A DNA stretch of 64,000 nucleotides from the NCBI GenBank assembly GCA_963700145.1, contig OY969474.1:5088001-5152000 (forward strand), written 5' to 3'. Every line of letters begins with the position of its first letter. Within the stretch, counting starts at the first letter, position 1. This document shows, piece by piece, positions 1 through 64,000 of the stretch. Source of the stretch: an uncultured Acidobacteriota bacterium. GTDB lineage: Bacteria; Acidobacteriota; Thermoanaerobaculia; Multivoradales; UBA5704. The notes under the pieces are model-generated. The model saw only the letters and a program-made list of their open reading frames with translations, was not told where the DNA came from and made no database searches. A program made the position numbers and the translations under genes.

Positions 1-498
1 GAGGCGGACGTGCGCTTCCTGGCGATCGCCGCCGAGGACCTACCGGCGCGCGCCGCGCGCGGGCTCTTCCGCCCCGACCTCTTCTACCGCCTGGAGGTGC
101 TGGCCTTCCGTCTGCCGTCCCTGCGCGAGCGGCGGGAGGACCTGCCGGCGCTCGCCGAGCGCCTCCTCGCCGACTTGGGGGAACGGCTCGGCCGGCCGGC
201 GCCGCGGCTCGCCGCCGGGGCGCTCGACTGGATGCTGGCGCACCCCTGGCCGGGCAACGTCCGCCAGCTCCGCAACGTCCTCGAGCGCGGGCTGGTAATG
301 GCCGCCGGCGCCGAGGTGGACCCGCCGCGCCCGGAAGGGTGGGAGGGGGAGCGGCCGCGCCGGCTGGCGGCGGTCGAGGAGGCGGAGATCCGCCGCGCGC
401 TGGCCTACACGCGCGGCCACCAGGGGCGGGCGGCGGAGCTCCTGGGGATCAGCCGCAAGTCGCTCTGGGAGAGGCGGCGGCGCCTGGGGATCCCCTGA
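1..498 (+). CDS. Sigma-54-interacting (NtrC/Fis-family) transcriptional regulator, C-terminal part (5' end outside window)
   Basis: FRPDLFYRL, WPGNVRQLRN and C-terminal HTH AAELLGISRKSLW. Confidence 0.9.
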   Translation, partial: EADVRFLAIAAEDLPARAARGLFRPDLFYRLEVLAFRLPSLRERREDLPALAERLLADLGERLGRPAPRLAAGALDWMLAHPWPGNVRQLRNVLERGLVMAAGAEVDPPRPEGWEGERPRRLAAVEEAEIRRALAYTRGHQGRAAELLGISRKSLWERRRRLGIP

Positions 499-902
499 TG
501 GGCGAGCGGGTGCTGCATCCCGATCTGACCGCGGAGGAGCGGCGGAAGCTGGTCTGGGAGGGGATCGAGCGCTTCAACGCCGGGCGCTTTTACGACGCGC
601 ACGAGTCGTGGGAGGAGGTCTGGAGGTCGACGACGCCGGAGCCGAAGGACCTCTTCCAGGGCTTGGTGCAGGTCGCCGCCGGGATGCACCACGTGCTCGA
701 CCGCGCCGCGCCCGAGCCGGGCCGGCGAGTGCTCGGCAAGGGGCGCCGGCGGCTGGAGCCGCTGGGGGCGGTTTGCTGCGGAATGGATCTGACGGCGCTC
801 GTCGGTGCCGTGGTTGCTTGGGAGGACTGGCTGGAGAAAGGCGCCGATCCCGCGCCTACACCGCCCTCTGTTCAGGTGCTCGACCCTACCCAGGTCCGCT
901 GA
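498..902 (+). CDS. DUF309 family protein
   Basis: FNAGRFYDAHESWEEVW...FQGLVQVAAGMHH; ATG overlaps upstream TGA (TGATG). Confidence 0.85.
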   Translation: MGERVLHPDLTAEERRKLVWEGIERFNAGRFYDAHESWEEVWRSTTPEPKDLFQGLVQVAAGMHHVLDRAAPEPGRRVLGKGRRRLEPLGAVCCGMDLTALVGAVVAWEDWLEKGADPAPTPPSVQVLDPTQVR

Positions 903-931
903 GGTGAGCTAAGAGGCTTGCTGCGGCCGTT

Positions 932-1115
932 CCGGTGTGGGGTCCCGCAGGTCTCCTCCGCGCCGGGCGCTCCTTTGTGTCCGCGCTTCGCGTGCTGGTA
1001 CAGGAGGGTGTTGCCGGCAAACACGGCGGTGGCTCCGGCGCCTCGCACGGTGGACTGCCAGGGGGGGCGGACGGAGCGCCCGGCGCTCCAGAGATCCTGC
1101 GGGCCCTAGAACCGG
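932..1115. repeat. Imperfect long inverted repeat (MITE/REP-like)
   Basis: gcgccgggcgctcc (960-973) pairs with ggagcgcccggcgc (1073-1086); outer arms cccgcaggtctc / gagatcctgcggg. Confidence 0.6.
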
Positions 1116-1157
1116 CGGTGGAGCCACCTGCGGAGAGGGTGCCCATGCCGCCCCTCC

Positions 1158-1262
1158 TGTCATCCCGAGCGTGAGCGAGGGATCTGGGGGCGGGGTGGCG
1201 CGAAGACCCACCAGCATCGCACCGCCCCCCACCCAGATCCTTCGCTCTCGCTCAGGATGACA
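1158..1262. repeat. REP-like palindromic element (GTCATCC.GAGCG..AGCGA.GGATCT family)
   Basis: tgtcatcccgagcgtgagcgagggatctgg...ccagatccttcgctctcgctcaggatgaca; second copy at 60243-60331. Confidence 0.85.
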
Positions 1263-1321
1263 AGGGGAGGGTGCTCTGTCTTTTCTCTGCCGGACGTCAC
1301 TTCAGAGATTCGAGTCATGGC

Positions 1322-1493
1322 GCCGCGTGATGTGCCGGGCCAGAGGCCCGCGAAGCGGCGCGTTCCGGTGCGGGGGCCACTGCCGTACGCGAACGAAGCC
1401 GACCTGACTCGTCCACCACTGCCTCTCCCAACCAGGAACCCGCGAAGCGGGCGCGCCTCTTCGCGGGCCGGGTGGCCCGGCATCTCACGCGGC
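1322..1493. repeat. Long inverted-repeat element
   Basis: gccgcgtgatgtgccgggcca / tggcccggcatctcacgcggc plus inner arms ggcccgcgaagcggcgcg / cgcgcctcttcgcgggcc. Confidence 0.7.
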
Positions 1494-1531
1494 ACTATCC
1501 GCCCCGCGCGGAACTCCTGGGTGGGGGAAAG

Positions 1532-2578
1532 CTAAGCGCCTTGGTCGCGGGTGAGGGGCCGGCGGACGCCGCTCTCCAGCAGCGAATCGAAGAGCTCGGC
1601 AGGCAGGGAGAGGCCGGGGTGGACGTGGCGGTAGCGCTCGCGGAGGCGGCGAAGCTCGACTTCGGGGAGGCGGGCGAAGGCTTCGACGATGTCGGGGTCG
1701 AGCTGCGTCCCCGCCACCTTCTGCAGCTCCGCCACCGCCGCCGCGTGCCCGCGCGCCCGGCGGTAGGGGCGGTCCGAAGTGATCGCGTCGTACGTGTCCA
1801 CCACCGCGAAGATCCGCGCCGTCAGTGGGATCGCCGCGCCGGACAGCCCGCGCGGGTAACCTGCCCCGTCCCAGCGCTCGTGGTGCGAATAGACGATGTC
1901 GATCGCCGCCTGCTGCAGAAACCGCACCTCGGCCAGCATCTCGAAGCCCCAGCCCGGGTGCTGCCGCATCACCAGCCAGTCCCCGGTCGACAGCGGCCCA
2001 CCCTTGCGCAGCACCGCGTCCGGCACCACCATCTTGCCGAGATCGTGCAGCAGCGCCCCCCACTCGATCGACTTGAGCAGCGACCGCTCCACCCCCAGCG
2101 CCCGCGCCAGCGTCACCGCGTAGGCGGCGACGCGGAACGAGTGGCCGGTGATCTCGTGGTCGCGCGCGTCGACCGCCGTCACCACCGTCCCCAGCGCCTC
2201 GACGTACGAGCGCTCGCGCGCCTCCAGCGACTCCTCCAGCGTGCGCAGCAGCCGCCGCAGCGTGTGCTCGATCGGCTGCACCGCCGGGCCCCCGCCGGCG
2301 CTCTCGAAGTCGCTCTTGAGCTCGCCGGTGTCGGCCATGCGCGAGATCGTGGCGACCAGGCGGGAGAGGTGGAGCGCCTGCCGGCGCACCGCCAGGAAGG
2401 CGATCTGCGCGGCGAGGACGGCGCCGAGCAGGAGGACGACGACGAGGGTGCCGCGCACGCCCGGCGCCGGCTCCCCGGCCTCGGCAGCGCCGAGGCGCTG
2501 CAGCAGCAGCACGGTCTCGACCGCGAAGGCGGCGGCGGTGAGAACGAGGGCGGTAAGGCAGGCGGCGGAGCAGCGCAT
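1532..2578 (-). CDS. Membrane-anchored HD-GYP domain phosphodiesterase (cyclic di-nucleotide)
   Basis: HDLGK, HHERWDGAGYPRGL, DAITSDRPY; two N-terminal hydrophobic helices; start uncertain (ATG 2578 chosen). Confidence 0.9.
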   Translation of the reverse strand: MRCSAACLTALVLTAAAFAVETVLLLQRLGAAEAGEPAPGVRGTLVVVLLLGAVLAAQIAFLAVRRQALHLSRLVATISRMADTGELKSDFESAGGGPAVQPIEHTLRRLLRTLEESLEARERSYVEALGTVVTAVDARDHEITGHSFRVAAYAVTLARALGVERSLLKSIEWGALLHDLGKMVVPDAVLRKGGPLSTGDWLVMRQHPGWGFEMLAEVRFLQQAAIDIVYSHHERWDGAGYPRGLSGAAIPLTARIFAVVDTYDAITSDRPYRRARGHAAAVAELQKVAGTQLDPDIVEAFARLPEVELRRLRERYRHVHPGLSLPAELFDSLLESGVRRPLTRDQGA

Positions 2579-2754
2579 CCCGGGGGCTTTAAGAGAATAC
2601 GTCAATTTGCGCGATCCCTGTGGTCGGTCGTGCGCGCGAGACCCCTCCTTCTTGGCGCATGGCTCTACTGGTACGAGTGCCGCCGGGAGCGCGGAGCGGG
2701 ACGCCGTCGCCGCGGGCCGGAACTTGTTGCCTGCGCTCGCTATCATGGCGCTCC

Positions 2755-4197
2755 GTGCTCGCCCTGGTTGCCGCGGGACTGCTCGCCGCTCTCGCCCCCG
2801 CCGCCCCTCCCGCTGCACCTCGGCCCCAGTGGGTCACCGCGCCGGCCCCCGCGGTTCAAGAGATGGCGCAGGGGCTCGCCGGTTTCGGCCCCCGGCCGGC
2901 GGGCTCGGCGGCGCACGAAGCGGCCGCCGTCTGGCTGCTGGCGACCATGCGCGCCGCCGGTCTCGAGCAAGTGCGCGCCTGGCCGCTCCCCGGGCGCCCC
3001 CGGCTGCGCAACCTGATCGGCGTCGTACCCGGGGAGCCCGGCGGCGGCGAAGTTCTCCTCACGGCGCACTACGACACCGTCCCGGCGAGCCCCGGCGCCG
3101 GCGACGACGCCTCGGGGTGCGCCGTGGCCATCGCCGCCGCCGCCGAGCTGCGGCGGACGCCGCTCCGCCACACCGTCCGCGTCGTCCTCTTCGACGGCGA
3201 GGAGGACGGCCTGCACGGCAGCCGCGCCTTCCTGCGCGCCCGCGGGCAGGCCGGCCGCGACGCGACCCTCGCCGTCTTGAACCTCGAGATGTTGGGATGG
3301 CGCGAGAGCCCGGGGGCGACGATCCTCGCCTGGGGGGTGCCGCGCGACGGCCGCCTGGCGCAGCCGCCGGCCTGGCTGGTGCACGCCCTGCTGCGCGCCG
3401 GCGAGGCGGTGGATTGGCCGCTGGCGCTCACCGACCCGACGGTGCCGCTGCTCTCGCAGCTCCTCGTGCGCTCGACCCGCCCGGCCTTCGGCAGCGACGC
3501 CGATCCCTTCATCGCCGCCGGCGTGCCCGCGGTGACCGTCTCGGACAGCCCGCTCCTCGCGCTCGACCCGGCGTACCACACCGCCGCGGACACCGCCGAG
3601 CGCCTCGACGCCGCGCGCCTGGCGCGCTGGACGGAGGCGACGGCCGCCGCCGTGCGCCGGCTCGACGCCCTCGCCGGCCGGCCGGTGCCGGAGGACCGCT
3701 ACCTCGTCGGCCTGGGCCGCGTCTGGCTGCACCGCGACCTGCTCTGGGTCGGCTTCCTGCTCTGGGCGCTCCTCGTCGTGCGCGGCCTCGCCGGCCGCCG
3801 CCGCCGGCGCGACGCTCCGCCCGAGGAGCGGCTGGCGGCGCAGCGGCGGGGGCTCCCGGCGTTCGTCTTCCGCGCCCTGCTGCTCGCGGCGGTGGTGACG
3901 GCGCCGGTCTTCGCGGTGCTCCTCTGGCCGGCCGCCGCGCTTGCGGCATGGCTGCCGCGCCGCCGCGCGCTGCGCCTGCTCTGGACGGGGCTGGCGGCCC
4001 TGCCCGCCGCCGCTTACGCCGCGACGCTCCTCTACGCCTGGGGGAAGGGCCTCGTCGGCCCCTGGGCGCCGCCCCTCCCCGGCTTCGCCTTCGTCGCCGC
4101 GGCCCTCGCCGCCTTCCTCTACCTCTGCGCGCGCGAGGAAGCTGCCAGCTCCGCCAGCAGCCCGATCGCCCGGTCGCACTCCTCCTCGGAGGTGTAG
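2755..4197 (+). CDS. M28 family metallopeptidase with C-terminal transmembrane helices
   Basis: TAHYDTV, GAGDDASG, FDGEEDGL, NLEM, YHTAADT; start uncertain (GTG 2755 follows TATCAT). Confidence 0.85.
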   Translation: MLALVAAGLLAALAPAAPPAAPRPQWVTAPAPAVQEMAQGLAGFGPRPAGSAAHEAAAVWLLATMRAAGLEQVRAWPLPGRPRLRNLIGVVPGEPGGGEVLLTAHYDTVPASPGAGDDASGCAVAIAAAAELRRTPLRHTVRVVLFDGEEDGLHGSRAFLRARGQAGRDATLAVLNLEMLGWRESPGATILAWGVPRDGRLAQPPAWLVHALLRAGEAVDWPLALTDPTVPLLSQLLVRSTRPAFGSDADPFIAAGVPAVTVSDSPLLALDPAYHTAADTAERLDAARLARWTEATAAAVRRLDALAGRPVPEDRYLVGLGRVWLHRDLLWVGFLLWALLVVRGLAGRRRRRDAPPEERLAAQRRGLPAFVFRALLLAAVVTAPVFAVLLWPAAALAAWLPRRRALRLLWTGLAALPAAAYAATLLYAWGKGLVGPWAPPLPGFAFVAAALAAFLYLCAREEAASSASSPIARSHSSSEV

Positions 4198-5315
4198 AAG
4201 TGCGGCGCCAGGCGGATGCCCGCGCCCGGGCGGAAGTCGCAGATGACCTCGCGCGAGAGGAGCTCGCGGCAGAGCCGCTCGCCGTCGGGGTGCCAGACGG
4301 TGACGGTGCCGCCGCGCCGCTCCAGGTCGCGCGGCGAGCGCACCTCGAAGCCGGCGGCCAGCGCCGCGTCGACGAGCCGGCCGGTCAACGCCAGCGACCG
4401 CTCGCGGATGCGCCGCGCCCCGACCGCGGCGACGATCCGGTAGCCCGGCCGGCAGGCGTAGAGGGCCGGGACGTTCGGCGTGCCGGTGAGGAAGCGCCAG
4501 GCGCCGGCGGCCGGCCGGATCGGCCCGGAGCGGAAGGCGAAGGGCTCCTCGTCGGCCTGCCAGCCGGTCAGCGCCGGCGCCAGCCGTCCGGCCAGGTCGG
4601 GGCGGACCCAGAGGTAGCCCGCGCCCGGCCCGCCGCACAGCCACTTGACCGAGCCGCCGACCGCGGCGTCCACGCCCCAGGCCGCGAGCTCCAGCGGCAG
4701 CGAGCCGGTCGACTGGTAGACGTCGAGGAGGAGGAGGGCGCCGGCCTCGCGGCAGCGGCGGGCGATCGCCGCGGCGTCCTGCACCCAGGCGCTCTTGAAG
4801 AGGACGTGGGAGACGGCGACCAGGCGGGTGCGCTCGTCGATCGCGGCGAGCAGGCGGTCGGTCTCGACGCCGAGGCCGTCCTCGCCGGCCGGCACCGTCA
4901 CCACCTCCGCCCCCTTCCGCCGCTCCCCGTCGACGAGGTAGAGGAGAGTGGGGAAGTCGAGGTCGGTGGTGACGACGCGGTTGCGCTGCGGCGGGTAGTC
5001 GAGGCAGGAGAGGAAGACCCCCGCCGCGACGGTGACGTTCTGGTGCATCGAGACCTCGCCGGGGCCGACGCCGAGGAGAGGCGCCAGGAGGTCGCCGGTC
5101 GTGACCGGCATCTCCCACCACCCCTCGTGCCAGGCGCGCACGCCGCGCTCCTCCCAGGCGCGGGCGTAGGCGGCCAGCTCGGCGTGGACGCCGCGCGGCA
5201 TCGCGCCCAAGGAGTTGCTGATCAGGTAGGTGGTGCGGGCGAGGATCGGAAACTCCTCGCGCAGGGCGAGCAAACCGAGGTCCGGGCTCATCGGCTCGGT
5301 GACAAGGAGGTTCAT
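4119..5315 (-). CDS. Kynureninase-like PLP-dependent class V aminotransferase
   Basis: SNSLGAMP, DVYQS, GGSVKWLCGGPG, IRLAPHFY; ATGA overlap with upstream gene. Confidence 0.8.
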   Translation of the reverse strand: MNLLVTEPMSPDLGLLALREEFPILARTTYLISNSLGAMPRGVHAELAAYARAWEERGVRAWHEGWWEMPVTTGDLLAPLLGVGPGEVSMHQNVTVAAGVFLSCLDYPPQRNRVVTTDLDFPTLLYLVDGERRKGAEVVTVPAGEDGLGVETDRLLAAIDERTRLVAVSHVLFKSAWVQDAAAIARRCREAGALLLLDVYQSTGSLPLELAAWGVDAAVGGSVKWLCGGPGAGYLWVRPDLAGRLAPALTGWQADEEPFAFRSGPIRPAAGAWRFLTGTPNVPALYACRPGYRIVAAVGARRIRERSLALTGRLVDAALAAGFEVRSPRDLERRGGTVTVWHPDGERLCRELLSREVICDFRPGAGIRLAPHFYTSEEECDRAIGLLAELAASSRAQR

Positions 5316-6196
5316 TCCTTCCACCCGAAGATCTTGTAGGCATTGGCCCGCAGGACCTTGCGCACCACCGCGTCAGGGAGTCCAAGCGCCAGAAAGTCCT
5401 GGATGTTTTCCCCGAGATCGCGCACCCCCGGGCTCGGCCAGTCGGTCCCCCAGAGGACCTTGTCGGCGATCTCCGGCAGGCGCGGCAGGTACTGGAGGAG
5501 CCGCTTCGGCGGGATGCCCGAGACGTCGAGGTAGACGTTGGGGTGCCGGCGGGCCAGGAAGAAGCACGTCTCCATGTAGAGCGGCCGGCCGGCGTGCGCG
5601 AGGATGAGCGTCAGGTCGGGGAAGTCCACCGCCACGTCGTCGCAGGGCATCGGGTCGGCGAAGCGGTTGCGGGCGCCGGGGAAGACCGAGGTGCCGGTGT
5701 GGACCATGACCGGCATCCCGAGCGCCTGCGCCGTCTCGTAGACCCGGCCGAGCCCGGGCAGGTCGAAGAGGTAGGCGTTGGCCGCGTGCTCCTGGTGCGG
5801 CGGGTGGACCTTCAAGCCGCGGATCCCCAGCTCGCGCAGCCGCTCCACCTCGCCGCCGGGGTCGTCGACGTGACGCGGGTGGACGCCGCCGAAGGGGATC
5901 AGCCGGTCGGGCGCGTGGCGGGCGATCCCGGCCACGAAGTAATTCACCGCCGCGGTGAAGCCCATCAGGTCGGGCGCGACGTAGTTGATCATCGCGATCC
6001 GCTCGACCCCCGCCCGGTCCATCCGCGCCAGGATCTCGTCGGGGCGCCGCATCAGCGCCGCGAGCGCCGCCTGCTCGGCCGGGTCCTTGCCGATCTTCGC
6101 CCGCGCCTCCGGGCGCATCTCCTCCCAGGGCTGGATGTGGACGTGGAGGTCGATGACCGGCACCGGCGGCCGCACGGCCGCGGCCGCCTCCCGCAC
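5312..6196 (-). CDS. Amidohydrolase_2 family metal-dependent hydrolase
   Basis: IDLHVH, GLKVHP, VHTG, LAHAG, WGTDWP; GTG overlaps upstream TAG. Confidence 0.88.
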   Translation of the reverse strand: MREAAAAVRPPVPVIDLHVHIQPWEEMRPEARAKIGKDPAEQAALAALMRRPDEILARMDRAGVERIAMINYVAPDLMGFTAAVNYFVAGIARHAPDRLIPFGGVHPRHVDDPGGEVERLRELGIRGLKVHPPHQEHAANAYLFDLPGLGRVYETAQALGMPVMVHTGTSVFPGARNRFADPMPCDDVAVDFPDLTLILAHAGRPLYMETCFFLARRHPNVYLDVSGIPPKRLLQYLPRLPEIADKVLWGTDWPSPGVRDLGENIQDFLALGLPDAVVRKVLRANAYKIFGWKE

Positions 6197-6972
6197 TAGC
6201 GCCCCTTCCACTGCGCCGGCCGCTTCTCCAGGAAGGCCGCCACCCCTTCCGCCTTGTCCTCGGTCGAGAAGAGGAGGCAGAAGAGGTCGCGCTCGTAGAG
6301 GATCCCCTCCTCGATGGCCAGCCGCTGGCTGGCGCGCACCGACTCCTTGGCGATCTTGAGCGTCAGCGGGCTCCTGCCGGCGATCTTGGCCGCCAGCTCG
6401 AAGGTCTTCGCCCGCAGCTCCTCGTGCGGCACGACGAGCTCGACCAAGCCGATCTCCTTGGCCTCGGCGGCGCCGATCATGTCGCCGCTCAGGACCAGCC
6501 GCATCGCGTGCCCGAGCCCGACCAGCCGCGGCAGCCGCTGGGTGCCGCCGCCGCCGGGGATGAGACCCAGGTTGATCTCCGGCTGGCCGAAGCGGGCCTT
6601 GTCCGAGGCCACCCGCAGGTCGCAGGAGAGGGCCAGCTCGCAGCCGCCGCCCAGGCAGAAGCCGTTGATCATGGCGATGACCGGCTTGGGGAAGAGCGCC
6701 ATCGCCTCGAAGATGCGCGGCGGGCGCATGGCGTGCCGCTGGTCGAGCGGGGTGCGGCCGGCGAACTCGCCGATGTCGGCGCCGGCGACGAACGACTTCT
6801 CGCCCGCGCCGGTCAGGACGACGACGCCCACGCCGGCGTCGGCCTCCAGCTCGGCGAGGGCGGCGAGCAGCTCCTCGCGCACCTGCTCGTTGAGGGCGTT
6901 GAGCTTGTCGGGTCGGTTGAAGGTCAGCAGCGCGACGCGCCCCTCGCGCTCCAGCAGGATGGTCTCGGGCAT
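6196..6972 (-). CDS. Enoyl-CoA hydratase/isomerase (crotonase)
   Basis: AGADI, GGGCELA, FGQPEINLG, PGGGGTQRL. Confidence 0.93.
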   Translation of the reverse strand: MPETILLEREGRVALLTFNRPDKLNALNEQVREELLAALAELEADAGVGVVVLTGAGEKSFVAGADIGEFAGRTPLDQRHAMRPPRIFEAMALFPKPVIAMINGFCLGGGCELALSCDLRVASDKARFGQPEINLGLIPGGGGTQRLPRLVGLGHAMRLVLSGDMIGAAEAKEIGLVELVVPHEELRAKTFELAAKIAGRSPLTLKIAKESVRASQRLAIEEGILYERDLFCLLFSTEDKAEGVAAFLEKRPAQWKGR

Positions 6973-7123
6973 CGGGTCTCCTCCGGGAGAGGCTTCTGGC
7001 CGCGGAAGCTATCGCAGGGAGTGGCCGCGAGGCCATCTGGGAGCGCGCGGCGCAGGCCAACGAGGCGTGGCTTGGAGAGGGTTGCCTTGGCCGCAGGTTG
7101 CCGCCTTGTGCACGGGCATTTCA

Positions 7124-7152
7124 TTGACTTAGGTAGGAAGACCGCGTAGGAT
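7124..7152 (+). promoter_or_regulatory. Sigma70-type promoter
   Basis: TTGACT-17 nt-TAGGAT upstream of the 7277 ORF. Confidence 0.6.
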
Positions 7153-7276
7153 AAAACACAGCTGTGATCTTTCAACAGGAGGTGATGATCCACTCGGTTT
7201 GAAGTGTGGGGTCTGTCTTCGGACCCCCGTTAAGGCTCTTTGAAAAACCGCTCTGAACACAAAAGGAGCCGGATCC

Positions 7277-7555
7277 ATGGATCCGCTTACGCAGTTTGGG
7301 TGGGGATTCGCTGGAAGTGTAGCCCTTGAAATCCTGCTGCTACACCGCGTGGTCAGGTCGGGAAGATCAACCCCTAGGTACTTCAGAGGCGCCCGATACT
7401 GGGTAGTCTCTCTTCTTGTTGCGGTGGTCGCTGGAACCTTGGCTGTGGCAATGCAGGTACCTACGCCGCTACTGGCAATGCAGCTCGGCATCGCTACGCC
7501 CATGATCATCAGCCGTTGGTCGAAAGAGCGCCCGCTCGCTGAGGATCGCGGCTGA
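7277..7555 (+). CDS. Small hypothetical membrane protein (92 aa)
   Basis: AAGGAG RBS, 2-3 hydrophobic segments, lower-GC DNA. Confidence 0.65.
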   Translation: MDPLTQFGWGFAGSVALEILLLHRVVRSGRSTPRYFRGARYWVVSLLVAVVAGTLAVAMQVPTPLLAMQLGIATPMIISRWSKERPLAEDRG

Positions 7556-7689
7556 CTCACCTTGAGAGCGACGGGTTCCCACCCGTCGCTCTCCCGTTTG
7601 GCCCTCCGTACAATCTATGACGGCGCACGCGGCCTTCGAGGCCGGGGGAAGCGCTGATCTAGCCGATCTACGGACGGCGCCAGCCCGGG

Positions 7690-8766
7690 TCAGTCGTGCG
7701 ACGCGGGGCCCTCCACGGGCTGCAGCCGCTCCTCGGCGGCCTTGCGCGCCGCCTCCTCGCGCGCGGCGCGCTCGACCTCCTCCTGGGCGTCGTTGTGCGC
7801 CAGCCGCGCCCGCTCGCGCTCGCCGAGGTCGACGGCGTCCTCCTCGGCGCGGGCCCGCGACTCGCGGCCGCGCAGCAGGGCCAGCGCCGCCTCGCCCTCC
7901 AGGCCGAAGAGCGAGCGCAGGTTGAGGTCGCGCTGCGGGAACGGCACCTCGAGCCCGTACTTGTCGAGCGCGGTCTCGAGCGCCCACAGGTACGCGGCCT
8001 GGACCGCGCTCGGCCGCTTGGTGGCCTCGGCCGTGAGCCAGACGACGAGCTCGAAGTCGAGGCTGCTGTCGCCGAACCCGACGAGCCAGACCTGCGGCCG
8101 GCGCGGGCCTTCCAGGGCGACGGTGAAGGGCACCTCGGCGGCCGCCTCGAGGGCGGCCTTCTTGACCAGCTCCTTGTCGCTGCCGTAGGCGATGGCGAAC
8201 GGGATGCGCATGCGCCGCGAGACGTCGCCGTGCGTCCAGTTGACCACCCGGCCGACCACGAACTCCGAGTTGGGCACCAGGATGTCGACGTTGTCGTTGG
8301 TCGAGATGAGGGTCGAGCGGATGTTGATGTCCCGCACCTCGCCGTGCAGGCCCGACTCGAGCTCGACGAAGTCGCCGACCCGCACGCTGCGCTCAAAGAG
8401 CAGGATGATCCCGGAGATGAAGTTGCTGAAGATCGCCTGCAGGCCGAACCCGAGGCCGACGCCGAGGGCCGCGGCCAGCACCGCGAAGCGGCTGGTCGGG
8501 ATGCCGAGGAAGCTCAGCGCGAGCATCACCCCGATGCCGTACAGCGCGTAGGTGGCGATGCGCGAGAGCGTGTAGAAGGCGGCGCGGCTGCGCATCTCGC
8601 GCTGCCCCGCGTGCCGCGCAAAGGCGCGCTGCATCGCCCGCGACAGCGCCCAGATGGCGAGGAAGGTGAGGACGGCGGCGATCACCCCGCCGACCGAGAA
8701 GGAGAACTGCCCCAGCTCGAAGCGGTAGGCGATGACCTGCTGGAGCTGCTCGCGCACGGAGCCCAT
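7690..8766 (-). CDS. Small-conductance mechanosensitive channel (MscS family)
   Basis: GVGLGFGLQAIFSNFISG, VRVGDFVE, VPNSEF, EVPFPQRD; ATG 8766 chosen. Confidence 0.92.
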   Translation of the reverse strand: MGSVREQLQQVIAYRFELGQFSFSVGGVIAAVLTFLAIWALSRAMQRAFARHAGQREMRSRAAFYTLSRIATYALYGIGVMLALSFLGIPTSRFAVLAAALGVGLGFGLQAIFSNFISGIILLFERSVRVGDFVELESGLHGEVRDINIRSTLISTNDNVDILVPNSEFVVGRVVNWTHGDVSRRMRIPFAIAYGSDKELVKKAALEAAAEVPFTVALEGPRRPQVWLVGFGDSSLDFELVVWLTAEATKRPSAVQAAYLWALETALDKYGLEVPFPQRDLNLRSLFGLEGEAALALLRGRESRARAEEDAVDLGERERARLAHNDAQEEVERAAREEAARKAAEERLQPVEGPASHD

Positions 8767-8829
8767 AGGCTCAGGCGATCCTACCCCGGCGGCTCCAGCC
8801 GGCCGTGGGCTTTTCGCTAGACTCCATTC

Positions 8830-9279
8830 GTGCGCGTCTACCTCGACCTCTGCTGCCTCAAGAGGCCTTTCGACCTGCAGGAGGAGCCCCTTATCCGGCT
8901 TCAGACCGAGGCTGTGCTGAGCATCCTCGCCCTTCCGTCCGACACCGTCGAGCTCCTTCAAAGTCCGGCTCTCGTTCTGGAGAACAGCCTCAACCCGAAC
9001 CAGCCCCGCCGTGAGGCGGTCGGCCTCTTGCTGTCGCAGGCAGTTGACATCCCACTCAACGAGACCGACCTGTCCGCGCGCATCGAGGAGATCAACGCGA
9101 GGGGCTTCAAGACCTTCGATGCCTTTCATCTCGCGTGCGCAGAGCTATCTGGCGCCGCTGCTTTTCTCACCGTAGACCTTCAACTCCTTAGACTTGGATC
9201 GCGAATGCCAGGCGAGCTTCGGGTCAAGGTCACCGACCCCGTTCAATTCATCGAGGAGGTCTCCCAGTGGAAGCAATGA
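8830..9279 (+). CDS. PIN-domain (VapC-like) toxin
   Basis: VYLDLCCLKRPFD, FDAFHLACA, FLTVD: PIN acidic residues. Confidence 0.82.
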   Translation: MRVYLDLCCLKRPFDLQEEPLIRLQTEAVLSILALPSDTVELLQSPALVLENSLNPNQPRREAVGLLLSQAVDIPLNETDLSARIEEINARGFKTFDAFHLACAELSGAAAFLTVDLQLLRLGSRMPGELRVKVTDPVQFIEEVSQWKQ

Positions 9280-9479
9280 TCACGAATCAGAGTGAGCTGA
9301 GGGATCGTGGGTTTCGTGCCCTCGTGGAGGCCCTGGGCTGGGCCAACGCAGTCCGATTCCTGCGCCAGTATGACCCCGGCTCAGGAAACTACACCGAGGA
9401 ACGAAGAAACCTGCTGCCGGACTGGGATGCCTCCACCCTTATCCAAAAAGCCAAAGAGGTGCAGAAGCCGCGCGATTGA
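9267..9479 (+). CDS. Putative antitoxin partner of the PIN protein
   Basis: Small overlapping ORF; GFRALVEALG..AVRFLRQYDPGSGNYTEER resembles PIN-associated partners. Confidence 0.65.
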   Translation: MEAMITNQSELRDRGFRALVEALGWANAVRFLRQYDPGSGNYTEERRNLLPDWDASTLIQKAKEVQKPRD

Positions 9480-9526
9480 TCTGTGAGCGGCCGCCTTTCC
9501 GTGCCGTATGCTGCTCGGAGACCGAC

Positions 9527-9724
9527 ATGACCGTCGACCCCATCGTCGAGGAGCTCGATCGACTGCGCGCGGAGCAGATGGCTCGGCTCAACTTCGATTT
9601 CGGGGCGTTCTACCGCGAGCTCCGGGAGCAGCAGAGCCTACTTACGCGCCCGGCGCTGCCTCCGCCGGAGTCGTCGCCGCGGCCGCGTGCCCGGCGCACG
9701 GTCCGCCCCGCCGGCCGCCGTTGA
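9527..9724 (+). CDS. Small hypothetical protein, antitoxin-like
   Basis: GGAG RBS; DPIVEEL..R......NFD pattern recalled from small PIN-associated proteins. Confidence 0.5.
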   Translation: MTVDPIVEELDRLRAEQMARLNFDFGAFYRELREQQSLLTRPALPPPESSPRPRARRTVRPAGRR

Positions 9725-9782
9725 CGCTCGATCGTGAGGGGGTTGGCTTCGGGAGGGCGTTCTCTCTGCGAGGTTGAATACG

Positions 9783-10385
9783 ATGAAACTGAGACTGCCG
9801 CTCCTCGTCGTCGCCAGCGTCTTGCTTGCCGCCGCTGGGAAGCCGAGAACCTACATGGGCTACGCGGTGCGCGAGATGCAGTTTCCGATCGCCGGTGGGG
9901 AGGTCGTGTCGTTGCCCGTGACGGACGCAGGGCCGATTCCCGCGGAGAACCGGGCCTTCAAGATCGAGGTGGCCGGATTCTCGATCACGCCTGCGCTCTT
10001 CGAGCCCAAGAGAGCGACTCTCACCTGGCAGTTTTCGCTGACTGCGAAGAGCGGCAAGGCCTTGGATCGTGTCGTCGTGGAGGAGGTGTTCCCGAGCGAT
10101 ACCGCCCAGGTGCTGGTGGACGACCGGACGCCTGCCCTCAAGCACACGGCCCGCGAGCCGGGCCCTGGAGATCGCGCCGACCGATGGCTTGGCGTTACCG
10201 CCGGCGTCGAGCCGACCTCCGCCTCGACCCCTTGGCTCTTTACCGAGAAAGCTTCGATCTTCGTCTTCCGCTTCAGGATTCACCCGGCCGGCGGTGCCCC
10301 CGTCGTTCTCTACCAGCCGGCATGGTTCTCGTCCCCCGCCAAGGAGGCGTTCAGGCAGAACATCGCGCGCATCAACGGCGGCTGA
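9783..10385 (+). CDS. Secreted hypothetical protein
   Basis: Signal peptide MKLRLPLLVVASVLLAAAG; beta-rich mature part. Confidence 0.7.
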   Translation: MKLRLPLLVVASVLLAAAGKPRTYMGYAVREMQFPIAGGEVVSLPVTDAGPIPAENRAFKIEVAGFSITPALFEPKRATLTWQFSLTAKSGKALDRVVVEEVFPSDTAQVLVDDRTPALKHTAREPGPGDRADRWLGVTAGVEPTSASTPWLFTEKASIFVFRFRIHPAGGAPVVLYQPAWFSSPAKEAFRQNIARINGG

Positions 10386-10465
10386 CGAAGCGAGAGCCCA
10401 CTCTAGCGGCTGGGGCGCTCGGCTAAGGGATTCTCTAGCTCCCGCAGGCTTCGGATGATCAGCGC

Positions 10466-10605
10466 ACGTCGAGAAAGGCAGCGGCAGCGCGGCGGGTGCT
10501 CGGGAAGGGGAGGTGTCGGCTCGAGGCGTTCGCGCCTCGTGCCTGCGGGCTGGAGCTGGATTCGCTCCTGGCGACGATAAGGCAATGGGAGGAGTGGCTG
10601 AGGCG
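10466..10605 (+). pseudogene. C-terminal fragment of a DUF309 paralog
   Basis: RRVLGKGRCRLEAFAPRACGLELDSLL...WEEWL aligns with RRVLGKGRRRLEPLGAVCCGMDLTALV...WEDWL of 498-902. Confidence 0.75.
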
Positions 10606-10828
10606 AGACGGAGGAGCTTCGGCTGCGCGGCGAGCGGCAGCTCCTCGACGTGGTCGAGCACCAGCGTCCCGCCCGCGGCGCGCGCCACCCGCCCCTCGCT
10701 CGCGCGCTCGGCGCCGGTGAAGGCGCCGGGGCGGTAGCCGAAGAGCTCGCTCTCGAAGAGCGCGCTGGGGAAGGCGCCGGGGTCGACCTCGACGAGCGGC
10801 CCGCCGGCGCGCGGGCCGGCGGCGTGGA
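10603..10828 (-). pseudogene. Fragment of a sigma54-activator AAA+ domain
   Basis: FESELFGYRPGAFTGA, AAGGTLVLDHVEELPLAAQPKLLRL with no start or downstream domain. Confidence 0.8.
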
Positions 10829-11218
10829 GGCCGAGGTGCGTTTCCTGCAGCAGGCGGCGATCGACATCGTCTACTCGCACCACGAGCGCTGGGACGGGGC
10901 GGGTTACCCGCGCGGGCTGGCCGGGTCGGCGATCCCGCTGGCGGCGCGGATCTTCGCGGTGGTGGACACCTACGACGCGATCACCTCGGACCGGCCCTAC
11001 CGCCGGGCGCGCGGGCACGCGGCGGCGGTGGCGGAGCTGCAGCGCGTGGCGGGCACGCAGCTCGACCCCGAGATCGTCGAAGTCTTCGCCCGTCTCCCCG
11101 AAGTCGAGCTCCGCCGCCTCCGCGAGCGCTACCGCCACGTCCACCCCGGCCTCTCCCTGCCTGCCGAACTCTTCGACTCGCTGCTGGAGAGCGGCGTCCG
11201 CAAGCCGATCGCGCGCGA
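10829..11218 (+). pseudogene. Inverted partial copy of the 3' end of the HD-GYP gene (about 1546-1934)
   Basis: Near-identical peptide AEVRFLQQAAID...LLESGVR; lacks the HD motif and 5' half. Confidence 0.88.
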
Positions 11219-11238
11219 AGAGAGCTTCGGCGGCAGGT

Positions 11239-11715
11239 CTACGAATCACCACGTCGTTTCTCGAGGTCCCCCGGCGAAGGGCCACCAAAGACCACATCGC
11301 CACCCGCTGCGATGCTGCTATTCGCGGCAGCCACGGCTCGGGTTCCTTGGGCAATGGCGCCATCTCCTTCGAGGTGGGCCCACGATGCGTGCGGACCGGC
11401 CGCCTCGAGCAATCTCGCGATCTCCTCCGCGAAGCTCGGATTGGCGACAAGAAGCTCCTCGACCTGGAGTTCGAGGGCTCCCTGAGCTCGCGGATCCGTG
11501 GGCCGCCGGATCACCTCCTCCACCGCGGCGCGCCCACTCTCCTTCGCCGCCACCTGCGGTTTGAGCCGACCCCAGAGCGCCTTCGCTCCTTCCCACACGC
11601 TCTCGCCCACCTTGTGAGCGATCTCTCCCGCCATCTTCCCTCCCGCCTGCTCGAGGTACGGCAGAAGCGGCACGAGCAGGCCGGTCACTTCACGGGCCAA
11701 CGCTGCGAAGTCCAT
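11239..11715 (-). CDS. Small helical protein homologous to the NACHT protein's N-terminus (Bell-like domain plus putative amyloid motif)
   Basis: AAAGGAG RBS; MDFAALARE..L.PLLPYL...LWGRL.P...P.DP; C-terminal GDGAIAQG..AVAA..SIAAGGDV. Confidence 0.75.
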   Translation of the reverse strand: MDFAALAREVTGLLVPLLPYLEQAGGKMAGEIAHKVGESVWEGAKALWGRLKPQVAAKESGRAAVEEVIRRPTDPRAQGALELQVEELLVANPSFAEEIARLLEAAGPHASWAHLEGDGAIAQGTRAVAAANSSIAAGGDVVFGGPSPGDLEKRRGDS

Positions 11716-11741
11716 TGCTGTCTCCTTTCTCGCCGACAGTG

Positions 11742-12881
11742 CTATTTCTTGGGAACCAGTCCCACGGTAGTGCCACACCACGGAGGCATCTTGCCGTTGA
11801 CAACGCTGCACATCGGATCACGCGTCAGCCGGCACGAGAAGCCAACCGGGCGATCCTCCAGGCAAAGCATTCGCAGCTCGCAGAAGAGCCGGGGACCGTC
11901 CGGCGGCTGGACCCAGGGAGCGAGCTGGACTCTCTCCTGGAGGACGTGCGGAGTCCCGCTGCGCAGCGCCGCCTCCACGTCTGCCGGGGTCGGGTGCAGG
12001 ACCACTCCGCGTCCCGCGACCTCGTTAGCCGGCTTGAGAACGAAGTCGACCCGTTCCGCCCACTCCCATGCGGTCTCCGCGGTCAGATTGACCGTCTCGG
12101 GCACTAAATCCGACACCTCGCGGAGCCACGGCAAGCTGCGTTTACCTAACATGAAGAACCAGTCGGGGTGCAGAACCCAATCGCGCGGCTGCCTGCAAAA
12201 TGCCTGGAAAACCTCCTCGTGCCCGGTCAGCTCGGTTTCGACAGGCAGGACCCGGGAGTAGATGCGACGCCGGGAGCTGTCGAGCCGCCGCAGCGTATCC
12301 CACGTCAGGTCGACAATCTCGACGTCGGCAATACTCTGCAGGACCAGAAAATCGGTACGCGAGCGCTGCTGGGAAGCGTCGATGTCCACTAGCACCGAAT
12401 CTCCGACGACGGAAATCAGGTGCTCGCAGTACTCCCGCCACGATCGGTAGCTGAGAAACGGCGTGCACCCCTCGACCACTTGCTCAGTGAGGAGGTGGCC
12501 GAACCAAGGCACGACTCCCATGAACGAGGACAGGCCCTGGCATTCGAGCAGTCGAGGAATGAGCTCTCCACCGCCTCCGAGGCCGAGGGCGAAATCGAAC
12601 TGAGACAGAGATGGAATATCGCCCCGTTGGCCACCACCGCGGTATTTTTCGGGTACCCACTTAGCAGCCTCTTTCCGGTAATCATCGCAACGGATACGCG
12701 CGAAGAACGCCGACACAGCGGCAGCGAGCCAACGTGCCAGACGGCGGGAAACGAAGACCGGGCTCGCGGCGAGTGGAAAGGTGATCTCTTCACCAGTGGC
12801 GGTGGCGATCTGGTCGCGGATCCGTTGTACTGCGGCGGCATCGAAGCTGCGATTAAACCGTGCGCGATGGGAGGTGATCAT
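11742..12881 (-). CDS. ATP-grasp-like (glutathionylspermidine synthase-like) protein
   Basis: QFDFAL, PRLLECQG, FVLKPANEVAGRGV, VLQERV, ELRM; ATGA-coupled to the NACHT gene. Confidence 0.65.
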   Translation of the reverse strand: MITSHRARFNRSFDAAAVQRIRDQIATATGEEITFPLAASPVFVSRRLARWLAAAVSAFFARIRCDDYRKEAAKWVPEKYRGGGQRGDIPSLSQFDFALGLGGGGELIPRLLECQGLSSFMGVVPWFGHLLTEQVVEGCTPFLSYRSWREYCEHLISVVGDSVLVDIDASQQRSRTDFLVLQSIADVEIVDLTWDTLRRLDSSRRRIYSRVLPVETELTGHEEVFQAFCRQPRDWVLHPDWFFMLGKRSLPWLREVSDLVPETVNLTAETAWEWAERVDFVLKPANEVAGRGVVLHPTPADVEAALRSGTPHVLQERVQLAPWVQPPDGPRLFCELRMLCLEDRPVGFSCRLTRDPMCSVVNGKMPPWCGTTVGLVPKK

Positions 12882-15800
12882 GGAGGGTGGTGCAGCATGA
12901 CGCGGAACCCGATCCCTCCGTCCCGCACTCCAGGGTCGTACCAGGAACGGTAAGCGCAGCGGATGTACCGAGGGGTGCGAACATACGAGCCCCCGCGCAC
13001 AATGCGGAACACGGTCGCGGGAGCCTCCAGGTCCTCCCGTCCGTCCGCCAAATCGTAGGGGTACTTGAACGCAATCTCCAGGGGGTCCTCTCCCCAAAGG
13101 CTGCGCGTCCACTCCCACACGTTGCCGGCCATCTCCTCGCAGCCGTAGGGGCTCGCGCCGCCGGGGAAACAGCCGACGGGGCTCGGCCTGCCGATCCCAG
13201 TCAACCCGAAGCTGGCGCGGTCGGCGTCCACCCAGTCTCCCCAAGGATAGATTCTGCCGTCGGTTCCCCGGGCTGCCTTTTCCCATTCCGCCTCTGACGG
13301 CAACGACACCCGCCATTCCCCATCCGCGAGGCGTTGCCAAAAGTCACGTCTCTCGCGATCCAGTGGCTCGCTCAACCGCCGGCCGGCCAGCTCGCGCAGG
13401 CGCTCTCCCAACCATCGGCAGTACGCGAGGGCGTCATACCAGGTGATGTAGACCACCGGCTGGTTCAGCAGGCCCGCGAGGCACTTGCGATTTTCGAGTT
13501 CGTACGCACTCCGCTCCACGAACTCGGCGAACTGCTGCACTGTCACCGGATAGCGTGCGAGGGCGCAGTCGGCGACCTGCACGTAGTGTGGCGCCATCTC
13601 GTCGTCGCAGGCGTCGGCGTCTCGCGCTCTGTCGCTGCCCATCAGAAAGGCCCCCGCGGGCAGCTCGACGAAGCCCAGCGCCGGCTCCCGCGGCAGGTAA
13701 CAAAGCTCCGGGTCGAAGCGGGAATCGCCCAGCCGGGCGAGGCTCGTACCCGCCTGCGCCCGCTCGATGGCAGCGAAACCGAGGCGACCGTCGCGGATGA
13801 GACGGAGGAGGAACCGCTGGATGCGCTCAAGCTTGAGCCGGTTCGGCTCGCTTACGGTCTCCAGGTCGGCCGACTCGGCTAGGAGCTGTCCGGCGAGCTG
13901 GGCTCCCCAGGCGTCCGCCGCACCTGCTGCTCGGTCGTCAGGTTCCCGCCAACAGAGCGCTTCCGCCAGGCTCCATACCGTCGCCGCAGATCGGCGGGCC
14001 TCCTTCGCTCCCGCCAACAGCACGACCTCTCGCCAGCGGTCGTGCTCCGCCCGTCCCAGCCCCGCCACCCGGTCGGGAAATGAATCTCCGGTCAGATGGC
14101 AGGCGGCCAAATATTCCTGGAAGGTGCGGTGGAGGAACGTGTACACCCCCACGCCGCGGGACTCGAGAATCCCGGCCCGGTCGCGCAAGTATTCCACCAG
14201 ACGCTTGGGATTGGCTTCCGGGTTGCGGCTCAAGTGCATTAGCAGCGCCACCAGCCTGCCCTCGTCGATATCTGCCGTGCCGGCGGCCCCCGCCTGCGCC
14301 GTATGGACCTCGTAGGCTAGTTGCTGGAGGGCCCCGCGGACCTTCTCCATACCGGTGTCCAGGAACTCCGTGAGACTCGGGTGGGGCTTCCCGTTTGTGT
14401 CCAGGGTTACGCGCTGCCTCTCCCATGAACTGAGTAGCAGCTCCAGGGCTTCGGCGTAGAGTTCCTCACGCCGCTGCGGCAGTTCGCCCCCACGCGAGGC
14501 GTGAAGGTTGGCCATCAAAGTCAGCAGCAGCGGACGCTCCGCTAGCTCTCGCAACCGGGGATTGCCGAGGATGGACCGTTCGAGCTGCGCGGCCTGCGCC
14601 GACGCATCTTTGGGTACAAGTTGTCCTTTAGCCGCTTGGTGCGCGTACCAGGCGCGAACGAAGCGGCGGATCTGGCCCGTGCCGAAGGGTGCGAGCACGG
14701 CCTCAGAGAATCCCGGCAGACGCCACCTCTGGTTGCGATAGGCATAGGAGCGGCTCGTGAGGAGCACGCGGCATTTGCCGAACCCTTCGACAAAGGCCTC
14801 GACCACCTGGCGGATCTGATCGCGCCGGGTGTCGGCCTCGGGCACCTCGTCGAGGCCGTCGAGCAGCAGGAGACCACCGCGGGTGAGCAGCTCCCGCTTG
14901 AGGAAGGTGCAATATTCACCGAAGCCGGCCTCTCGCAGATCGCGCTCGAGAGCGTCCCAGAGGTCCTGGGCCGTCGCCTTGCGGCCTCGCTCCGGAAGCT
15001 TCGTCGCGAGATGACGCAGCACGACCCGCACTGGCAGGAGAGGACCGTGGTCCCAGGGCTGTCGCTCTCTCTCGGCATGGCCCTGCTCATCCGGCAGCGG
15101 CGCTGTCAACCGTTCCAAGTTAATCCCCGGCAGGCCGAGCACCTCGCCCGCATGGCAGAGGGCGACAAAGCTCACGAACGTGCTCTTGCCGCTGCCTGGC
15201 TCTCCTAGGAGGACAAGGCGCTCATGTCGATTCATTTCCTCGAGAGCGGAGGAAGGACGAGATGCCATCCGGTCTCCCCGCTCGTCGGCGGCGGCGTGCT
15301 CGGCCCGGGTCGACAACGCAGTGTAGACGGCCTCGAGATTCAGCCGAGCTTCGGAATCGGGTGCCGGGGCGGACTCCGCTGCAGCCAGCGAAATGAACCC
15401 GGTCTGCTCCGCTACGCGCCGGAGATAGGCGTCGCGGAGGGCCGCTTCACCGGTGTCGGCCGCTGGCATGCCGCCGATGATCGTCTGATTCTCGATGAGA
15501 TCCCGCCCTGCGGCCCTGCTCAGGCCGCTGGCCACCACATTGCCTTCCCCCTGCGCCAACGCTCCCGAGCCGCGCAGCAGGACGCGGTAGTTCGTATCTC
15601 CCGGAGAGTTCGCAGCGAACAGCTGCGCCATCTCGGCGGCGAGACCCGCGTCGCTATCCAGGATTTTCCGCAGTTCGACCCGCAGCGCCGCCTTGAGATC
15701 CGGATCCTGCGGCGTCACCGAGAGATCCTGCGCCACCTCGACAGCTTGGGGCTTGGCCCCGATCAATGGCCAGAGCCTCGTCCAAAGTCTCTCGCCCTGC

Positions 15801-15937
15801 TGCAGAGTCTCGGTGTCGAATTCGCCGCCCTTCTCCACGCCGACCTTTTTCTCACCCAGCCCCCCCGCGCTCACGAGATCGGGCAGTAGTGGAGCAAGGA
15901 ATTCGGCGAGCGCTCGGGCGAGCTGAGAGGCATCCAT
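12878..15937 (-). CDS. NACHT NTPase with C-terminal FGE-sulfatase/SUMF1 (CLec-fold) domain; bacterial NLR-like
   Basis: Walker A GEPGSGKST, Walker B LLLLDGLDE, PLLL, FLHRTFQEYLAA; FLMGSD, LPSEAEWEKAARG, MAGNVWEW, RGGS, IGFR. Confidence 0.92.
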   Translation of the reverse strand: MDASQLARALAEFLAPLLPDLVSAGGLGEKKVGVEKGGEFDTETLQQGERLWTRLWPLIGAKPQAVEVAQDLSVTPQDPDLKAALRVELRKILDSDAGLAAEMAQLFAANSPGDTNYRVLLRGSGALAQGEGNVVASGLSRAAGRDLIENQTIIGGMPAADTGEAALRDAYLRRVAEQTGFISLAAAESAPAPDSEARLNLEAVYTALSTRAEHAAADERGDRMASRPSSALEEMNRHERLVLLGEPGSGKSTFVSFVALCHAGEVLGLPGINLERLTAPLPDEQGHAERERQPWDHGPLLPVRVVLRHLATKLPERGRKATAQDLWDALERDLREAGFGEYCTFLKRELLTRGGLLLLDGLDEVPEADTRRDQIRQVVEAFVEGFGKCRVLLTSRSYAYRNQRWRLPGFSEAVLAPFGTGQIRRFVRAWYAHQAAKGQLVPKDASAQAAQLERSILGNPRLRELAERPLLLTLMANLHASRGGELPQRREELYAEALELLLSSWERQRVTLDTNGKPHPSLTEFLDTGMEKVRGALQQLAYEVHTAQAGAAGTADIDEGRLVALLMHLSRNPEANPKRLVEYLRDRAGILESRGVGVYTFLHRTFQEYLAACHLTGDSFPDRVAGLGRAEHDRWREVVLLAGAKEARRSAATVWSLAEALCWREPDDRAAGAADAWGAQLAGQLLAESADLETVSEPNRLKLERIQRFLLRLIRDGRLGFAAIERAQAGTSLARLGDSRFDPELCYLPREPALGFVELPAGAFLMGSDRARDADACDDEMAPHYVQVADCALARYPVTVQQFAEFVERSAYELENRKCLAGLLNQPVVYITWYDALAYCRWLGERLRELAGRRLSEPLDRERRDFWQRLADGEWRVSLPSEAEWEKAARGTDGRIYPWGDWVDADRASFGLTGIGRPSPVGCFPGGASPYGCEEMAGNVWEWTRSLWGEDPLEIAFKYPYDLADGREDLEAPATVFRIVRGGSYVRTPRYIRCAYRSWYDPGVRDGGIGFRVMLHHPP

Positions 15938-16014
15938 CGGAAGCGGCTCTTCCTGCCTTCCTGTAGAAAGTATAAGAGTGAGTCTAGTCCGTCTCGCACT
16001 GTAAGCTCACTGTT

Positions 16015-16234
16015 TTGGCCGACGGCTAGAGAGTCCTCTACTCGGACCTGAGCGCCGAGGAACAGCGGCGGCTGTTCTGGGAGGGAATCAAGAAGTTCAA
16101 TGCGGGGCGGTTCTATCACTGGCACGACGCCTGGGAGGAGATCTGGCGGTCCACGACCCCAGAGCCGCGGGACCTCTTTCAGGGGCTGGTCCAGGAGTGA
16201 CCAAGCGGCGGGCCTGCACCTCCACTTCGACGTC
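16015..16234 (+). pseudogene. N-terminal fragment of a DUF309 paralog with in-frame stops
   Basis: G*RVLYSDLSAEEQRRLFWEGIKKFNAGRFYHWHDAWEEIWRSTTPEPRDLFQGLVQE* then AAGLHLHFD in another frame; matches 498-690. Confidence 0.85.
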
Positions 16235-16403
16235 ACCCGCGGCTGTCCCGACTGGGGCTGCCAGACGATCCCTGTCCGGTTCGAGAACTCGTCCGGTAAC
16301 CCGCTCCTGCAAGGGCAGGAGGCGCGAGCCCTCCCGCTCGCCGCCGCGGACGATCGGGGGGCTCGGCGGATCATCCGCGACACCCGGGCGGACCGGCGGA
16401 GCG

Positions 16404-16697
16404 GCCGGGCGGATCGTCCCGGCTGTCGGGAAAGTCGTCCCGGCCGTCCGGAAAGTTATCCGAGCCGCCGGGAAAGCTATCCCGACGGCCGGGAAAGTTA
16501 TCCCGATGGTCGGGAAAGCTATCCCGGCGGCCCGGAAAGCTATCCTGACTGCCAAGAAAGTTATCCCGATTATCGGGAAAGCTTTCCCGATGGTCCAGAA
16601 AGCTATCCCGATCGCCGGAAAAGCTTTCCCGATGGCCGGGAAAGTTATCCCGACGGCTGGGAAAGCTTTCCCGACGGCCGGGAGGGTCTTCCCGAGG
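16404..16697. repeat. Tandem array of 14 x 21-bp units with a palindromic core
   Basis: Unit approx. gccgggaaagctatcccgacg; core CGGGAAAGCTTTCCCG is self-complementary. Confidence 0.92.
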
Positions 16698-16709
16698 TCC
16701 GGGGAGTCC

Positions 16710-17474
16710 CTAGCGGTGCCGCCAGGCCGGGGGGCGCTTGGCGAGGAAGGCGGCGATGCCTTCTTCCATGTCCTCGGTGGCCGTCAGCTCTTCCAAGTAG
16801 ATCCGCTCGGCCTCGGCGAGGGCGGCGTCGAAAGGCCGCTCGCTCCCCGCCCTGACCGCCTTCTTGAGCAGGGGCGCCACGGCGGCACTCCGCTCCAGGA
16901 GGTCGGAGGTCACCCGTGCCAGCGCCGCTTCCAGGTCGTCGCCCGCCCGCCAGGTCACCAATCCCAGCCGTTCCGCCTCATCGCAGTCGAAGGTGCGGCC
17001 GGTGAGGAGGAGCTCCAGCGCCCGCCCTTCGCCCACCCGCCGCGGCAGGAGGGCCGCCGCCACCGGCGGGAAGCAGCCGAGGAGGATCTCGGGCTGGCCG
17101 AAGCGGGCGTCGTCGGTGGCGAGGACCCAGTCGCAGGCGAGGGCCAGCTCGAGGCCGCCGCCGAGGCAGTGGCCCTGGACGGCGGCGAGGGTCGGCGCCG
17201 ACAGGGCGTGGATCGCGCGGATCGCGGCGTGGAAGGCGGGGAGAGCGGCAGCGATCTTGTCGCGGGTGTGGTCCTGGACGGCGACGCCGGCCGAGAACGC
17301 CCGCCCGCCGGCGCCGCGCACGACGACGAGCTGGAGCCCCTCCGCGCGCGCCAGCCCTTCGGCGGCGGCGCGCAGGGCTTCCAGGGTCGGGAGGTCGAGG
17401 ACGTTGAGCGGCGGGCGGTCGAGGGTGAGGGTGGCGACCCGCCCGTCGCGGGCCAGGACGACGCCCTCGCTCAT
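16710..17474 (-). CDS. Enoyl-CoA hydratase (dienoyl-CoA hydratase-like)
   Basis: FSAGVAVQDH, GGGLELA, FGQPEILLGCFPPVA. Confidence 0.85.
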   Translation of the reverse strand: MSEGVVLARDGRVATLTLDRPPLNVLDLPTLEALRAAAEGLARAEGLQLVVVRGAGGRAFSAGVAVQDHTRDKIAAALPAFHAAIRAIHALSAPTLAAVQGHCLGGGLELALACDWVLATDDARFGQPEILLGCFPPVAAALLPRRVGEGRALELLLTGRTFDCDEAERLGLVTWRAGDDLEAALARVTSDLLERSAAVAPLLKKAVRAGSERPFDAALAEAERIYLEELTATEDMEEGIAAFLAKRPPAWRHR

Positions 17475-18181
17475 TGCGCGCCGAGCGCCCGCTGCGCGAA
17501 GACGCGCCAGAGCTCGCGCTGCGGCGGCAGAGGGACGAGGTCCTCGGGGTGCCACTGGACGGCGCGCAGCCACCAGCCAGTGTCCGCCGGCAGCTCGCAG
17601 GCCTCGATCAGGCCGTCGGGGGCGACCGCGGCGGTCACCAGCCCGGGGGCGAGGTCCTTGACCGCCTGGTGGTGGCGGCTGTTGACCAGCGGCGGCTCGC
17701 CGCCGAGCTGCGCCCCGAGCGCCGTCTCCGGCGCCACGACACGCAGCTCGTGGGCGAGCAGGTCCGGAGGCGTGTCCTGGTCGTGGTCGATCCCGGAGGG
17801 GAGCTGGGTGGGGAGGTCCTGCCAGAGCGTGCCGCCGAGGTAGACGTTGACGACCTGCATGCCGCGGCAGACCGCCCAGACCGGCACGCGCGCGCCGCGG
17901 GCGCCGTCGAGGAGCGCCCACTCCTGAGCGTCGAGGCCGGGTTTGACCTCCACCTGCGCGTCGGGCCGCGTCGCCTCGCCGTAGAGCGCCGGGTCCACGT
18001 CCGGGCCGCCGCAGAGGACCAGGCCGGCGGCCCTCGCGGCCAGCTCGCGGAGGCCGTCGCTGCTGCCCTCCGGGGTGATGACACGGATCCGCTCCGCCGG
18101 CACCTCCACCGCCCGCAGGGCGGCGACGTAGGTGGACGCCTTCTGGGTACTGCGCGCCGAGACCAAGACCTCGCCGCTCAC
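17471..18181 (-). CDS. Peptidase C26 / gamma-glutamyl-gamma-aminobutyrate hydrolase family
   Basis: GGPDVDP, AVCRGMQ, NSRHHQAV, VQWHPE; GTGA overlap. Confidence 0.88.
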   Translation of the reverse strand: MSGEVLVSARSTQKASTYVAALRAVEVPAERIRVITPEGSSDGLRELAARAAGLVLCGGPDVDPALYGEATRPDAQVEVKPGLDAQEWALLDGARGARVPVWAVCRGMQVVNVYLGGTLWQDLPTQLPSGIDHDQDTPPDLLAHELRVVAPETALGAQLGGEPPLVNSRHHQAVKDLAPGLVTAAVAPDGLIEACELPADTGWWLRAVQWHPEDLVPLPPQRELWRVFAQRALGAQ

Positions 18182-19377
18182 GCCGCCCGCTCCTCTTCCA
18201 TCTCCACCAGCGCCGCCAGCCCCATGCCGCCGGAGACGCAGAGGGTGGCGATGCCGCGCCGGCCGCCGCGCTCGCGCAGGCCGTGGAGGAGGGTGACCAG
18301 GAGCCGCGCGCCGGTGGCGCCGATCGGGTGGCCGAGGGCGATGGCGCCGCCGTCGGGGTTGACCCGGTCGTGGTCGAAAGGCAGGTCCTTCAAGCAGGCC
18401 AGCACCTGGCTGGCGAAGGCCTCGTTGAGCTCGACGGCGTCGATGTCGCCGAGCTGGACGCCGTTCCGGCCCAGCAGCTTCCGCACCGCCGGCACCGGGC
18501 CGATCCCCATGATCCGCGGCTCGACCCCGACGACCTCCCAGCCGGCGAGGCGCGCCACGACCGGCAGGCCGAGCTCGCGGGCGGCGCGGCGGGAGGCGAC
18601 GAGGAGGGCGGCGGCGCCGTCGGTGATCCCCGAGGCGTTGCCGGCGGTCACCGTTCCGCCGTCGCGGAAGACGGGCTTGAGCCGGGCCAGGGAGTCGAGG
18701 GTGACGCCGGCGCGCGGGTGCTCGTCGCGGTCGATCCGCTCCTCGCCCATCCGGCCCGGCACCGTGACGGGCACGATCTCCGGCGCGAAGCGGCCGCGCT
18801 CCCAGGCGCGCTCGGCCCGCCCCTGGCTCTCCAGCGCCCAGGCGTCGGCCGCCGCGCGGCCGATCCCGGCCTCGACCGCCAGCTCCTCGGCGGTTTCGCC
18901 CATGACCAGGCCGGAGAGGGGGTCGTCGAAGCCGTCGCGGTACATGCCGTCCACCACCTCGGCGTGCCCCAGGCGATACCCCCAGCGGGCGCGCGGCAGC
19001 AGGTACGGCGTGTTCGACATGCTCTCGGTGCCGCCGGCGAGCACCACCTCGGCCTCGCCGGTCAGGATGGTGCGCGCCGCGCAGAGGACCGCCTGCAGGC
19101 CCGAGCCGCAGGCCTGGTTGACGGTGTAGGCCGGGCGGTCGACCGGCACGCCGGCGCGGTGGGCGATCTGGCGCGCGGTGTTGGGGCCGCCCCCGGCCTG
19201 GCGGGCGTGGCCGAAGATCACCTGATCGACCCGCGCCGGCTCGCAGCCGGCCCGCTCGAGCGCGGCCTTGGCCGCGGCGGTGCCGAGGTCGGCGGCCGAG
19301 AGGGCCGCCAGCGCGCCGCCGAACTTGCCGATCGGCGTCCGCACCGGCGCGGCGAGGACGATGTCGTCCGGCGCCAC
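18178..19377 (-). CDS. Acetyl-CoA C-acyltransferase (thiolase)
   Basis: VRTPIGKFGG, NQACGSG, NEAFA, GHPIGATG, CVSGGMG. Confidence 0.95.
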   Translation of the reverse strand: MAPDDIVLAAPVRTPIGKFGGALAALSAADLGTAAAKAALERAGCEPARVDQVIFGHARQAGGGPNTARQIAHRAGVPVDRPAYTVNQACGSGLQAVLCAARTILTGEAEVVLAGGTESMSNTPYLLPRARWGYRLGHAEVVDGMYRDGFDDPLSGLVMGETAEELAVEAGIGRAAADAWALESQGRAERAWERGRFAPEIVPVTVPGRMGEERIDRDEHPRAGVTLDSLARLKPVFRDGGTVTAGNASGITDGAAALLVASRRAARELGLPVVARLAGWEVVGVEPRIMGIGPVPAVRKLLGRNGVQLGDIDAVELNEAFASQVLACLKDLPFDHDRVNPDGGAIALGHPIGATGARLLVTLLHGLRERGGRRGIATLCVSGGMGLAALVEMEEERAA

Positions 19378-19379
19378 CG

Positions 19380-20855
19380 CTACTTCCCGACGAAGACCGA
19401 CTTGACCTCGGTGTAGTACTCCAGGGCCTGCCGCCCCAGCTCGCGGCCGAAGCCGCTCTGCTTGTAGCCGCCGAAGGGGGCGCCGGAGTCGTACCAGTTG
19501 TACTGGTTGATCCAGACGGTGCCGGCCTGCAGCGCCCGGGCCACCCGGTGCGCCTTGCCGACGTCGCGCGTCCAGACACCCGCCGCCAGGCCGTAGATCG
19601 AGGCGTTGGCCTGCGCCACCGCCTCGTCGGCGCTCTCGAAGGGGATGGCGACCAGGACCGGGCCGAAGATCTCCTCGCGCGCCACGGTCATCTCGCTGGT
19701 GACGTCGTCGAGGATGGTCGGCTGCATGAAGTACCCCTTGCCGCCGACGCTCGCCGCCTCGCCGCCGGCCACCACCTTCGCCCCCTCCCGCCGCCCGGCC
19801 TCGACGTAAGAGAGCACCGTCTCGCGCTGCTTGCCGGAGACCAGGGCCCCGAGGCGGGTCTTCGGGTGCAGCGGGTCGCCGGGCTCGAGCTTCTTCGTCC
19901 GCTCGACCAGGCGCTCGAGCAGCTCGCCGTGCACCGACTTCTCGACGAAGAGCCGCGAGCCGGCGGCGCAGACCTCGCCCTTGCCGTAGAAGATGCCGTT
20001 GTAGGCCCCCTTGACCGCGGCGTCGAGGTCGGCGTCGGCGAAGACGATGTTGGGCGACTTGCCGCCCAGCTCCAGGGTGAGCCGCTTCATGGTGTCGGCG
20101 GCGCCGCGCATCACCTGCTTGCCGACCTCGGTCGAGCCGGTGAAGCTGATCTTGGCGACGTGCGGGTGGGCGACCAGGGCGTTGCCCACCTCCGCGCCGC
20201 CGCCGGGGACGACGTTCAGCACTCCGGGCGGCAGCCCGATCTCGCTCGCCAGCTCGGCGAACTTGAGGGCGGTCAGCGGCGTGTAGGAGGCCGGCTTGTG
20301 GACCACGGTGTTGCCGCAGGCGAGAGCGGGGGCGATCTTCCACAGCGCCTGGATGAGCGGGAAGTTCCAGGGGGTGATGGCGGCCACCACGCCGACCGGC
20401 TCGCGCAGGGTGTAGGTGAGGACGAACGGGCCGTGGCTGGGCAGGGTCTCGCCGGCGATCTTGTCGGCCCAGCCGGCGAAGTAGCGCAGGGCGTCCACCG
20501 CCGCCGGCACGTCGACGTAGCGCGACTCGAAGATCGGCTTGCCGTTGTCGAGGGTCTCGAGGCGGGCGAAGTCGGCGTTGCGCGCCTCCAGGGCGTCGGC
20601 GATCTTCCACAGGAGGGTGCCGCGCTCGCGCGCCGACATCGTCCCCCAGGGTCCGGAGAGGGCCTCGCGGGCGGCCTCGACGGCGCGGTCGACGTCGGCG
20701 GCGCCGGCCGCGGCCACCTCGCAGAGCGGCTCCTCGGTGGCCGGGTTCTCGCTGGTGAAGGTGGCGCCGCTCGCGGCGTCCACCCACGCGCCGCCGATCC
20801 AGAGCTTGCAGGGGGGGAGGGTGGCGGCGGGCGCCGCCTGCGTCTCGGTCGCCAT
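19380..20855 (-). CDS. Aldehyde dehydrogenase
   Basis: PWNFP, FTGST, LELGGKSP, GEVCAAG, EEIFGPV. Confidence 0.95.
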   Translation of the reverse strand: MATETQAAPAATLPPCKLWIGGAWVDAASGATFTSENPATEEPLCEVAAAGAADVDRAVEAAREALSGPWGTMSARERGTLLWKIADALEARNADFARLETLDNGKPIFESRYVDVPAAVDALRYFAGWADKIAGETLPSHGPFVLTYTLREPVGVVAAITPWNFPLIQALWKIAPALACGNTVVHKPASYTPLTALKFAELASEIGLPPGVLNVVPGGGAEVGNALVAHPHVAKISFTGSTEVGKQVMRGAADTMKRLTLELGGKSPNIVFADADLDAAVKGAYNGIFYGKGEVCAAGSRLFVEKSVHGELLERLVERTKKLEPGDPLHPKTRLGALVSGKQRETVLSYVEAGRREGAKVVAGGEAASVGGKGYFMQPTILDDVTSEMTVAREEIFGPVLVAIPFESADEAVAQANASIYGLAAGVWTRDVGKAHRVARALQAGTVWINQYNWYDSGAPFGGYKQSGFGRELGRQALEYYTEVKSVFVGK

Positions 20856-21679
20856 CAGTACCCCTTGAAGCGGGGCTGCCGCTTCTCGACGTAGGCGTTG
20901 AGCCCCTCCTTGGCGTCCTCGCTCTGGAAGAGCTGCTGCTGCAGCTCGCGCTCGAGGGCGAGGGCGGTCTCGAACGGGATCTCGGCGCCGGTCTGCACCG
21001 ACCGCTTGATCCGCCCCACCGCCTTGGCGGCGCGCTGCGGCGGGCAGAAGCTCTTGGCGAAGGCGTGGACCTGGTCGAGGAAGGCGCCGCCCTCCTCGGC
21101 GTAGACGTGGTTGACGATGCCCAGCGCCTGCGCCTCCTCGAAGGAGATGAGCTGGCCGGTCGTCATCAGCTCGATCGCCTTGCTCTTGCCGACGATGCGC
21201 ACCAGCCGCTGGGTGCCGCCGGTGCCGGGCAGGACGCCGAGGGTGATCTCGGGCAGACCCACCTTGCCGGCGTCCTTCTTCGCGATCCGCAGGTCGGCGG
21301 CCATGGCGATCTCGAGGCCGCCGCCGACGGTGTGGCCGTTGAGGGCGGCGACGACCAGCTTCGGGGTCTGCTCGAGGCGGTTCAGGGTCTCGTTGGCGTG
21401 CAGGCAGAAGTAGTACTTGAAGACCGGATCGGCGCCCTGCAGCATCGAGATGTTGGCGCCGGCACAGAAGAACTTCTGGCCGGTGCCGGTCAGGACCAGG
21501 ACGTGGACGTCGGGGTCGAAGCGGGCCTCCAGGATGGCCTCGTCGAGCTGGCGCATCATCTGGTGGGTGTAGGTGTTGGCCGGGGGATCGTCGAGGGTCA
21601 GGTAGGCGACGCCTTCCTTGACCTCGTAGTGAACGAGCGTCCGCGTCTCGGTGCGCTCGGCAGTGGTGGGCTGAGCCAT
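20855..21679 (-). CDS. Crotonase-family protein resembling the N-terminal domain of BoxC
   Basis: FCAGANISML, FKYYFCLHANET, GGGLEIA, LPEITLGVLPGTGG. Confidence 0.8.
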   Translation of the reverse strand: MAQPTTAERTETRTLVHYEVKEGVAYLTLDDPPANTYTHQMMRQLDEAILEARFDPDVHVLVLTGTGQKFFCAGANISMLQGADPVFKYYFCLHANETLNRLEQTPKLVVAALNGHTVGGGLEIAMAADLRIAKKDAGKVGLPEITLGVLPGTGGTQRLVRIVGKSKAIELMTTGQLISFEEAQALGIVNHVYAEEGGAFLDQVHAFAKSFCPPQRAAKAVGRIKRSVQTGAEIPFETALALERELQQQLFQSEDAKEGLNAYVEKRQPRFKGY

Positions 21680-21785
21680 TGGTTCTCCTCCAGTCGAGAT
21701 CGCTAGGGGTGAATCGGGGCGGGTCCGCCCCGAAGGTCGGAGCCATTGTGCCACGCCGGACCGGCCGGACCCAAGAGCCGGCGTC

Positions 21786-23822
21786 TCAGCGGGCGGCGGC
21801 GGCCCGCGTGTACCTGGCGCGCAGCAGCTCGTTGATCCGTTCCTGCAGCAGCGGGAAGAGCTCGTGCTCCTTCTGCACGAGGGCGCGGAGGTAGGCCTCG
21901 TCCACCGGCAGGTCGAGTCCCTTGTGGCCGGCCCACTCGCTGGGCAGCCGCTGTCCTTTGGACCGATTGGCGAGCGGGCTCAAGGCTTCGAAGTTCTCGG
22001 TCGTGTTGAGCACCCGGAGCTGGTCCGCCTGGTCGAGCTGGGCGAACCCCGGCAGCTCCCGGATGCGGTCCACGGGGATGATGTGGTCGGCCTGCGCTGC
22101 GCCGTCGACGATTCGCCCCGGGAAGGCGGGGTCCGGCGAGCCGACGGGGAGCTTCCGCTGCGCCCACTGGCGGAGCTGCCGGGTCGGACTCTTGCCGCGG
22201 ATCCGCTTCCAGAGCTCGGCGAGCGGGATGCCGTGGAGCGACTCCTCGCGCACGACGCGCCGGCCGCCGGTCGGTCCGGTCAGCTCGGTTCCGGGAGGGA
22301 CGATCCCGTTGTCTTCGAGCTGGCGCAGGCGGGCGAGCTGCTGCTCGCGCTCGCGCTTCCGCTGCGTCGCCTCGCCGACCTCGCGCGGCCGGCGACGTTG
22401 CGGGCCGCTCTCCAGTCCCGTGACTTTGGAGGTCGAGCGGGAGGCCGGCGGCGTGCCGCGGGTGTGGCCGAGAGCCTCCAGCGGCGTCTCCAGCTCGACC
22501 GGGGCCGCGTTCTCGGCGCTGCCGCGGGAGAGGCCGCGCCCCTCGTCGGTCGGCGTGAAGCCCCGCTCGGGGAGCGCCTCGCCGGCCGCCCGGGTCTCCC
22601 GTGCGGCCTCGGCCTCGCGCGCCACTTGCCGCGGCGCCGCCACGCCCGGATCCAGCGTCCGCTCGGCGGCGGTCACCGCCTCGAGCGCTTCGGTCGTCAC
22701 CTCGGTCGCCGCTTTCGTCTGGCGGTAGAGACGCACGCCGGCGCCCAGGAACTGCACCGCCGAAAGGAGCGCCGCCGCGCCGGCGAGCAGGGCGTCGCCG
22801 TAGTCGCTCGGCCGGTCGGTCAGGGGCCGCCCTTCGCGTAGGGCCGAGGCGGCCGCCGCCATCTGGTTCTCCTGCGCGCGCTCGTAGGCGCGGTAGGCGG
22901 CCATGCCCGAGATCGCCGTGTCGAGGGCCACGAGCACGACGCCGACCGGCCCGGCGACGACCACCCCCGCCACCGCCACGGCCATGCCGGCGGTGAGGAA
23001 GAGCTGGTCCCATACGTCCTCGCTGCGCAGGCGGGCCTGCTCCACCATGAAGCGCGCGAAGAGCTGAGGGTCGATCGCCGGGTGGCCGAGCAGCCCCAGC
23101 TCCGCGAGGCCGCTCAAGACGATCGGGGGGTAGCGCCAGACGTGCTCGTGGGAAGCCTCCAGGCTGGCGCCGAAGCGGTCGATGCCGCTGCGGGCGTCGA
23201 GGAAGACGCCGTCGAGCGTGGCGCGCGCCGCCTCCTCGCCGTCGGCGAGGGAGCGGAAGATCTCGAGGCGGCGCGGGTGGGCGCCGAGGATGCGCGCCAG
23301 CTCGTCGTCGAGCAGCGCCGCCGCTTCCCGCTCGCGCGCCTCGCGCGCCGCCGGCGGCTCGAACTCCTGGCCGGCCGGGGCCCGCCCCCCCACCTGGACC
23401 GGGAACTTGATGACCTTCGCCGGCAGCGCGGCGAGGACCTGGAAATACTGCGTCGCGGCGCCGCGCAGCCCGGCGAGGGTGCCGGGCTCGCGAAGCCGCG
23501 CCTCGAGGCGGTCCAGCGTGACGCGGTGGTCGTCGAGCGTCGTCCTCAACCAGGCGAGCGCTTGGCGCTGGGTCGCCTCGGCCAGGGGGACGAGGTCGGC
23601 GAGGTAGGCGAGACCGCTCGTCTCCGGCGACGGCGCGCGGTAGACCCGCGACAGGACGGCGCTCCAGAGCGCGGCGAAGGGGGCCCCGGCGGCGCTGCGC
23701 GGGAGGGGCGCGAGCTTGGCCTCGCCGTAGGCGATGCGCGCCACCTCGACGAGCCGTGCGGCAGCCGCCGCGAGGTCGAGCGGTGTCCCCCGCTCGCCGT
23801 TGCCGATGAAGGGGGCCGACAA
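21786..23822 (-). CDS. Polymorphic-toxin-like protein with central hydrophobic hairpin and C-terminal HNH-type nuclease
   Basis: ADHIIPV...N..NFEALS..ANRSKG; hydrophobic AGMAVAVAGVVVAGPVGVVLVAL; TTG start with GGAG. Confidence 0.7.
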   Translation of the reverse strand: MSAPFIGNGERGTPLDLAAAAARLVEVARIAYGEAKLAPLPRSAAGAPFAALWSAVLSRVYRAPSPETSGLAYLADLVPLAEATQRQALAWLRTTLDDHRVTLDRLEARLREPGTLAGLRGAATQYFQVLAALPAKVIKFPVQVGGRAPAGQEFEPPAAREAREREAAALLDDELARILGAHPRRLEIFRSLADGEEAARATLDGVFLDARSGIDRFGASLEASHEHVWRYPPIVLSGLAELGLLGHPAIDPQLFARFMVEQARLRSEDVWDQLFLTAGMAVAVAGVVVAGPVGVVLVALDTAISGMAAYRAYERAQENQMAAAASALREGRPLTDRPSDYGDALLAGAAALLSAVQFLGAGVRLYRQTKAATEVTTEALEAVTAAERTLDPGVAAPRQVAREAEAARETRAAGEALPERGFTPTDEGRGLSRGSAENAAPVELETPLEALGHTRGTPPASRSTSKVTGLESGPQRRRPREVGEATQRKREREQQLARLRQLEDNGIVPPGTELTGPTGGRRVVREESLHGIPLAELWKRIRGKSPTRQLRQWAQRKLPVGSPDPAFPGRIVDGAAQADHIIPVDRIRELPGFAQLDQADQLRVLNTTENFEALSPLANRSKGQRLPSEWAGHKGLDLPVDEAYLRALVQKEHELFPLLQERINELLRARYTRAAAAR

Positions 23823-23849
23823 TCGACGCGCTCCGGGTCGCTCGGGCGC

Positions 23850-26408
23850 CTAGCCGTCGTCGTCGTCGTCGTCGCCGTTGTCGCCGCCGCCGCCGGCGGG
23901 CGGCGACGGCTCGTCGCCGACCGCGTCGTGCCAGGCGGCGTGGTCCCCGGCCGACCCGGCGCCGGCGCCCACGACGATCACCTTGGCGATGTCCGGGTCG
24001 TAGGCGGCGGGCTCGTCGAGGAGGGCCTGACGCCGCTCGTTCTTGGCCTCCGCCGTCCTGAGGTCCGCCCAGGCCTTGAGCACGTCGATGTAGCGGTGGG
24101 CCCGCTTGAAGGGCTCCAGCGCGGCCCCCTCGCCGGCGTCGATCCGCAGGTAGAGGTTGTTGGAGTCCACCAGGAACCGCCGCGTGCCGTTGCGGCGGTA
24201 GAGGTAGAGGGCGTACTCCTCGACGCTCAGCGCGCCGCGGGCCAGCCGGTCGGGAGCGTAGGCGACGAGGCCGTCCGGCCGCGCCAACGGCTTGCCCAGC
24301 GCCGGGAGATAGGAGAGCACGTCGATCACCAGGTCCTGCGGCGGCGCCGCCAGCAGCGCCGGATTCTGCGCCGCGACCTCCTGCGCCTCGTGCCGGAAGG
24401 CGTCGAGCGCCGGATCGCGCAGCCGCCGGTCCGGCCCGACGTAGGGACCGCGCAGGATGGCGAAGACGTGCTCCAGGCGCAGCGGTGGGAACGGGAAAGG
24501 ATCGACGTGCCCGCCCGGCACCTCCACTTCGAACGCCGGCTCGCGGCGCGGCCCTTCGGGCAGCGCGTGCACGGCGAAGACGGCGTAGTTGCCGACGAAG
24601 CCGAGCGGCCCGGTGGGATCGATCAGCTCCCAGAGCGGAGCGTCGCCGCCGGCCGGTGCCCAGCCCCCCTGGAAGTCGGGCAGCCAGGCCAGCGGCACGC
24701 GCCGGTTCTCCTTCTTGTAGCGCAGCATGCGCTGGTCGGCGTCCTCGTGCGCCCAGATCGCCCGGCAGTAATGGAGGACGTGGTCGCGCAGGTGCCGGCG
24801 CAGCCGCCCCCGCCGGATGCCGCGCAGGCGGTTGGCGCGGTCGCGGGCGGTGGAGTCCTGGAGGTGCTGACGGAAGGCGCGGAGGGGCTCGGCGTAGATG
24901 TCGGGGAGGGTCAGCGCCTGGTTGGCGGCGGCCGCCTCGTTGAACTGGGCGAACTTGCCGGTGGCCGTCTGGAGCATGCCGCGGAACGGGTTGTCGGCGG
25001 CGCCCGGGGCGACCCCGAGCGCGTCGTCCTCCTCGACGTCCTGGATCAGCTCGTTGAGCACCGCCCGCAGCGACTCGTCCAGCAGCGCCTTGGCGAGGAT
25101 CCAATCGTGGCGCCGGATCCAGGCGTCGTCGATCTCGCCGGGCGTGGGGACGTGCTCGGCGACGAAGAGGACCGACTGTACCTCGCCGAGGTAGGTCCAG
25201 ACCTCGTACTGGTGCTGCATGCGGTGGTACTCGTAGGTGATCGCGATCTCGTTGTTGGGGTTGACGATCTCCGAGGAACTCTCGTGCTCGACGGTCTCCT
25301 CGGCCTCGGTCGAGACCACGACCTTCGTCTCCCGCCGCATCTTGCTCGCGGTCTTCTGCATCGACTCGCTGAGGTGCGAGCTGGTGCGGCGGCTCTTCTC
25401 CTCTTGGTTGCCGCCGAGCGTGGTCTGCGACCGGGCGCCGATGCCGAAGAACTTGCCTTCGACGGTGAGGTCCTGGTTCCAGCGGAAGGTGTCGCTCGCC
25501 TCGCGCACGACCTCCGAGGAGTCCTTGGTCGAGTCGGTGGTCTCGGTCGTGGTCTCGGCGGCGGTGACGGTCTCGAGCGTGCTGACCTGCTTGCGGCGGC
25601 GCACGATCTTGGTCACCACCCGCTCCCGCTGGCCGGGGCCGAGCGGGACGGTGCGGACCACCTCCCCCTTCTGCCGACCCAGCGGCCGCCAGTGCTGGCG
25701 GTAGACGATGCGCAGCCCGAGGTTGATCGAGCGCGGCGGGAAGATTTCGAAGGGGTGGTCGGAGGCGACCGGGTCGGGCTCGAGGGAGGCCAGCGCCGCC
25801 TTGGCCAGGTGGTCGAACTCGACGAGGAAGTTGAGCAGCGGAAAGGGCTCGTTGTAGGGGAAGAACGGGCGCCAGTCCTCGATCTTCCGCAGCAGCGCGC
25901 GGTAGAGGAGGTCCTCGAGCGTGGCGGCGTTGCCGCCGCGGCTGGTGAGCTCCGCATACGCGCTCAGCAACTGCGGCAGCGCGGCGTCGCGCAGCCCATG
26001 GTCCCGGTGGCGGAAGTAGATCGTGTCGAGCAACGTGTGCAGGACGGCACGGCGGCGGTCCCAGTAGACGAGGTCGCGGATCGCTCGCCAGGCCGCCCGC
26101 TCGATGATCAGCAGGAGCCCGGTGACCTGGGCGAGCTGCGCCTCGGAGGCGCCGTTCTCTTCGAGCGGGCGGAGGTAGAGCAGCGACTCGTCGGTCAGCC
26201 CCGCGGCGGCGTCGCCGGCCGCCTCTGCCGGCGTCTCGTAGCCTTGCCCGACCGGCAGCAGGAAGTCGTAGAAGGCGAAGTCGTGGACGGCGACGTCGTC
26301 GAGCGTGTGGTGCGAGAGATCCGGCGGGTCGAGCGTTGGCCGCAGGCGCCCCAGCTCCTCCGCGAAGTGGCCGAGGTCGGTGCCGGGTCCTGCGTTCTCG
26401 GCGGGCAT
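23850..26408 (-). CDS. Large hypothetical protein with Ser/Thr-rich beta-strand region (possible beta-pore-forming/translocon component)
   Basis: 852 aa; YRQHWRP..GEVVRTVPLGPGQ, ETTTETTDST, KFFGIGARSQT, IVNPNNEIAITYEY; TGATG coupling. ORF is solid, function is inferred. Confidence 0.6.
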   Translation of the reverse strand: MPAENAGPGTDLGHFAEELGRLRPTLDPPDLSHHTLDDVAVHDFAFYDFLLPVGQGYETPAEAAGDAAAGLTDESLLYLRPLEENGASEAQLAQVTGLLLIIERAAWRAIRDLVYWDRRRAVLHTLLDTIYFRHRDHGLRDAALPQLLSAYAELTSRGGNAATLEDLLYRALLRKIEDWRPFFPYNEPFPLLNFLVEFDHLAKAALASLEPDPVASDHPFEIFPPRSINLGLRIVYRQHWRPLGRQKGEVVRTVPLGPGQRERVVTKIVRRRKQVSTLETVTAAETTTETTDSTKDSSEVVREASDTFRWNQDLTVEGKFFGIGARSQTTLGGNQEEKSRRTSSHLSESMQKTASKMRRETKVVVSTEAEETVEHESSSEIVNPNNEIAITYEYHRMQHQYEVWTYLGEVQSVLFVAEHVPTPGEIDDAWIRRHDWILAKALLDESLRAVLNELIQDVEEDDALGVAPGAADNPFRGMLQTATGKFAQFNEAAAANQALTLPDIYAEPLRAFRQHLQDSTARDRANRLRGIRRGRLRRHLRDHVLHYCRAIWAHEDADQRMLRYKKENRRVPLAWLPDFQGGWAPAGGDAPLWELIDPTGPLGFVGNYAVFAVHALPEGPRREPAFEVEVPGGHVDPFPFPPLRLEHVFAILRGPYVGPDRRLRDPALDAFRHEAQEVAAQNPALLAAPPQDLVIDVLSYLPALGKPLARPDGLVAYAPDRLARGALSVEEYALYLYRRNGTRRFLVDSNNLYLRIDAGEGAALEPFKRAHRYIDVLKAWADLRTAEAKNERRQALLDEPAAYDPDIAKVIVVGAGAGSAGDHAAWHDAVGDEPSPPAGGGGDNGDDDDDDG

Positions 26409-27364
26409 CAGTCGTCTCCTCCCTCGCCTTCCGGGGCCGGCGGGGCGACCACCGGCCGGCGCGTGCGGTACCAGGTGTAGAGCGGGCCGGGACCGGCTCC
26501 GCCGCCCGCGGCGGCCGCCGCCTCGGGACCGGTCTCGGGCGCGGCGAGCGCCGCCGACGAGCGCGGCACCAGCAGGTGCACGACCCGGCGCTCGGGATCG
26601 AGCTGGAACGCGGCCCCGCCGGCGGCGGCCAGGGCGGCGTCCGGCTCGGCCCAGCGGACGCCGCCGAAGGCCACCGGTTGGGGTGCTGCTCCGGCGCCCT
26701 CGCGGAAGCGGAAGCCGCGCGTCTCGGGGTCGTAGGCCAGAGCGGCTCCGGGTGCGACGTCGCGGCCGTGGACATGAACCGGAGCGCGGAGGTCGAACCC
26801 GAGGGGTGGGCGGGGGCGCTGGGCGGGCTCGCCCCGCGGGCGATCGGGCACAGGGGCCGGTCGAGCAGGCCGGTCGTCCGGCTCGCCTGCCGCGCCGCGT
26901 GCCGGTGCCCGCAGGGCGCGCATCCGCGCCAGGAGATCCGCGCTCGCGGCCGCCGCGGCCTCCTGCGCGCCGCCCGGCGGCACGGCGCCGGCGGCGAGGA
27001 GGCGCGCCGAGCGGACGCGGAGGAGGAGCTCCTCCTCGGCGCCGGCCGCGGGCCGCAGAGGGTGGGAGCGGTGGAGGGGGTGCGACGTGACGAACGGCTC
27101 GTCCTCGGGCGCCTGCACCTCGAGAGCGACGGCCGGAGACGCGCCGAAGAGCCTGCGTCGCGGCGCGTAGCGCAGCTCGAAGCGGCCGTCGGCCCCGGTG
27201 AGCGCCGAGCCGAGACGCCGGCCGCGCTGGACCGGCGCCTCGTCCTCCGGGCCCTCCTTGGCGTTCCGCGCCGCCCCGGCCTCGATCTCGTAGGCGACGA
27301 CGAGAAGATCGGGCAGCGGCGCTCCGCTCTCCCGCACCACGACTCTGCCCCGCAAGGTCTGCAT
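26408..27364 (-). CDS. Hypothetical protein with N-terminal transthyretin/carboxypeptidase-regulatory-like domain
   Basis: LRGRVVVRESGAPLPDLLVVAYE...LGSALTGADGRFELRY. Confidence 0.6.
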   Translation of the reverse strand: MQTLRGRVVVRESGAPLPDLLVVAYEIEAGAARNAKEGPEDEAPVQRGRRLGSALTGADGRFELRYAPRRRLFGASPAVALEVQAPEDEPFVTSHPLHRSHPLRPAAGAEEELLLRVRSARLLAAGAVPPGGAQEAAAAASADLLARMRALRAPARGAAGEPDDRPARPAPVPDRPRGEPAQRPRPPLGFDLRAPVHVHGRDVAPGAALAYDPETRGFRFREGAGAAPQPVAFGGVRWAEPDAALAAAGGAAFQLDPERRVVHLLVPRSSAALAAPETGPEAAAAAGGGAGPGPLYTWYRTRRPVVAPPAPEGEGGDD

Positions 27365-27471
27365 CCGCGGCCCCTCCCGCACCCGCGGCGCTCCGCGCCG
27401 CGGCTCCGTGCGCAGTCCTGTCCACGTCGCCGCTACAGGCGACGCGGCGGGCCGATCGTTACGAGGGGGGC

Positions 27472-28548
27472 TTAGCCCCCGATTTCCATGAAGCTGACGA
27501 GGTTGCCGTAGTTGCCCTGGGTGAGCATGTGCTCGGCGGGCTTCTCTTCCAGCAGGCGGAGGATCTCGGCCTCCAGGGCGGCGCCGGGGTCGGCGGCGGC
27601 GAGGAGCGGGCGGAGGGGGTCGACGCGGTCGGCGAAGAGGCAGAGGCGGAGCTCGCCGCGCGAGGTCAGGCGCAGGCGGTTGCAGTCGGCGCAGAAAGTG
27701 TGGGAGAGCGGGGTGATGAACCCCACCGCGCCGGCCGCCCCCGGGATGCGGTAGGCCTTCGCCGGCCCGGTCCGGTGGTGCGGGGTGGCGAAGGGCACGA
27801 GGGCGCCGTGGCGGGCCTCCACCCGCGCCTTGACCGCGTCGGCCGAGAGGAACCGCCCCGGCTGCAGGTGCCGATTGCTCGCCGTCGGCATCATCTCGAT
27901 GAAGCGGACGGTGAGCGGGCGGGTGAGCGTCAGGTCCACCAGGGCGTCGAGGTCCGCCGGGTCGCCGTCGGCCAGGAGCACCGCGTTGAGCTTGACCGGG
28001 TCGAGCCCGGCCGCCAGCGCCGCCTCGATCCCCGCCCAGACCTCCGACAGGTCGCCGCGCCGGGTCACCTCCCGGAAGCGCTCCGGGTCGAGGCTGTCGA
28101 GGCTGACGTTGACCCGGTCCACCCCGGCCGCCTTGAGCGGCGCGGCCAGCCGCGCCAGCTCGGTGCCGTTGGTCGAGAGCGAGAGGTCGTCGAGGCCGGG
28201 CAGGGCCTTCAGGCGGCGCGCGATCTCCAGGATGTCCTTCCGCACCAGCGGCTCGCCGCCGGTCAGCCGCACCCGCCGGATCCCCAGCCGCACCAGCGCG
28301 CCGACCATCGTCTCGATCTCCTCGGGCGCCAGGAAGTCGCGGTCGCCGAAGGGGAACTCGGCGTCCTCGGGCAGGCAGTAGGTGCAGCGCAGGTTGCAGC
28401 GGTCGGTGACCGAGACCCGCAGGTAGGTGAGCCGGCGCCCGAAGGCGTCGACGAGCCGCGTCGGGTCGGCCTCCGCCGCGGGCGGGGCGACGCGCGGCGG
28501 CGCCCCCGGCAGGGGGGGCGTGGCGCGGAGGACGGGGAGGCGGCTCAT
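27472..28548 (-). CDS. moaA: GTP 3',8-cyclase (molybdenum cofactor biosynthesis)
   Basis: YLRVSVTDRCNLRCTYC, TGGEP, FCADCNRLRLT, C-terminal IGG. Confidence 0.96.
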   Translation of the reverse strand: MSRLPVLRATPPLPGAPPRVAPPAAEADPTRLVDAFGRRLTYLRVSVTDRCNLRCTYCLPEDAEFPFGDRDFLAPEEIETMVGALVRLGIRRVRLTGGEPLVRKDILEIARRLKALPGLDDLSLSTNGTELARLAAPLKAAGVDRVNVSLDSLDPERFREVTRRGDLSEVWAGIEAALAAGLDPVKLNAVLLADGDPADLDALVDLTLTRPLTVRFIEMMPTASNRHLQPGRFLSADAVKARVEARHGALVPFATPHHRTGPAKAYRIPGAAGAVGFITPLSHTFCADCNRLRLTSRGELRLCLFADRVDPLRPLLAAADPGAALEAEILRLLEEKPAEHMLTQGNYGNLVSFMEIGG

Positions 28549-28681
28549 GCTCGGGTTCCTGTGCCGCGATTCTACTCGCCGCAGGCTATTTGTCGCGTAA
28601 AGCGGCGCGAGCGGCACCTCAGTGTAGAATCCCCCGAGCGCAGTGTCCCCGCACGACGCACCCCCCGCCAGACCAGCCCGC

Positions 28682-29470
28682 ATGATCACCGGGTACAACA
28701 CCGACGTCCGTCACAACGACGTCCTCTTCCACGTCCAGACCGAGGACAAGGGGGTCGGCAACCCGCTCATCGAGAGCCTGGTCTACGTCGGCGGTCAGGT
28801 GCTGGCGAGCAAGCGGACGAGCTACGCCGACCTGCTGGCGGAGGGGAAGGACGAGAAGTCGGTCATGGCGATGATGGACCACCAGCACCGCACCATGATC
28901 GCGGCCATCCGCCACGGCAAGTTCGCCGACAAGGTGGGCGAGGGGCACCTCGACCGCTCGCCGGCGCCGGTGCCGCTCGACGCCGCCCCGGCGCCGCCGC
29001 CGCTGCGCTCGGCGGGCACCGGCCCGCTGGTCCGTCCCGCCGGGCTGGGCACCGGCCCCCTTGTGGCGCCGCCGCCCCTCGCCCCTGCCGTCCCACGCCC
29101 CCCGGCCGCCGAGCGCGCCGCGGAGCGCTCGCTCGACCAGGTGATCCTGGAGTACCTGACCAACGAGGCGGACCAGGAGCAGCTCTTCCTCTCGGTCGAG
29201 GGGGACTCCGACCTCGCCGCCGGGCGGCGGGTGGAGCTGGCGCTGCGCGCCCAATCGAGCAAGAGCGGCCAGCCGGTGCCCGGGACGCAGGTCTCGGTGC
29301 GGATGATCTCGACCGTCGCCGAGCCGCGCGCCCTGGCCGCCGGCCGCACCGACGAGCGCGGGGCGGTGGCCCTCGCCTTCGAGATCCCGGCGCTCGGCCG
29401 CGGCACGGCGGCGCTCATCATCACCGCCGTCTCGCCGATCGGGCGCGCCGAGCTCAAGCACCTGCTTTGA
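28682..29470 (+). CDS. Conserved hypothetical protein
   Basis: GYNTDV...FHVQTEDKG N-terminal domain, Pro-rich linker, beta-rich C-terminal domain. Confidence 0.75.
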   Translation: MITGYNTDVRHNDVLFHVQTEDKGVGNPLIESLVYVGGQVLASKRTSYADLLAEGKDEKSVMAMMDHQHRTMIAAIRHGKFADKVGEGHLDRSPAPVPLDAAPAPPPLRSAGTGPLVRPAGLGTGPLVAPPPLAPAVPRPPAAERAAERSLDQVILEYLTNEADQEQLFLSVEGDSDLAAGRRVELALRAQSSKSGQPVPGTQVSVRMISTVAEPRALAAGRTDERGAVALAFEIPALGRGTAALIITAVSPIGRAELKHLL

Positions 29471-29679
29471 GCACCATCCTGCTCAACGGCGAAGCCCGCC
29501 CGTTGACTCCCGGCGCCAGCGTCCTCGACCTCGTCACCGAGCTGGGCCGCCATCCGCGCGCCGTGGCGGTCGAGCTCAACGGCGCGATCCTGCCGCGCGA
29601 GACCTGGGCCGACCGGCGCCTCGAGCCCGGCGACCGCGTCGAGATGGTGCACTTCGTCCAGGGCGGCGGCAAGGAATAG
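29467..29679 (+). CDS. thiS: Sulfur carrier protein ThiS
   Basis: LNGE, VAVELNG.I, GDRVEMVHFVQGG; TTG overlaps upstream TGA. Confidence 0.85.
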   Translation: MSTILLNGEARPLTPGASVLDLVTELGRHPRAVAVELNGAILPRETWADRRLEPGDRVEMVHFVQGGGKE

Positions 29680-29737
29680 CGCGGTGCCGGCCGGCGTTGA
29701 GCGGGCGGAGGGAGTGCGTGTACACTCCGCCGTCGCT

Positions 29738-29813
29738 GGGCCGCTAGCTCAATTGGTAGAGCAGCAGACTCTTAATCTGCGGGTTCGGGGTTCGATTCCC
29801 TGGCGGCTCACCA
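29738..29813 (+). tRNA. tRNA-Lys(CTT)
   Basis: 76-nt cloverleaf, anticodon arm cagactCTTaatctg, GTTCGA, 3' CCA. Confidence 0.95.
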
Positions 29814-29843
29814 TCCCCATCCCGACCCGTCCCGGTCCAACCT

Positions 29844-29932
29844 GCGAAAGTGGCGGAACTGGCATACGCGCTAGACTTAGGATCTAGTCCCGAGCGATCG
29901 GGTTGGGGGTTCGAGTCCCCCCTTTCGCACCA
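29844..29932 (+). tRNA. tRNA-Leu(TAG)
   Basis: Anticodon arm ctagactTAGgatctag, long variable arm, GTTCGA, 3' CCA. Confidence 0.95.
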
Positions 29933-29982
29933 ACCTTCCGTTCACCCGTTCAGCGAGCCCGGCATCGCATAGGATCGTTTCG

Positions 29983-31272
29983 ATGAGCGTCGTGGTGTCC
30001 GTCGAGGACGTTGGCCCCTGCCGCAAGCAGCTCAAGATCGCCGTGCCGGCGCCGGCCGTCGAGGCCGAGACCGAGCGGGTGATCCAGGACATGGGCAAGC
30101 GGGTCAAGATCCCCGGCTTCCGCAAGGGGAAGGTGCCGGCGGAGCTGGTGCGCCGGCGCTATCAGAAGGACATCGAGCACGAGGTCGTCGAGCGGCTGCT
30201 GCCGCGCTACTGGCGGCAGGCGCAGGCGGAGAGCGACATCGACCCGCTGCTGCCCCCCGAGGTGGACGAGGTCGAGGAGCTGCAGCCCGGCCGCGACCTC
30301 ACCTTCACCGCCACCGTCGAGACCCGGCCGCGCATCGAGCTGCACGGCCTGAGCGACTTCGACCTGCCGTCGCCCGAGGTCGAGCCCGGGACGGTGGAGA
30401 TCGAGGAGGCGCTCGAGGACGTCCGCAAGCAGGTCGGCACCTGGGTGCCGGTCGAGCGGACGGCGGCGCGCGGCGACCTGGTGAGCCTGGAGGTGCGCGA
30501 GGCGCGCCCCGAGGGCGAGTGGTCCGAGCCGCAGGCGACCGAGGTGGAGCTGGGCGACCCGCGGATCTGGGAGGAGCTGGCCCTGGCCGTCACCGGCCTC
30601 GGCGCCGGCCAGGAGACGACCTTCACCCGCCGCGAGCAGCACGGCGACCACGAGCACGAGAAGAGCTACCGGGCCGCCGTCGTGGCGGTCAAGGAGCGCG
30701 ATCTGCCGCCCCTCGACGACGAGCTGGCGACCCGCGTCAGCCCGGAGCTGCAGAGCCTCGAGGAGCTGCGCTCGGCGCTGGTCGCGCGCCTGCGGGCGCA
30801 GAAGACCGAGCAGCGACGCGAGGAGCGGCAGAAGGCGCTCCTCGACCAGCTCCGCGAGCGGCACCCGCTGGAGCTGCCGCAGCGGGTCGTGGACCGGGAG
30901 GTCGAAGGGCTGGCGCGCGACTACGCCGAGGGGCTGGTGCGGCAGGGCGTCGACCTGGAGCGCTCGCGGATCGACTGGCAGGAGGTCACGGCCGGCCTGC
31001 GGCCGCTCGCCGAGCGCCGGGTCCACGCCCGGCTCCTCCTCGACGCCGCCGCCGAGTCCGAAGGCGTGGCGGTCGAGGAGACCGAGTTCGAAGGCTTCCT
31101 CGCCGCCCTCGCCCGGGCCCAGGGAACTTCGACCCCGTCGTTGCGCAAGGCCCTCGACGAGCAGGGCCGCCTGGAGACCCTGCGCGGCCAGCTCCGCCGC
31201 GACAAGACGATGCGCCACCTGCTCGGCGAATTGCCGGCGCCGGCCGAGGCGGTCGCGGCCGAACCGACGTAA
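29983..31272 (+). CDS. tig: Trigger factor
   Basis: [10 protein letters not shown] signature; position upstream of clpP. Confidence 0.93.
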
Positions 31273-31295
31273 GAGAGAGGAAGGACGCAGAAAAC

Positions 31296-31883
31296 ATGCT
31301 GATTCCGATGGTCGTCGAGCAGACCAACCGAGGCGAGCGGGCCTACGACATCTACTCGCGGCTGCTCAAGGACAACATCATCTTCCTCGGCCGCGGGGTG
31401 GACGACGACACCGCCAGCCTGATCATCGCCCAGATGCTCTTCCTCGAGGCCGAGAACCCGGAGAAGGACATCTCGCTCTACATCAACTCGCCGGGCGGCT
31501 CGATCAGCTCCGGCATGGCGATCTACGACACCATGCAGTACATCAAGCCGGACGTCGCCACCTACTGCGTCGGGCAGGCGGCCTCGATGGCCGCGGTGCT
31601 CCTCGCCGCCGGCGCCAAGGGGAAACGGACGCTCCTGCCCAACAGCCGGGTGCTGATCCACCAGCCCTGGCTCTCGGGCCTCCAGGGGCAGCAGTCCGAC
31701 ATCGAGATCCACGCCAAGGACATGTTCATCATGCGCGACCGCATGGACGAGATCCTGGCCTTCCACAGCGGCCGGACGAAGGAGGAGGTGCACCGCGACA
31801 CCGAGCGCGACCGCATCCTCTCGGCGACGGAGGCGGTGGAGTACGGGCTGGCAGACCGCATCATGGTCCGCAAGCGGGCCTGA
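31296..31883 (+). CDS. clpP: ATP-dependent Clp protease proteolytic subunit
   Basis: [24 protein letters not shown]. Confidence 0.97.
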
Positions 31884-31910
31884 GCAGCGCCCGCCAAGTC
31901 CGCGCAAACC

Positions 31911-31937
31911 CCGGCCGGGAATGGGCTTTCCGGCCGG
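31911..31937 (+). terminator. GC-rich hairpin between clpP and clpX
   Basis: ccggccggga-atgggct-ttccggccgg; no clear U-tract. Confidence 0.35.
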
Positions 31938-32025
31938 CCGCGTTGTATGCAGGTAAGGTTGACAGAGCCTGGGATCACCCCTAGCATCGACTTGCCTGTC
32001 CCCCCGATCCCAGACGGAGGAGTAA

Positions 32026-33264
<1,239 letters not shown>

Positions 33265-33273
33265 AAGGAACCA

Positions 33274-35691
<2,418 letters not shown>

Positions 35692-35755
35692 CCCTCTGCT
35701 CGGTCCCAGCGCGCCCGCAACGGGCCGCGCGCGGGCCGTCCAGTGACAGCTCAGT

Positions 35756-36379
35756 TTGAAAGTCGAATCGGCGGAGTACGTCCGGTCGGCGCACGTGGAT
35801 GCGGACTTCGTGCGGGACGGGCGCCCCGAGGTGCTGTTCGCGGGGCGCTCGAACGTCGGCAAGTCCAGCCTGTTGAACCGGCTGCTGGGGAGGAAGGGGC
35901 TGGCCCGCACCAGCTCGACCCCGGGGCGCACACGGGCGGTCAATTACTTCCTGGTCAACGGCCGCTTCTATTTCGTGGATCTGCCGGGTTACGGCTACGC
36001 GAAGGCGGCGCGGACGGAGAGGCGGGCGTGGGGGGCGCTGGTGGACCGCTACCTGCAACAGGCGCTCCCGGGTTCTCAGGTGGTTTTGCTGGTGGACGGC
36101 AAGGTCGGCGCGACCGACCTCGACGTCCAGGCCCACCGCTACCTCGCGGGGCTGGGGGCCGAGCCGGTGGTGGTGGCCACCAAGGTCGACAAAGTGCCCC
36201 GCGGCCGGCGGACCCAGATGCAGCGCGACATCCGACAAACGCTGGAGGACGCGGACACCAGGATCATCGAAGTCTCGGCGCAGACGGGAGAGGGGGTCGG
36301 GGAGCTTTGGCGGACCATCGCGAGCTACCTCCAACCCGGCCCCGGATCCGGACGAACCGGCGCCGGAAACACTGATTGA
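35756..36379 (+). CDS. engB: Ribosome biogenesis GTP-binding protein YihA/YsxC
   Basis: [19 protein letters not shown]. Confidence 0.95.
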
Positions 36380-36390
36380 ACGAGGACACC

Positions 36391-37761
<1,371 letters not shown>

Positions 37762-37769
37762 GGGGTGCC

Positions 37770-38564
37770 GTGCCCAAGCTGCGGGTCGGCATCGTCAACT
37801 TCCTCAACAGCAAGCCGCTGGCCTGGGGGTTCCTCAAGGGCCACCACGCCGACGTCTTCGCGCCCAGCGTCCATCCGCCGGCGGTGGTGGCGCGGCTGCT
37901 CTCGCAGGGCAGCCTCGACGTCGGGCTCATCCCGTCGATCGAGTTCCAGAAGATCCCGGGGCTCAAGGTCATCCCCGACCTCTGCATCGCCGCCACCCAC
38001 GAGGCGCGGAGCGTGCTGCTGGTCGCCGAGAAGCCGTGGCAGGAGGTGCGGCGCGTGGCGGTCGACCAGAACAGCCGCACCTCGGTGGCGCTCGCCCGCA
38101 TCCTCTTCCGCGAGCGCTTCAAGACCGACCCGGAGATGGTGCAGGAGCGGCCGGAGCTCGAGCGCATGCTGGCCGACGCCGACGCCGCGCTGCTCATCGG
38201 CGACCCGGCGCTGAAGGTCGACCGCGAGCGCTTCCGCGTCCTCGACCTGGCCGGCGAGTGGCACGCCCTGACCGGCCTGCCCTTCGTCTTCGCGCTCTGG
38301 GCGGTGCGGCCGGAGGTGGAGTTCCCCGACCTCCCCTTCTACTTCAAGAGCAGCCTGCGCTACGGCCTGTCCTCGCTCGACGTCCTGGTGCGCGAGGCGG
38401 CCGCCGAGCTCGACCTCGACAGCGCCGAGGTGCGCTCCTACCTGACCGAGAACCTTGCCTACTTCCTGCGCCACGAGGAGCTCGCCGGCCTCGAGGAGTT
38501 CTACCGCCGCGCCCACGCCCACGGCCTGATCCTCCAGCCCAAGCCGCTCGACTTCTGGAGCTGA
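37770..38564 (+). CDS. mqnA: Chorismate dehydratase (futalosine pathway)
   Basis: FLNSKPL, SRTSVAL, LLIGDPAL, DLAGEW..LTGLPFVFALW; adjacent to mqnC. Confidence 0.88.
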   Translation: MPKLRVGIVNFLNSKPLAWGFLKGHHADVFAPSVHPPAVVARLLSQGSLDVGLIPSIEFQKIPGLKVIPDLCIAATHEARSVLLVAEKPWQEVRRVAVDQNSRTSVALARILFRERFKTDPEMVQERPELERMLADADAALLIGDPALKVDRERFRVLDLAGEWHALTGLPFVFALWAVRPEVEFPDLPFYFKSSLRYGLSSLDVLVREAAAELDLDSAEVRSYLTENLAYFLRHEELAGLEEFYRRAHAHGLILQPKPLDFWS

Positions 38565-38586
38565 CACCTGGGCTAGGATGATGGCC

Positions 38587-39768
38587 ATGGACCTCCGCCC
38601 CTCCGGCCGGCCGGTGCCGGCCATCCTCGAGGACGCCCTCGCCGGCCGGCGCATCTCGGCCGGCGACGCCCACACCCTGGTCCTCGACGGCGACCTGCTG
38701 GCGCTCGGGGAGGCCGCCGACGCGGTGCGCAACCGCTGGAACGACCCCGCGGTCGCCACCTACAACATCGACCGCAACATCAACTACACCAACGTTTGCG
38801 TCTACAAGTGCCGCTTCTGCGCCTTCTACCGCGAGCCCGGCGACGCCGAGGGCTACCTGCTGCCGTTCGAGGAGATCGGGCGCAAGATCGAGGAGACCCT
38901 GGCGCTCAACGGCACCGGCATCCTGATGCAGGGCGGCGTCCACCCGGACCTGCCGCTCTCCTACTACGAGGACCTGCTGCACTACATCCGGCAGAACTAC
39001 CCCGCCCTCCACGTCCACGCCTTCTCGCCGCCGGAGATCAAGTTCGTCGCCAAGAAGGAGCGAATGAGCTTCCACGAGGTCATCGCGCGCCTCAAGCAGG
39101 CGGGGCTCATGTCGATCCCCGGCGGCGGCGCCGAGATCCTGTCCGACGCCGTGCGCAAGGACGTGCTGGCCTACCCCAAGTGCTCGGCCGAGGAGTGGAT
39201 CGACGTCATGCGCCAGGCGCACCGCAACGGCCTGCGCACCTCGGCGACGATGATGTACGGCATGGGCGAGGGGCTGGAGACCCGCATCGAGCACTTCCAG
39301 CGCGTGCGCGACCTCCAGGACGAGACCGGCGGTTTCACCGCCTTCATCTCCTGGACGTTCCAGCACGAGCACACCGAGATGGCCGAGGTGCCGGAGACCT
39401 ACGCCGAGGAGTACCTGCGCACCCTCGCCGTCTCGCGGCTCTTCCTCGACAACATCGTCCACTTCCAGACCAGCTGGGTGACGCAGGGGAAGAAGATCGG
39501 CCAGGTGGCGCTCTCCTTCGGCGCCGACGACATGGGCTCGATCATGATCGAGGAGAACGTCGTCTCCTCGGCCGGCACCTCGTACACCATGAGCCAGGAC
39601 GAGATGGAGCACCTGATCGCGGCCGCGGGGTACCTGCCGCGCCAGCGCACCAACCTCTACGAGCGGCTGGTCACCCGCGAGGAGACCGCCGAGCTCGCCC
39701 GCAAGTACCGCCACGCCCTGACCCCCGCCCACCGCGAGCTGGCCTCGGCCCTGCCCGTCCTGGGTTAG
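38587..39768 (+). CDS. mqnC: Cyclic dehypoxanthine futalosine synthase (radical SAM)
   Basis: DRNINYTNVCVYKCRFCAFY, SIPGGGAEIL, FTAFISW, EENVVS; alternative starts 38578/38581. Confidence 0.9.
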   Translation: MDLRPSGRPVPAILEDALAGRRISAGDAHTLVLDGDLLALGEAADAVRNRWNDPAVATYNIDRNINYTNVCVYKCRFCAFYREPGDAEGYLLPFEEIGRKIEETLALNGTGILMQGGVHPDLPLSYYEDLLHYIRQNYPALHVHAFSPPEIKFVAKKERMSFHEVIARLKQAGLMSIPGGGAEILSDAVRKDVLAYPKCSAEEWIDVMRQAHRNGLRTSATMMYGMGEGLETRIEHFQRVRDLQDETGGFTAFISWTFQHEHTEMAEVPETYAEEYLRTLAVSRLFLDNIVHFQTSWVTQGKKIGQVALSFGADDMGSIMIEENVVSSAGTSYTMSQDEMEHLIAAAGYLPRQRTNLYERLVTREETAELARKYRHALTPAHRELASALPVLG

Positions 39769-39796
39769 GCCGGCCCGCGGCGGCGGGGTCCTCCCC

Positions 39797-41293
39797 CTAC
39801 GGCGTCACCTCCACGATGTGGGTCGTCCAGGCGCAGACGCCCGTGGCGTCGGGCACGGCGCGCTCGGCGGCGAGCCAGAAGCGGGAAAGGCCGGGCTCGG
39901 TCTGCGCCCCCACGAAGTCGCCGACCTTGTCCCGGCTGCCCGGCCGCGTGCAGGTGCCGAAGGTGTTGGCGGGGAGCATGGCCTGCACGAAGAAGAACGG
40001 GTCGATGAAGTTCTTGAACGCCCAGCCGGCGCTCAGGTAGCGGGTCGGGCTGCTGGTGAGGAACGGCACGGCGATCTGGTTGGCGGCGTTGACCGCGATG
40101 CCGGGCATGTAGTAGCCGAGATCGGTCTCTTCGTCGCCGCTGGCCAGCTCCACCATCTGCTGGAAGAAGGCGGTCAGCGTGGTGCCGCTGGAGCCGACGA
40201 AGACGGCCATCACGCGGACCACGGGCTTCTTGATGCTGCTGCCGGTCTGGTCGCGGCCGATGGTATGGACGGCCCACAGCCGGTCGCCGGTGGCCGCCAC
40301 CTGCATGATGCGGCTGTCGTTGATGTCGAGGAAGAACCCCGAGGGCTGCTTGGCGAACTGAGCATCGCGGTACTGGGAGCCCGTCATGTTGAGCACGTCG
40401 ACCGTCGGGCTGCCGGCCGAGACGTTGCGCACCCGCCAGACCCGGTACGTCGAGGTCGTCGGCGTCGGCGCCACGGCGCTGAACATGTAGGCGGGGTTCG
40501 AGACCCCGGGAAAGGACGACGGAGCCGTGTAGTGCACCGCCGGCTGCACGTGGCCGTTCCGTTGGTTGGTGCCGTGGGTCCCGGCCAGCTCCTGCGTCAG
40601 GGCAAGGAAGCTGGAGAGCGCGGGGCAGGCAACGGCGTTGTTGGTGGCGACGGCCTTGTTGATCACCCGCAGGATCCCGTACCGGTACTGGTACGTGGGG
40701 TTTGGGAACGTGAACTGGTCGTTGCTGATCAGGAAGGCGTCGGCACCGACGCCCACCATCGGGAAGTCGGCCCAGGTCGTGCCGCCGTCGCGCACCGAGT
40801 TGATCTTGTAGGTGCACCAGCTGCCGGTGCTGAAGCTCGTCGGGCTGGCGGAGCGGGAGACGGCAAGGTAGATGCTGGCCGTCTGCGGCTGCACGCCCGG
40901 GTTCCGTTGCAGGGCGACGATCCAGAAGCGCTGGTTCGGCCCCAGCCGGTCGTAGACCACGCGCGGATCGAACAGGACCATTTCGGTGCCGACGTTGGAG
41001 CCGAAGAAGGTGTTGAGAGGCGTCGTCGCCAGCGTCGTCCCGCTCGTGGTGTAGAGGCGAATGGCGCTGTTGGTGGCGTGGATCACGTGCGTGCCGTTCG
41101 CCCCGAGGATCGTGTCGGGGGGCCGGAAGACGTTGTCCGCGCCCTTGGCGGTGTCGTAGTTGAGCCCGGCGAAGGACTGCGTCACGGTCTGCGCGGCGAG
41201 AGGCGGGGTGAGCCAGAGCAGCAGGAGCCCGGCGGCTCCCGCCCGCCAGGCCGTCCGCGCGTTGGTTCGATCTGTTCGGTTGCCGAGGTCCAT
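39797..41293 (-). CDS. Secreted beta-rich hypothetical protein
   Basis: AAAGGAGG RBS; signal peptide ...LLLLWLTPPLAA-Q; PPDT, DPRVVYD, WADFP motifs. Confidence 0.8.
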   Translation of the reverse strand: MDLGNRTDRTNARTAWRAGAAGLLLLWLTPPLAAQTVTQSFAGLNYDTAKGADNVFRPPDTILGANGTHVIHATNSAIRLYTTSGTTLATTPLNTFFGSNVGTEMVLFDPRVVYDRLGPNQRFWIVALQRNPGVQPQTASIYLAVSRSASPTSFSTGSWCTYKINSVRDGGTTWADFPMVGVGADAFLISNDQFTFPNPTYQYRYGILRVINKAVATNNAVACPALSSFLALTQELAGTHGTNQRNGHVQPAVHYTAPSSFPGVSNPAYMFSAVAPTPTTSTYRVWRVRNVSAGSPTVDVLNMTGSQYRDAQFAKQPSGFFLDINDSRIMQVAATGDRLWAVHTIGRDQTGSSIKKPVVRVMAVFVGSSGTTLTAFFQQMVELASGDEETDLGYYMPGIAVNAANQIAVPFLTSSPTRYLSAGWAFKNFIDPFFFVQAMLPANTFGTCTRPGSRDKVGDFVGAQTEPGLSRFWLAAERAVPDATGVCAWTTHIVEVTP

Positions 41294-41332
41294 GATGTTC
41301 CTCCTTTCGGATGCTCGAGCGCGGAGGTGAAA

Positions 41333-41348
41333 GGCAAGACCGGCGCCA
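41333..41348 (-). promoter_or_regulatory. Sigma54 (-24/-12) promoter
   Basis: Minus strand TGGCGCCGGTCTTGCC = GG-N10-GC, about 40 nt upstream of ATG 41293. Confidence 0.65.
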
Positions 41349-41589
41349 GCCGGCGGTTCGCGTAAATCGTTGACCACGAAGGAGGAACGCGGGACGCCGT
41401 ACGTTTACATCGCCCAGGCGGTGGGCACGGCGCGCCCAGCCGCTGGGCGTTTCGGTCTTTGCGCAGGTTGCCGCCGCGAATGGAAGCCGGAAGGTTCGTG
41501 TTGATGCTCCTAGCGATGAGCTTCGACGGGCCGCGACCGGCGCGCGTAGTAGGCTTGAGGGCTCGGAATCCGTCGAGACGGCGTGCCAA

Positions 41590-44515
41590 GTGATCGAGGA
41601 CTTCACCGCCACTCCGACGGTCGGCGCCGTCACCCCGGCGGCCGGCGGCGGCCCGCCGCCGCCGGGCCCTGCCGCCTTCGCTCCCGGCGAGCTGGCGGCC
41701 GGCCGCTTCCGCATCGCGCGCCTGCTCGGCGCGGGGGGCGCCGGCCAGGTCTTCGAGGCGCTCGACCTCGAGATCGACCAGCCGCTGGCGCTCAAGGTCC
41801 TCCACCCCCGCTTCGCCGGCGACGACCGCGCCACCGCCCACTTCAAGCGCGAGTTCCTGCTCGCCCGCCGCATCACCCACCCCAACGTCTGCCGCGTCTT
41901 CGACCTCTTCACCCACCGCCCGGCGGCGCCGGGCGTCTGGGGCGAGGCGGTGGTCTTCCTGACCATGGAGCTGCTCGCCGGCGAGTCCCTGGCCGCGCGG
42001 CTGCGCCGCCGCGGCCGGATGGCGCCCGCGGAGGTGCTGCCGCTCCTCCAGCAGGTGGCGCGGGCGCTCGACGCGGCGCACGCCGCCGGCGTCGTGCACC
42101 GCGACTTCAAGAGCGCCAACGTGATGCTCATCCCCACGGCCGGCGGGTCGCGGGCGGTGATCACCGACTTCGGGGTGGCGGTGGCGCGGCCGGGGGACCC
42201 GCTCTGGGTGCACGGCAACCGCGGCATGGTGGGATCGCCGGCCTACATGGCGCCGGAGCAGGTGCTGGGGGCCGAGGTCACCGCCGCCGCCGACATCTAC
42301 GCTCTGGGGATCGTGCTCTACGAGCTGGTCACCGGGCGGCGCCCCTTCGGCGGCCCCGACCGCCTCGCAGCCGCCCTGCAGCGGCTGACCCGTCCGCCGG
42401 TGCCGCCGCGGCGGTTCCTGCCCACGCTCGACCGGCGCTGGGAGGAGACGATCCTCCGCTGCCTCGAGCGCGAGCCCGCGTCCCGCTTCGCCAGCGCCGG
42501 CGACGCCGTCGCCGCGCTCACCGCCGACGGTCCGCCGCGCGCCGCCCCGGTCCGCCGTCCGACGCTCGCGGTGCTCGGCCTCGACGACCTGGCGCCGCGT
42601 CCGGCCACCCCCGAGGGAGCGCGGCTCTATGCCGAGGGGCTCGAAGCGCTCCGCCGCGGCGAGGCGGCGGCGGCGCGCGACCTGCTCGAGCGGGCGGTGG
42701 CGCTCGACCCCGACTTCCCGCTGGCGCACATGGCGCTCTCGGAGGCCTGGTCGGCGGTCGGCTGCGACGCGTCGGCGCAGCAGGCGGCCTCCCGCGCTCG
42801 CGAGCTCGCCGCCCGCCTGCCGCGCGAGCAGCGGCTGCAGGTCGAGGCGCGCTACTGGGAGGCGATGAGCGGCTGGGAGCGCGCGGCGGAGGTCTACCGC
42901 GCCCTCGCCACCTTCTTCCCCGACGAGCCGGCTTACGCCCTCCGGCTGGCGGCGGTGCAGACCCAGAACGGCCGCCCGGACGACGCGCTGGCGACGCTCG
43001 ACGGCCTGCGCGCCCTCCCCGCGCCGGCCGGCGACGATCCGCGGATCGACCTGGAGGAGGCGCGCGCCGCCGAGGTGCTCTCCGAGTTCGGCCGCCAGCT
43101 CGCGGCGGCGGAGGCCGCGGCGGCCAAGGCGCGGGCGCTCGGGCTGCCGCTGCTCGAGGCCGCGGCCCACCTGCTGGCGGGCGAGGCACGCCAGCACTCG
43201 GGTGACCTCGACCGCGCTCTCGCCGCGTTCGCTGCCGCCGAGCGGATCTTCCGCGCCGCCGGCGACCTGCGCGGCACGGCGCAGGCGGTGCGGCTGACCG
43301 GCGCCGCTCTCTACGAGCGCCACGACCTCGTCGGGGCCGCCGAGCGGCACGAGGAGGGACTGGCCCTCGCCCGCCGTATCGGCAACCGCCGGGCGATCGC
43401 CGACGCGCTCAACAAGATCGGCAATCTCCGGCTGCTGCAAGGGCGCTTCGACGAGGCGCACCGCACCTACGAGGAAGCGCTCGTCATCCGCCGCGAGATC
43501 GCCGACCTCCGCGGCATCGCCAACCTGGAGTCGAACCTGGGGCTCATCCACCACTACCGCTCCGATCTGCGCGGGGCACGGCCGCGGTACGAGACGGCGC
43601 TGGCGCTCTTCACCCGCTGCGGCGATCGCCGCGAGCGCGGACAGGTCCTCTACAAGCTGGGCGACTTGCTGCACAACGAGGGCGATCTGCTGGCGGCACG
43701 CGCCGTCGGCCAGCAGGCGCTCTCCCTGTTCTGGCTCATCGGCGAGACCGGCGAGCGGAAACGCGCCCTCTGGCTCATCGCCAGCGGGCTCTTCGAAGGG
43801 GGCGACCTGCGCCGCGCCGCGCACCTGCTGGACCTGGCGGAAGCGCTGCCCGACCTCGGCGGCCCGCTCGTCGCCTCGGCGGTGCAGCACCTGCGCGCGC
43901 GCCTCCTCTACGCCGGCGACGAGCTCGCCGCGGCGCGCGCCCAGCTCGACCTCCTCGACCGCGAGGCCGCCGTGGCGGGGGACCTCTGGGCGCGGCGCGA
44001 GCTGTCGCTCCTGCGCCTCTGCGTCGACTTCGAGGACGGCCGCAACACCGAGGCCGAGGAGCGCGCGTCGACACTCGCCGAATACTTCGCGCGGCTCGGC
44101 GTCGGGGACAGCCACGCCATGGCCCTCACTGTCATGGCGGCCTGCCGCCTGGCGGCGGGCGACGTGGCGGCGGCCCAGGACCTGACGGCGCGCGCGGCGC
44201 GGCTGCCGATGCACAACCTCCTCGGCCGCTTCACCTGCGACATCTTCGCCGCCGAGGTCGCGGCGCGCGCCGGCGGGCAGGCGGCGGCGCGGGCGACCCT
44301 GCGCGGGATCGTGGCCGAGACCCGGCGCCGCGGCCTGGTCCGGCTCCAGCTGCGGGCCGAGCTGGCGACCGGGCGCCTCCTCCTCGCCCACGGCCGGCCG
44401 GCGCAGGCGACCGCGCTCCTGGTGCGGCTCGAGCGGCGGAGCCGCGGCCTGGGCTTCCACCTCTTCGCCCGCCGGGCCGCCGAGGCCCGCGCCAATCCCC
44501 GCGCTCTCGCCGCAC

Positions 44516-44526
<11 letters not shown>
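41590..44526 (+). CDS. Hanks-type Ser/Thr protein kinase with TPR repeats
   Basis: GAGGAGQV, ALKVL, HRDFKSAN, DFG, YMAPEQ, ADIYALG; long TPR C-terminus. Confidence 0.93.
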
Positions 44527-46396
<1,870 letters not shown>

Positions 46397-46404
46397 GGAG
46401 AGGG

Positions 46405-48153
46405 ATGCGAAGCGCCCGGACCTCCGTTCTCCTCTGCATCCTCGCCCTGGCTTCGGCGGCCGCCTGCCGCGCCTTGGCCGCACCGCTCCAGCTCACCCCC
46501 TGCACGCCGCCCGGCATGACCGGCGAGGCCCGCTGCGGCACCTACGAGGTCTACGAAGACCGCGCCGCCGGGACGGGGCGCAAGGTGCCCATCGCGGTCG
46601 TCGTCCTCCCCGCGACCGGCCCCGAGCGCCGGCCCGATCCCTTCCTCTACTTCGCCGGGGGCCCTGGCGAGTCGGCCACCGCCGGCGCTCCCTTCATCGC
46701 CCGGGCCTTCGCCGACCTGCGCCGGAGCCGCGACATCGTCCTGATCGACCTGCGCGGCACCGGTCAGTCGGCGCCGCTCGTCTGCGCCGAGACGAAGGGG
46801 GCACGCGGCGTCCAGGGGTTCCTCGAGGACTTCCTGCCGGTCGCCGCGGTACGTGCCTGCCGTCGCGAGCACGCGGGGCGGGCCCTCGCGCACTACAACA
46901 CCGCGGTCGCGGTGGACGACGTGGCCGAGGTGCTCGCGGCCCTGGGCTACGAGCGCGCCAACCTCTACGGCGCCTCCTACGGCACCCGCAGCGCGCTGAC
47001 GCTCCTCCGCCGCCACCCCGAGCGGGTGCGGACCCTCGCGCTCCTCGGCGTCGTGCCGTCGGACTCCCGGTCGCCGTCGACCTTCGCGCGCGACGCCCAG
47101 GACGCCCTCGACGGCACTCTCGCCGAGTGCGCCGCCGATCCGGTCTGCGGCAAGGCCTTCCCGCGCGCCCGCGAGGAGCTGGCCGCCGTGCTCGAGCGGC
47201 TGGCGGCGGCGCCGGTGACGGTCGAGCTCCGCCATCCGCGGACCGGCGAGCCGCTCTCCCTGCACCTTACCCGCGCCGGCTTCGCGCAGACGCTGCGCTA
47301 CATGCTCTATTCGGCGGCGAGCGCCGTCCTGGTGCCGCTCTATGCACAGGCGGCCTACGCCGGGAACTTCCGGCCGGTCGCCGAGCTGGCCGTGTTCCTG
47401 GTGAGCGGTATGAGCGGCAGCGCGCTGGCGAGCGGCTTTTTCCTCTCCGTCACCTGCGCCGAGGACGTCCTCTTCATCGACGAGGCGTCGGCGGCTGCGT
47501 CGGCGCGCGGCACCTTCATCGGCGACTTCCGGGTGCGCGCCCAGCAGGCGGCCTGCCGCGAGTGGGGCGTGCCGGCGCTGCCGCCCGAGACGATGGCGCC
47601 GGTCCGCTCGGACGTCCCGGCGCTGCTGATCTCGGGCGAGCGCGACCCCGTGACCCCGGCCCGCGGCGGGGAGGAGGTGGCGCGCCATCTGTCGCGGGCG
47701 CGGCACGTCGTCGTCGCCGACGGCGCCCACGGCTTCGAGGGGATGAAGGGTGCCGACTGCCTCGACGGCCTGGTGACGCAGCTCGTCGAGAAGGGGTCGG
47801 CCGAGGCGCTCGACACGGCGTGCCTGGCGGCGGTGGAGCGCCCGCCGTTCGCCACCGAGCTGCCGGCGGCGGAGGTGGCGGTGGCGCCGGAGCGTTTGGC
47901 GAAGCTGGCGGGGACCTACGCCGCGCCGGAGGGCGGCCTCGAGGTGACCCTGACGGTGGCCGACGGGCGCCTGCGTCTGGCCTTCGGCGAGGAAGATGTC
48001 TTCTTCCTCGTCGCGGTCTCTCCCGAGCGCTTCCGCGTCGAGGGGATGCCGGCCGGCTACTTCGCGGAGCTCGAGGAGCGGGAGGGGAAGGTCACGGCGC
48101 TGCGGCTGGTCGAAGGAGCCAACTCCACGACGGTCCTCCGGCGCCGCGACTAG
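46405..48153 (+). CDS. Secreted alpha/beta hydrolase (tripeptidyl-aminopeptidase/TAP-like, S33)
   Basis: Signal peptide, GGPG, DLRGTG, GASYG nucleophile, DPVTP, AHG. Confidence 0.88.
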   Translation: MRSARTSVLLCILALASAAACRALAAPLQLTPCTPPGMTGEARCGTYEVYEDRAAGTGRKVPIAVVVLPATGPERRPDPFLYFAGGPGESATAGAPFIARAFADLRRSRDIVLIDLRGTGQSAPLVCAETKGARGVQGFLEDFLPVAAVRACRREHAGRALAHYNTAVAVDDVAEVLAALGYERANLYGASYGTRSALTLLRRHPERVRTLALLGVVPSDSRSPSTFARDAQDALDGTLAECAADPVCGKAFPRAREELAAVLERLAAAPVTVELRHPRTGEPLSLHLTRAGFAQTLRYMLYSAASAVLVPLYAQAAYAGNFRPVAELAVFLVSGMSGSALASGFFLSVTCAEDVLFIDEASAAASARGTFIGDFRVRAQQAACREWGVPALPPETMAPVRSDVPALLISGERDPVTPARGGEEVARHLSRARHVVVADGAHGFEGMKGADCLDGLVTQLVEKGSAEALDTACLAAVERPPFATELPAAEVAVAPERLAKLAGTYAAPEGGLEVTLTVADGRLRLAFGEEDVFFLVAVSPERFRVEGMPAGYFAELEEREGKVTALRLVEGANSTTVLRRRD

Positions 48154-48159
48154 GGGCGT

Positions 48160-48489
48160 TCACTCCCACGGGATGTCAGGCATCCGCAGGCGCTCGACCT
48201 CCTCGCCGCCGCCGAGGACGGTGCGCTGGAGGATCTCCTCGACGTCTTCGAGGGTCACCCGGCGGTACCAGAGGTTGTACGGCCAGACGGCGACCGTGAT
48301 CCCCTGGCTGCAGTGCTTGAGGCAGCCGGTGCGCACCACCATCACCTCGCCGCGCACCCCGAGCTCCTTGACCCGGTCCTTGAAGCGCCGGTAGACCTCG
48401 AGCGAGCCGCGCGGCCCGCAGCTCGGCTTGCCGGTCTCGGGGGCGCGCTCGTTGGTACAGACGAGGACCTGGACGCGGGGCCTGGGCAC
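48160..48489 (-). CDS. Thioredoxin-like [2Fe-2S] ferredoxin
   Basis: VLVCTNER...SC...TGCLKHC..G.TVAVWP...WY; GTG overlaps upstream TAG. Confidence 0.85.
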   Translation of the reverse strand: MPRPRVQVLVCTNERAPETGKPSCGPRGSLEVYRRFKDRVKELGVRGEVMVVRTGCLKHCSQGITVAVWPYNLWYRRVTLEDVEEILQRTVLGGGEEVERLRMPDIPWE

Positions 48490-48884
48490 TACAGGAACCC
48501 GACCTCCCGCGTGGCGGCGGCGACGACGTAGCAGCGCTCGTTGTTCGATTCCGGGTCGGCCGGCACGACGAAGAAGCCGGGGCGCGAGGGGTTGTACCCC
48601 TGGGTCGTGCCCACCAGCACCTCGCCGTCCTTGAAGACGATGCGGATGCGGCGGCCCGGCACGGCCTCGGCGGCCGCGGGGTCGTTGACCTTCGGACGCT
48701 GCGGGTCGCCGTCGAAGGTCTTGACGAAGAAGATCGCCTTGAGCTCGGCGACCGGGACTTTCACCGGCCGGGCGCCCACCGGCTCCGTGGCCGTGAGGTG
48801 AAATGCGTCTCGTCCCGGCAGGAAATCGTAGGTGAACCCCTTGAGCAGGCGGCCATCCTGGAAGTGGGCGACGACGCGGTTCAT
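48489..48884 (-). CDS. Conserved hypothetical protein (DUF6982-like)
   Basis: DGRLLKG, LKAIFFVK, FKDGE, GFFVVPADP.SNN. Confidence 0.7.
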   Translation of the reverse strand: MNRVVAHFQDGRLLKGFTYDFLPGRDAFHLTATEPVGARPVKVPVAELKAIFFVKTFDGDPQRPKVNDPAAAEAVPGRRIRIVFKDGEVLVGTTQGYNPSRPGFFVVPADPESNNERCYVVAAATREVGFL

Positions 48885-48979
48885 GGCGATCGGCGCGCCA
48901 TCCTAGCGCGAGGCCCGGGGCCGAGCCATGTGGTAGCTTCTCCGCCATCTGACGCGGCACGTCCGAACGGGAGCGCGCG

Positions 48980-49420
48980 ATGGCCTGGTGGGCCTGGATC
49001 CTCCTCGGTCTCGTCCTGCTGGGGCTCGAGCTCCTGATCGGGACGCTGTACCTCGTCTTCCCCGGCGTGGCGGCCCTCGCCATCGGCCTCCTCGCCTTCG
49101 TCGACGCGGGCTCCGCCTGGGTCGAGTGGCTGCTCTTCACCGTCCTCTCGGTCGGCACCATGATGCTCTTCCGCCGGCCGCTCCTCGGCCGCCTCAAGCT
49201 CGGCGGCGACCCCGGCGACATCGACGCGCTGGTCGGCGAGACCGCCATCCTGGTCGAGCCGCTGCCGCCGGACGGCATTGGCAAGGCCGACATGCGTGGC
49301 AGCTCGTGGAACGTGCGCAACGCCGGCGAGGAGCCGCTGGCGGCCGGGCAGCGGGTGCGGGTCGAGCGGGTGCAGGGACTCTTGCTGTGGGTGCGGGCGG
49401 AGCGGAGCGGCGGCGCCTGA
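48980..49420 (+). CDS. NfeD-family membrane protein
   Basis: WWAWILLG..LELL, TM helices plus OB-like C-terminus; upstream of SPFH gene. Confidence 0.88.
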   Translation: MAWWAWILLGLVLLGLELLIGTLYLVFPGVAALAIGLLAFVDAGSAWVEWLLFTVLSVGTMMLFRRPLLGRLKLGGDPGDIDALVGETAILVEPLPPDGIGKADMRGSSWNVRNAGEEPLAAGQRVRVERVQGLLLWVRAERSGGA

Positions 49421-49446
49421 CGCGCCCGCCTGCGAAAGGAGCTGCG

Positions 49447-50394
49447 ATGGAATTCCCTCTGATCGTGATCATCGTCCTCGCGGCGTTGGTGCTGATCATC
49501 ATCGCCAAGACCGCGGTCGTGGTGCCGCAGCAGAACGCCTACGTGGTCGAGCGGCTGGGGCGCTACGCCGGGACGATCGGCGCCGGATTCCACGTGCTGG
49601 TGCCGTTCTTCGACCGCATCCGCTACCGCCACTCGCTCAAGGAGCAGGCCTTCGACATCCCCGAGCAGATCTGCATCACCCGCGACAACGTGCAGGTCGG
49701 GGTGGACGGCGTGCTCTACCTGAAGGTGCTCGACCCGCAGCGCGCCTCCTACGGCATCATGGACTACGTCTTCGCCATCTCGCAGCTCGCCCAGACGACC
49801 CTGCGCAGCGAGGTCGGCAAGATCGAGCTCGACCGCACCTTCGAGGAGCGCACCAACATCAACGCCTCCGTGGTGGGGGAGCTGGACAAGGCCTCCGAGC
49901 CCTGGGGCGTCAAGGTCCTGCGCTACGAGATCAAGAACATCACGCCGCCCAAGGACATCCTCGCCGCGATGGAGAAGCAGATGCGCGCCGAGCGCGAGAA
50001 GCGCGCCGTCATCCTCACCTCCGAAGGGGTGCGCGACGCCGCGGTCAACACCGCCGAGGGGGAGAAGCAGCAGACGATCAAGGCCTCCGAGGCGAGGAAG
50101 CAGCAGCAGATCAACGAGGCCGAAGGGCAGGCGGCGGCGATCCTCTCGGTGGCGCAGGCCACCGCCGAGGGGATCCGCCTGGTCGCCGAGGCGATCGGGA
50201 AGCCCGGGGGCTTCGAGGCGGTGCAGCTCCGCGTCGCCGAGCAGTACGTCGAGCAGTTCGGGCACCTGGCGCAGAAGGCCAACACGCTGGTGGTACCGGC
50301 CGACCTCTCGAACGTCGCCGGGATGATCCAGATGGCGATGCAGTCGGTGCGGCGGGCGCCGGGCGGACCGTCGGGGCCGCCGGCGCCGCGGTGA
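49447..50394 (+). CDS. SPFH/stomatin-like protein (QmcA family)
   Basis: VVERLG, ITRDNV, QTTLRSEVG, QMRAEREKRA. Confidence 0.93.
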   Translation: MEFPLIVIIVLAALVLIIIAKTAVVVPQQNAYVVERLGRYAGTIGAGFHVLVPFFDRIRYRHSLKEQAFDIPEQICITRDNVQVGVDGVLYLKVLDPQRASYGIMDYVFAISQLAQTTLRSEVGKIELDRTFEERTNINASVVGELDKASEPWGVKVLRYEIKNITPPKDILAAMEKQMRAEREKRAVILTSEGVRDAAVNTAEGEKQQTIKASEARKQQQINEAEGQAAAILSVAQATAEGIRLVAEAIGKPGGFEAVQLRVAEQYVEQFGHLAQKANTLVVPADLSNVAGMIQMAMQSVRRAPGGPSGPPAPR

Positions 50395-50416
50395 GCGCGG
50401 TTTCCGCCCGCCGCGC

Positions 50417-51307
50417 GTGAGCCTCCGCCTCCTGGTCAACCCCGCCGCCGGCCGCGGTGCGGGGGCGCGGCACCTGCAGCGCCTCCAGGCGCTCGCCGCC
50501 GAATACGGGTCCGGGCCGCCGCGGATCTCCGCCGGCCCCGACGACCTCGTGCGCGAGGCGCGCGCCGCGGCCGGCGAAGGGATCGAGCGGCTGCTGGTCG
50601 CCGGCGGCGACGGCACGGTCCATCACGTCGCCCAGGGGCTCGCCGGGAGCGCCTGCGCGCTCTGTCTCGTCCCGCTTGGCAGCGGCAACGACCTCGCGGG
50701 CACCCTCGGGCTGCCGCGCTCCCTGCCCGAAGCCTTTCGCCGCGCCGTCACCGGGCCGGTACGGCGGATCGACCTCCTGCGCGCCGGCGGGCGGGTGGCC
50801 GTGGGCTACGTCGGGCTGGGCTTCGACGCCGAGGTGGCGCGCCGCGCGGCCGCCCCGCCGGGGGCGCGGCCGGGGCTGGTGCGCGGGCCCCTGATCTATC
50901 CCTGGGCGGTCCTCTCGACGCTCGCCGGCTTCGCGCCGCCGTGGCTGCGCGTCGCCTGGGAGGGCGGCGCCTTCGACGGCGCCGCGATGTTCGCCGTCTG
51001 CGCCAACTTGCCGCGCTTCGGCGGCGGCATGCGGATCGCCCCCGCGGCGCGGATCGACGACGGCCTGCTCGACCTCGTCGTCGTCCGCGCCGTCCCCCGC
51101 CGCACCCTCCTCGCCGTCTTCCCCAAGGTCTACCGCGGGCGCCACGTCGGCCACCCGGCGGTGACGATCGCCCGCACCCCCTGGGCCGAGATCGCCGCCG
51201 ACCGACCGCTGGAGCTCTACGGCGGCGGCGAGCCGATGCACGGGCTGGCGCCGGGCGCGCCGGTGCGCGTCGAGGTCGTGCCCGGCGGCCTGGTCGTCGC
51301 CGGCTGA
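50417..51307 (+). CDS. YegS/BmrU-family lipid (diacylglycerol) kinase
   Basis: VNPAAG, AGGDGT, PLGSGNDLA, GGGM, DDGLLD. Confidence 0.9.
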   Translation: MSLRLLVNPAAGRGAGARHLQRLQALAAEYGSGPPRISAGPDDLVREARAAAGEGIERLLVAGGDGTVHHVAQGLAGSACALCLVPLGSGNDLAGTLGLPRSLPEAFRRAVTGPVRRIDLLRAGGRVAVGYVGLGFDAEVARRAAAPPGARPGLVRGPLIYPWAVLSTLAGFAPPWLRVAWEGGAFDGAAMFAVCANLPRFGGGMRIAPAARIDDGLLDLVVVRAVPRRTLLAVFPKVYRGRHVGHPAVTIARTPWAEIAADRPLELYGGGEPMHGLAPGAPVRVEVVPGGLVVAG

Positions 51308-51407
51308 GCTGGAGCCGGCGCCGGCTGTTGTAGGACAAGCACCGACACGAGAGTAGGACGCCGGCCGATTCGCTCCCCGGGACGGCGGGGATAGCCTCGG
51401 CTGAGCG

Positions 51408-52994
51408 ATGGCTCCGGCCGCCCCCATCCCCGTCTTGCTCGTCGAGGACGACGCGAGCGATGCGCAGCGCGTGCGCGAGGCGCTCGCCGGCCTCGAGGCC
51501 CAGATCGCGCTCGCCCACGTCGACACGCTCGCCGCGGCGCTCGAACGGCTCCGCCGCGAGCCCGCCGAGGTGGTGCTGCTCGACCTCGGTCTGCCGGACA
51601 GCGACGGCTTCGCCACCCTCGAGGCGCTCCAGGCCGCGGCGCCCGAGGTCGCCGTCGTGGTCCTTACCGGGCTCGCCGACGAGTCGTCGGCCGTGGCGGT
51701 GCTGCAGCGCGGCGCGCAGGACTACCTGCCGAAGCGGGAGTGCACGGCCCGGGTGCTGCAGCGCGTCATCCGCTACACCTGCGAGCGCCGGCGCGCCGAG
51801 AGCGCTCTCCTCGCCCGCCAGATGCAGCTCGAGGAGCAGCTCCGCGAGGCGCAGAAGATGGAGGCGGTGGGGCGGCTGGCGGGCGGCGTCGCGCACGACT
51901 TCAACAACTTGCTGACCGCGATCCTGGGCTATACGAGCCTGCTGGCGGCGCGCTTCGCGGCCGACGAGACCGCCTGCCGCGAGCTGAACGAGGTGCAGAA
52001 GGCCGGGGAGCGGGCGGCGACACTCACCCGCCAGCTCCTCGCATTCAGCCGCCGGCAGGTCCTGCAGCCGCAGACCCTGGACCTGCGCGAGGTCGTGGCG
52101 GAGGCCGCCAAGCGCCTCGGGCGCCTGCTCGGCGAGGGCGTCACGCTGGAGATCGCCGCGCGCCTGCCGGTCAGGACGAAGGCGGACCGCGGGCAGCTCG
52201 AGCAGGTGCTCGTCGACCTGGCGCAGAACGCCCGCGACGCGATGCCGGCGGGCGGCACGCTGCGGATCGAGATCGCCGAGATCGACCTCGCCGCCGCCGG
52301 CGCCGCGGAGCGGCCGGCGGTGAAGCCCGGCCGCTACGCCCTGCTCTCCGTCGCCGACACCGGCGCCGGCATGGACGGCGAGGTGCTGAGCCACCTCTTC
52401 GAGCCCTTCTTCACCACCAAAGGAGTGGGGGAGGGGACCGGCCTGGGGCTCGCCACCGTCTACGGCATCGTGCGGCAGAGCGGCGGGCACGTCACGGTCG
52501 AGAGCGCACCGGGGCGCGGCACGACCTTCAGGATCTACCTGCCACTGGTGGAGGAGCCGGGCGCCGCCGCCGCGGCGCCGCCGCAGACGGCGGAGGAGTT
52601 CGAGACGATCCTGCTGGTCGACGACGAGCCCAGCGTGCGGCGGCTGGCGCGGCTGGTGCTGGAGAAGCGCGGCTATCGCGTGCTCGAGGCCGAGTCGGCG
52701 GCGGCGGCGATGGACCTCGTCGGCGCCCACTCCGGGCGCCTCGACCTGGTGCTCACCGACGCCGTGATGCCGGGGCTCAGCGGACGGTCGCTCCTGGCGC
52801 ACATGGCATCGGCGCGGCCCGAGGCGAGGGGGGTGCTGATGTCGGGCTACTCGGCCGAAGAGGTGGCGGAAAGCGACCGCGGCCCGCGGCCGCCCTTCCT
52901 GCAGAAGCCCTTCGCCGCCGCCGACCTGCTGCGCAAGGTGCGGGAGGTGCTCGACGCGCCGCCGGCCGCGGCCGCGGCCGGCGCGGCGCCCTAG
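51408..52994 (+). CDS. Hybrid sensor histidine kinase/response regulator (REC-HK-REC)
   Basis: LLVEDD, AHDFNN, DTGAGM, FEPFFTTK, GTGLGL, second REC domain. Confidence 0.93.
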   Translation: MAPAAPIPVLLVEDDASDAQRVREALAGLEAQIALAHVDTLAAALERLRREPAEVVLLDLGLPDSDGFATLEALQAAAPEVAVVVLTGLADESSAVAVLQRGAQDYLPKRECTARVLQRVIRYTCERRRAESALLARQMQLEEQLREAQKMEAVGRLAGGVAHDFNNLLTAILGYTSLLAARFAADETACRELNEVQKAGERAATLTRQLLAFSRRQVLQPQTLDLREVVAEAAKRLGRLLGEGVTLEIAARLPVRTKADRGQLEQVLVDLAQNARDAMPAGGTLRIEIAEIDLAAAGAAERPAVKPGRYALLSVADTGAGMDGEVLSHLFEPFFTTKGVGEGTGLGLATVYGIVRQSGGHVTVESAPGRGTTFRIYLPLVEEPGAAAAAPPQTAEEFETILLVDDEPSVRRLARLVLEKRGYRVLEAESAAAAMDLVGAHSGRLDLVLTDAVMPGLSGRSLLAHMASARPEARGVLMSGYSAEEVAESDRGPRPPFLQKPFAAADLLRKVREVLDAPPAAAAAGAAP

Positions 52995-54538
52995 GCCCCC
53001 GGCTTGACCTCGAACTCCACGCCTTGCGCCAGCGGCAGCGTCTCGCCCCAGTTGATGGTGCAGGTCTGCCGGCGCATGTAGGCCTTCCAGGAGTCCGAGC
53101 CCGCCTCGCGGCCGCCGCCGGTCTCCTTCTCGCCGCCGAAGGCGCCGCCGATCTCGGCGCCCGAGGTACCGATGTTGACGTTGGCGATGCCGCAGTCGCT
53201 GCCGGTGGCGGAGAGGAAGCGCTCGGCGCTGCGCACGTTCGAGGTGAAGATCGCCGACGACAGCCCCTGCGGCACGTCGTTGTGCAGGCGGATCGCCTCG
53301 TCGAGGTCATCGAACTCGAAGAGGTAGAGGATGGGCGCGAAGGTCTCCTCGCAGGTGATCGGCAGCGGGCCCGGCGTCTCGACGAGCGTCGGCTCGACGA
53401 AGAAGCCCGGCCGGTCGAGCGTGCGGCCGCCGTAGAGCACCCGCCCGCCCTGCTTGCGCACCGCCTCCAGGGCCTGCTCCATGTTCTCGACCGCTTGGCG
53501 GTCGATGAGCGGCCCCATCAGCGTCCCCGCCTCCAGCGGGTCGCCGACCGGGATCGAGCGGTAGGCCTCGACCAGGCGCCGCTTCATCGTCGCCGCGACG
53601 CCGCGCTGGAGGAGGAGGCGCCGCGTCGAGGTGCAGCGCTGCCCGGCGGTGCCGACGGCGGCGAAGAGGACCGCCCGCAGCGCCAGGTCGAGGTCGGCGT
53701 CGTCCATGACGACGATGCCGTTGTTGCCGCCGAGCTCGAGGAGCGACCGGCCGAGGCGGTCGGCGACGACCTTGCCGACCTGCTTGCCCATCTTGACCGA
53801 CCCGGTGGCCGAGATGAGGGGGAAGCGCGGGTCGGCCACCAGCCGCTCGCCGACGCCGCTGCGGCCGCCGATGATCAGGTTGAAGATGGGCGGCGCGCCG
53901 TTCGCTTCCAGAACCCGTTGGGCGATGCGCGTCGTGGCGATCGCCGAGAGGGGCGCCTGGTGCGACGGCTTCCAGACCATCGAGTCGCCGCAGACCGCCG
54001 CCACCATCGCGTTCCAGGCCCAGACCGCGACCGGGAAGTTGAAGGCGGTGATGATCCCCACCGGGCCCAGCGGATGCCACTGCTCGTACATGCGGTGGAG
54101 CGGGCGCTCGGAGTGCATCGCCTTGCCGTAGAGCTGCCGCGACATGCCGACCGCGAGGTCGGCCATGTCGATCATCTCCTGCACCTCGCCGAGGCCCTCG
54201 GAGACGACCTTGCCGACCTCCAGGCTGACCAGCGCGCCGAGCTCCTGCTTGTGGCGGCGCAGCTCGTCGCCGAGCTGGCGCACGATCTCGCCGCGCCGGG
54301 GCGCCGGCCAGGTGCGCCACTCCTCGAAGGCGCGGACGGTGGTGGCGGCCACCCGCTCGTACTCCTCCTCGCCGGCCAGGCGGACGGCGGCGATCGGCTC
54401 GCCGGTGGCGGGGTTGACGGACTCGACGCGCTTGCCGGCGGTGGCGAGCCACTCGCCGGCGAAGGCGCCGGGGTTTTCCTCTTCGACGCCGAGCGCGCGG
54501 AGGGCGCTCTCGGCCTGGGGTGCGGTCTCGACGGTCAT
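52991..54538 (-). CDS. Aldehyde dehydrogenase, ALDH7/piperideine-6-carboxylate dehydrogenase family
   Basis: ITAFNFPVAVWAWN, ELGGNN, GTAGQRCT, GAEIGGAFGGEK, REAGSDSWK. Confidence 0.93.
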   Translation of the reverse strand: MTVETAPQAESALRALGVEEENPGAFAGEWLATAGKRVESVNPATGEPIAAVRLAGEEEYERVAATTVRAFEEWRTWPAPRRGEIVRQLGDELRRHKQELGALVSLEVGKVVSEGLGEVQEMIDMADLAVGMSRQLYGKAMHSERPLHRMYEQWHPLGPVGIITAFNFPVAVWAWNAMVAAVCGDSMVWKPSHQAPLSAIATTRIAQRVLEANGAPPIFNLIIGGRSGVGERLVADPRFPLISATGSVKMGKQVGKVVADRLGRSLLELGGNNGIVVMDDADLDLALRAVLFAAVGTAGQRCTSTRRLLLQRGVAATMKRRLVEAYRSIPVGDPLEAGTLMGPLIDRQAVENMEQALEAVRKQGGRVLYGGRTLDRPGFFVEPTLVETPGPLPITCEETFAPILYLFEFDDLDEAIRLHNDVPQGLSSAIFTSNVRSAERFLSATGSDCGIANVNIGTSGAEIGGAFGGEKETGGGREAGSDSWKAYMRRQTCTINWGETLPLAQGVEFEVKPGA

Positions 54539-54601
54539 GGAACTCTCCTGGCAGGTCGCGGGGTACTACGGAGGCCGGAAGGATAGCGCAGAATCCGCGC
54601 C

Positions 54602-56368
54602 ATGCCGGCCCGCGCCCTCCTCCCCGCCGCGCTGGCGGCGCTCTTCGCCGGCTGGTGCGGGACCTTCGCGCGGGGGGTGGCGTGGGAGGCGGCCGCGGTC
54701 TCCCAAGTGCTGCTGCTGCTCCTCCTCGCCGCGGGCGGGGCGGCCTTCCCGGACCCACTGCGGTTGGGCAGGTGGGGAAGATGGCTGCCGCTTGCGCTCT
54801 TGGCGACCGCGGCGGCGAGCCTGGCGGTGTCTCCAGTAGCGCGCGCGGGCCGCGTGGGCGTGCTCTTGCTCCCCTCCTACCTGGTCCTACCGGCGTTGGT
54901 GGAGCGGTGCTGGCGCGGCGAGCGCGCCGCGCGGTGGGGAGCGCGGGCGCTCGCGGCAATTGTCGGGGGCGCCGCCGTCTGGTCCCTCCTCGCCTGGCAG
55001 GCAGGTGTTTCGCCGCGGCCGGCCGAGCCCCTCGGCCATCACGGGCTCCTCGCCGCCTGGCTGGCGATCCTCCTGCCGGTGGCCTGCTTGCCGATCCTCG
55101 AGCGGGGCGCTTGGCGGTGGCTGGGCTGGATAGGAGGCGGCCTTGCTCTGATCGCGATCTTCAACAGCCGCACGCTGGCGGCGTGGGTCGCGGTCGCCGC
55201 GCAGGGGGCGGTGCTGGTGTGGGCTTCGCGGAGGAGGTTCGGCGTCCGCAGAGTGGCGCTCGGCGCGGCCATCGCCGGCATCCCGCTCTTGCTCTCCCTA
55301 CCCAGAATCTTCCGTGTGCTTGCCAGCGCCGACCCGTCGGCCCGCGCGCGCGCCACGTACTGGGAGGCCGGATGGGAAGGCTTCCTGGCGCGCCCGCTCC
55401 TCGGCTGGGGACCGGGCTCGATCCCCTGGACCGTGGCGCGTTTCTTCGACCCGGTGCCGGGCGTCAACCCGCCGGGCGAGGCGGTAGGGGAGCTGCACTC
55501 GCTGCCGCTCCAGCTCCTATACGAGCTGGGAATCGTCGGCGCGCTCGCCGCCGCGGCGCTCGTCGCGGTCTTTGCGGTGCACCGCGCGCGCGATCTGCGC
55601 GCCGAGCGCTCGCCGCTCGCCGCCGCCGGTCTCCTGGGGCTTCTCGGCGCCGGCGTCTGCGCCCTCGCCAGCGCCGCGGTGACGGTCACCGCGCTGCCGC
55701 TCGCCGCCGCGCTCGCCGCCGGCGCGGCGCTGACCGGCGCCCCGGAGCCGGGGCCGCGCCGCGCGCTCGGTTGGCCGGCTCCGCTCTATGCCGCCGTCGC
55801 CTGCGGCCTCCTCGTCCCGCTCGCGCTCGCGCACCGCCACTACGACCGCGCCGCCCGGGCCGGCGCCCTCCGGCCGCTCCGCGCCGAGCTGCTGCAAGCA
55901 GTGCGCTGGGACCCGAAGTTCCCGCTCTACCGCGCCCGCCTCGCGGCCCACCACGAGCGCACTCTCGCCGACCGCCTCGCCGCCGCCGACGAGGCCCTGC
56001 GCGCCGCGCGGGACGCCGACTCGGTGGCCGCGCTCTGGGTGCAGGCGGCGGCGCTCGGCGCCCAAGCGCGGCGGCCGTGGGCGGCGGAGGCGCTGGCGCG
56101 GGCCCGCGCTCTCGATCCGCTGCAGCCGCTGCCCCAGGACGGCCCACTCTCTGGCATCGAAGCCGGCGCCGAGACGAGCGGCCCCGGGTCGTTCTCCCTC
56201 TACCTGTTCCGCCGCCGCCCCTGGCCGGCGCCGCTGGTGCGCCTGCCCGGGCCGATCTCCGCAGACGCTGCGGAAAACCCTGCGGGAAACGACGCGGGCC
56301 GCGGCGGCAAACCGCGGCAGGACAACGCTTTGCAGCAGTTTGCCCAGGTCGTTGTGCAGCCGCCGTAA
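54602..56368 (+). CDS. O-antigen ligase (Wzy_C)-like membrane protein
   Basis: Many TM helices; SRT, R..YW......ARPLLGWGPG, LHSLPLQLLYELG. Confidence 0.8.
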   Translation: MPARALLPAALAALFAGWCGTFARGVAWEAAAVSQVLLLLLLAAGGAAFPDPLRLGRWGRWLPLALLATAAASLAVSPVARAGRVGVLLLPSYLVLPALVERCWRGERAARWGARALAAIVGGAAVWSLLAWQAGVSPRPAEPLGHHGLLAAWLAILLPVACLPILERGAWRWLGWIGGGLALIAIFNSRTLAAWVAVAAQGAVLVWASRRRFGVRRVALGAAIAGIPLLLSLPRIFRVLASADPSARARATYWEAGWEGFLARPLLGWGPGSIPWTVARFFDPVPGVNPPGEAVGELHSLPLQLLYELGIVGALAAAALVAVFAVHRARDLRAERSPLAAAGLLGLLGAGVCALASAAVTVTALPLAAALAAGAALTGAPEPGPRRALGWPAPLYAAVACGLLVPLALAHRHYDRAARAGALRPLRAELLQAVRWDPKFPLYRARLAAHHERTLADRLAAADEALRAARDADSVAALWVQAAALGAQARRPWAAEALARARALDPLQPLPQDGPLSGIEAGAETSGPGSFSLYLFRRRPWPAPLVRLPGPISADAAENPAGNDAGRGGKPRQDNALQQFAQVVVQPP

Positions 56369-56410
56369 AGCGCTGGCAGCAAACGCGTTACAGTGTTTCT
56401 GCGGGCGCGT

Positions 56411-57550
56411 TCAGAGGCGATCGAGCGGGCGGCGCCTGACCGGCTGGCCGGCCACGGCGGTGCGGTTGCGGCCGGTCTCCTTGGCGACGTACATCGCGGC
56501 GTCGGCGAGGCGGAGGATGGTGCCCTTGCGCTCGGCCAGGCTGAGGTCGTCGGTCAGGTGCCGGCGCAGCGTCGCGATGCCGATCGAGCAGGTGATGCCG
56601 CGCAGGTTGAGCGGCTCCGGCTGGACCTCCGTCGCCTCGGCGCAGAAGGTCGAGGAGAGGATCTCGTCGCGGATCTCCTCGGCGAAGTCGATCGCCTGCT
56701 CGATGTCCGCCTCCGGCAGCACCAGCACGAACTCGTCGCCGCCGTAGCGGGCAGCCAGGCCCTTGCCTTCCACCTTGCGGCGGAGCAGGAGCCCGACCTC
56801 GCGCAGCACCTGGCTCCCGGCCAGGTGCCCGTGCGAGTCGTTGACCCGCTTGAAGAAATCGAGGTCGAGGAAGAGGACCGCCAGGTCGTGGCCGGTCGCC
56901 GCGCAGCGGCGGATGGCGTCGAGCACCGCGATGTGGAGGTAGCGGTCGTTGTAGAGCGCGGTCAGGTTGTCGCGCTTGGCGATCTCCTGCGCCTGGCGGG
57001 CGTCGAGCACGTTCTGCACCGAGATCGAGATGTAGCCGGCGAAGATCTCGAGGAGGTTCCGGTCCTGCTCGCTGTAGCTGGCCGCGTTCTCGCGGTTGAT
57101 CAGCTCGAGGACGCCGCAGACCTCCTGCTCGATGCGGATCGGGATGGCGATGAGCGAGCGGGTGCGGTAGCTCGTCTGCTCGTCGACCTGGTGGTAGAAG
57201 TAGGGGTCCTGGCGCGCGTCGGAGGTGCGATAGGCGCGGCCGCTCACGTACACCTGCCCGGCGATCCCGGCGCTGGCGGGAATCGTCTGGCCGACCAGCC
57301 CGTCCGCCGTCTCGCCGAACGCGGCGATGAAGGTGAGGTGGTTGCGGCTGCGGTCCGTCTGCTTGCGCGACGGGTCGTCGAAGAGGATCGACCCCGCCGC
57401 CGAAGGCACGAACCCGTTGGCCCGCCGCAGCACCTCCTCGAGGTTAGCGGCCAGCGAGAACTCCCACGGAAACGTGGGGTTGGCGCGGCGCCGCTCGAGA
57501 AAACGCTCGAGCTGCACGGCGTCGAGACTGTGAACGGTCAGTGTCTCCAC
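56411..57550 (-). CDS. GAF-GGDEF diguanylate cyclase
   Basis: GAF (GIAGQV, TRSLIAIPI, ELIN); DNLT, DLDFFKRVNDSHGH, RYGGDEF. Confidence 0.93.
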   Translation of the reverse strand: METLTVHSLDAVQLERFLERRRANPTFPWEFSLAANLEEVLRRANGFVPSAAGSILFDDPSRKQTDRSRNHLTFIAAFGETADGLVGQTIPASAGIAGQVYVSGRAYRTSDARQDPYFYHQVDEQTSYRTRSLIAIPIRIEQEVCGVLELINRENAASYSEQDRNLLEIFAGYISISVQNVLDARQAQEIAKRDNLTALYNDRYLHIAVLDAIRRCAATGHDLAVLFLDLDFFKRVNDSHGHLAGSQVLREVGLLLRRKVEGKGLAARYGGDEFVLVLPEADIEQAIDFAEEIRDEILSSTFCAEATEVQPEPLNLRGITCSIGIATLRRHLTDDLSLAERKGTILRLADAAMYVAKETGRNRTAVAGQPVRRRPLDRL

Positions 57551-57617
57551 GACACGCGCCTCATTCGGCCTTCAGGTCCTTCCGGCGGTTGAACCGGACG
57601 ATACCACCCGTCCGCGA

Positions 57618-58478
57618 TCAGCGGCGCGTTTCGACTTGTCCCACCGCCCCCGCCGGACAGACCAGACCGCCAGGAGCGCCCAGAACCCGATCGCCGCCAA
57701 CCGATGGCACCACCCAGACCTCGCTCCCCGCCGTGAGACTCTCCCCGCACGCCTCCAGGAGCACCGCAGGAAAGGGCCCGCGCAGCGCCAGCACCGTCCC
57801 CCCCGCGAACAGCGCCACCGCCAGCAGCCCGACCCCCACCACTCCCCACCGCGCCCCCCGCCCCCGCCCCCGCCCCCAAGCCAGCGGCACCGCCACCCAA
57901 GCCAACGCCACCCCCGCCCACGTCATCGCCTCCCGCCACTCAGCCAAGACAGCCAGAGGCCCAGCCGGCACCGCCGCCCCCCCAAGCGCCTGCCGAGCCG
58001 CCGCCAAGTTGTCCCGCAGCCAAGGATCCCCCCCCAACCCCCCCTCAGCCCGCCGATACCAGAGCACCGCCTCAGGCAACCGCCCCAACCGCTGCGCCGT
58101 AGTCCCCAAGTTGTAAGCCAGGACTGGATCCCCCGTCACCTTCCACCCCGCCGCATAGGCCCCCATCGCCTCTTCCAGCTCACCCCCACGAAACAGCCGA
58201 TTCCCCTCCCGTAGCCCAGGCACCTCCCGCTCCTGCGCCACCGCCGCCGTTAGAAAGATCAGGTGGAGAAACACCAACAGGAGGCGAGGCCCGCGAGGGG
58301 CTCCCGCGGGGGAGCTCTTCGCAAGCGCTGGCAACGCCCTATGCATTCGTAGCCGGTCCGGCGCGCAGCGAAGCGCAGGCGCGAGCCCACCCCTCGCACT
58401 CCCAAAGGCTCGCGCCGGTCCCCCGCGGGAGCCCCTCGCGGGCCTCGCCGGCCCGAGCGGCGAGGCTTCTTCCCTCAT
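57618..58478 (-). CDS. batE: BatE-like TPR membrane protein
   Basis: TPR (GNRLF, YNLG, AVLWYRRA), TM helices; last gene of bat operon; ATGA coupling. Confidence 0.7.
   Translation of the reverse strand: MREEASPLGPARPARGSRGGPARAFGSARGGLAPALRCAPDRLRMHRALPALAKSSPAGAPRGPRLLLVFLHLIFLTAAVAQEREVPGLREGNRLFRGGELEEAMGAYAAGWKVTGDPVLAYNLGTTAQRLGRLPEAVLWYRRAEGGLGGDPWLRDNLAAARQALGGAAVPAGPLAVLAEWREAMTWAGVALAWVAVPLAWGRGRGRGARWGVVGVGLLAVALFAGGTVLALRGPFPAVLLEACGESLTAGSEVWVVPSVGGDRVLGAPGGLVCPAGAVGQVETRR
58283..58449. repeat. 167-bp element with perfect 31-bp terminal inverted repeats inside the batE 5' end
   Basis: ggcgaggcccgcgaggggctcccgcggggga (58283-58313) / tcccccgcgggagcccctcgcgggcctcgcc (58419-58449). 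Confidence 0.85.
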
Positions 58479-60376
58479 CGCAGCCGGCGTAACAGCCGCC
58501 GCGAGCGCTCCACCGCTTCGCGCCGCAGGGTCTCAGTAGCCGAAAGCTGCGGCGCATACCTCAAGTAGTGAAGGTCGTCGGCAAGCTGCACCAGCTCCCG
58601 AGCCGCTTCCCGCTCAGCCCCCTGCGCCGCCAACCGTTCTGCCCAAACCGTAGAAGCCGTCCCCGGCGGCAGACTCCACCGCGCCGCCAAATACTCCCGC
58701 CAAGCCTCCTCGATCCGCGCCGCCGCCTGCCGCGGCCGCTCCTCCCCTTCAGCCTCCCGCAACCGCCCCGCCAGCACCTTCGCCGGCGCCCCCCCACGCA
58801 CCCTCCTATGCCCCGCCCGCCCCCCGTTCCGCCGCCACCAAATCCCCGCCACCACCCCCACCCACGGCAAGGCAAACAACCAAGGCAACAGCCCGTCCAG
58901 CCGCGCCCGTGCCGACGCCGGCTCCGCCGGCAGCGCCGCGCTGCGGATCGAGTGCAACCGCGCCGCCGCCGCCGCCGACCCCGGCTCCGCCGGCCGCACC
59001 GCCAGCTCCACCACCGGCGCCGAAGCCAGCCGGTACGAGGCCGTCTGCGGATCGAAGAACGGCACCTCCGGCAGGTTCAGCGCGTAGCGCCCGGCCCGCT
59101 CCGGCACCACCACCCAGCTCCACGAGCGCCGCCCGCGCACCGTCTCCTCGCGGATCTCCTCCTCCGCCTGCTGCTGCGGCGGGAAGACCTCCAGGTACCG
59201 CCGCTCCGGCAGCTCCGGCGCGCGCACCCCCTGGAGGTTCCCGTCGCCGGCCAGCGTCAGCGTCAGCGTCGCCGCCTCGCCCACCGCCAGCTCCCGCGGC
59301 TCCAGCTGCGCCGCCAGCTCCAGCCGCCCCACCGCGCCGCTGAAGCCCGCCGGCGCCGGCGGCAGCGCCCGCACCTCGACCGCCACCGGCGGGCTCGACG
59401 CCGTGAGCTGCTCGGGCCGCGACATCGGCGGCCCGAAGAAGCGCCGCTCGACGACGCGCACGATCAGCTCCATGACCGACGGCGCCAGCTCGTGCCGCCC
59501 CGGCCGCAGCGCGAAGATCGCCTTCTTGAACAGCACCACGCGCCCGTAGCGCACCCCGTCCACCTCGACCATCTCGGTCGGCAGCCGTTGCGCCAGCGGC
59601 AGCTCGCGCACCCAGAAGCCGCGGAACTCGGGCAGGCTCTTGGGCTGGATCGCGTCCACGTCGTCGCGCGTGTAGAGGTAGACCGTGTAGACCGCCTGCT
59701 GGCCGGCGTAGGGCCGCTCGGGCGCCACCTCGGCGTCGAGGAAGACGCGCGGCCGGTCGGGCCGGCCGAGGCCCTCGAACGGGTTGCCGCCGAAGAAGCG
59801 CTCCCAGGCGTCGCGCGGCCGCGGCTGCACCCGGCGCGGCGCGGCGAGGCCGGCCGGCTCCTCCTGCACCTCGATGAACTGCGCCGGCAGGTCCACCACC
59901 GCGCCGCCGACCCGCAGGCGCACGGCGTGGACGGCGGCGCGGCCGGTCGCCAGCGGGCGGAGCTGCCAGGCGAGGCGGAGAGAGCGCGCGAACGCGCCGT
60001 TGATCGAGCTCGTCTCGCTCATCTCGTACGGGCCCGAGACCAGCTCCAGGTTGTCGAGCTCGAACTCCGGCTGGAAGCGCAGCCGCCCGAAGCCACTGCG
60101 GCGGGCCTCGATCTCGAGGGTGGCGGTCTCGGCGAGGCCGATGCGCTCGGGGGTGAGGCGGATGGAGGCCTCCAGCTCGCCGGCGTGGGCGGGGTGGGGG
60201 AGAAGAGCGAGCGCGGCAAATGCAGCAATCAGGTAAAGACCCGTCATCCTGAGCGCAGCGAAGGATCTGGGCGGGGGAAGCCCTAGGCTCAAGAGTCCCG
60301 CCCCCAGATCCTTCGCTTCGCTCAGGATGACAGGGCTCGTCGGCTCGACACGGCTCACCGCCGCTTGCTCCACCAT
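58475..60376 (-). CDS. batD: BatD family protein
   Basis: SSINGA, PYAGQQ..YTVYLY, GAVG.L, GDGNL, FFDP; position in bat operon. Confidence 0.85.
   Translation of the reverse strand: MVEQAAVSRVEPTSPVILSEAKDLGAGLLSLGLPPPRSFAALRMTGLYLIAAFAALALLPHPAHAGELEASIRLTPERIGLAETATLEIEARRSGFGRLRFQPEFELDNLELVSGPYEMSETSSINGAFARSLRLAWQLRPLATGRAAVHAVRLRVGGAVVDLPAQFIEVQEEPAGLAAPRRVQPRPRDAWERFFGGNPFEGLGRPDRPRVFLDAEVAPERPYAGQQAVYTVYLYTRDDVDAIQPKSLPEFRGFWVRELPLAQRLPTEMVEVDGVRYGRVVLFKKAIFALRPGRHELAPSVMELIVRVVERRFFGPPMSRPEQLTASSPPVAVEVRALPPAPAGFSGAVGRLELAAQLEPRELAVGEAATLTLTLAGDGNLQGVRAPELPERRYLEVFPPQQQAEEEIREETVRGRRSWSWVVVPERAGRYALNLPEVPFFDPQTASYRLASAPVVELAVRPAEPGSAAAAARLHSIRSAALPAEPASARARLDGLLPWLFALPWVGVVAGIWWRRNGGRAGHRRVRGGAPAKVLAGRLREAEGEERPRQAAARIEEAWREYLAARWSLPPGTASTVWAERLAAQGAEREAARELVQLADDLHYLRYAPQLSATETLRREAVERSRRLLRRLR
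60243..60331. repeat. REP-like palindrome (same family as 1158-1262) inside the batD 5' end
   Basis: gtcatcctgagcgcagcgaaggatctgg...ccagatccttcgcttcgctcaggatgac; reads VILSEAKDL...RSFAALRMT. Confidence 0.88.
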
Positions 60377-61167
60377 CACCAGTCCTTCCCCCGCAGCGCC
60401 TTCCGCCGCGACTGCTTCGCCGCCGTGTCGCGCCGCTGCTGGCGCTCCAGGTTCTCGACCGACTCGAGCAGCGCCGCCGCTTCGCCGGCGCTCATGTCCG
60501 GCTGCTCGTCGAAGCGGGGGAGCGGCGAGCCCCCCGGCCGCTGCCGCGGGCGCTGGTCGCCGCCGGCGCCGGACGGGGAGGGCTGCGGCGGCTGCTCGCG
60601 CGGGTTGTCCGGCCGCCGCCCCTGCTCGCGGGTCTGCTGATCGCCGCGCCGGTCGCCGCGTGCGCCCTGGCGCGGCAACCCCATGCGCGGCCGCCGCTGC
60701 TTGTCGCGCTCGCGCAGGGCGATCTCCAGGTTGTGCTTGGCGTCCTGGTCGCCGGGGGTGAGACGGAGGGCCTGCTTGTAGGCCTCGACGGCCGCCGCCG
60801 GGTCGCCGGAGGCGAGCTTGGCGTTGCCGAGGTTGTAGTGCGCCGCCGGCGCCAGCTCGCGCGGCGCGCCCTTCGCCGCCTGTTCGAGCACCTCCGCGGC
60901 CCGCCGGTCGCGTCCGGCCGCGAGCGCCGCGGCGCCGGCGTTGTACTGCGCCCGCGGGTCCTCCGGCGCCAAGCGCAGCGCCGTCTCGGCATACCGCAGC
61001 GCGTCGGCCCCTTCGCCCGCGGCGTGCGCCGCGACCGCCCGCTCCGTCCGCTCGCGCGAGTTGTAGAGCCAGCGCTGCACGCCGGCCGGGAGCTGCGGCC
61101 GCCAGCCGAGGTCGGGGAGCGCGGCGGCGCCGAGCGCGAAGAGCAGCGGCAGCACCTTGAGCGTCAT
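60376..61167 (-). CDS. batC: BatC-like TPR protein
   Basis: YNLGNA, AYKQALRLTP.D.DAKHNLE, C-terminal KDW. Confidence 0.82.
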   Translation of the reverse strand: MTLKVLPLLFALGAAALPDLGWRPQLPAGVQRWLYNSRERTERAVAAHAAGEGADALRYAETALRLAPEDPRAQYNAGAAALAAGRDRRAAEVLEQAAKGAPRELAPAAHYNLGNAKLASGDPAAAVEAYKQALRLTPGDQDAKHNLEIALRERDKQRRPRMGLPRQGARGDRRGDQQTREQGRRPDNPREQPPQPSPSGAGGDQRPRQRPGGSPLPRFDEQPDMSAGEAAALLESVENLERQQRRDTAAKQSRRKALRGKDW

Positions 61168-62189
61168 CGCGCCAGCTCCTCTCCGGCGAGCGGACGCGGC
61201 GCCGGCGCGCGCCGGAACGGCCGGACGAGCAGGTGGAGGAGGAGCGCCAGGCCGGCCAGCCCGAGCGGCCACTGGAAGCGCTCCTCCAGCGACGCCAGGC
61301 TTTGCCCTTCGAGCGCCCGTTTCTCCATCCCCTCGACGCGCTCGACGGCCTCGCGCAGGTCGGCGGCGGCGCTGGTCACCCGCCGGTAGCTGCCGCCGGT
61401 GGCCTGCGCCAGCTCCTCTAGCGGCTCCTCGTGGAGCTTGCTGATCACCACGCTCCCGTTCGCCTCGCGCTTGAAGTCACCGCCGGGAATGGGCACCGGC
61501 GCCCCCTCCGGCGTGCCGACGCCGAAGGCGTGCACCACCACGCCTTCGTTGCGCAGCGCCTCGATCGCCTTCTCCAGCCCGCCGCCGTGGTCCTCGCCGT
61601 CGGAGAGGACGATCAGCACCCGGTGCTTGCGCTCTCCCGGCGGGTAGAGGCGGCGCGCGGCCTCGAAGCCCGGCGCCAGCTCGGTGCCGGGGACCGGCAG
61701 CGACCCCGGCTCGACGGTGTCGAGGAGGAGGTCGATCACCGCCGCGTCGATGGTCAGCGGCGCCAGCACCATGCCGGTGCCCTCGGTCTGCACCAGCGCC
61801 ACGCGGTTGCCGGGAAGCCGCTCGACGAGCCGTCGCACCAAGCTCTTCGCGACGTAGAGGCGCGAGGGCGGGACGTCCACCGCCGCCATCGAGAGCGAGG
61901 AGTCGAGGAGGAAGACGACGTCCACGCCGCGCCGCTCGACCTGCTCCTGGCTCGTCCCCCAGCGCGGGCGGGCGAGCGCGAGCCCTGCCCCCAGGACCGC
62001 CAGCGCCAGGGTCAGCACCGAGAGCGCGACGCGGCGCGGCCGGTGCGTGGCGAAGAGGCGGTCCCAAAGCCCGCGCGCCGCCCAGGCAGCCGCCGCCGCC
62101 AGCCGCCGCCGCCACGCCCAGCCGGCGGCCAGCGCCACCGCGGGGGCGAGCAGGGCCAGCCACAGCAGGGAAGGCGCGCCCCAGCTCAT
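61164..62189 (-). CDS. batB: BatB-like VWA domain protein
   Basis: LALARPRWG, DSSLSM MIDAS, SDGEDH, GVGT..G.P.P. Confidence 0.87.
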   Translation of the reverse strand: MSWGAPSLLWLALLAPAVALAAGWAWRRRLAAAAAWAARGLWDRLFATHRPRRVALSVLTLALAVLGAGLALARPRWGTSQEQVERRGVDVVFLLDSSLSMAAVDVPPSRLYVAKSLVRRLVERLPGNRVALVQTEGTGMVLAPLTIDAAVIDLLLDTVEPGSLPVPGTELAPGFEAARRLYPPGERKHRVLIVLSDGEDHGGGLEKAIEALRNEGVVVHAFGVGTPEGAPVPIPGGDFKREANGSVVISKLHEEPLEELAQATGGSYRRVTSAAADLREAVERVEGMEKRALEGQSLASLEERFQWPLGLAGLALLLHLLVRPFRRAPAPRPLAGEELAR

Positions 62190-63190
62190 GGCTCGGCCGT
62201 CACCTGCGCGAAAGCCCCCGCCAGCGGCAGCAGGAGCAGCCCGAGCGCCGTCCAGACCAGCGGCGGGAACGCCTCCCGGTAGCGCACGTAGCGCTTGACC
62301 TTGAGCGGCGTCCGCTCCAGCCGGTCGATCGCCTGGAAGACGCCGCGCAGGCTCTCGGGGTCGGTGGCGAGGAAGAAGCGGCCGCCGGTGCGCCGGGCGA
62401 TCGCGGCCAGCAGCTCGGTGTCCACCGGCAGGTGCATCATCAGCCGCTGCACCACGACCGCCCCGGTCAGCGGATCGACGTTGCGCATCGGCACCGGCAC
62501 CCGCCCCGCGCCCTCGACGCCGACGCCGATCGTGTGCACCTTGATCCCCAGCCCCTCGCAGAGCGCCGCCGCCGAGCGCGGGTCGATCTCCCCGGCGTTG
62601 TTGACGCCGTCGGTGACCAGCACCACCACCTTGCTGCGCGCCTCGCTGTCCTTGAGTCGCGAGGCGGCGTTGGCGAGGCCGACCCCGATCGCCGTGCCGG
62701 CGGGCAGCGTGTCGAGCTCCAGCGAGTCGACGATCAGCGCCAGCATCTCGCGGTCGGTGGTCAGCGGCGCCCGGCTCATCGCGGCGCCGGCGAAGACCAC
62801 TAGGCCGATGCGGTCGGCCGGGCGCCCGGCGATGAACTCCTTGACCACGTCCTTGGCGACGTTCAGCCGGTTGCGCGGCCGGAAGTCCTCGGCCGCCATG
62901 CTCCCCGAGATATCCAGCACCACCTGGATGTCGATCCCCTCGGTCAGGCTCTCCTCCCAGGCGTAACCAAGCTGCGGCCGCGCCAGCGCCACGACCAGGC
63001 AGGCGAGCGCGAGGAGCCGGGCGTAGAACGGCAGGTGGAGCCGCCAGGCGCCGCCGGCGCGCGCCGGCAGCCGGCTGTAGGTCAGCGCGCCGAAGGCCGG
63101 CCGCTGGTGGTGCAGCCAGGCGATGACCGGCAACGCCAGGAGCGCGAGCAGCCAGAGCGGATCGGCCAAGTGGGGGAAGGGCTGCTGCAT
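62186..63190 (-). CDS. batA: BatA-like VWA domain protein
   Basis: ALARPQ, GIDI..VLDISGSM, DRIGLVVFAG, TDGVNNAG. Confidence 0.88.
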   Translation of the reverse strand: MQQPFPHLADPLWLLALLALPVIAWLHHQRPAFGALTYSRLPARAGGAWRLHLPFYARLLALACLVVALARPQLGYAWEESLTEGIDIQVVLDISGSMAAEDFRPRNRLNVAKDVVKEFIAGRPADRIGLVVFAGAAMSRAPLTTDREMLALIVDSLELDTLPAGTAIGVGLANAASRLKDSEARSKVVVLVTDGVNNAGEIDPRSAAALCEGLGIKVHTIGVGVEGAGRVPVPMRNVDPLTGAVVVQRLMMHLPVDTELLAAIARRTGGRFFLATDPESLRGVFQAIDRLERTPLKVKRYVRYREAFPPLVWTALGLLLLPLAGAFAQVTAEP

Positions 63191-63200
63191 GGCGCTCCCG

Positions 63201-64000
63201 CTAGGCGGCCCTCGGCGGCGCGGCGGCGCCCTCGGCCGCGGCGAGCTCCGGCGGCCGCAGCTCCCGCTCCAGCTCCTCGGCCAGCGACCGCGCCCGCTCC
63301 ACCCGCCCCTCGGTCTCCTCGCGGCCGACTTCTTGCCGCGCGAACTTCACCAGGTCGCAAGCCCGCAGCAGCTCCACCACCCGCCGCACCAGCGGCGCCG
63401 GCAGCCGCCGCCCGAGGAGCTGCCGATGGATCTCCGTCGTCGTCCGCTCGAGCGCCGCGAACCCCGCAGCCCGCCCGAGATACCGCCGGAAGGCGTGCGA
63501 CAGCCGCGTATGCACCCGCACCGAAGACCCCTCCGCCGCCAGCCGCTCCAACTCCGCGAGCAGCTCCGGCAGCGGCTCCATCACCGGCACCGCCTCCGCC
63601 CCTTCACTCTCCCGCAGTCTCCACGCATAGAGCGCAATCGCCCCCGCCAGCAGCAGCCCCCCCACCGCCAAGCTCCACCAGAACGCATCCCCGATCGGCA
63701 ACCCAACCGGCGGCTTCTCCGCCTTCGGCTCCGGCGTCTCGTCTCCAGGAGGCAGCACCGACCGCACCTCGATCGAAACCCCCTCCGGCGTAACCACCCG
63801 CACCGTTCCCCCCGCCAGCGGCACCACCACCTCCACCGTCGGCAACACCAACCCGCCCGGCGCGAACCCCGTCAACACCACGCGCTGCCGCCAAGAGTCC
63901 CCCACCCGCTCCGGCTCCGAAGCCTCCAGCACCTCGGCCTCGCCCCACCCCCTCCGCCACGAAGGAAACCGCGGCGGCCCCGTCATCCCTTCGGCGCCCA
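63201..64000 (-). CDS. bat-operon membrane protein (DUF4381-like), 5' end outside window
   Basis: Single TM, LS..FRRYL, ALERTT.EI, CDLVKFA; upstream of batA. Confidence 0.7.
   Translation of the reverse strand, partial: GAEGMTGPPRFPSWRRGWGEAEVLEASEPERVGDSWRQRVVLTGFAPGGLVLPTVEVVVPLAGGTVRVVTPEGVSIEVRSVLPPGDETPEPKAEKPPVGLPIGDAFWWSLAVGGLLLAGAIALYAWRLRESEGAEAVPVMEPLPELLAELERLAAEGSSVRVHTRLSHAFRRYLGRAAGFAALERTTTEIHRQLLGRRLPAPLVRRVVELLRACDLVKFARQEVGREETEGRVERARSLAEELERELRPPELAAAEGAAAPPRAA

What the first reader, a model, noticed from the sequence alone, without database searches (positions are those of the whole stretch)
11239..15937. NLR-like operon: NACHT-FGE sensor, ATP-grasp protein and a small protein sharing the sensor's N-terminal domain and putative amyloid motif
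Seen: three co-oriented lower-GC genes. The first ~145 aa of the NACHT protein (MDASQLARALAEFLAPLLPDL...LWTRLWP...PQDP...GSGALAQGEGNVVASGLSRAAGRDL) align end to end with the 158-aa protein (MDFAALAREVTGLLVPLLPYL...LWGRLKP...PTDP...GDGAIAQGTRAVAAANSSIAAGGDV). Known: bacterial NLRs paired with Bell-domain proteins through shared G/A/N/Q-rich amyloid signalling (BASS) motifs have been described, mainly in multicellular bacteria. Inference: this is such an immunity/cell-death module. It is unusual in that the sensor carries the whole effector-like domain and an enzyme gene sits between the pair.
Basis: partly seen in the sequence, partly recalled or inferred. Interest (0 to 1): 0.88.

Follow-up and report, generated by a model that had tools for sequence, protein, structure and literature searches.

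The report
NLR sensor, paired killer-like protein, inserted ligase
A bacterial immune-type sensor and a small helical protein share a domain and a glycine/alanine-rich tail, as in known amyloid-signalling cell-suicide pairs, while the ligase gene between them looks like a one-off insertion.

Summary
Three tightly packed minus-strand genes encode a 1019-aa NACHT/FGE-sulfatase NLR, a 379-aa protein and a 158-aa protein. NLR residues 1-148 align with the small protein at 33% identity, E 4e-19. The small protein belongs to a large unnamed family: 2383 representatives at E<=0.001, mostly 130-165 aa. It folds as a confident ~106-residue helical bundle with a disordered Gly/Ala-rich tail. In relatives the same family forms the classic Bell/BASS-type layout, where the neighbouring NLR carries only the tail motif at its N-terminus and the cognate tail is the best match of 128-135 tails in 3 cases. 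NLRs that carry the whole domain are common: 11 of 55 family matches. The middle gene is a real ATP-grasp ligase with a circularly permuted glutathione-synthetase fold. It is not conserved here: 0 of 13 related NLR/small loci hold it, and the three genomes with its closest genomic homologues lack the small family. Verdict: a new member of a known kind with a lineage-specific ligase insertion. This scan noted similar NACHT-FGE/small-protein pairs on other DNA. Amyloid formation, killing activity and defence are untested.

The parts
12878..15937 (-). NLR gene, 1019 aa: helical N-domain, G/A motif, NACHT NTPase, FGE-sulfatase (FGS) sensor domain
   Evidence: ORF; Pfam FGE-sulfatase E 1.4e-48 and NACHT E 2.5e-9
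15608..15937 (-). NLR residues 1-110: helical domain homologous to the small protein
   Evidence: BLASTP E 4e-19; profile hit E 1.5e-39
15494..15577 (-). NLR residues 121-148: Gly/Ala-rich motif (LRGSGALAQGEGNVVASGLSRAAGRDLI)
   Evidence: Local alignment to the small protein's tail; same motif class at the N-termini of motif-only NLRs in relatives
14639..15250 (-). NACHT NTPase core, about residues 230-433, with the P-loop near residue 240
   Evidence: Pfam NACHT, nSTAND3 and AAA-type P-loop hits at 230-433
12899..13675 (-). FGE-sulfatase (FGS) domain, residues 755-1013: presumed ligand sensor
   Evidence: Pfam PF03781 E 1.4e-48. No template-repeat copy of its 3' end in the genome
11742..12881 (-). 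Circularly permuted ATP-grasp amidoligase (glutathione-synthetase / GspS-like fold), 379 aa; ATGA overlap with the NLR stop
   Evidence: AF2 pLDDT 91.2; Foldseek 2hgs E 2.1e-12, TM 0.57; invariant E113, Q115, K283, Q315, R337, R351 across 24 sequences; junction sequence
11239..11715 (-). Small protein, 158 aa: helical domain plus disordered G/A-rich tail (Bell-like effector candidate)
   Evidence: AF2 gives helices 3-106 at pLDDT >90 and a tail 110-158 at <50; family of 2383 representatives
11290..11373 (-). Small protein residues 115-142: Gly/Ala-rich motif (LEGDGAIAQGTRAVAAANSSIAAGGDVV)

Best explanation
This is a horizontally acquired NLR cell-death or defence module of the Bell/BASS type, with an unrelated ligase gene inserted into it.

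Shown: the NLR combines a NACHT NTPase with a C-terminal FGE/FGS lectin-like domain. At its N-terminus it carries a ~106-residue helical domain followed by a ~28-residue Gly/Ala-rich motif. The downstream 158-aa protein is a free copy of that domain plus motif.

Inferred mechanism:
1. Ligand binding by the FGE domain releases NACHT oligomerisation.
2. Oligomerisation clusters the G/A-rich motifs into a stacked beta (amyloid or beta-solenoid-like) seed.
3. The seed recruits and converts the tails of free small-protein molecules.
4. Conversion frees the hydrophobic first helix of the helical domains, both those on the NLR and those recruited, to attack the membrane and kill or arrest the cell.

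The ATP-grasp ligase (glutathione-synthetase fold) is co-transcribed. It is most likely a recent lineage-specific insertion with an accessory or unrelated role, not a core part of the system.
For: Homology of the NLR N-terminus and the small protein: E 4e-19.

Fold: a confident helical bundle at residues 3-106 with a disordered tail, the Bell/HeLo-type layout.

Family: 2383 representatives at E<=0.001, mostly 130-165 aa. Of the 10 longer hits scanned, 8 carry STAND NTPase domains and 2 have no Pfam family: 4 NACHT-FGE, 2 NB-ARC-TPR, 1 NACHT, 1 AAA_16/NACHT-like.

Canonical pairing in relatives:
- G075: the small tail and the N-terminus of the adjacent NACHT-FGE share ITASGD.SVAA.NINAPVII.
- G012: a motif-only NLR2 lies next to a small gene.
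- Aulosira laxa plasmid: a small gene plus a STAND gene.

Cognate tail rank: 1 of 128 (G012 NLR2), 1 of 128 (G075), 1 of 135 (G018 C10), 4 of 135 (G019 C28).

Adjacency: in all 13 related loci the small gene lies next to a NACHT NLR, NACHT-FGE in 12 and NACHT-WD40 in G123.

Ligase as an insertion: present in 0 of 13 related loci and in 1 of 401 phylum genomes at E<=1e-60. The three genomes with its closest genomic homologues have 0 of 3 small-family hits and no NLR or small-protein homologue within 7 kb. It has the lowest G+C of the three genes, 0.627.

From papers:
- Bell/BASS pairs and their amyloid behaviour (Dyrka preprint 10.1101/2020.01.06.895854, sections 5 and 9 and passages).
- A Bell-related effector shown to act in abortive infection through amyloid signalling (Ibarlosa preprint 10.1101/2024.11.07.622273, abstract, section 4, passages).
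- STAND-FGS systems with N-terminal adaptor or effector domains (Kaur 2021, PMC8195603, passages).
Against: - In this window the NLR's motif is not pair-specific. Its own neighbour's tail ranks 13 of 128; G012 NLR1, the other whole-domain NLR tested this way, ranks 28 of 128. In one search, 4 further pairings ranked only 10 to 31 of 135, a fifth NLR that carries the whole domain (G854) ranked 40 of 135, and one was dropped for a mis-set frame (G028b).
- The NLR's helical domain is closer to small proteins of other genomes (41-45% identity) than to its neighbour (33%).
- No sequence or fold link to a solved Bell, HeLo or Bab structure was found.
- No Pfam family matches the domain.
- I could not test membership in Dyrka's Bell HMM or in a numbered BASS family, because those profiles and consensus logos sit in figures and supplements I could not read.
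- No experiment shows fibrils, membrane damage or phage defence for this family.
- The ATGA overlap and the 26-nt gap show that the ligase is expressed with the pair, so a functional role cannot be excluded.
Confidence: 0.6

Rival explanations
1. EAD-type homotypic docking. The shared helical domains, not the tails, bind each other as Death-like or effector-associated domains do. The small protein is then an adaptor, a decoy or an inhibitor that caps the NLR's N-domain until activation.
For: The whole domain is shared end to end. Kaur 2020 (PMC7159879, passages) describes this layout: one copy on the core NTPase and a second copy in the adjacent gene. Kaur 2021 describes STAND-FGS proteins with N-terminal EADs.
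Against: The second copy carries no effector domain, which the EAD principle expects. No EAD Pfam model matches. In relatives only the tail motif is shared with the NLR, so the motif is enough for coupling.
Confidence: 0.18
2. The ATP-grasp ligase is an integral part of the module. It either modifies the small protein, for example by adding residues to its acidic C-terminus to gate conversion, or it is an NLR-controlled enzymatic effector.
For: The start/stop overlap is ATGA and the gap to the small gene is 26 nt. Catalytic-type residues are invariant. Many small-family members end in acidic residues.
Against: The ligase is found in 0 of 13 related loci. The genomes holding its closest genomic homologues lack the small family, 0 of 3. 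Those homologues sit next to small-molecule enzymes: PreATP-grasp/PGM1_C, lysine N-monooxygenase, GCS2 and an M20 peptidase. Acidic C-termini also occur in family members with no ligase nearby.
Confidence: 0.12
3. A metabolite pathway. The FGE-fold domain acts as an EgtB/OvoA-like sulfoxide synthase, and the ATP-grasp ligates its product, as in the thiohistidine dipeptide clusters.
For: NCBIfam EgtB and SenA models hit the FGE domain at E 1e-22 to 1e-23. NHISS-ATP-grasp clusters are described in PMC13674229 (passages).
Against: The EgtB and SenA scores of 79-83 bits are far below the 360-420 bit cut-offs and cover only the FGE fold. The domain is fused to a NACHT NTPase, like the FGS sensors. 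All but one of the ATP-grasps in that paper's network are RimK-like, the exception resembling the glutamate-cysteine ligase YbdK; none is glutathione-synthetase-like.
Confidence: 0.03
4. A graspetide-type RiPP. The small protein is a precursor peptide that the ATP-grasp cyclises.
For: An ATP-grasp gene sits directly upstream of a small ORF.
Against: The ligase has the glutathione-synthetase/GspS fold. I recall, without checking, that graspetide ligases are RimK-like. The small protein is a folded 106-residue domain from a family that sits beside NLRs without any ligase in 13 of 13 related loci.
Confidence: 0.02

Closest known systems
Bell-domain / BASS amyloid-signalling gene pairs with NLRs (Dyrka et al. 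2020, bioRxiv 10.1101/2020.01.06.895854)
   Same: A ~100-residue all-helical N-terminal domain with a ~25-30-residue G-rich C-terminal motif, and the same motif at the N-terminus of an adjacent NACHT or NB-ARC protein. Family members occur in Acidobacteriota, and the Atlas look-up lists Actinomycetota and Cyanobacteriota as the commonest taxa of its look-alike clusters (leads only). The pairing is seen directly in relatives.
   Different: Here the NLR carries the whole helical domain in front of the motif, and an enzyme gene lies between the pair. The sensor arm is FGE/FGS, not TPR or WD. Homology to the published Bell HMM and assignment to BASS1-10 could not be tested; earlier notes of this scan call similar pairs BASS6, unverified.
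Bab/Agp abortive-infection system of E. coli ECOR25 (Ibarlosa et al. 2024, bioRxiv 10.1101/2024.11.07.622273)
   Same: [quoted passage not shown] It gives an experimentally supported model for how such pairs kill.
   Different: [quoted passage not shown] Bab is shorter (109 aa, ~80-residue domain). I found no detectable sequence or fold match to any solved structure.
STAND NTPase-FGS systems with N-terminal EADs or effectors (Kaur et al. 2021, PMC8195603; Kibby et al. 2022 preprint 10.1101/2022.07.19.500537)
   Same: A NACHT NTPase with a C-terminal FGE-sulfatase 'antigen-receptor type' domain and an N-terminal adaptor or effector domain, with a second copy of that domain in a neighbouring gene.
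   Different: No EAD or Death-like Pfam model matches. The second copy carries no enzymatic effector. No DGR template repeat was found for this FGE domain.
Eukaryotic-type glutathione synthetase / glutathionylspermidine synthetase / YgiC-YjfC ATP-grasp ligases (PDB 2hgs, 1m0w, 2io*, 7uk6, 9cjn)
   Same: The predicted fold of the middle protein matches at Foldseek E 2e-12 to 1e-7, TM 0.5-0.57. The order of its conserved motifs fits a permuted ATP-grasp: E-x-Q early, then K-P and L-Q later.
   Different: Only 9-15% identity. No Pfam or NCBIfam model matches. The substrate is unknown. The protein is about 80-100 residues shorter than glutathione synthetases.

Membership tests
Bell-domain effector (Dyrka 2020) | A ~100-residue predicted all-alpha domain at the N-terminus of a protein shorter than 200 aa | tested here: met
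   AF2 gives six helices over residues 3-106 at pLDDT >90; the protein is 158 aa
Bell-domain effector (Dyrka 2020) | A C-terminal ~25-residue motif that recurs at the N-terminus of an adjacent NACHT or NB-ARC protein | tested here: met
   In the window, 13 of 28 positions are identical, but the motif lies behind a full domain copy on the NLR. The canonical motif-only form is seen in family members G075, G012 NLR2, G018 C10 and an Aulosira plasmid.
Bell-domain effector (Dyrka 2020) | Sequence homology to the published Bell profile or seed sequences | not testable with these tools
   There is no Bell model in Pfam, NCBIfam or PADLOC, and the seed accessions could not be fetched. The Atlas lead to HetE-N (15% and 26% of cluster members) is not backed by the PF20701 HMM, which gives no hit in the window's own genome at E<=10.
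Bell-domain effector (Dyrka 2020; Ibarlosa 2024) | A conserved hydrophobic N-terminal helix (the 'MEPIS'-type region) cupped by the other helices | tested here: inconclusive
   Helix 1 (residues 3-22) carries the family's most conserved stretch, L-x-P-x-L-P-Y-L. Some members start MDP.[TS][IL]A. I did not align the family to MEPIS sequences and did not compute burial.
BASS amyloid signalling motif | Forms amyloid fibrils or prion-like foci and cross-seeds between receptor and effector | not testable with these tools
   The tail is disordered in the monomer model. The composition is G/A/V/I/Q-rich. Assignment to BASS1-11 is not possible because the consensus logos are in figures and supplements.
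Effector-associated domain (EAD) systems (Kaur 2020) | One copy on the core NTPase and the second copy fused to an effector or signalling domain | tested here: not met
   The second copy is free-standing, with only the G/A tail. No EAD Pfam model hits.
NACHT-FGS NLR (Kaur 2021; Kibby 2022) | A NACHT NTPase followed by a C-terminal FGE-sulfatase domain | tested here: met
   Pfam NACHT E 2.5e-9 and FGE-sulfatase E 1.4e-48
NACHT-FGS NLR, DGR-diversified subtype | A template repeat and a reverse transcriptase that diversify the FGE tip | tested here: not met
   Only a 36-bp, 86% match to the 3' 373 bp of the gene exists elsewhere in the genome. The three RVT_1 genes all lie more than 0.9 Mb away.
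ATP-grasp superfamily, circularly permuted glutathione-synthetase/GspS-like branch | ATP-grasp fold with permuted topology | tested here: met
   Foldseek: 34 PDB hits at E<=0.001. The top hits are 2hgs, 1m0w, 9cjn, 3n6x, 7uk6 and 2io*. Classical ATP-grasps (Ddl, RimK, LysX) appear only at E>=9e-4.
ATP-grasp superfamily | A match to a curated sequence model | tested here: not met
   No Pfam, NCBIfam or PADLOC ATP-grasp model hits at E<=1

The most novel reading that the evidence does not exclude
The glutathione-synthetase-fold ligase has been captured as a working part of an amyloid-signalling NLR module. It would either add residues to the effector's tail after translation, to set the threshold for amyloid conversion, or serve as a second, NLR-gated enzymatic output. 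Either way it would be the first enzyme-tuned BASS-type switch.
Probability: 0.1. Interest if true: 0.75.

Novelty: new member of a known kind. Interest (0 to 1): 0.42.

Why it matters
The finding adds a large protein family that no Pfam, NCBIfam or PADLOC model matched (2383 representative clusters) to the set of helical effectors wired to NLRs by a short shared beta-motif. It shows this family in Acidobacteriota with FGE-type sensors. It also documents a frequent architecture in which the receptor keeps both the effector domain and the signalling motif while a free copy sits next door. That layout suggests the receptor both kills directly and recruits more effector, which can be tested with peptides and in a laboratory host. 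The ligase insertion is a curiosity unless it is found again elsewhere.

Tried and rejected
**Context look-ups.** The contexts of the metagenomic homologues P0003-P0011 and P0013-P0018 therefore stay unknown. This is the main gap in the non-conservation claim.

**Metagenome scan.** The scan with alignment A1 picked patterns typical of the housekeeping paralogue. All 80 loci returned are 26-34% identical to the middle protein, and none has an NLR or small-protein homologue nearby. They serve only as a control.

**Complex prediction.** Complex prediction on NLR 1-160 against the small protein gave no verdict (score 0.00). I do not use it as evidence either way.

**Sequencing runs.** One DNA holder was listed, probably the source sample, and no RNA holder was listed.

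**Structure and family searches for the small protein.**
- PDB sequence search: nothing below E 0.14.
- PDB fold search: nothing at E<=0.001.
- Pfam: only sub-threshold YadA_head hits on the tail, in 14 of 36 family members.

**HetE-N lead.** The Atlas pointed to HetE-N. The PF20701 HMM found nothing in the window's own genome at E<=10.

**DGR coupling.** Rejected.

**BASS family number.** The preprint text holds no 'BASS6' string. PMC8086366 gives only set sizes. A full-text search for 'BASS6' listed 10 of 57 papers; the only relevant one among those listed was PMC8086366. A whole-word search for 'HetE-N' found 2 unrelated papers. Supplements are closed. Dyrka's Table S2 and the motif HMMs may bear on the BASS assignment.

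**Redundant search.** (phylum of G451) returned the same genomes. It added only the inference that the window's genome belongs to the phylum named in L104's record title, Acidobacteriota.

**Dropped rows.** In one search the G028b pair was dropped because I set the small-gene frame wrongly. L012 and L015, which have in-frame stops, and six further paralogue loci were left out of alignment A1. Only 10 of the long hits were scanned with Pfam.

**What I saw of each paper.**
- Dyrka 2020 preprint: outline, abstract, sections 5 and 9, and passages.
- Ibarlosa 2024 preprint: outline, abstract, section 4, and passages.
- Kaur 2020, Kaur 2021, Kibby 2022, PMC8086366 and PMC13674229: passages only.
- PMC12568646 (Cp1B): search listing and the start of the abstract only.

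Full report
**Anatomy.** Three genes lie head to tail on the minus strand:
- a 1019-aa protein at 12878-15937;
- a 379-aa protein at 11742-12881, whose ATG overlaps the upstream stop as ATGA;
- a 158-aa protein at 11239-11715, 26 nt further on, behind an AAAGGAG ribosome-binding site.

Their G+C is 0.668, 0.627 and 0.669, against 0.721 for the window. Their GC3 is 0.73-0.78, against 0.90-0.975 in two housekeeping genes (MscS and the conserved ATP-grasp paralogue), although the flanking enoyl-CoA hydratase gene is at 0.775. Taken together this points to a foreign island. The flanks hold a PIN-domain gene, an HD-domain gene fragment and a 21-bp tandem array.

**The observation.** The large protein has a NACHT NTPase (E 2.5e-9) and a C-terminal FGE-sulfatase domain (E 1.4e-48). 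Its first 148 residues align with residues 1-142 of the small protein at 33% identity, E 4e-19. Only these two copies of the domain exist in the 5.46-Mb genome.

**The shared module.**
- An AlphaFold2 model built on 36 sequences gives a confident helical bundle at residues 3-106 (pLDDT >90) and a disordered tail at 110-158.
- No Pfam, NCBIfam or PADLOC model covers it.
- No solved structure matches by sequence or by fold.
- A profile of 8 sequences found 2383 representatives at E<=0.001 among 1.84 billion cluster representatives, and 1018 at E<=1e-10. Most are free-standing proteins of 130-165 aa.
- Of the 10 longer hits that I scanned, 4 are NACHT-FGE proteins, 2 are NB-ARC-TPR, 1 is NACHT, 1 is AAA_16/NACHT-like and 2 have no Pfam family.
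- The tails fall into two classes: G.GAIAQG.GAVAAG.GG(I/V)A(I/V)GG.V, as here, and a shorter ASGERSVAIGGDVSGSTIITGD type.

**Relatives show the canonical wiring.**
- In genome G075 a 156-aa family member sits directly upstream of a 913-aa NACHT-FGE protein. That protein's first 30 residues repeat the small protein's tail almost letter for letter (ITASGD.SVAA.NINAPVII).
- In G012, from the window's own taxonomic family, the order is NLR1 (whole domain plus motif), NLR2 (motif only) and then the small gene.
- A conjugative plasmid of the filamentous cyanobacterium Aulosira laxa carries a 147-aa member followed by a 1206-aa STAND protein with a matching N-terminal motif.

I scored NLR N-termini against 128-135 family tails:
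- The neighbour's tail ranked first for G012 NLR2, G075 and G018 C10, and fourth for G019 C28.
- Four further motif-only pairings ranked 10 to 31, and the pairing of G854's whole-domain NLR ranked 40.
- One pairing, G028b, was dropped because I set its frame wrongly.

This layout defines Bell/BASS amyloid-signalling pairs (Dyrka preprint, sections 5 and 9). For a Bell-related effector in E. coli, it has been shown to trigger abortive infection through amyloid templating (Ibarlosa preprint, abstract and section 4).

**The 'sensor carries the whole domain' feature is not unusual.**
- Within the window's taxonomic family the domain occurs in 28 of 61 genomes (8 of 11 genera, but 0 of the 4 other genomes of the same genus). 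Eleven of the 55 matches lie at the start of frames of 979 aa or more.
- The Dyrka Methods mention filtering out Bell 'all-in-one' NLR architectures.
- This scan had already noted NACHT-FGE proteins paired with a free copy of their N-terminal module on other DNA (e1-4229813).
- For these all-in-one receptors the motif match is at family level, not pair-specific. The window's own small tail ranks 13 of 128 for its NLR, and G012 NLR1 ranks 28 of 128.
- The NLR's helical domain is closer to small proteins of other genomes (41-45% identity) than to its neighbour (33%). The pair is therefore not a recent tandem duplication.
- The NACHT cores closest to the window's (58-63% identity) belong to NLRs with a separate small gene immediately upstream or downstream. 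This suggests, by inference, that the whole-domain form arose by fusion of an upstream small gene with its NLR.

**The middle gene.**
- Sequence models are silent on it.
- A 24-sequence alignment gave an AF2 model at pLDDT 91.2.
- Foldseek matched human and yeast glutathione synthetase (E 2e-12, TM 0.57), the ligase Cp1B, glutathionylspermidine synthetase, YgiC/YjfC and 3n6x. Classical ATP-grasps appear only at E>=9e-4.
- Invariant residues include E113-x-Q115, K283, Q315, R337 and R351. I read the E-x-Q pair as the counterpart of the metal-binding E-x-N of ATP-grasps, from recall.

So 'ATP-grasp' is right, in the circularly permuted glutathione-synthetase branch.

**The ligase is not a conserved partner.**
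- The genome has one distant paralogue (33% identity) beside an M29 peptidase gene. That paralogue is present in 35 of the 36 other genomes of the family that were searched.
- The operon-type clade was found in 1 of 401 sampled genomes of the phylum at E<=1e-60, the window's own.
- In the 185,579-species genome collection it was found in only 3 loci, at 66%, 50% and 45% identity.
- Those 3 loci have no NLR or small-protein homologue within 7 kb. Their neighbours are a PreATP-grasp/PGM1_C protein, a lysine N-monooxygenase, and a GCS2 ligase with an M20 peptidase. Their whole genomes hold no member of the small family, 0 of 3.
- None of 13 related NLR/small loci contains the ligase. In seven loci where the small gene follows an NLR, it follows the FGE-coding match by roughly 45-340 nt.
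- The ligase also has the lowest G+C of the three genes.

The most economical reading is a recent insertion into the NLR-small junction, now co-transcribed. Its role is open.

**Mechanism.** Shown: the domain content, the homology, the fold, the family-wide pairing with NLRs, and the absence of the ligase from the related loci and genomes searched. Inferred, by analogy with the published Bell/BASS and Bab/Agp work:
1. The FGE domain senses a ligand.
2. NACHT oligomerisation clusters the G/A motifs into a beta-stack.
3. The stack templates the free small protein's tail.
4. The helical domains, whose most conserved part is the hydrophobic first helix (L-x-P-x-L-P-Y-L), damage the membrane.

The receptor's own copy could make it both executioner and seed. 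No DGR diversification of the FGE tip was found.

**Classification.** The NLR/small pair meets the architectural criteria of Bell/BASS systems and of NACHT-FGS NLRs. It fails the strict EAD criterion. Homology to the published Bell profile and the BASS family number could not be tested. I rate it a new member of a known kind, with a lineage-specific ligase insertion. It is of moderate interest, mainly as a well-populated family without a matching curated model and as a testable 'receptor keeps the effector' architecture.

Noticed in passing
window 16427-16703: A 21-bp tandem array of about 13 copies (76% matches, with 42- and 63-bp super-periods) lies 490-770 bp upstream of the NLR start.
   Followed up: partly
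G000:C1:1834581-1835738 (L004 1486-2688): A distant paralogue (33% identity) of the operon's ATP-grasp ligase lies directly after a Peptidase_M29-like gene. It is present in 35 of the 36 other genomes of the taxonomic family that were searched, and at least 557 relatives were found on metagenome contigs. This is a widespread ligase family that no Pfam model matched.
   Followed up: partly
window 8830-9279 (+) and 10650-11564 (+): A PIN-domain ORF (E 1.1e-4, just under the Pfam cut-off) and an ORF holding only the C-terminal part of an HD_5 (HD-GYP type) domain flank the island. This fits rearrangement or insertion at this site.
   Followed up: no
L113 (G012:C138) 3615-9973; L141, L142, L146: In relatives the small gene often sits between two NACHT-FGE genes (NLR, small, NLR). 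Some copies look degraded, with frame-shifted or fragmentary NACHT and FGE matches in L142, L144 and L146, which suggests rapid turnover of these cassettes.
   Followed up: partly
L106 (Kerfeldbacteria MAG) 6965-9958: A 45%-identical homologue of the ligase lies next to a GCS2 glutamate-cysteine-ligase-family gene and near an M20 peptidase gene. This hints at a two-step gamma-glutamyl-peptide pathway as the clade's native role.
   Followed up: no
L147 (Aulosira laxa plasmid AP018310.1) 5995-10211: A conjugative cyanobacterial plasmid carries a family member plus a STAND protein with a matching tail motif, so the module travels on mobile DNA.
   Followed up: partly
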